Shown in pieces: positions 1 to 17,396 of a stretch of DNA of 17,396 nucleotides. The stretch comes from Arcobacteraceae bacterium (GTDB taxonomy: Bacteria; Campylobacterota; Campylobacteria; Campylobacterales; Arcobacteraceae): the NCBI GenBank assembly GCA_965224485.1, contig CBDCZH010000002.1:1-17396 (forward strand), given 5' to 3'. The position numbers were made by a program, and so were the translations under genes. A model generated the notes under the pieces. That model had not been told where the DNA came from. It was given only the letters and a program-made list of their open reading frames with translations, and searched no databases. Numbering within the stretch: the stretch's first letter is position 1; each line of letters opens with the position of its first letter.

Positions 1-265
1 CAAAGTTTGAACTTTGTCTTGGATTAACAATATAAGAAAGTATGTTTTTTTGAGCACAGAAATGTTTTAGTAAAGAAGAATAAGGACCTGTTGGCTCGTA
101 AATAAATACCAAATTCTTATACTCTTTTTTGTAATATTTTTTGAGTTTAAAATACAAAGAGTTGATAGACTTTTTAGTATTTAAAATACTAATATTCTCA
201 TTTTTAATTTCAATATAAACTTGTAATGTTGACTTAGATACATCAATTCCGATAAACTTATACAT
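1..265 (-). CDS. IS110-family DEDD recombinase/transposase, 5' part (runs off the window start), copy 1
   Basis: ATG at 265 after AGGAGG. Translates MYKFIGIDVSKSTLQVYIEIK...VFIYEPTGPYSSLLKHFCAQKNILSYIVNPRQSSNF with no frameshift. GIDVSK and EPTG are the first two DEDD motifs. Not in the ORF track. Confidence 0.92.
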   Translation of the reverse strand, partial: MYKFIGIDVSKSTLQVYIEIKNENISILNTKKSINSLYFKLKKYYKKEYKNLVFIYEPTGPYSSLLKHFCAQKNILSYIVNPRQSSNF

Positions 266-345
266 GAAGGCCTCCTAATTAATTTTAGAAGAGCTTGTTA
301 GGACAGAGCTTATGCTCTGTCTGATTTTAGAAACTAAATATAACT
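1..345 (-). mobile_element. IS110 copy 1, left end truncated
   Basis: Matches 5026-5246 + 6783-6907 apart from one A. Identity stops at 345, before the bridge-RNA loops seen in copy 2. Confidence 0.88.
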
Positions 346-387
346 GGAACGGTAACTGAATTTCATACACTTTTCTACTTATCCCTA

Positions 388-418
388 AGGATTTCATACC
401 CCTGGGGTAGGAAATCCT
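388..418. repeat. REP-like palindrome, copy 1 (intact IS110 target)
   Basis: AGGATTTCATACCCC-T-GGGGTAGGAAATCCT: 15-bp arms with one mismatch. Same core as 7426-7464 and 7921-7959. Confidence 0.9.
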
Positions 419-567
419 GTACTAATGTACACTCCGCTTTTCAATTCAAGCTCCGCCTTGATTTAACACTAAATCTCAAAATTTCTAAGCGATTAAATAA
501 TTATTAAATTAAAGTCTAATATCCTCTTTATTTCTTTAAAAGTAATAAATTAATATATTTATTTAAG

Positions 568-785
568 GGACATAATGTCTATTTTTTCAGATATTAAGTA
601 ATTAGTGGACATATATGTCCAAATAACCTTGAAATAGGTAGTAAAATTACATTATTTATTTAAGTTAAATATTTGTATAATGCAATAATAAATTCAAATG
701 ATGATATATCCACATTTATTATATTGATAAATTGACATTATTTTGTCTATTAATAATTAATATATAGGTAAAGTGGACAATAATG
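568..785. promoter_or_regulatory. Cluster of GGACA/TGTC(C) motifs and candidate cassette promoter (Pc)
   Basis: GGACATAATGTCT 568-580, perfect TGGACATATATGTCCA 606-621, GACATTATTTTGTC 734-747, AGTGGACAAT 772-781. TATAAT at 676-681 faces the cassettes. Confidence 0.45.
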
Positions 786-787
786 GG

Positions 788-806
788 AATGAATAAATAG
801 TTAGTC
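788..806 (+). other. Putative attI-like recombination site / start of cassette 1
   Basis: GTTAGTC(T) at 800-807 is the exact reverse complement of (A)GACTAAC, which opens the next attC. AAT-N5-GTT spacing fits a simple site. No attC-like hairpin upstream. Confidence 0.6.
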
Positions 807-840
807 TCCAAATATAAACTGATAAAAAAGGAAATAATTA

Positions 841-2268
841 ATGAATGAAGTAATTGTGCAAGAATCAAACATAATCAATATAAATCAGAATTTAGCTAAT
901 CATGAAATCACTTTAGTTGAAGTAATCGATAACTTAGGTTTACCATCAAAAAATGTATTAGTTCCCGTATCAGAAAGAATTCGAGTATTTAAAAACATTG
1001 AAGATGTTGTAATTCAAATTAAACCTGAAATTAGAAAAGACTCATATTATATTTCAAAATTTATTGCAGCAGTATCATCCGGTTTATTCGATGCCGCTTT
1101 AAATTATTTATGGGATGAAACTATTGAAAGCTTAAGAATAAAAGTCTCAAATTATGATATTGACTATTTTTATGACCAAGTCATTACAAATGAAGATAGA
1201 AGAAGGAAATTAACATCTGCTGATGATTTAGTAAACATTATGGATCAAGAATTGATTGAAGGTGCAAGAAAAATCAGTTTAATTTCAGATATTGGATATG
1301 CCCAATTAGATCTAATTAGATTTATGAGGAATCATGCAAGTGCAGCTCATCCAAACCAAAATGAATTAAGAGCAACTCAATTAATTGATTGGATGGAAAC
1401 AGCAATTAAAGAAGTTATTTTGCTTGAAGAACCTCATGTCGCAATTCATATTAAAAGACTTATGTTAAATATAAAAGAAAATAGGATTGAATCAGAACAA
1501 AAAGCTAAAGAAATGGTTTCTTTTATTAAAGATGCACATCAAGAGCAATTGAATAATTTATCAAAAGGTTTTTTTGGTTTATATACGAGAAGTGGAACTT
1601 CCCAAATTGCTTTAGATAATATCAAGTTATTATTACCATTTATTTGGGAGTTAATAACTGATGATATTAAATATTCTTTTGGAATAAAATATAAAAACCA
1701 TGTGATTGAGAATCATATTGAAGGACAGAAAAAATCTAAAGAATTTTTACAAATTTGTGATGGATTAGGCTATTTACCAGAAGATACAATTATATTGGAA
1801 ATTGATGAAACACTTAATAATCTTAAAAGAGCTCATGATACATCAAATAATTTCTATAATGAGCCATCTCATACAAGAATATTAGAAAAATTAGTAATAT
1901 CATCTATTCCAAAAGGGATAGAAAAGAAATATGTTCTAACTCTCCTTTATGTAGCAATTACCAATGGTAATGGAGTTACTTGGGAAGCGGAACCAACTTA
2001 TTTTAAATTAATACAAAATTTTTCAGCAGAACAAGTTTCAATTGCTTTATTATCATTTCGAACTACAGAGATCAATACGAAATTGGTTTATACTCTTTGT
2101 AAAGAAAAGTACTTGGAAATTTTACACTTATTAGAGCCTAAAATTGTTTTAGAACAAGAAAAGGAACTTTTAAAACAAATATTAGAATTTACAGGCTCAT
2201 TTAATAATTTAAAAATTGACACTAAAATAAAGAAACTAGGTGATGGATTAGTAAAATTATTAAAGTAA
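841..2268 (+). CDS. Cassette 1: 475-aa uncharacterised protein with HEPN-like RNxxxxxH motif
   Basis: Long ORF with AAGGA RBS, filling the cassette. Motif MRNHASAAHP in the N-terminal third. The ORF is well supported; the function is inferred. Confidence 0.8.
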   Translation: MNEVIVQESNIININQNLANHEITLVEVIDNLGLPSKNVLVPVSERIRVFKNIEDVVIQIKPEIRKDSYYISKFIAAVSSGLFDAALNYLWDETIESLRIKVSNYDIDYFYDQVITNEDRRRKLTSADDLVNIMDQELIEGARKISLISDIGYAQLDLIRFMRNHASAAHPNQNELRATQLIDWMETAIKEVILLEEPHVAIHIKRLMLNIKENRIESEQKAKEMVSFIKDAHQEQLNNLSKGFFGLYTRSGTSQIALDNIKLLLPFIWELITDDIKYSFGIKYKNHVIENHIEGQKKSKEFLQICDGLGYLPEDTIILEIDETLNNLKRAHDTSNNFYNEPSHTRILEKLVISSIPKGIEKKYVLTLLYVAITNGNGVTWEAEPTYFKLIQNFSAEQVSIALLSFRTTEINTKLVYTLCKEKYLEILHLLEPKIVLEQEKELLKQILEFTGSFNNLKIDTKIKKLGDGLVKLLK

Positions 2269-2279
2269 TTAACTTAAAA

Positions 2280-2408
2280 GACTAACAATTAATTGGAAAG
2301 AACGAGGTAGTAGTAGAAAAACTTTTGGGTTTAATTGTTCGCAAGAGATGAAAACAATTTACTTGAGTTAACCGTTACTTACCTCGTTCCTCAATACCGA
2401 CGTTGTAT
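2280..2408 (+). other. attC site 1 (129 bp)
   Basis: R'' GACTAAC, 5-nt spacer, ATTGGAAAGAACGAGGTA ... TACCTCGTTCCTCAAT (10-bp perfect stem plus unpaired bases), 6-nt spacer, R' GTTGTAT. Begins 11 nt after the stop codon. Confidence 0.88.
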
Positions 2409-2507
2409 CTAAGTTTTAATGAAAATGACAAATCAGTCTCATCTATAGAATTTATATATGCCTATTTTCAAAATTGGAGATTGGTAAATTTAATTCTAGG
2501 ATATATA

Positions 2508-2651
2508 ATGCAAGAATGGTATGATTCAACAAACAAAAAACAAAAGTTACTCATGTGGGGTATTTCAAGTATATTAATTTTAGTATATGCCACAGGACTC
2601 CTACCTTTATCAATACTTACTTATTTAGAATTTGGTTCAAGTAAAAAGTAG
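2508..2651 (+). CDS. Cassette 2: 47-aa small membrane protein
   Basis: AGGA RBS before ATG 2508, preferred over the TTG at 2403, which lies inside attC R'. Hydrophobic segment LLMWGISSILILVYATGLLPLSILTYL. Confidence 0.6.
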   Translation: MQEWYDSTNKKQKLLMWGISSILILVYATGLLPLSILTYLEFGSSKK

Positions 2652-2656
2652 TTTTA

Positions 2657-2815
2657 ATGGCTGATAAAATAGAATTTATTTTTTGGGCAACATTAATACT
2701 ATATATTATAACACTTTTTACAGTACCTTATGTTGGTGTTTATCTAACTTATGTAGCTATCCCTGTTATCGTAATAACAGGATTAATATGTAAATTTACA
2801 GTATGGAAGGATTAA
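2657..2815 (+). CDS. Cassette 2: 52-aa small membrane protein (below ORF-track cutoff)
   Basis: Manual translation MADKIEFIFWATLILYIITLFTVPYVGVYLTYVAIPVIVITGLICKFTVWKD. Starts 5 nt after the previous stop. Two hydrophobic stretches. Confidence 0.6.
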   Translation: MADKIEFIFWATLILYIITLFTVPYVGVYLTYVAIPVIVITGLICKFTVWKD

Positions 2816-2850
2816 AAATTAAGTTGAATTCACTTAATTTTTGATACAAT
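2814..2850 (+). promoter_or_regulatory. TA operon promoter with overlapping inverted-repeat operator
   Basis: AAAAATTAAGT-N7-ACTTAATTTTT (2814-2842) overlaps TTGAAT and abuts an extended -10 TGATACAAT (2842-2850), upstream of the antitoxin. Confidence 0.6.
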
Positions 2851-2879
2851 AATATATAAATAAATTATAGGAGTTCATT

Positions 2880-3137
2880 ATGCAAACAATGGCAGTACAA
2901 ATTCAAGATGACTATGTTCAAAAATTTATGAGTTATGTTAATAGTCATAGTGAAAACATTACTATAGCAAAAGATAAAAATTTAGAACTTGACCCATACT
3001 TTTATGAAAGACAAAAAGAACTGCAACAAGATATTGAAGATATTGATAATGGTAAAGCTGAAATGTTATCATCAGAACAATTTGATACAGAAATGGATAT
3101 TTTTTTTAAAGACTTAAAATCAAATGCACATATCTAA
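2880..3137 (+). CDS. Type II antitoxin (partner of RelE/ParE toxin)
   Basis: 85 aa, acidic, AGGAG RBS, overlaps the toxin start by 14 nt. Confidence 0.75.
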   Translation: MQTMAVQIQDDYVQKFMSYVNSHSENITIAKDKNLELDPYFYERQKELQQDIEDIDNGKAEMLSSEQFDTEMDIFFKDLKSNAHI

Positions 3138-3408
3138 ATTAAGAAGATATAAAAATCAATTAACAATAATTCTAAAACATATTGCAAAAGATAAAATTTC
3201 AGCAAGTGAAAATTTTTATTTTAATCTCAATAAAGCAATAGAAGAAATACCAAATTTTCCCTTTAAATATAGAAAATCAATCTATTTTGATAATGAGGAT
3301 ATAAGAGATATGACCTTTAAAGGCTATACCGTAACTTATAGAATAAATATCAAAAAAGATTTAATTGAAGTAATTAGAATATTTAATAAAAATAAACCGA
3401 CAAGGTAA
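3124..3408 (+). CDS. RelE/ParE-family type II toxin
   Basis: 94 aa, basic. Pattern I...IAKD....A..F...L...I..I..FP...R, IRDMTFKGYTVTYRI, IEVIRIF is typical of the RelE/ParE fold. Confidence 0.88.
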   Translation: MHISKLRRYKNQLTIILKHIAKDKISASENFYFNLNKAIEEIPNFPFKYRKSIYFDNEDIRDMTFKGYTVTYRINIKKDLIEVIRIFNKNKPTR

Positions 3409-3413
3409 GGCAG

Positions 3414-3546
3414 ATACAACAAATCAGAGGAAGAGAACAAGATTACCTTGCGAAAATATCGGGTTTTTATTATATAAAGTCAGATACTTAAAAAATAAAA
3501 TATTTCTTGCCTAAATCCATCTTGTCCCTCACTTCGAGCGTTCTAT
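3414..3546 (+). other. attC site 2 (133 bp)
   Basis: AGATACAAC (3412-3420) is the exact reverse complement of the cassette start GTTGTATCT (2402-2410). 5-nt spacer, ACAAGAT/ATCTTGT stem, 6-nt spacer, R' GTTCTAT 3540-3546. Confidence 0.85.
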
Positions 3547-3700
3547 CTATAGTTTTAAAGATAAATGATAAAGTGAGCATTGTTTTAGTGTAATCTTTCA
3601 AAACTTTTTAAAAAAGTTTAATCAAAATTCAAAAAACTATAATACATCCATTTATAATAGCCAATAAAAATTTGGTAAATTTAAAATTAGGATAAATTTA

Positions 3701-4063
3701 ATGACAGTTACAGTTACAACAAAACAAGAATTAAAAGAAGCACAAGAGTCACATATTGAAAATATAATAGTAATGGGAGAATTAGCAGATAAAATAAAAA
3801 AAGCTCAAAAGATTACAAAACTTGGTAAAGTTGGATTAGCTGTACTAACAACAGCGATAGGTATTGGTGTTGTTACTGCTCCAATGACTGGTGGATTGTC
3901 ATTATTAGCAGCAGCACCAGTTGCTGCTACTACAGGTTTAGGTACTGCTGCAATTATTTCAGCATCTGCTGTAGGTATTGCTTTAATTTTAGCAGTATAT
4001 AAAGGATATGATGAGATTAGTTATGAAAATGGCAAAATTACATTCAGAAGGAAATCAAAATAA
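3701..4063 (+). CDS. Cassette 3: 120-aa Gly/Ala-rich membrane protein of unknown function
   Basis: AGGA RBS. Long hydrophobic Gly/Ala-rich centre with charged termini. TATAAT boxes at 3638-3643 and 3653-3658 and a palindrome at 3601-3619 lie upstream. Confidence 0.8.
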   Translation: MTVTVTTKQELKEAQESHIENIIVMGELADKIKKAQKITKLGKVGLAVLTTAIGIGVVTAPMTGGLSLLAAAPVAATTGLGTAAIISASAVGIALILAVYKGYDEISYENGKITFRRKSK

Positions 4064-4081
4064 TGATAGCACCACAACCAT

Positions 4082-4374
4082 TTAAAAATTACACCCCAGT
4101 TGCCACGTTAAAAACAACTTAAATTAAGCAATATTTTACATATTATCTTCCTTCCATGATACTCTTTTTTCGTAAAGAGTATTGTCGAAGTTTTTATTAT
4201 TTTTAAATAGTGAATGGGCTATTAAAAATTACAAATTACAACCCAGTTGCCACGTTAAAAACAACTTAAATTATGCAATATTTTTCATATTATCTTCCTT
4301 CCATCCTACTCTTTTTTCGTAAAGAGTATTGTCGAAGTTTTTATTATTTTTAAATAGTGAATGGGCGATTAAAA
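4082..4374. repeat. Imperfect tandem duplication (~145-bp unit) of the IS110 right end and transposase 3' end
   Basis: CCCAGTTGCCACGTTAAAAACAACTTAAATTA...GTGAATGGGC occurs at ~4095-4219 and ~4242-4366 with a few substitutions. Confidence 0.9.
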
Positions 4375-5246
4375 TCATTTTCTTCATAACGGCTATTTGT
4401 GCTACTGTTGAATGTTTTCCATTTTCTTTTAAACGATCATAAAAAGCTTTCATATATGGATTACTTCTTATGGCACAAAGTACTGGCATAAAGAATATGC
4501 TTCTATATATCGCATTTCCTTTTTTCGATATTCTTGACTTTCTATTTATTGAACTACCTGATGTTTGTTCAATTGCATCTAATCCTATTAATGCAGTTAT
4601 CTCTTGTCTATTTGCATCTTTATAGGTAATAAAAAGATGTATCAAAGCTATTGATGATAAATCTCCAATACCTTTAATTGATTTCATATTTTCAAATTTA
4701 CACAATAAAATGTCATCTGTTTTTATTAAGTCTTTCATTTGAAGAATCATCTCTTTTTCTTCTTCTTTTAAGTGTTTTACTGTTTTATTAAGTTTTTTAA
4801 TTATTAAGGCATTTCCCTCTTTTACTTCTAAGGATTCTAAATGGTTTGAGAATCCAGTTCGTTGTTTTTGTAGAAGTTTATAATAGCTTAACATCTCACC
4901 TAAACTCTCTTGTCTTTCGTCAATTACAGGGACTTTGATATCTTCACTATTTGCCATAACTCTAAAGTTATATAACATCTTTGCATCTATAATATCACTC
5001 TTACTTCTATTATCTAATGCTTTTGCAAAGTTTGAACTTTGTCTTGGATTAACAATATAAGAAAAGTATGTTTTTTTGAGCACAGAAATGTTTTAGTAAA
5101 GAAGAATAAGGACCTGTTGGCTCGTAAATAAATACCAAATTCTTATACTCTTTTTTGTAATATTTTTTGAGTTTAAAATACAAAGAGTTGATAGACTTTT
5201 TAGTATTTAAAATACTAATATTCTCATTTTTAATTTCAATATAAAC

Positions 5247-6773
5247 CAGCAATTCTAACTCTAAATTTAACCCACCATTCCTTTAATCCAAATACGGAGC
5301 CATCTCTATATTTTCATCTGTTTGTCTGGATATTAGTATAAATTCTAATAATTTATTAAAGCTTTTAAATCTAAACATTGTAGTTAACATATGCATCCCT
5401 ACGAAGAACTCTTCTCTTGTACCTATTTCTTCTCTTACTTCTATATAAAGATCATCAGTTAATTCTTGTACTGTATGAAATAAAAAGGCTAATATATTTA
5501 AAGAGCATAAAGTTTTAGATAAATTCTCTTTTCCATGCCCGAAGTTATGGTCTAAATGATAACCTTTAGTTTTTAAAGTATTATTATTTTCATTTTCTAT
5601 TTTCCATCTTGTTTTACCTGCTAAGGTAATATCTTCAACATTATTTAAATTAATTTTAATATCACTTACAAAGCTATTACGATAGAGTTTTCTTCCACTT
5701 GCATTAGTAATAATAATCTCACACCAGTTTACTTCTTCTGGAGGGTTATTTGTATCACCATTTGGATTTTTAATAGCTAATTTATTTATATAATTATAAA
5801 TAAAAGTTTGTTTTTTACCATTAATCATTTTATCTATTTGCTTACTATCACAAGTACCTAATTCTTTAATCATATCTATTTGTTCATAAAGATATTTATG
5901 AGATGTTTTTTTAGCTACAAATATATATGAATGATTTTTTTCTAATACTTTTTTTATCATAGGTTCTCTTGAATATAAGTCATCACCTAGAATAATTACT
6001 TTATCTGAACTTGGAGCTTTAAATGTATCTAACCATCTTTTAGAAGCATTTACTTCACAATCTTGTTTATCATTTCCATCTTCATTTGATATAAATTCTT
6101 GCATTAAAGGTAATACTTTTTTTATATTAGGATTAACGATTGTAGGTGTTATTACACTATGGAAATAATGAACTTCATGTGTTTCACTATTTGTTTTACT
6201 TTGGCAACATTTACAAGATATATTTTTACTTGAATGGTAATGTGTACCATCTAATGCTACTAGTAAATATTTATCCATAAAAGTAAATTTCTTTTTTAAT
6301 AAACCTATTTTATCTAAGTGAGATATTACAGTATTGTAAACATTTTTAAATACCTCTGGTTTTATTTTATCCATTATATTTCGTATATGATTATCTGATG
6401 GTATATCTGTAATACCAAATATAGTTTTAGCATTACTGCTTCCTTTATTAGTATCCATTTTTCTCTGAAAACTTAACCAAGATTTATTCTGAAAATAAAA
6501 AATACTAAATGTTGATAAGATAATATCTTTAAAAGAATATTTAATATCTTCTCTTTGTCTTCTAGTATCATTAATATTATCTATATTTGAAGTAAAACTA
6601 TCTATTAAAAAATTAAAAATATTTGTTTGTCTATAACTCATATCAACCCCTTGTTTATAGGGTTATTATAGCTAATTTATGGTTTTAGAATGGTTAAAAA
6701 TAGGACTTTTTAAGGTGTTTTTAGGATTTCTTTTTATGAAATTTATTTTTATATTTCAGAGTTAGAATTGCTG
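5247..6773 (-). mobile_element. Nested DDE insertion sequence (ISNCY/IS4-like), 1527 bp
   Basis: Perfect 16-bp TIRs CAGCAATTCTAACTCT (5247-5262 / 6758-6773). 9-bp TSD AATATAAAC (5238-5246 / 6774-6782). The empty site is visible in copy 1 at 212-220. Confidence 0.96.
5283..6641 (-). CDS. DDE transposase (ISNCY-type), 452 aa
   Basis: ALDGT, GDDLYS and RWKIENE give the DDE triad. CKCC and KQDCE motifs present. Fills the TIR-bounded element. Family label is recalled, not searched. Confidence 0.9.
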   Translation of the reverse strand: MSYRQTNIFNFLIDSFTSNIDNINDTRRQREDIKYSFKDIILSTFSIFYFQNKSWLSFQRKMDTNKGSSNAKTIFGITDIPSDNHIRNIMDKIKPEVFKNVYNTVISHLDKIGLLKKKFTFMDKYLLVALDGTHYHSSKNISCKCCQSKTNSETHEVHYFHSVITPTIVNPNIKKVLPLMQEFISNEDGNDKQDCEVNASKRWLDTFKAPSSDKVIILGDDLYSREPMIKKVLEKNHSYIFVAKKTSHKYLYEQIDMIKELGTCDSKQIDKMINGKKQTFIYNYINKLAIKNPNGDTNNPPEEVNWCEIIITNASGRKLYRNSFVSDIKINLNNVEDITLAGKTRWKIENENNNTLKTKGYHLDHNFGHGKENLSKTLCSLNILAFLFHTVQELTDDLYIEVREEIGTREEFFVGMHMLTTMFRFKSFNKLLEFILISRQTDENIEMAPYLD

Positions 6774-6863
6774 AATATAAACTTGTAATGTTGACTTAGA
6801 TACATCAATTCCGATAAACTTATACATGAAGGCCTCCTAATTAATTTTAGAAGAGCTTGTTAG

Positions 6864-6883
6864 GACAGAGCTTATGCTCTGTC
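6864..6883. terminator. Hairpin between bridge RNA and recombinase RBS (possible 3' boundary)
   Basis: GACAGAGC-TTAT-GCTCTGTC perfect 8-bp stem, also at 302-321. No clear U-tract, so the role is uncertain. Confidence 0.4.
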
Positions 6884-6899
6884 TGATTTTAGAAACTAA

Positions 6900-7074
6900 A
6901 TATAACTTCACCTCGCAAAATGCAATCTGGAAATATATCCGACTTAGTTGCCACTCAAGTTTTTAATTTAGCTATTAAACTGGGGTACAGACTCATTCAA
7001 TAATTATTAAATGGTCTCAGGGGTACATCAATATACTAAAATTGACTCTTCTTTTTATTATAGCTTATTGCTAT
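6900..7074 (-). ncRNA. IS110 bridge RNA (predicted)
   Basis: Downstream of -10 TATAAT (7085-7080): a 5' hairpin (7060-7074), then a target loop with UACCCCU (7025-7019) and UACCCCAG (6987-6980) around an inner stem, then a donor loop with GUGGCAACU (6954-6946) identical to the right end plus core. Ends approximate. Confidence 0.85.
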
Positions 7075-7087
7075 ATTCCATTATACA

Positions 7088-7106
7088 AGGGGTAGGAAAT
7101 CCACTT
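7088..7106. repeat. Half REP-like palindrome at the IS110 left junction
   Basis: AGGGGTAGGAAATCCACTT is one arm of the repeat at 7426-7464, cut at the palindrome centre. Confidence 0.9.
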
Positions 7107-7167
7107 ATCTGATTTACACTTCTAAGAATGAATCTCCACTAGTTAAGAAAAACGTGGAGCGTAAGTC

Positions 7168-7367
7168 CTGCCTTTGTTGAAACAGAGTGTTTGTTTTCTT
7201 CTTTCGGAACAGACCGAATCTGTTTGAACGTTAAAAAATGTGCTCTTTAGCACATTTTAGAGAGTTATGCAGGGTAGAAAGAAGAAAACAATAAGCGAAG
7301 GTAGCTTTGCTTTCAACAATACGGCAGTTGCTTTCTTTTTTCTTCTTTTCAAGAAAAGAAGAAAAAA
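7168..7367. other. Highly structured non-coding element with nested inverted repeats
   Basis: CTGCC/GGCAG, TTGTTGAAA/TTTCAACAA, TTGTTTTCTTCTTTC/GAAAGAAGAAAACAA (15 bp), AACAGA/TCTGTT, AAAATGTGCT/AGCACATTTT, then a 15-bp-arm hairpin at 7336-7367. Confidence 0.75.
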
Positions 7368-7425
7368 AACGAATGCGCCAGCTTTCATGAGCTCTAGAAC
7401 AAAAATAAATACAGCCATATTTTTG

Positions 7426-7464
7426 AAAGTGGACTTCCTACCCCTGGGGTAGGAAATCCACTTT
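7426..7464. repeat. REP-like palindrome, copy 2
   Basis: AAAGTGGACTTCCTACCCC-T-GGGGTAGGAAATCCACTTT, 19-bp arms with one mismatch. Flanks (~7383-7500) are similar to ~7876-7995. Confidence 0.92.
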
Positions 7465-7527
7465 ATTTTACGATGAAAGATTTCTCAGTTTAGTTTATTT
7501 ACTAACAAGAATTAATATTTATATTTC

Positions 7528-7556
7528 TTGACTTTATATTTCTTTATTGTTATGAT
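7528..7556 (+). promoter_or_regulatory. Sigma70-type promoter with no downstream ORF
   Basis: TTGACT-17 nt-TATGAT with a TGn extension. Confidence 0.5.
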
Positions 7557-7920
7557 TATGAATCAAATAACATAAAAAGTTAGTTTAACAAAGTTAATTT
7601 TCGTTAATTTTATTGAGCTTACTTTTTTTAGTAAGTCAAGAAAACCAGTGGATTGAACGACTTGTATCGTTTATGGGATGTAAACTTTCAATAACCATGT
7701 CCTCGTAACAGTTTTTGGTCTGTTACAATATTATTCCCTAAAAAATGTTTTAAATGATAATATTTTGTTTTTTATTAATCTTATAGATACCATTCTTACT
7801 ACATTATTTTGATATTTCTTTTTTAAAACCAAAGACACATCATTTTGTCTTGTTTGTTGATTTCTTGTAATACTTTTTCACGAGCTTTAACTCAAAAAAT
7901 AAATAGCATCTTAATTTTTA

Positions 7921-7959
7921 AAAGTGGATTTTCTACCCCTGGGGCAGTAAATCCACTTT
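7921..7959. repeat. REP-like palindrome, copy 3 (degenerate)
   Basis: AAAGTGGATTTTCTACCCC-T-GGGGCAGTAAATCCACTTT, followed by the shared TACGATGAAAGATT. Confidence 0.9.
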
Positions 7960-8066
7960 CTTCTACGATGAAAGATTACTTAGTTAAGTTTATAAAATAT
8001 TATATTATTGTAGAGAAGATAGACTTTTCGTTTTTATGAATTAAGAAGGAACAAAAAACTAGATAA

Positions 8067-8091
8067 TACAGCCAAAAATGTATTGGCTGTA
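8067..8091 (-). terminator. Probable intrinsic terminator of the DUF1772 gene
   Basis: TACAGCCAA-N7-TTGGCTGTA just past the stop at 8108. Confidence 0.6.
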
Positions 8092-8107
8092 ATTATATTT
8101 TGGTATT

Positions 8108-8551
8108 TTAGTTTACAACACTTGCATACAAAGCAATTATAAATGCAAGAGTAGAACAAGCAGATCTAATATGATGTTTTTTTGCCCAAGCAGCAATTAA
8201 ATTCTTTATTTCGTGCTCAGATGTATTTTCATCAGCTGCCATTAATTTTGTATTAATAGGGGCAATGAAAATAAGTGTTATTGGTGTTAATAAAAAAAGA
8301 AAAAATGCAGACGCGTACCATAAAGAATCATTTAAAATGTAGCCAGAAACAAGAGCTAGAATCATTGTGAATATTCCTAGGGGTTTAAACATGGTACCTG
8401 CAATTGGAAAAGCATAGTTCCAGTTTGCCAATTGTTCTTTTGCGCTCATTTTCTCCCTTGCTCCAATTTCAACATGAGATGCATACATCATTGCACCTGC
8501 AACCATACCAATTAATAATAATGATATAAATTCTATACTTACGTTTAACAT
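8108..8551 (-). CDS. DUF1772 / anthrone-oxygenase-like membrane protein
   Basis: Four hydrophobic helices, PINTKL and W.KKHHIR motifs, AAGGA RBS. Confidence 0.75.
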   Translation of the reverse strand: MLNVSIEFISLLLIGMVAGAMMYASHVEIGAREKMSAKEQLANWNYAFPIAGTMFKPLGIFTMILALVSGYILNDSLWYASAFFLFLLTPITLIFIAPINTKLMAADENTSEHEIKNLIAAWAKKHHIRSACSTLAFIIALYASVVN

Positions 8552-8904
8552 CTTAAAATCCTTGAGTTTGTTTATATTTATATATTTAAAAAAACATATT
8601 ACCTATTTAATAATAAAATTACAAAAAATACTGAGAACTAATATTAAATTAATGACTAAGTTTTGTTTCAAATAAAAAAGAAAATAACAAGAGATTTGAG
8701 CTTTATTTCTTTCTTTTAATTGGGTAAACTATGAATAATTGTGCAGTTTTGATATGCGCTATCAGACAAAATAAATACTATATTAAAGTACAAAAGTAGC
8801 AAAAAATAAAAATAGATATTTATTACTATTTTTTATACTGTTATTTGATTTATTTTACATATTTTTGTTTTATACTTAGTGCAAATAAAATTGAAGGATT
8901 ATCC

Positions 8905-10506
8905 ATGAAAAAAATTACACTAGCCCTAGGAATGTTATTAGTTACAGGTCTTTATGCAACTAAATACCAAGATACCTATACAACAGTTGTTCATGATACA
9001 GAAAAAATAGTAAAAATGAATTATTCAAAGAATGACTATCTTTTACATTCTCCTTACTTTAATAAAAAAGGAAATGAGAATACAAGTTTTACCACTTATG
9101 ATGAAATGCATGCATTTACTAGAAACATCGCAAAAAATAATTCTTGGGCAGAATTAAGATATTTTGGAGAATCTCAAGAGGGAAAGAAAATTCCCTATTT
9201 ATTTTTAAGTAATAATACTTATTATAAAGATAAAGTAAAGGTATGGTTACAAGGTGGAATTCACGGAAATGAACCTGCAGGTACAGAAGGAATGCTTGCA
9301 TTAATGGGATATATGGAAAACAATCAAGGACAAATTAAAAAATGGTTAGAAGACATGGATATTATTATTGTACCAAGATTTAATGTAGATGGTACAGATT
9401 ATTTTCAAAGAAGAAGTGCTCGAAACATTGATTTTAATAGAGATCATATTAAAATAACATTACCCGAAATGATAAAAGTTAAAAATGTTTTCAATAAATT
9501 TTCTCCTCATATTGTGGTAGACAATCACGAATTCACAAGTTATAGAAAAGAACTAAAAAAATACGGTAAAGATGGTTATAACGTACCTTATGATGCTTTA
9601 CTTGCCGGTGCTAAAAATTTAAATATTAACAAATCTCTTAGAACTATCACCAATTCATTAGTAATAAATAATATGAAAAAAGAATTAAATAATCACAATT
9701 TATCAAATGAAACCTATGTAACTTATAGTAAAAAAGGTGATACCTTAACTATTAAAGAAGCAGGTACAGTAGGAAGAATAGGTAGAAATGCAGCGGGGCT
9801 TTCCAATGCAATTTCAATTCTTACCGAATCAAGAGGGGTTGGTCTTGGTAATCAGCATTTTAATAGAAGAGTTAAAACACAACTTGTAATGAATGAAGCT
9901 ATTTTAAATACAGCAGTGAAGAATAAAAAAGAGATTTTAAGTACTGTTCAAAAAGCTATTAACAAAACAATAGAAGATGGTAGAAACGGTACAAATGATA
10001 TTATCATTAAAAGTAAAAGAAGTACTGGAACAAAAAAGTACAACTTTATTGAAATAGATTCAGGAGAAATGATTACCGTTGATGCTAAATATGCTTTTTC
10101 CTCAAAAGAAGTAGCTACGCTTACGCGAATCAGACCAAAAGCATATATTATTCCCTCTGCATTTTCTCATATAACGCAAAAAATAAAGAACCTAGGCCTC
10201 AAAGTTGAAATATTAAAAGAAGCAAGAACAATGAAGGTAGAGGCTTTTGAAATCATAAAAAATAAAGTAAAAACAAAACTATATGAAGGGGAATTTCGAA
10301 ATATAATAACTTCAAAACTAGTAAAAAGAGAAATTAGATTTCCAGCAGGAAGCGCAATTGTTTCCATGGCACAGAAAAATGCAAACTTAATGATGCTTGC
10401 GTTAGAACCTGATTCAAGTGATTCTTTTGCTACTTTCAACATTATTCCTATATCAAAAGGAGATGAGTTTCCTATTTTTAGATATCACGGGAAATTAATA
10501 CCTTAA
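8905..10506 (+). CDS. Secreted M14-family zinc carboxypeptidase
   Basis: GGIHGNEPAG (HxxE), PRFNVDG, DFNRD and DNHE motifs. Start moved to ATG 8905 (AAGGA RBS, MKK signal peptide). Confidence 0.9.
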   Translation: MKKITLALGMLLVTGLYATKYQDTYTTVVHDTEKIVKMNYSKNDYLLHSPYFNKKGNENTSFTTYDEMHAFTRNIAKNNSWAELRYFGESQEGKKIPYLFLSNNTYYKDKVKVWLQGGIHGNEPAGTEGMLALMGYMENNQGQIKKWLEDMDIIIVPRFNVDGTDYFQRRSARNIDFNRDHIKITLPEMIKVKNVFNKFSPHIVVDNHEFTSYRKELKKYGKDGYNVPYDALLAGAKNLNINKSLRTITNSLVINNMKKELNNHNLSNETYVTYSKKGDTLTIKEAGTVGRIGRNAAGLSNAISILTESRGVGLGNQHFNRRVKTQLVMNEAILNTAVKNKKEILSTVQKAINKTIEDGRNGTNDIIIKSKRSTGTKKYNFIEIDSGEMITVDAKYAFSSKEVATLTRIRPKAYIIPSAFSHITQKIKNLGLKVEILKEARTMKVEAFEIIKNKVKTKLYEGEFRNIITSKLVKREIRFPAGSAIVSMAQKNANLMMLALEPDSSDSFATFNIIPISKGDEFPIFRYHGKLIP

Positions 10507-10521
10507 GGTACTAACTAGAAT

Positions 10522-10550
10522 ATGTCAGCATTAAATAACAATGCTGACAT
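10522..10550 (+). terminator. Probable terminator hairpin
   Basis: ATGTCAGCATT-N7-AATGCTGACAT after the peptidase stop. Confidence 0.6.
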
Positions 10551-10775
10551 TCTATGTTAATACTAAACCTAACAAGCAATCAAAAATTATACCCTTGATT
10601 TAAACTTCCATTGATAATTCACATTTTACGTAAAAATGCTTTGATTTAAAAAGAGAATCAACTTAATTATTCTGAAAATTATAGTTTTTATCTTTTCTAA
10701 AATTAAACTAGCTAATCTCCTTTATGAAAAATTTCTATATAATAAACAAATACATTATTTAAGGAATATTTAACA

Positions 10776-11579
10776 ATGAAAAAAACACTACTTATACTGA
10801 TTTTATTATGCAATTATGCATTTTCTTTTTCTTTCTCTGATTTAACAGACTCTATTGTAAAAGAAGCAAAAGAAGTGGTAAAAACACAAACGGGTTCACC
10901 TGCTTCATCATTGAGCAATGAAACGATTATCAAAGGTTTAAAAGAGGCTTTAAACAAAGGAGTAACAACTGCTGTTAGTTCATTGGGTGCTAATAATGGG
11001 TATTTAAATAACTCTGAGGTAAAAATCCCTCTTCCTGCTAATTTGGAAAAAGCAAAAATGTTGCTTAGTAAAATAGGTGGTGAGTCTTATATTAAAGATT
11101 TAGAAAAAGCTATGAACGATGCAGCTACACAAGCAGCACCTAAAACAGCTAAGATACTAGCCAATAGTATTTCTAAGATGTCAATTAGTGATGCTTCTAA
11201 TATTTTAAATGGTGCAGATAATTCTGCAACAACTTATTTTAAAACAAATACCCTGGACTCATTAAAAACACTAATCACTCCTATTATAAAAGAAACAATG
11301 GCTTCTAATGATGTGGCTTCTTATTATTCTTCTTTTAACTCTTTTTACAAAGAAAATGTAAAATCCTATGTGGATTCAAGCTCAATTACTTCTTATGCTA
11401 AAACGCTAGGAGTTGATTCTTATATTCCTAGTTCTAGTGATGAGTCTTTGGATGAATTTATTGTTAATAAAGCTTTAGATGGTCTGTTTTTAATGATTGA
11501 AAAAGAAGAAAAACTTATAAGAGAAAACCCAGTTGAACGAACGACACAAATTTTAAAAGATGTTTTTAGTAAAAATTAA
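10776..11579 (+). CDS. DUF4197 domain exported protein
   Basis: GLKEAL..G, VKIPLP, MNDAA, AT.YF, KALDGLF.MI..EE..IR.NP..RTT..L..VF motifs. Signal peptide. Confidence 0.9.
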   Translation: MKKTLLILILLCNYAFSFSFSDLTDSIVKEAKEVVKTQTGSPASSLSNETIIKGLKEALNKGVTTAVSSLGANNGYLNNSEVKIPLPANLEKAKMLLSKIGGESYIKDLEKAMNDAATQAAPKTAKILANSISKMSISDASNILNGADNSATTYFKTNTLDSLKTLITPIIKETMASNDVASYYSSFNSFYKENVKSYVDSSSITSYAKTLGVDSYIPSSSDESLDEFIVNKALDGLFLMIEKEEKLIRENPVERTTQILKDVFSKN

Positions 11580-11596
11580 AATACTTAGGAGATTCA

Positions 11597-12157
11597 ATGT
11601 ATAGATGTGCTTGGGCTTGTAAAAATCCCTTAGAAATGAAATATCATGATGAAGAATGGGGTGTGCCTATTCATGATGATAGATTACTTTTCGAAATGCT
11701 AATTTTAGAAAGTGCGCAATCTGGTCTTAGTTGGAATACTATTTTGCAAAAAAGAGAGGGTTATATAAAAGCTTTTGATAATTTTGATACAAAAAAAATA
11801 TCAAAGTACTCTTCGTTGAAAATTGAAGAACTAATAAATGATACTGGAATTGTTAGAAATAAACTAAAAATTAATGCAACAATTACAAATGCTAAAGTAT
11901 TCTTAACTATTCAAAAAGAATATGGTAGTTTTGATACATATATTTGGTCGTTTTTAGAAGGAAAAACACTTATAAATAAATGGAAAACTGAATCAGAAGT
12001 TCCCTCTTCTAGTGATGAATCTACTAAGATGAGCAAGGATTTAAAAAAAAGAGGCTTTAAATTTGTAGGTCCAACAACTTGTTATGCATATATGCAAGCT
12101 ATTGGAATGGTGAACGATCACGTAATTTCTTGTTTTAGGTATAAACAAGTAAATTAA
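11597..12157 (+). CDS. tag: DNA-3-methyladenine glycosylase I
   Basis: RCAW, YHDEEWG, LFEML.LE.AQSGLSW, GFKFVGPT and GMVNDH...C motifs. Confidence 0.96.
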   Translation: MYRCAWACKNPLEMKYHDEEWGVPIHDDRLLFEMLILESAQSGLSWNTILQKREGYIKAFDNFDTKKISKYSSLKIEELINDTGIVRNKLKINATITNAKVFLTIQKEYGSFDTYIWSFLEGKTLINKWKTESEVPSSSDESTKMSKDLKKRGFKFVGPTTCYAYMQAIGMVNDHVISCFRYKQVN

Positions 12158-12181
12158 TTACAGTTTTGGAGCTAAATTTTT

Positions 12182-13027
12182 TTAGCTCAATAAGTCTTTG
12201 AATTCTTCAATCTCTTTTAGATTCTCAAAGAGTTCTTCTCCTTCTATCTCATCTTTTAAATTTGGAGATTGCTGTATTGCTATTAATAAATCAGCTATGG
12301 CTTCATTGTTATTATGCAGTACCGCATTTGCACACGAACGTTGCCAATAAGCATATCCATATTCTGGGTCAATTTCTATGGCTTTATTACTAAGATTTAA
12401 TGCCCATTCATATTCATCCATATCTAAAACAGCATCTGCTTTATAGGCATACACTTCTGCATCATCTGGATTAATAGTTATAATCTCATCATAAATATCA
12501 ATCTTTGATTGGGGATTTGTTTCTAGGTTTGAACGCATCCACAGTGAGTGAATGTATTGGGTATTATAGATTTTATTTTGATTATCAAGAATTTTTTCTG
12601 ATTGTAGGGTCATTTCTTCTTGCAGTTTTTCCATTTTTATATTGTATTTTTTTGTAATGATATTGAGTCGTTCTTCTACTATGCTTTCTGTTTTAATTCT
12701 AATATCTCGAAAAGAATTCCATCCTGCAAATATTAGCACAGAAGTAGCAGCTGCAATTAAATAAAAAATATTCCCAATAGTATCTGTCATGTATCTAGCA
12801 GCACGATCAGTTTGTCCTACTTCATTTTTTGTTAATCTTTTTTCAACGTGTATTCGAAGTTTCATATTTTCAATACGTAAATCTTTTAGTTCATCTAAAA
12901 CATAACGTTCCATTAAAGGTCTTTGCAACAATTCTTCTAATCCTTGTGCGTTTTTTTCTGCTGCATTTAAGAGCGATGAGAAAGATAATATAAAAACAAT
13001 AAGAAAAAATTTAAACGATAATTTCAT
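12182..13027 (-). CDS. TPR-repeat membrane-anchored protein
   Basis: Signal peptide, one internal TM segment, coiled coil, C-terminal TPR-like repeats (AIEIDPEYGYAYWQR). Confidence 0.8.
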   Translation of the reverse strand: MKLSFKFFLIVFILSFSSLLNAAEKNAQGLEELLQRPLMERYVLDELKDLRIENMKLRIHVEKRLTKNEVGQTDRAARYMTDTIGNIFYLIAAATSVLIFAGWNSFRDIRIKTESIVEERLNIITKKYNIKMEKLQEEMTLQSEKILDNQNKIYNTQYIHSLWMRSNLETNPQSKIDIYDEIITINPDDAEVYAYKADAVLDMDEYEWALNLSNKAIEIDPEYGYAYWQRSCANAVLHNNNEAIADLLIAIQQSPNLKDEIEGEELFENLKEIEEFKDLLS

Positions 13028-13166
13028 AACAAACCTTAGTATAAGAATTTGAATTATTATAACGAATCACTCTTTAATTAAATCAATAAAAAAGAAGATT
13101 TCATTGTTTTATACGCTTATAATAAATTAAAACATGTGTGAGTAAATATACTAAGAAAAATAAAGA

Positions 13167-13661
13167 TTATTTACTTAAAGCCATTCTTGAATATAAACCG
13201 GCTTTAGTGGTATATCCAACTTCAGTGAATTTGAGTTCTTTATTTTTGTCATAAATAAAAGAAGTGGGAAAAGCTTGAATATTAAATTTACGTGAATAAT
13301 AAGCATCTTCATCATTTACTACTTTGAATGTTAAGTTATTATCACTTAAGTATTTTTTTATTTCTTTTTTACTGCCTGATTGCACTGCTATAGTTATTAC
13401 TTCATAATCTTTTGAAAGTGCTTGTATATTGGAAGCTTCGAATTTGCAAGTAGGGCACCAAGTAGCCCAAAAATGAACAAGAATAGCTTTGTCTTTTTTA
13501 ACAATATATTTGCTGTTATCAAGAAGAATAAAGCTTTTTTCTTCAAGATTATTTTTATTTAAATCTAAGGAACGATAATAACTTAAGCCATTTAACACAA
13601 TGGTAAGGACAAGAATAAAGATAATACTTTCTTTGAAATATTTTTTTAATTTATTTTTCAC
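13167..13661 (-). CDS. Membrane-anchored thioredoxin-like disulfide oxidoreductase (TlpA/redoxin family)
   Basis: HFWATWCPTC (CxxC), FP cis-Pro motif, N-terminal TM anchor, GTG start. Confidence 0.9.
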   Translation of the reverse strand: MKNKLKKYFKESIIFILVLTIVLNGLSYYRSLDLNKNNLEEKSFILLDNSKYIVKKDKAILVHFWATWCPTCKFEASNIQALSKDYEVITIAVQSGSKKEIKKYLSDNNLTFKVVNDEDAYYSRKFNIQAFPTSFIYDKNKELKFTEVGYTTKAGLYSRMALSK

Positions 13662-13758
13662 TTCTTACCTTATTAATTTGTATAACTGCAATTATATTTT
13701 TTTATTGTTAAGTATGTGTTAAAAGCTTACGTTTGATCTTGGTTTTTGAAGAGAATAG

Positions 13759-13794
13759 TTTAGCTTCATGATAAAAAAGTATCATGAAACTAAA
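13759..13794 (-). terminator. Probable terminator of the BCCT gene
   Basis: TTTAGCTTCATGATA-N6-TATCATGAAACTAAA immediately after the stop at 13803. Confidence 0.6.
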
Positions 13795-13802
13795 GAGAGT
13801 AA

Positions 13803-15502
13803 TTATTTTGTTTTTAATTCAGACTGTAAGCCTCTGTAAAGGCTATAGGTCATAATTAATAAAATAACAGTAAAAGGTAAGGCTGTAGCAATTGAACCTG
13901 CTTGTAGGGCACTTAGCGCATCTGCTCCACCTACATATAAGAGTGCAATAGCAACAAAACCTTCTGTTACTGCCCAAAATACTCTTTGGGTTACGGGAGC
14001 ATCTTGTTTTCCACCTGCAGTAATACTATCAATTACTAAAGATCCAGAATCAGAGGAAGTTACAAAAAATACAATTACTAAAAAGATTGCAATAAAAGAC
14101 GTAATACTTGCAAAAGGAAGGTTTTCTAACATTTGAAACATTGCTAAGGATTTATCAGTAATTCCATTGCTTAATGCACCTACTTTTCCAATTACTTGGT
14201 CAAGTGCTGTTAGTCCAAAAGTACTCATCCAAATAGCAGTTACAAAAGTAGGAATTAATAAAACGGCAATTAAAAATTCTCTTACTGTTCTTCCTTTTGA
14301 AACTCTTGCAATAAACATTCCTACAAAAGGAGACCAAGCAATCCACCATGCCCAGTAAAATACTGTCCAACCATGATACCATTCGCTATCTTCTCGTCCA
14401 ACAAAATTACTTAAAGCAAAAATATTTGAAGCATAACCACTAAGTGTTGAACCCACTCCTGTTATTATTAATAAAGTAGGCCCTACAAGAATAATAAATA
14501 CAAGTAATATTAAAGCAAGAATAATATTAAACTTACTTAATACTTTAACCCCACCTTCTAAACCACGTACCACTGAAACTACGGCTAAAGCAGTAATTGC
14601 TAAAATTATATAGATTTCAGTGTTGACTCCTTTTTCAATACCAAATAAAAAGTTAAGACCAGAAGAAACTTGTTGCGCTCCTAATCCTAAAGAAGTAGCA
14701 AGCCCAAAAATAGTTGCAAATACAGCAAGTATATCTATTATATGTCCTGGCCAACCCCAAATTCGCTCTTTTAGTAAGGGATAAAATACTGATCTCATCG
14801 TCAATGGAAGTTTTTTATTATAAGAAAAGAATGCCAAAGCTAATCCAACTACCGCATAAATAGCCCAAGGATGTAATCCCCAGTGAAACATAGTAGCAGC
14901 CATTGCTAATTCTTTAGCTTCAGGTGTATTAGGAAGTACATTTAAAGGCGTATGCCACCATGAAGTATAATAAGCTACTGGTTCAGCTACGGACCAATAC
15001 ATAAGCCCAATTCCCATACCAGCAGCAAAAAGCATAGAAAACCATGAAATCTTGAAAATTCAGGTTTTGCATCCTCTCCTCCAAGACGTATTTTACCAAC
15101 AGGCAAAACTATTAATGCTAAACAAAACACTAAGCCCAATTCCCATACCAGCAGCAAAAAGCATAGAAAACCATGAAAATCTTGAAAATTCAGGTTTTGC
15201 ATCCTCTCCTCCAAGACGTATTTTACCAACAGGCAAAACTATTAATGCTAAACAAAACACTACAAAAATGTTTCCAGATAACATAAATAACCAATCAAAA
15301 TTATTGATTGACCACCATTTGAGGAGCTCCGTCTAATATTTCTTTTGCTTCTTTAGGAGCAGCAATAGTACCTATTACAAATACTAAAATTAGCATAGCA
15401 CTTATAATAAACACTGGGTTGTGAAAATCAATTGATTTGACCAAATTTTTGTAAATTATCCTGGCCTGCAGTTCAACTGTATTTTATATTTTTATCATTC
15501 AT
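13803..15502 (-). pseudogene. BCCT-family (betaine/choline/carnitine) transporter, 5' part broken by duplication and indels
   Basis: MLFAAGMGIGLMYW, HWGLHPW, WTVFYWAWWIAWSPFVGMFIARVSKGRT and FFVTSSDS motifs. N-terminal pieces (GQDN, HNPVF, FDWLF, KIRLGG..AKPEFS) lie in different frames back to ATG 15502 with a GGAG RBS. May be an assembly artefact. Confidence 0.85.
15002..15260. repeat. Tandem duplication (129 + 130 bp) inside the BCCT gene
   Basis: 15002-15130 and 15131-15260 are identical except for one A (CATGAAAT vs CATGAAAAT). Confidence 0.95.
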
Positions 15503-15676
15503 TTTTTCTCCATTTATTATGTAGTTTAGTATATACAAAATAACATAAAAAACTTTATACTAGCTAATAATAATATTTACTAGTAAGAATAAATAGTTTA
15601 AAAATAATATTTATAAGCACAAATAAAAAGTTTAATGATGATAATATGTGAAGATTATAATGCGAGAGGGAATGAA

Positions 15677-15886
15677 ATGAATGTATCTTTTAAAAACAAA
15701 ATGATAGAAGTTTGTAATAGTAAAATTGAGAAAAAAGGTTCGAATGTAGGTTTGTCTTTTTATGCTTTTTTTGCCAATAAAAATGATAATCCTGAATTAT
15801 TAATGGAAGTTGCAAAATGGTGGATAAAGGAGAATAAACTGGATCATTTTGAAAAAGCCATTAAAATTAAAAAAATGTTAGAATAA
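15677..15886 (+). CDS. Small conserved protein (resembles DUF6500)
   Basis: GAGGG RBS before ATG 15677. The VGLSFYAFFANKND.PELLME.A.WWI...LDHFEKA pattern is recalled, not searched. Confidence 0.7.
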   Translation: MNVSFKNKMIEVCNSKIEKKGSNVGLSFYAFFANKNDNPELLMEVAKWWIKENKLDHFEKAIKIKKMLE

Positions 15887-15906
15887 TATCAAAAAGGACA
15901 AATGAA

Positions 15907-16758
15907 TTGACCTATATCGTTCCTAATACTTTTATTGAAAATAAAGATGCTAAGCTAAAAAAAATTGATTGTTTATACTATCTGGATTACAGTACACAAA
16001 AAAAGAATGATTTTATTTCTTTTAGAACGACTATGCATTGTTTGATTGTTCTAATAGAGGGTTCAAAAATAATACATTTTAAAGATCAAGATTTTTGGCT
16101 TGAAGAAAATGAAGTATGTTTTTTAACACAAAATAACTATTTTATGAGCGAAAGACTGGCTCTTAATTCAAAGTATAAATCTCTAGTAATATATTTTGAT
16201 GACAAATTTATTTTTGAATTTCTAAAAAAATATAAGATTGAAGTTAATGCTAGTAAAGAAAAAGATATTGTAAAAGTGCAGACCTTAGATGATAAATTCT
16301 TAAAAAATAGTATTGAAATCTTGCAAGAGTATGTTCGTCAAGATTTAGATGAAAATATTTTAAAACTTAAAATAGAAGAAATTATTTTACACAGTCTTAG
16401 AATAAATAAAAAGGATTTTTTGGCGTATTTAAATACAATAAAACTTAGTAGTGGAAGTAGAAATAGGTTTATTCTTGAATCTAATATTGATGTAATTCAA
16501 AATCTTGATGATATGTGTAAACTAATAAGAATGAGTCCCAATCAACTAAGAAACTATATTAAACGCGAATATAACTTAAGTCCAAAAGTCTGGTTAGATA
16601 AAAAGAGACTAGAACAAGCATCTATGATGTTAAAAAATACTGATAAAACAATAAGTGAAATATCTAGCGATATTGGTTATTCAACCGTATCTTGGTTTAT
16701 TTCTCAATTTAAAAAACACTACAATCTTACTCCTAAAGAATTCCGATATAAAACGTAA
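15907..16758 (+). CDS. AraC-family transcriptional regulator
   Basis: C-terminal double HTH (SPKVWL..KRLEQA..ML, ISEIS..IGYSTVSWFISQFKKHY..TPKEFR). TTG start with AAGGA RBS. Confidence 0.93.
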   Translation: MTYIVPNTFIENKDAKLKKIDCLYYLDYSTQKKNDFISFRTTMHCLIVLIEGSKIIHFKDQDFWLEENEVCFLTQNNYFMSERLALNSKYKSLVIYFDDKFIFEFLKKYKIEVNASKEKDIVKVQTLDDKFLKNSIEILQEYVRQDLDENILKLKIEEIILHSLRINKKDFLAYLNTIKLSSGSRNRFILESNIDVIQNLDDMCKLIRMSPNQLRNYIKREYNLSPKVWLDKKRLEQASMMLKNTDKTISEISSDIGYSTVSWFISQFKKHYNLTPKEFRYKT

Positions 16759-16822
16759 GTTTTCTTGTACTTTGCAATTTTTATTTTTTGTATTATGTTC
16801 GTATATAAACAAAAGGAACACT

Positions 16823-17371
16823 ATGAATATAAAGTTTAAAAAATTAATTTTGGGGCTATTGCTTACAATATCTAGCTCAAGTATCTTTGCAGAAGGTTTT
16901 ACATTAAAAAGTAAAGACCTAAGTGGTCAAACCTCAAAATTACAAGTATTTAATGGTTTTGGATGCAAGGGAGATAATATCTCTCCTCACTTGTCTTGGG
17001 AAAATGCACCCAAAGGAACTAAAAGTTTTGCTATTACTATGTATGATCCTGACGCACCTACTGGAAGTGGTTGGTGGCATTGGTTGGTTTTTGACATTGA
17101 AAAAAATACTAGCAGTATACCTGCAAATGCGAGTGCAAGAAATGCTCTTCCTTTAAACAGTATAGAAAGCAAAAATGATTACAGCACTACAAATTTTGGT
17201 GGTTCTTGTCCTCCAAAAGGAGATAAAACGCATATGTACCTTACTACTATTCATGCACTTGATGTAGTTAGCTTAGGGTTAGATAATAAAGCGAATCCTG
17301 CTTTAGTTGGTTATATGATTAATGCTCACACCCTTAAAAAAAGTTCACTAGTAACCTATTACAAACGATAA
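16823..17371 (+). CDS. YbhB/YbcL-family (PEBP / Raf-kinase-inhibitor-like) periplasmic protein
   Basis: GC.G.N.SP.LSW, YDPDAPTGSGWWHW and G.CPP.GD..H.Y motifs. Start moved to ATG 16823 (AAGGA RBS, signal peptide). Confidence 0.93.
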   Translation: MNIKFKKLILGLLLTISSSSIFAEGFTLKSKDLSGQTSKLQVFNGFGCKGDNISPHLSWENAPKGTKSFAITMYDPDAPTGSGWWHWLVFDIEKNTSSIPANASARNALPLNSIESKNDYSTTNFGGSCPPKGDKTHMYLTTIHALDVVSLGLDNKANPALVGYMINAHTLKKSSLVTYYKR

Positions 17372-17396
17372 ATTCTATTAATGAAGAAAAAAGATT

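Follow-up and report, generated by a model that had tools for sequence, protein, structure and literature searches.

By the rule that defines REP sequences, each unit is a stem-loop beside a conserved GTAG. IS4321 and IS5075, IS110-family elements of the IS1111 group with the guide RNA in the right end, reportedly target the terminal repeats of the Tn21 family. Classical REPs occur in more than 100 copies per genome (PMC2817692), and the IS110-family elements ISPpu9, ISPpu10, ISPa11 and ISRm19 have been described as inserted in them (Tobes and Pareja, 2006, PMC1525189). The natural target of IS621 is a REP-type repeat, the REP sequences of E. coli (Durrant et al., 2024, PMC11208160). In REPIN-RAYT systems, or REPtrons, a Y1/HUH gene with a Y---NP motif lies between inverted copies of a dispersed extragenic repeat (PMC2817692, PMC3116915, PMC6006769), and this catalytic context has been assigned to class 2, the TnpArep class (PMC6006769).

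The window analysed here is a stretch of 17,396 nucleotides from an Arcobacteraceae bacterium (GCA_965224485.1, CBDCZH010000002.1:1-17396), which carries three palindromes and two copies of an IS110-family element, IS-A. It is probable that the palindromes are variants of a RAYT-associated, REP-like repeat, and that a bridge-RNA-guided IS-A integrates at the centre of this repeat. The features concerned are as follows:

1-345, minus strand: IS-A copy 1, truncated at the contig start, recognised by homology to copy 2
388-418, no strand assigned: palindrome copy 1, two GGATTTCMTACCCC left arms head to head around T
4082-4097, minus strand: right arm of the IS-interrupted repeat, reading GGGGTGTAATTTTTAA on that strand
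4082-4375, minus strand: 147-bp tandem duplication across the IS-A right-end junction (4082-4227 against 4229-4374, 95% identical)
4098-4099, minus strand: CT core dinucleotide, right-end junction
4100-7087, minus strand: IS-A copy 2, IS110-family element (DEDD_Tnp_IS110 and Transposase_20)
5247-6773, minus strand: IS4-like element (DDE_Tnp_1) inside the IS-A transposase gene, with 19-nt inverted ends
6880-7087, minus strand: predicted bridge-RNA gene in the IS-A left end, from fold and guide matches
6912-6917, minus strand: candidate right donor guide, within the bridge-RNA gene
6946-6954, minus strand: left donor guide, within the bridge-RNA gene
6980-6987, minus strand: right target guide, within the bridge-RNA gene
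7019-7025, minus strand: left target guide, within the bridge-RNA gene
7088-7089, minus strand: CT core dinucleotide, left-end junction
7089-7106, minus strand: left arm of the IS-interrupted repeat (half copy), reading AAGTGGATTTCCTACCCC on that strand
7114-7140, minus strand: degenerate repeat of a second subtype (AGTGGAGATTCATTCT...GTGTAA), in tandem with the IS-interrupted repeat
7159-7395, plus strand: member of a separate structured repeat family of ~390 nt
7426-7464, no strand assigned: palindrome copy 2, 19-nt arms
7921-7959, no strand assigned: palindrome copy 3, right arm diverged

The three palindromes and the half copy, first reported in an earlier note on this DNA, are not due to chance, as a 29-nt palindrome pattern allowing up to three mismatches was matched three times in the window and not once in any of 200 dinucleotide shuffles. 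All three palindromes are centred on CCCC-T-GGGG, with arms of 14 nt in copy 1 and of 19 nt in copies 2 and 3 (one and three mismatches, respectively), and single-stranded DNA folding of copies 1, 2 and 3 gives -11.3, -15.7 and -11.7 kcal/mol (z of -4.3, -7.1 and -4.8). The longer diverged unit that copies 2 and 3 had been said to share was recovered at 7383-7498 and 7876-7993 (82% over 118 bp), as was the downstream flank attributed to both copy 1 and the half copy (CTAATGTACACT at 422-433 and CTGATTTACACT at 7109-7120), the latter sequence being the right arm of the adjoining degenerate minus-strand repeat of the same family (7114-7140). The ~390-nt structured family is the landing pad of a second IS110 type in this genome.

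The palindromes are nonetheless unusual members of their repeat family. The usual member is an asymmetric motif of ~35 nt, AAAAGTGGATTTCYTACCCC-T-GGGGTGTAATTT, present in 7 of 184 genomes of the bacterial family and composed of two arms around a T: the left consists of AAAAGTGGA and a variable centre whose last letters are ACCCC, and the right is GGGGTGTAATTT. Most often the asymmetric unit stands alone, far from any Y1 gene, and perfect palindromes have been detected in this genome only, with three on this contig and a degenerate one on contig C5. The supposition that the family is palindromic at base was thus not borne out, nor was that of a host family in high copy number: the 2.79 Mb of this genome contain CCCCWGGGG 6 times, and family sites number ~13 here and 5-44 in five relatives, far fewer than the copies of classical REPs. 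The proposed intergenic bias did hold, with 12 of the 13 sites touching no ORF of at least 100 aa and one overlapping a stop codon by 2 nt. Intact motifs occur in this genome at C10:138461-138497 and C16:144295-144329, and also at locus L001 and 16 other sites. The defining REP stem-loop appears weak, since the asymmetric units fold no better than shuffles (z of -0.1 to -0.6) and the palindromic core is not conserved between subtypes, several of which, each specific to a lineage, coexist within one genome; the core stem has only 4-5 bp. Only the present subtype has GTAG, read as GGGGTAGG from the complementary strand, and folding is strong in the palindromic forms only. It is likely that the palindromes arose by the fusion of two units, in which two left arms would have been joined head to head to give perfect hairpins. 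Matches to the motif were also found in contigs titled Sulfurimonas, and inverted doublets of the same 18-22-nt core in contigs titled Clostridium and Oceanirhabdus.

IS-A copy 2 is inserted exactly at the central CT of such a motif, and a copy of this dinucleotide stands on each side of it. Read on the minus strand, the junctions are ...CCTACCC-CT-TGTATAATGG...(IS)...CGTGGCAA-CT-GGGGTGTAATTT, with a two-base core at both ends of the element and without long inverted ends; joining the flanks without IS-A gives the intact motif as it stands at C10, C16 and L001. The half copy placed at this junction by the earlier note is real and its missing half lies beyond the element, at 4082-4097, while its start is at 7089 and not at 7088. 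Copy 2 has a transposase gene split by the IS4-like element, which is flanked by the duplicated 9-bp target AATATAAAC (5238-5246 and 6774-6782), and its right end is tandemly duplicated. The two gene pieces gave matches to PF01548 and PF02371, in keeping with a DEDD (RuvC-like) N-terminal domain followed by Transposase_20, and NF033542 reaches 115.7 bits, against a cut-off of 140, for the 270-aa fragment and 157.7 bits for an intact relative (L023). In copy 1, homology to copy 2 ends at 345 (equivalent to 6907), so that all four bridge-RNA guide segments are missing, and unrelated sequence (346-387) stands in place of the left end, which tells against the interpretation preferred here. Both local copies are thus defective, one split and the other without guides, though IS-A was probably once active at this locus. 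Among the ~13 family sites of this genome there is one full IS110 insertion, plus two or three remnants.

The left end of IS-A carries the segments by which this site may have been chosen. RNAalifold on 20 left ends gives two modules of stem, internal loop and stem with the guides in the loops, matching the IS621 architecture (PMC11208160), and compensatory changes affect 19 of the 28 pairs of the consensus fold. The target guides are TACCCCT and TACCCCAG, and the donor guide matches the right end of the element itself; matches extend over 7 nt (left target), 7-8 nt (right target) and 9 nt (left donor), while the candidate right donor guide pairs only by means of two G-T wobbles. A point against this reading is that the right target guide matches a palindromic arm (8 of 8 positions) better than the arm at the actual insertion (7 of 8). 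The core of palindrome copy 2, TACCCCTGGGGTA, is a full match to both target guides. In the RNA the target loop has TACCCCU, which reads along with the left half of the site and the CT core, and UACCCCAG, the complement of CTGGGGTA on the right half. The donor loop has GUGGCAACU, the element's own right end followed by CT. Recombination at CT would then insert IS-A and leave CT on both sides. Judging from the sequence, RNA-dependent recombination is predicted, with the bridge RNA guiding IS-A to the repeat centre, in agreement with the earlier suggestion of an IS621-like use of the repeat as a landing pad.

Related elements follow the same rule. Relatives of IS-A with at least 65% amino acid identity are present in genomes G141 (two), G193, G003 and G002, and of the six elements whose flanks can be read, five (copy 2 of the window, L058, L087, L059 and L088, the last read from its right end only) lie in the same kind of site, the sixth (L060) having a different target. 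In L059 the guide ACCTCT is found beside a flank ...AACCTCT, and in two variants of another element of this genome, IS-B, the guides GAAAAACT and CTATAACT go with flanks that read GAGAAACT and ATATAACT. Across 22 independent, non-redundant relatives the guides track their own flanks: matches of guides to their own flanks add up to 279, where shuffled pairings give 195.8 +/- 8.0, and none of 5000 permutations attains the observed value.

A link between the repeat and a RAYT, also proposed in the earlier note, is found in other genomes. When 88 ORFs around motif sites were scanned, two (at L030 and L040) proved to be PF01797 Y1_Tnp genes (57.5 and 42.1 bits, cut-off 23), both bracketed by inverted motifs. 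REP_Tyr_transpos is the best and only NCBIfam match of both, at 72.2 and 59.9 bits, below the 80-bit cut-off, and a weak profile match to E. coli TnpArep (4er8) was obtained (E of 0.027). The protein, a Y1/HUH enzyme of RAYT type, has ~258 aa and a C-terminal helix-turn-helix region, and the HUH motif and Y---NP are invariant (H59, H61, Y118, N122 and P123). Flanking inverted repeats were detected at 13 of 14 homologous Y1 loci (L030, L040 and 11 with lineage-specific variants), with scores of 14-30 against 13 or less for shuffles; the motif centre differs with the RAYT lineage that is flanked, and the downstream unit overlaps the last codons of the gene. In such genomes two inverted units of ~35 nt bracket the RAYT gene, whereas this one retains orphan copies only: no Y1/RAYT gene or remnant was found in the assembly, which is 91.8% complete. 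The linkage thus stands for relatives and not for this assembly. The contig of L040, whose RAYT has exactly this subtype, is 93% identical to C23 of this genome over 981 bp. In one relative, G029, the motif frame is matched 44 times; among these matches are 11 inverted pairs, spaced 172-175 nt, with fragments of the RAYT C-terminus, and RAYT copies and pseudogenes give 14 matches in G029 and 4 in G001. The RAYT may move or maintain the repeats. The two genomes with a RAYT of the exact subtype contain no more than 2 and 3 motifs, none of them away from the RAYT locus, and so do not demonstrate dispersal by that RAYT. Since the RAYT gene unit has the repeat as its terminal inverted repeat, the objection that the motif might be the terminal repeat of a known element arguably holds by half.

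A possible, though on the whole rather unlikely, explanation is that the Y1 gene and its 35-nt inverted ends are no domesticated REP/RAYT system but an ordinary, selfish IS200/IS605-type transposon, whose solo ends or internally deleted MITEs are seen as scattered motifs. IS-A would in that case target a second transposon at its terminal repeats, much as IS4321/IS5075 reportedly do in the Tn21 family. The reported precedent of these elements agrees with this, as do the low copy numbers and patchy spread (7 of 184 genomes, plus the Sulfurimonas-titled contigs), the several RAYT copies and pseudogenes in G001 and G029, and the RAYT C-terminal coding sequence kept in the G029 doublets. The prevalence of lone asymmetric units far from Y1 genes argues against it, however, as does the Y---NP context, which belongs to class 2, the TnpArep class (PMC6006769). 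A selfish unit and the RAYT-associated repeat preferred here differ only in being selfish or domesticated, and the landing-pad mechanism is common to both. A more speculative proposal, considered unlikely, takes the perfect palindromes for a junction of the RAYT unit's inner ends, made of a left arm, the core and a second left arm inverted. A right-end/left-end joint of the unit would have this form if the Y1 enzyme cuts inside CCCC-T-GGGG, and the palindromes would then mark the RAYT cleavage point. Two near-identical IS110 target guides would then have evolved to recombine at the dinucleotide where a Y1 enzyme acts, two unrelated single-site recombination systems would have converged on one 11-nt core, and the Clostridium- and Oceanirhabdus-titled doublets would point to unit transfer between phyla.

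It is very unlikely that the palindromes are host regulatory elements, either bidirectional terminators or a protein operator, to which the RAYT and IS links are incidental. Their strong hairpins and the extragenic position of the sites would suit such a role, as would the L001 motif, located 15 bp past a stop codon and followed by a T run; yet a terminator scan of 300-8200 gave three terminator-like sites, none at a palindrome, no T tract follows any of the three, the asymmetric majority does not fold, and a centre that varies with the flanked RAYT lineage is not expected of a host operator. Integron attC sites follow a pattern of 60-140-nt imperfect palindromes with ...AAC and GTT... boxes, on one side of each cassette. 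The window left of the IS does resemble an array of cassettes and includes a ParE toxin pair, some motif sites elsewhere lie among cassette-type genes (Cass2, toxin-antitoxin pairs), and C19 has an integron-integrase gene fragment. That the repeats are attC sites is nevertheless hardly conceivable, as the motif has neither these boxes nor this layout and stands in inverted copies on either side of Y1 genes, the integrase lacks its N-terminus (it matches model positions 87-313 of 315), and an Rfam search of the window gave no match. Bridge recombinases can also invert and excise DNA (PMC11208160), and three of the four palindromes lie within 1 kb of IS-A copies, so that end remnants or excision footprints of IS-A might be considered; this origin is highly improbable, given that the arm sequence AAAGTGGATTTCCTACCCC is absent from IS-A, flanks RAYT genes, and occurs in G001 and G109, which have no IS-A relatives.

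With the palindromes taken as RAYT-associated repeats, the locus may be set beside the described systems. IS-A resembles IS4321/IS5075 as an IS110-family element that integrates in the terminal inverted repeat of another mobile element, and differs from them in carrying its RNA in the left end. As in REPIN-RAYT systems, the Y1/HUH gene with Y---NP lies between inverted extragenic repeats, and the inverted doublets of G029 correspond to the amplified unit (PMC2817692, PMC3116915, PMC6006769). The differences are a longer Y1 protein with its C-terminal helix-turn-helix region, a downstream repeat inside the last codons of the gene, and an asymmetric repeat with a 4-5-bp core stem, in 2-44 copies, with subtypes coexisting per genome. 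ISPpu9, ISPpu10, ISPa11 and ISRm19 also occupy one fixed REP position, where they are bounded by a 2-bp direct repeat and both parts of the broken REP can be recovered from the flanks, although their genomes have REPs in the hundreds and every IS copy in one (PMC1525189), against ~13 sites with one full insertion and two or three remnants here. With IS621 (PMC11208160), IS-A shares a DEDD recombinase with Transposase_20, a left-end non-coding RNA with target and donor loops, left guides in the top-strand sense and right guides complementary to it, the CT core in each pairing, and a REP-type natural target. It differs in its recombinase and RNA sequences, the latter without a match in Rfam, in its host, a low-GC family with public relatives titled Arcobacter, and in its near-palindromic target ACCC-CT-GGGGT, which makes the two target guides almost one word. 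No report of RAYTs in this bacterial family was found in the literature searched, and no mention of Arcobacter, Campylobacter or Epsilonproteobacteria in PMC6006769. RAYT repeats beside a guide-RNA IS110 are a known arrangement, found here in a new bacterial group, which gains a repeat family linked to a RAYT and, matching it, an IS110 lineage with a bridge RNA. The ~30 related elements with readable guides and flanks constitute a compact natural example of target reprogramming, and the locus indicates that repeats can outlast their RAYT while still drawing IS insertions into accessory regions.

Palindromes were confirmed in the window at 388-418, 7426-7464 and 7921-7959, together with a half copy at 7089-7106, and a 29-nt palindrome pattern allowing up to 3 mismatches has three matches there as opposed to none in each of 200 shuffles. 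Their single-stranded folding energies (-11.3, -15.7 and -11.7 kcal/mol) were equalled by no shuffle. The second and third copies share a unit of about 118 bp that is 82% identical, and the flanks of the first copy and the half copy are similar, as had been described. The source genome (G000) is a draft of 2.79 Mb in 24 contigs, with about 27% G+C and 91.8% completeness, and the window is the entire contig C2. An Rfam search across the full length of the window (E up to 1) returned no match, and ARAGORN detected no tRNA. A terminator reading of the palindromes has been rejected, as has an integron attC reading, which is kept as a possibility for other elements of the window.

The earlier note regarded the repeat as a landing pad for IS110 elements, and this is borne out by the IS110-family element IS-A, which lies at the centre of the motif and carries guides that match it. 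Its features are listed below.

Features of IS-A (window positions)
4100-7087, minus strand: IS-A, IS110-family element with a split transposase gene
5247-6773: IS4-like element inside the IS-A transposase gene, with a 9-bp target duplication
7019-7025: guide TACCCCT, left end
6980-6987: guide TACCCCAG, left end
6946-6954: guide GTGGCAACT, left end
6912-6917: candidate fourth guide (right donor), left end, at the aligned position

On the minus strand, the junctions of IS-A read ...CCTACCC-CT-TGTATAATGG and CGTGGCAA-CT-GGGGTGTAATTT, so that CT is present on both sides, and the flanks, when joined, rebuild one canonical motif. The right end is tandemly duplicated as a 147-bp unit. The IS4-like element, a single copy in the assembly, holds a 452-aa ORF with weak matches to DDE_Tnp_1 and DDE_Tnp_1_assoc. 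Close relatives of IS-A (at least 65% amino acid identity) have been detected only in G141 (two), G193, G003 and G002, all of which belong to the seven motif-bearing genomes of the family, and of the six elements whose flank could be read, five occupy the same kind of site. Other relics in G000 are one remnant of the right end, on contig C10, and one of the left end, directly adjoining a left arm, on contig C19. In the partial copy at the contig start (1-345), homology to the longer copy ends at 345, equivalent to 6907, and all four guides are therefore missing from it. The G000 assembly shows no functional IS-A, which may explain why the perfectly matching palindromes are unoccupied. The segment replacing the left end of the partial copy (346-387) has one 40-nt look-alike (92.5%) at C17:7782-7821 and contains a near-repeat of the palindrome arm (GAATTTCATACAC versus GGATTTCATACCC).

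In the bridge RNA model, as outlined in the pertinent part of PMC11208160, left guides carry the top-strand sense and right guides are complementary, the core being included. Under this model, the guide words of IS-A read the right end of the element itself in addition to the target TACCC-CT-GGGGTA. The exact word expected for the right donor guide is absent and pairing at 6912-6917 depends on two G-T wobbles, for which reason this guide remains a candidate. A second IS110 type in G000, IS-B (about 47% amino acid identity), shares the scaffold but carries different guide words, which match its own flanks, and in two IS-B variants the left-guide difference exactly mirrors the left-flank difference. 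Across 30 elements in 22 clusters, guide-to-flank self matches summed to 279, compared with 195.8 +/- 8.0 when permuted, the observed sum being reached in 0 of 5000 permutations. Alignment folding of 20 left ends with RNAalifold yielded a two-loop architecture in which 19 of the 28 pairs carry compensatory changes.

Several other repeats were observed around these elements. IS-B, found on contigs C19, C10, C12, C23 and C15, is inserted at ...CCTGARAAA-CT-CACTAAAA, adjoining the hairpin of a structured repeat of about 390 nt, and comparable flanks are seen in many of the family's IS110 relatives. This repeat occurs at 7159-7395 in the window and at C5:65405-65790 and 66042-66439; it has 65 nhmmer matches in G000, a full copy frequently being preceded by an inverted partial one, and an Rfam search with it gave no match. 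Just upstream of an integron-integrase match at C19:179222-179905 (TIGR02249, 278 bits against a cut-off of 265), there are a structured repeat and a remnant of an IS110 right end. The integrase match covers model positions 87-313 only, indicating an N-terminally truncated gene. A ParE-type toxin pair (2880-3408) and ORFs without a known function are flanked by two imperfect palindromes, at 2272-2418 and 3409-3556, which lie between small ORFs. Both palindromes end in CGTTSTATCTAWAGTTTTAA, and the second starts with the complement of this word, AGATACAAC. They fold no better than shuffles (z -1.1 and -0.8) and are possibly attC-like cassette boundaries. A further repeat of about 80-90 nt, an imperfect palindrome of the form AATCAAGGCG...GCGGAGTGTAC...GTAC...CAACGCAGAG, is found at 415-497 in the window, C7:66556-66640 and C19:179950-180230, with only its left half in the window, ending where the first palindrome begins. 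Within the 5' part of a BCCT transporter gene, a 128-bp tandem duplication (14995-15262; 97.9% identical) causes a frameshift that separates the first ~80 codons from the rest; it is either a genuine disruption or an artefact of assembly.

The repeat family has proved to be sparser and less palindromic than the earlier note proposed, the bias towards intergenic positions being upheld. CCCCWGGGG occurs six times in G000, three of them inside the window, and 12 of the approximately 13 family sites in this genome are clear of any ORF of at least 100 aa. The full palindrome pattern was matched in two of 61 genomes, G000 and one congener, where the match is non-palindromic. A half-plus-core pattern was detected in seven of 184 family genomes, including four of the five in the genus, with 1-7 matches each (both strands counted) and 0 in every genome for the reversed-pattern control. 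Matches to the frame AAAAGTGGA...GGGGTGTAA numbered 44 in G029, 30 in G001, 28 in G002, 7 in G141 and 5 each in G021 and G000, with 0-1 in controls. All half-plus-core sites outside G000 except L007, probably a chance match, are the asymmetric unit AAAAGTGGATTTCYTACCCC-T-GGGGTGTAATTT, some with one or two changes, which makes this unit the canonical form and the window palindromes the exception. Given that the canonical unit is barely structured on folding and that the palindromic core is specific to the window's subtype, the label "REP" fits only loosely. The perfect palindromes correspond to two inner arms joined at the core; the Y1 enzyme could have made this joint or, alternatively, it could have arisen through inversion followed by excision involving the IS. 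For an orthologous-site comparison, no close G000 orthologue was found of the PLP gene that precedes the motif in G001 and G002 (best match 27.5% identical).

Beyond the family, when 185,579 species genomes were scanned for an exact 18-mer, 17 loci were recovered, titled as Arcobacter and Sulfurimonas MAGs, one "Flavobacteriaceae" MAG contig, two Clostridia and one probable chance match; public contigs with the same motif are likewise titled Arcobacter sp. and Sulfurimonas sp. The two Clostridia loci are inverted doublets of the short core only: L032 (titled Clostridium aquiflavi) and L039 (titled Oceanirhabdus seepicola) have an 18-22-nt core and the right arm TACCCCTGGGGTGTAATTTT, without the AAAAGTGGA arm.

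A link to REP-associated tyrosine transposases (RAYT), suggested previously, has been substantiated in other genomes. A Pfam scan of 88 ORFs around motif sites identified two as Y1_Tnp, at L030:1953-2732 (260 aa) and L040:2888-3661 (258 aa), whose only NCBIfam match is the REP-associated tyrosine transposase (E 4e-20 and 2.5e-16, with scores that fall short of the cut-off). At both loci the gene is bracketed by an inverted motif copy upstream and a forward copy overlapping its last codons. RAYT homologues were identified in 62 of the 184 family genomes, and inverted repeats flank the gene at 13 of the 14 loci examined, with scores of 14-30 compared to at most 13 in shuffled controls. The frame AAAAGTGGA...GGGGTGTAA is conserved among the closer homologues, its centre varying by lineage; inverted flanks of other kinds are seen in the more distant homologues. 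HUH and Y---NP show no variation across seven aligned proteins, the latter described in the relevant section of PMC6006769 as the class 2 (TnpArep) context. A search of solved structures with a single RAYT sequence gave no match, and a profile search gave a weak match to TnpArep. The right-arm word GGGGTGTAAT, or its complement, is tandemly repeated beside RAYT genes and at some solo sites (L046 in G001, L045 in G021, L012, L030 and L037), upstream of the RAYT in L046 and L045 and with about nine partial or full repeats in L046, which suggests that the core was cut and rejoined repeatedly.

In G000 itself, Pfam, NCBIfam, a search using the L040 protein and tblastn using four RAYTs (E up to 10) detected neither a Y1 gene nor a remnant of one. 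Over 981 bp, the L040 contig and G000 contig C23 share 93% identity, so a close relative carries the cognate RAYT; in this empty-site comparison, the two diverge before the RAYT unit. The repeat units may have been spread by a RAYT; the two genomes holding a RAYT of the window's subtype, however, have motifs at the RAYT locus only. G029 has 11 inverted pairs spaced 172-175 nt and including RAYT C-terminal fragments; these pairs are internally deleted, REPIN-like doublets. The Y1 unit could be a selfish transposon accompanied by MITEs or, alternatively, a REPIN-RAYT system that has been retained.

Insertion of an IS110-family element at a fixed REP position with a 2-bp repeat has long been known, as recounted in part of PMC1525189, and the guidance of IS110 insertion by RNA has been known since 2024, according to the corresponding part of PMC11208160. 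The present case of a RAYT-linked repeat and an IS110 element extends this arrangement to a family for which no RAYT report was found in the literature searched; its target is near-palindromic and its repeats are orphans.

Follow-up and report, generated by a model that had tools for sequence, protein, structure and literature searches.

Does the non-coding left end of an IS110-group insertion sequence from a marine Arcobacteraceae lineage with a genome of 27% GC encode a bridge RNA, as in IS621 of Escherichia coli, where a bridge recombinase acts together with such an RNA (Durrant et al. 2024, PMC11208160; structures 8wt6-8wt9), and are its guides addressed to the palindromic repeat that surrounds the element? 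The window, that is the whole stretch of DNA analysed here, comprises 17,396 nucleotides of contig CBDCZH010000002.1 (assembly GCA_965224485.1). An original prediction had read in it an IS110 bridge RNA with the IS621 order of left target guide (LTG), right target guide (RTG), left donor guide (LDG) and right donor guide (RDG), a CT core and a palindromic repeat as target. Covariation and recombinase homology bear out this reading in its outline, and every string named in it occurs on the minus strand. The minus strand from 7087 to 6849 very probably represents the bridge RNA gene of an IS110-group element with the IS621 layout, an identification that rests on covariation between guides and flanks, covariation within stems among relatives, and homology of the recombinase to solved bridge recombinases.

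The IS110-group element

The features of the locus are collected in Table 1. The element spans 2841 bp in the window; without an IS4-like insertion and the target site that this insertion duplicated, about 1305 bp would remain. IS110-group elements are characterized by a long non-coding left end, a short right end and the lack of long subterminal inverted repeats (PMC11208160), and the element conforms to this layout with a left end of 260 nt (7087-6828) and a right end of 24 nt (4270-4247); the short subterminal inverted repeats of 2-3 bp described in the same paper were not seen by eye in this element. The real left flank plus core reads CCTACCC-CT (7096-7088, minus strand) and is followed directly by TGTATAAT (7087-7080, minus strand). 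All close relatives, and the contigs of four sequencing runs, begin their left end with C (CGTATAAT). The T in the window is therefore taken for a variant base or a mistake, and GTGGCAA-CT-CGTAT is a better form of the donor junction than the predicted GTGGCAA-CT-TGTAT. The right flank likewise needs correcting: the right end is adjoined by CT-GGGTTGT, whereas the perfect CT-GGGGTGT lies further on, behind a second, 133-bp version of the right end.

Table 1 Features of the IS110-group element, its predicted bridge RNA and related target sites in the window
Feature	Position	Strand	Basis
IS110-group insertion sequence	4247..7087	-	ends set via relatives and other copies; Pfam PF01548, PF02371
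Left target half (LT) CCTACCC, within REP-like arm AAGTGGATTTCCTACCC	7090..7096	-	
Left CT core copy	7088..7089	-	read from sequence
TATAAT -10 box, left-end positions 3-8	7080..7085	-	read from sequence
5' hairpin TATAGC-AATAA-GCTATA	7059..7075	-	60% of cells pair in 29 relatives
Long-range helix, 5' strand AGAAGAG	7046..7052	-	pairs with 6855-6849
Target-binding loop (TBL) basal stem, 5' strand TTTAGT-A-TATTGA	7028..7040	-	
LTG UACCCCU	7019..7025	-	7/7 against LT + core; covariation in relatives
TBL distal stem-loop AGAC-CATTTAAT/ATTGAATG-(A)-GTCT	6989..7017	-	94% of cells pair; 11/12 pairs compensatory
RTG UACCCCAG	6980..6987	-	reverse complement of CT-GGGGTA; RTG-RT covariation
TBL basal stem, 3' strand TTAATA-GCTAAA	6967..6978	-	
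Donor-binding loop (DBL) basal stem, 5' strand AACTT	6957..6961	-	pairs with 6908-6904; 93.7% of cells
LDG GUGGCAACU	6946..6954	-	9/9 identical to right end + core, 4253-4245
DBL distal stem-loop	6926..6942	-	99.3% of cells pair; 4/5 pairs compensatory
RDG UGCGAG	6912..6917	-	homologous columns covary with left-end start in relatives
DBL basal stem, 3' strand AAGTT, and possible extension TTTAGT	6895..6908	-	
Conserved 3' hairpin GACAGAGC-AUAA-GCUCUGUC	6864..6883	-	95% of cells pair; 8/8 compensatory
Long-range helix, 3' strand CTCTTCT, inside conserved CTAAC(G/A)A(A/G)CTCTT block	6849..6855	-	
Shine-Dalgarno AGGAGG (6838-6833), ATG (6827-6825), recombinase codons 1-18	6774..6838	-	
IS4-like DDE element, 1527 bp, splitting recombinase gene	5247..6773	-	
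Rest of recombinase gene, frameshifted by one extra T near 5062	4271..5246	-	
Right end = left donor half (LD) GTGGCAA	4247..4253	-	read from sequence
Right CT core (4246-4245) and adjacent right target half (RT) GGGTTGT	4238..4246	-	
Right-end duplicate, 133 bp (96%), then CT-GGGGTGTAATTT	4095..4227	-	
Second element copy at contig edge	1..345	-	
Free target, full palindrome GTGGACTTCCTACCCC-T-GGGGTAGGAAATCCAC	7429..7462	+	
Free REP-like site GTGGATTTTCTACCCCTGGGGCAGTAAATCCAC	7924..7957	+	
Free REP-like site GGATTTCATACCCCTGGGGTAGGAAATCC	387..420	+	

The recombinase pieces in the window contain the motifs GIDVS, EPTG, SDIIDA and SGSSINRKSRISKKG and match Pfam families PF02371 (E 2.1e-14) and PF01548 (E 6.9e-5 and 1.5e-5), the latter with scores under the Pfam cut-off because the gene is split. 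Both domains of an IS110-family recombinase, DEDD (RuvC-like) at the N-terminus and Tnp at the C-terminus, score above the cut-off in the intact relative L024, whose recombinase is an uninterrupted open reading frame of 339 aa, 78% identical to the C-terminal fragment of the window. The best-scoring solved homologue of this protein is the distant ISCro4 transposase (PDB 9t56; 95.6 bits, E 3.3e-26, residues 3-326), with which it shares the motifs GIDVSK, SK(S/T)D..DA.ML and SG(T/S)S.NR.SR.SK.G, while homology to the IS621 transposase (8wt6) extends over its full length (E 1.1e-23, residues 3-322). The IS4-like insertion is bordered by a 9-bp target duplication, GTTTATATT, at 6782-6774 and 5246-5238, and a seawater DNA contig links 5237 to 6774 without it. 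The extra T is missing from the second element copy and from one contig of run X1. Interrupted by the insertion and frameshifted by the extra T, the gene cannot supply this copy with a recombinase, which makes the activity of the locus doubtful; the copy is at best non-autonomous. The second copy, whose recombinase start runs uninterrupted for 88 aa up to the contig edge but which comes without the left end and both binding loops, might serve in trans. No further full copies were found in the 24-contig draft assembly (91.8% completeness).

The guides and their covariation with the flanks

Three of the four predicted guides, LTG, RTG and LDG, were confirmed. The LTG repeats, in the same sense, 5 nt of LT together with the core, and the RTG matches 6 of 7 positions of the adjacent flank CT-GGGTTGT and all 7 of the outer flank CT-GGGGTGT and of the free sites. 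The RDG had been sought in UGCA (6924-6921), a candidate that was rejected, since relatives show GCA, GAA or GTA in the homologous columns whatever their left end. It is replaced by UGCGAG, which pairs at 6 of 6 positions when wobbles are counted (one G:T wobble against CT-CGTA, two against the CT-TGTA of the window) and whose variants UGCGAG, UAUGAG, UAUAAG and CACGAG go with the left ends CGTA, CATA, TATA and CGTA, respectively.

The guide-like matches might be chance similarity within an AT-rich non-coding end, and runs of C do raise the odds of a match: when the 190-nt RNA region was shuffled 20,000 times with dinucleotides preserved, the LTG 7-mer recurred in 1.8% and the RTG 7-mer in 1.2% of the shuffles. 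The two together were found in none of the 20,000 shuffles, the LDG 9-mer appeared in 0.01%, and in relatives of different sequence the equivalent positions again agree with the flanks, by which we consider this explanation refuted.

For the comparison, 29 to 35 homologous left ends were drawn from the same genome and family; the covariation set comprised 35, with both flanks available for 33 and with 32 distinct entries. Outside the core, cognate RTG and RT agreed on average at 4.06 of 5 positions, compared with 1.30 for 966 non-cognate pairs, and at least 4 matches were reached by 72% of the cognate versus 4.8% of the non-cognate pairs. The corresponding means for LTG and LT were 3.25 of 5 and 1.41 (968 non-cognate pairs). 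This covariation extends over 20 distinct RTG and 24 distinct LTG 7-mers. Three matches or fewer were obtained in 9/32 cognate RTG pairs and 15/32 LTG pairs, in part a matter of alignment register, and two copies, C10a (type B) and C10b (type C), adjoin CT-GTCCC, which mismatches their own RTGs. The donor side covaries likewise: the LDG variants GGUAA, GGCGA and UAGCA follow the right ends of the relatives, such that GUGGUAACU, GUGGCGAC and GUAGCAAC pair off with GTGGTAACT, GTGGCGACT and GTAGCAACT. Among the 31 rows for which a right end was located, 21 have A as the last letter of the LDG against the core T.

The expectation that copies are flanked by TACCC-CT-GGGGT holds for several members of the clade, as the left flank ACCC-CT and the right flank CT-GGGGTGT recur in L016, L041, L024, L025, L042, solo-end remnants and L028/L068. 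The close relative L027, which carries the guides GGCGUCU and UCUGUAG, occupies an unrelated, non-palindromic site, GGCAT-CT-ACAGA, and is counted among the evidence for the covariation of guides with flanks. Within the genus, for which five genomes were searched, many solo left-end and right-end remnants occur.

A low-copy palindrome as target

The target is a low-copy REP-like palindrome of the form AAAGTGGATTTCCTACCCC-T-GGGGT(GTAATTT or AGGAAATCCAC). The palindromic genomic repeat of the prediction amounts to about 10 sites in a genome of 2.79 Mb. Free TACCCCTGGGG sites number five in the genome, three of them within the window, against an expectation of about 0.03 from base composition (hand estimate). 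With the core placed on the palindrome's dyad, LTG and RTG have almost the same sequence, in agreement with the prediction of two nearly identical target guides. This geometry is consistent with an insertion orientation set only by the central T:A pair and the bases outside the palindrome.

Structure of the RNA

When folded as a single sequence (6880-7095), the region gave z = -2.24 with the LDG partly buried, as it is also partly paired in the MFE fold. Because such a fold is uninformative alone, comparative analysis was used instead, and in the comparative structure the guides sit in the internal loops. Across 29 sequences, 87.4% of the cells in the stems were paired versus 74.7% after shuffling (0/500 shuffles reached as high a value), pairing fell to 33-45% when partners were slid, and compensatory changes were seen at 36/55 pairs. 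As in IS621, two stem-loops with internal loops emerge, with 94% and 99% of cells paired in the distal stems and compensatory changes in both; columns of the first loop are variable among relatives and GAGTGG.AAC in the second is nearly invariant. The whole RNA is closed by the long-range helix AGAAGAG/CTCTTCT, which is also present in the MFE fold and pairs in 83% of cells, with 3/7 pairs compensatory and four nearly invariant. Support for the 5' hairpin across relatives is weak, and this hairpin overlaps a second conserved TAnnAT (7062-7057), in which T26, A27, A30 and T31 are invariant.

From 11 sequences, RNAalifold returned the distal stems together with those of the DBL, and the outer stem of the TBL was absent from its fold. 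That omission led to a test of two alternative stems, in which GCUAAA (6972-6967) can pair with 7040-7035 in the TBL basal stem or with 6900-6895 in an extended DBL stem. Both partners track changes in GCUAAA across the 29 sequences, and the two drawn folds are only 2 kcal/mol apart. This shared strand between the basal stems of both loops suggests alternative folds and is worth a look. It is a rather improbable but conceivable idea that the RNA of this clade is two-state, in which case target and donor binding could alternate or RNA folding could couple to translation of the recombinase. Separate from it is the speculation that split RNA and recombinase copies might work in trans, as the window holds one copy that has the RNA and the ends and lacks a recombinase, and a second that has a recombinase start and lacks the RNA.

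The bridge RNA is about 155-205 nt long, intact relatives of the element measure 1258-1318 bp, and their recombinase has about 340 aa. These sizes are near those of IS621, and the word compact, as used in the prediction, finds no support. Recognition by covariance models, which had been proposed as a check, did not come about: Rfam 15, which may hold no bridge-RNA model, gave 0 matches at gathering score in the whole window and, on 6600-7300 with the limit relaxed to E 10, nothing above noise.

Transcription and proposed mechanism

No complete sigma-70 promoter was found in the integrated state, and no terminator-like site was found 3' of the RNA. In the published model, the promoter is rebuilt at the junction of right and left ends (PMC11208160). 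By analogy with IS621, the element would excise as a circle, the joined ends of which would bring the -35-like TTGTTT of the right end (4264-4259) 16 nt upstream of TATAAT and so could allow expression of the RNA. A 260-nt contig from a marine-sediment metatranscriptome matches 6832-7091 at 98% identity, with a low depth of 2.4 and with ends that are not readable as RNA ends, and may derive from DNA; coverage in metatranscriptome run X6 refers to 6808-7158 only.

The transcript is predicted to fold into two stem-loops with an internal loop in each. In the first, UACCCCU, in the sense of the left target plus core, would pair with the bottom strand; in the second, GUGGCAACU has the sense of the right end plus core, and UGCGAG would pair with the core and the left-end start CGTA. 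Bound to this RNA, the DEDD/Ser recombinase would join the circle junction GTGGCAA-CT-CGTAT to TACCC-CT-GGGGT at the centre of the REP-like palindrome, with strand exchange at the CT core. The start of transcription, the formation of the circle and catalysis are inferred.

A possible leader or a possible relic

The region might be nothing but a structured 5' leader of the recombinase mRNA, with flank matches that reflect a site preference set by the protein. The RNA does reach up to the Shine-Dalgarno sequence with no terminator-like site after it, and the AGAAGAG/CTCTTCT helix and the conserved block CTAACGAACTCTT 10-25 nt before the Shine-Dalgarno sequence make some coupling to translation possible. 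A mere leader, however, fails to account for loops that change with the host flanks (20 RTG and 24 LTG variants, with cognate far above non-cognate matches) and gives no reason why the second loop should copy the element's own right end. Homologous recombinases have moreover been solved in complex with bridge RNA, according to the names of PDB entries and the abstract of PMC11208158, and we hold the leader explanation to be very improbable.

Much harder to set aside is that this is a true bridge RNA gene surviving as a dead relic, with RNA and element inactive in this genome, a reading to which we give slightly less than an even chance. The split and frameshifted recombinase gene speaks for it, as do the loss of the left end and both loops from the sole other copy seen, the abundance of solo ends in the genus and the lack of another full copy among the 24 contigs. 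Against it, the RNA region differs by only about 2% from the genus copy L016 and has all stems and guides intact, the extra T is missing in a run X1 contig, and the frame that opens copy 2 could act in trans; in a draft of such completeness, copies may also be collapsed or missing. Whether or not the element is still active, the reading of the locus as a bridge RNA gene is the one we prefer.

Relation to known systems

With IS621, the element shares membership of the IS110 group, a long left end in which the RNA is encoded ahead of the recombinase gene, and the order of a 5' stem-loop, after which come two stem-loops with internal loops, the variable target loop first and the conserved donor loop second. 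LTG and LDG have top-strand sense and RTG and RDG are complementary to the top strand in both, the CT core is part of every pairing and directly followed by the -10 box, and the target is a repetitive extragenic palindrome (REP). The two differ in the position of the core at the palindrome dyad, with its near-identical LTG and RTG, and in the AT-rich Arcobacteraceae host. RTG pairing comprises the core + 5 nt in this clade versus the core + 2 (4 bp) in wild-type IS621, and the LTG match the core + 5 nt versus the core + 7. The extra 3' hairpin, the long-range closing helix and the shared basal-stem strand are described for the Arcobacteraceae RNA alone, outside the comparison with IS621.

According to a preprint (bioRxiv 10.64898/2026.03.19.712850), ISPpu10 of Pseudomonas putida likewise belongs to IS110, has a bridge RNA and inserts in REPs, nearly all of them intergenic, and its authors propose the stem-loop of the target itself as a second recognition layer; host and repeat are others than here, with 206 REP sites reported there versus about 10. 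The IS1111 group and seekRNA elements are likewise RNA-guided and use recombinases of the DEDD family, but there the RNA lies within a long right end and the subterminal inverted repeats are long, in contrast to the 260-nt left and roughly 25-nt right end found here. Bridge systems aimed at REPs have been published before (IS621, ISPpu10); the present element is a further such system and leaves the known mechanism unchanged. A literature search for IS110 together with Arcobacter found no paper, and the readable part of the supplements of PMC11208160 mentions neither "Arcobacter", "Aliarcobacter" nor "Sulfurimonas" and contains one unrelated Campylobacterota protein.

The locus allows all four guides to be read from one place and compared with free targets that lie within a few hundred bases, and its clade is a ready covariation set, with at least 20 distinct right guides and at least 24 left guides within one bacterial family. 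The core on the palindrome dyad offers a natural test of the extent to which orientation is fixed by the core alone. In practical terms, the clade adds an AT-rich family of orthologues for the engineering of bridge recombinases, and it is also useful for the annotation of repeats and insertion sequences in Arcobacteraceae.

An IS110-family element with an interrupted recombinase gene

The window covers the opening 17.4 kb of contig C2 in a draft genome of 2.79 Mb (24 contigs, 27% GC). The closest named records come from marine Arcobacter, Arcobacteraceae, and Sulfurimonas MAGs. It contains an IS110-family element with the left flank AAGTGGATTTCCTACCC-CT and the right end TTAACGTGGCAA-CT. The recombinase gene, whose fragments match PF02371 and PF01548, is interrupted past codon 18 by a 1527-bp IS4-like DDE element (6773-5247; 9-bp duplication GTTTATATT, weak matches to PF01609/PF13808) and shifted in frame by an additional T near 5062. 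An uninterrupted form exists, as a seawater DNA contig connects 5237 directly to 6774, and the extra T is absent from one contig of X1, a sequencing run matched to the window. The contig depth of the IS4-like element in this run (20-60 vs ~3 for the IS110 parts) suggests that it is present in many copies. An intact recombinase of 339 aa, sharing 78% identity with the C-terminal fragment in the window, is encoded at the related locus L024 and matches the solved transposases of ISCro4 (9t56, E 3.3e-26) and IS621 (8wt6, E 1.1e-23) over nearly its whole length. In the window copy, the RNA region is intact and both ends are present, with no intact recombinase gene.

Homology in the second copy at the contig edge begins only at the equivalent of 6907, directly 3' of the right donor guide; the left end and both binding loops are therefore missing from this copy. 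No further full copies were found in the assembly (24-contig draft, 91.8% complete). The element is a new IS110 member of a described system, and the targeting of REPs is itself already in print, for IS621 in PMC11208160 and for ISPpu10 in bioRxiv 10.64898/2026.03.19.712850. A literature search for IS110 together with Arcobacter found no paper, and Arcobacter is not named in the readable portion of the PMC11208160 supplements.

Features of the window discussed in the text, with coordinates where available
Feature	Position	Strand	Details
IS110-family element	7087 to 4247	minus	bounded by CT at 7089-7088 and 4246-4245
Non-coding left end		minus	260 nt, upstream of AGGAGG 6838-6833 and ATG 6827
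Second -10-like TATAAT	7057-7062	minus	inside putative 5' hairpin; TAnnAT invariant in 29 sequences
5' hairpin			60% of cells paired; compensatory changes in 2/6 pairs
Left target guide (LTG)	7025-7019	minus	UACCCCU
Right target guide (RTG)	6987-6980	minus	UACCCCAG
Distal stem, first loop			94% of cells paired; compensatory changes in 11/12 pairs
Left donor guide (LDG)	6954-6946	minus	GUGGCAACU, identical to 4253-4245
Right donor guide (RDG), originally predicted	6924-6921	minus	UGCA, string present
RDG, revised	6917-6912		UGCGAG
Distal stem, second loop			99.3% of cells paired; compensatory changes in 4/5 pairs
3' hairpin	6883-6864	minus	95% of cells paired; compensatory changes in 8/8 pairs
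IS4-like DDE insertion sequence	5247-6773	minus	terminal inverted repeats CAGCAATTCTAACTCT; 452-aa ORF; 9-bp target duplication
Right-end duplicate	4095-4227	minus	133 bp, 96%; directly downstream of real right end
Second IS110 copy, contig edge	1-345	minus	recombinase start uninterrupted; no IS4-like insertion or extra T
Free target sites	387-420, 7429-7462, 7924-7957		three of the genome's five
Second repeat family member	~7150-7300	minus	~120 nt, hairpin GTGCT...AGCAC
ParE-family toxin ORF	3124-3408	plus	PF05016, E 1.5e-8

Guides of the bridge RNA and their covariation with flanks

The bridge RNA, the guide RNA of IS110 elements, is described in Durrant et al. (PMC11208160) as a 5' stem-loop and, after it, two internal-loop stem-loops, with the target served by LTG and RTG, the donor by LDG and RDG, and each pairing taking in the core; the IS110 group has a long left end and a short right end, and 85.7% of ISfinder IS110 elements have a predicted bridge RNA. 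We checked this layout against natural relatives. The window's genome carries two other IS110 types (B and C) with a homologous left end, the genus one 98% copy (L016) and one 74% relative (L017/L043), and 30/184 genomes of the family a recombinase relative at E <= 1e-40; a profile built from 11 left ends detected homologues of this region at 27/29 loci.

All strings listed in the original prediction are present on the minus strand where it had placed them, and the two stems around the first, target-binding loop match its description. When the 190-nt region was shuffled 20,000 times with dinucleotides preserved, the LTG and RTG 7-mers occurred in 1.8% and 1.2%, respectively, the LDG 9-mer in 0.01%, and LTG and RTG jointly in none. 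The flank adjoining the right end, CT-GGGTTGT, departs from the RTG at one position; CT-GGGGTGT, which fits it perfectly, comes after the right-end duplicate (4227-4095). Real and duplicate right ends are each followed by CT-GGG(T/G)TGTAATTT, and the duplicate may have arisen by tandem duplication or as a product of half-site recombination.

Guides and flanks were tabulated for 35 left ends, 33 of which had both flanks (32 distinct; 20 distinct RTG and 24 distinct LTG 7-mers). At five non-core positions, RTG matched the right target half at a mean of 4.06 in cognate vs 1.30 in 966 non-cognate pairs (at least four matches in 72% vs 4.8%), and LTG the left half at 3.25 vs 1.41 in 968 pairs (53% vs 3.7%). 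For instance, the close relative L027 has the guides GGCGUCU and UCUGUAG at the site GGCAT-CT-ACAGA, type B copies in the window's genome with LTG UGAAAAACU or CUAUAACU follow TGAGAAA-CT or ATATAA-CT, and locus L042 has ACCUCU downstream of the flank ACCT-CT. Cognate pairs with three or fewer matches (RTG 9/32, LTG 15/32) are partly due to the loop-length register of the alignment, and the copies C10a and C10b adjoin CT-GTCCC, unmatched by their RTGs. This right flank is common to several IS110 copies of different types (C10:470709, type B; C10:4942, type C; and C4:7110 in the window's genome; L052, L057, and L058 among relatives), matched by the RTG in the L052/L057/L058 type and unmatched in two copies of the window's genome; a common hotspot or secondary rearrangements may lie behind this sharing.

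Donor guides covary likewise: GUGGUAACU is paired with the right end GTGGTAACT and GUGGCGAC accompanies GTGGCGACT. Where the right end was located, the last LDG letter is A against core T in 21/31 rows. The 3' side of the second, donor-binding loop (UGCGAG/UAUGAG/UAUAAG/CACGAG) tracks the left-end start (CGTA/CATA/TATA/CGTA), which replaces the predicted RDG with UGCGAG. The left-end start T of the prediction is C in L016, the genus loci L019-L021, all MAG relatives of the clade, and contigs from all four runs examined, including X1 (85% of the stretch's words); the RDG pairs with one wobble to CGTA and with two to the window's TGTA. Nor is the system compact as had been proposed, intact relatives spanning 1258-1318 bp.

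Conserved RNA structure and expression signals

Across 29 aligned sequences, 87.4% of cells in the drawn structure are paired (shuffles 74.7%, with 0/500 reaching the observed value; slid partners 33-45%), and 36/55 pairs change on both sides. The RNA is closed by a long-range helix of AGAAGAG (7052-7046) with CTCTTCT (6855-6849), paired in 83% of cells, in which 4/7 pairs are nearly invariant. The strand GCTAAA (6972-6967) has two possible partners, 7040-7035 and 6900-6895, both tracking its changes (5-6/6 pairs in most of the 29 sequences), with the 3' partner (6900-6895) kept slightly better. The two drawn folds have -40.3 and -38.3 kcal/mol, and the MFE of 7052-6849 (-54.9 kcal/mol) adopts the 3' partner. 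This dual pairing may be a switch or a trace of a common origin of the two loops.

A complete sigma-70 promoter was not found in the integrated left end. A promoter reconstituted over the right-end/left-end junction is described in PMC11208160, and here a circle junction would put TTGTTT (4264-4259) 16 nt upstream of TATAAT (7085-7080). Judged by sequence, the RNA could also start after the second TAnnAT, at the AGAAGAG strand. A marine-sediment metatranscriptome yielded a 260-nt contig that spans 6832-7091 with 98% identity and is the same as the L016 variant; at a depth of 2.4, with DNA carry-over possible and contig ends that are not RNA ends, it is a weak hint of transcription.

A palindromic target with constant orientation

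The target repeat reads AAAGTGGATTTCCTACCCC-T-GGGGT, followed by GTAATTT or the full mirror arm AGGAAATCCAC, and occurs at ~10 genome sites, five of them free and carrying TACCCCTGGGG. The CT core ends on the central T, which makes the half-sites reverse complements of each other and gives the target guides nearly the same sequence. Occupied left flanks in the clade have a GTGGA-type arm in 8/10 cases (seven GTGGA; CTGGA in the L041 copy), and all six fully intact right junctions examined (the window's duplicated right end, L041, L024, L025, L042, and L028/L068) read CT-GGGGTG; the window's adjoining junction reads CT-GGGTTG. Insertion orientation relative to the asymmetric repeat form is thus constant. 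On the opposite strand the core would read CA, in line with the original prediction that the palindrome centre would set the orientation.

Neighbouring and related loci

Solo left-end remnants of 40-80 bp, always behind ACCC-CT or CCCT, are frequent in the genus, as are solo right-end remnants (L019, L020, and L021 in genus genomes; C19:129344 and C10:138266-138420 in the window's genome; L028/L068), a pattern hinting that abortive or partial recombination often takes place there. At L028/L068, the right ends of two IS110 elements point toward each other with 35 bp between them (GTGGCAACT-GGGGTGTAATTTCGATATTTGAAGATAAAGGGGAC-AGTTGCCAC), an arrangement of two element types inserted convergently into neighbouring sites. 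Type B targets the ~120-nt repeat family, with the right flank CT-CACTAAAATGTGC; the window variant is unoccupied (AACT-CT-CTAAAATGTGC), and repeats resembling it lie beside relatives in L024 and L026. The ParE-family ORF overlaps an upstream 85-aa ORF lacking a Pfam match (pair 2880-3408, plus strand), and the two are probably a toxin-antitoxin pair.
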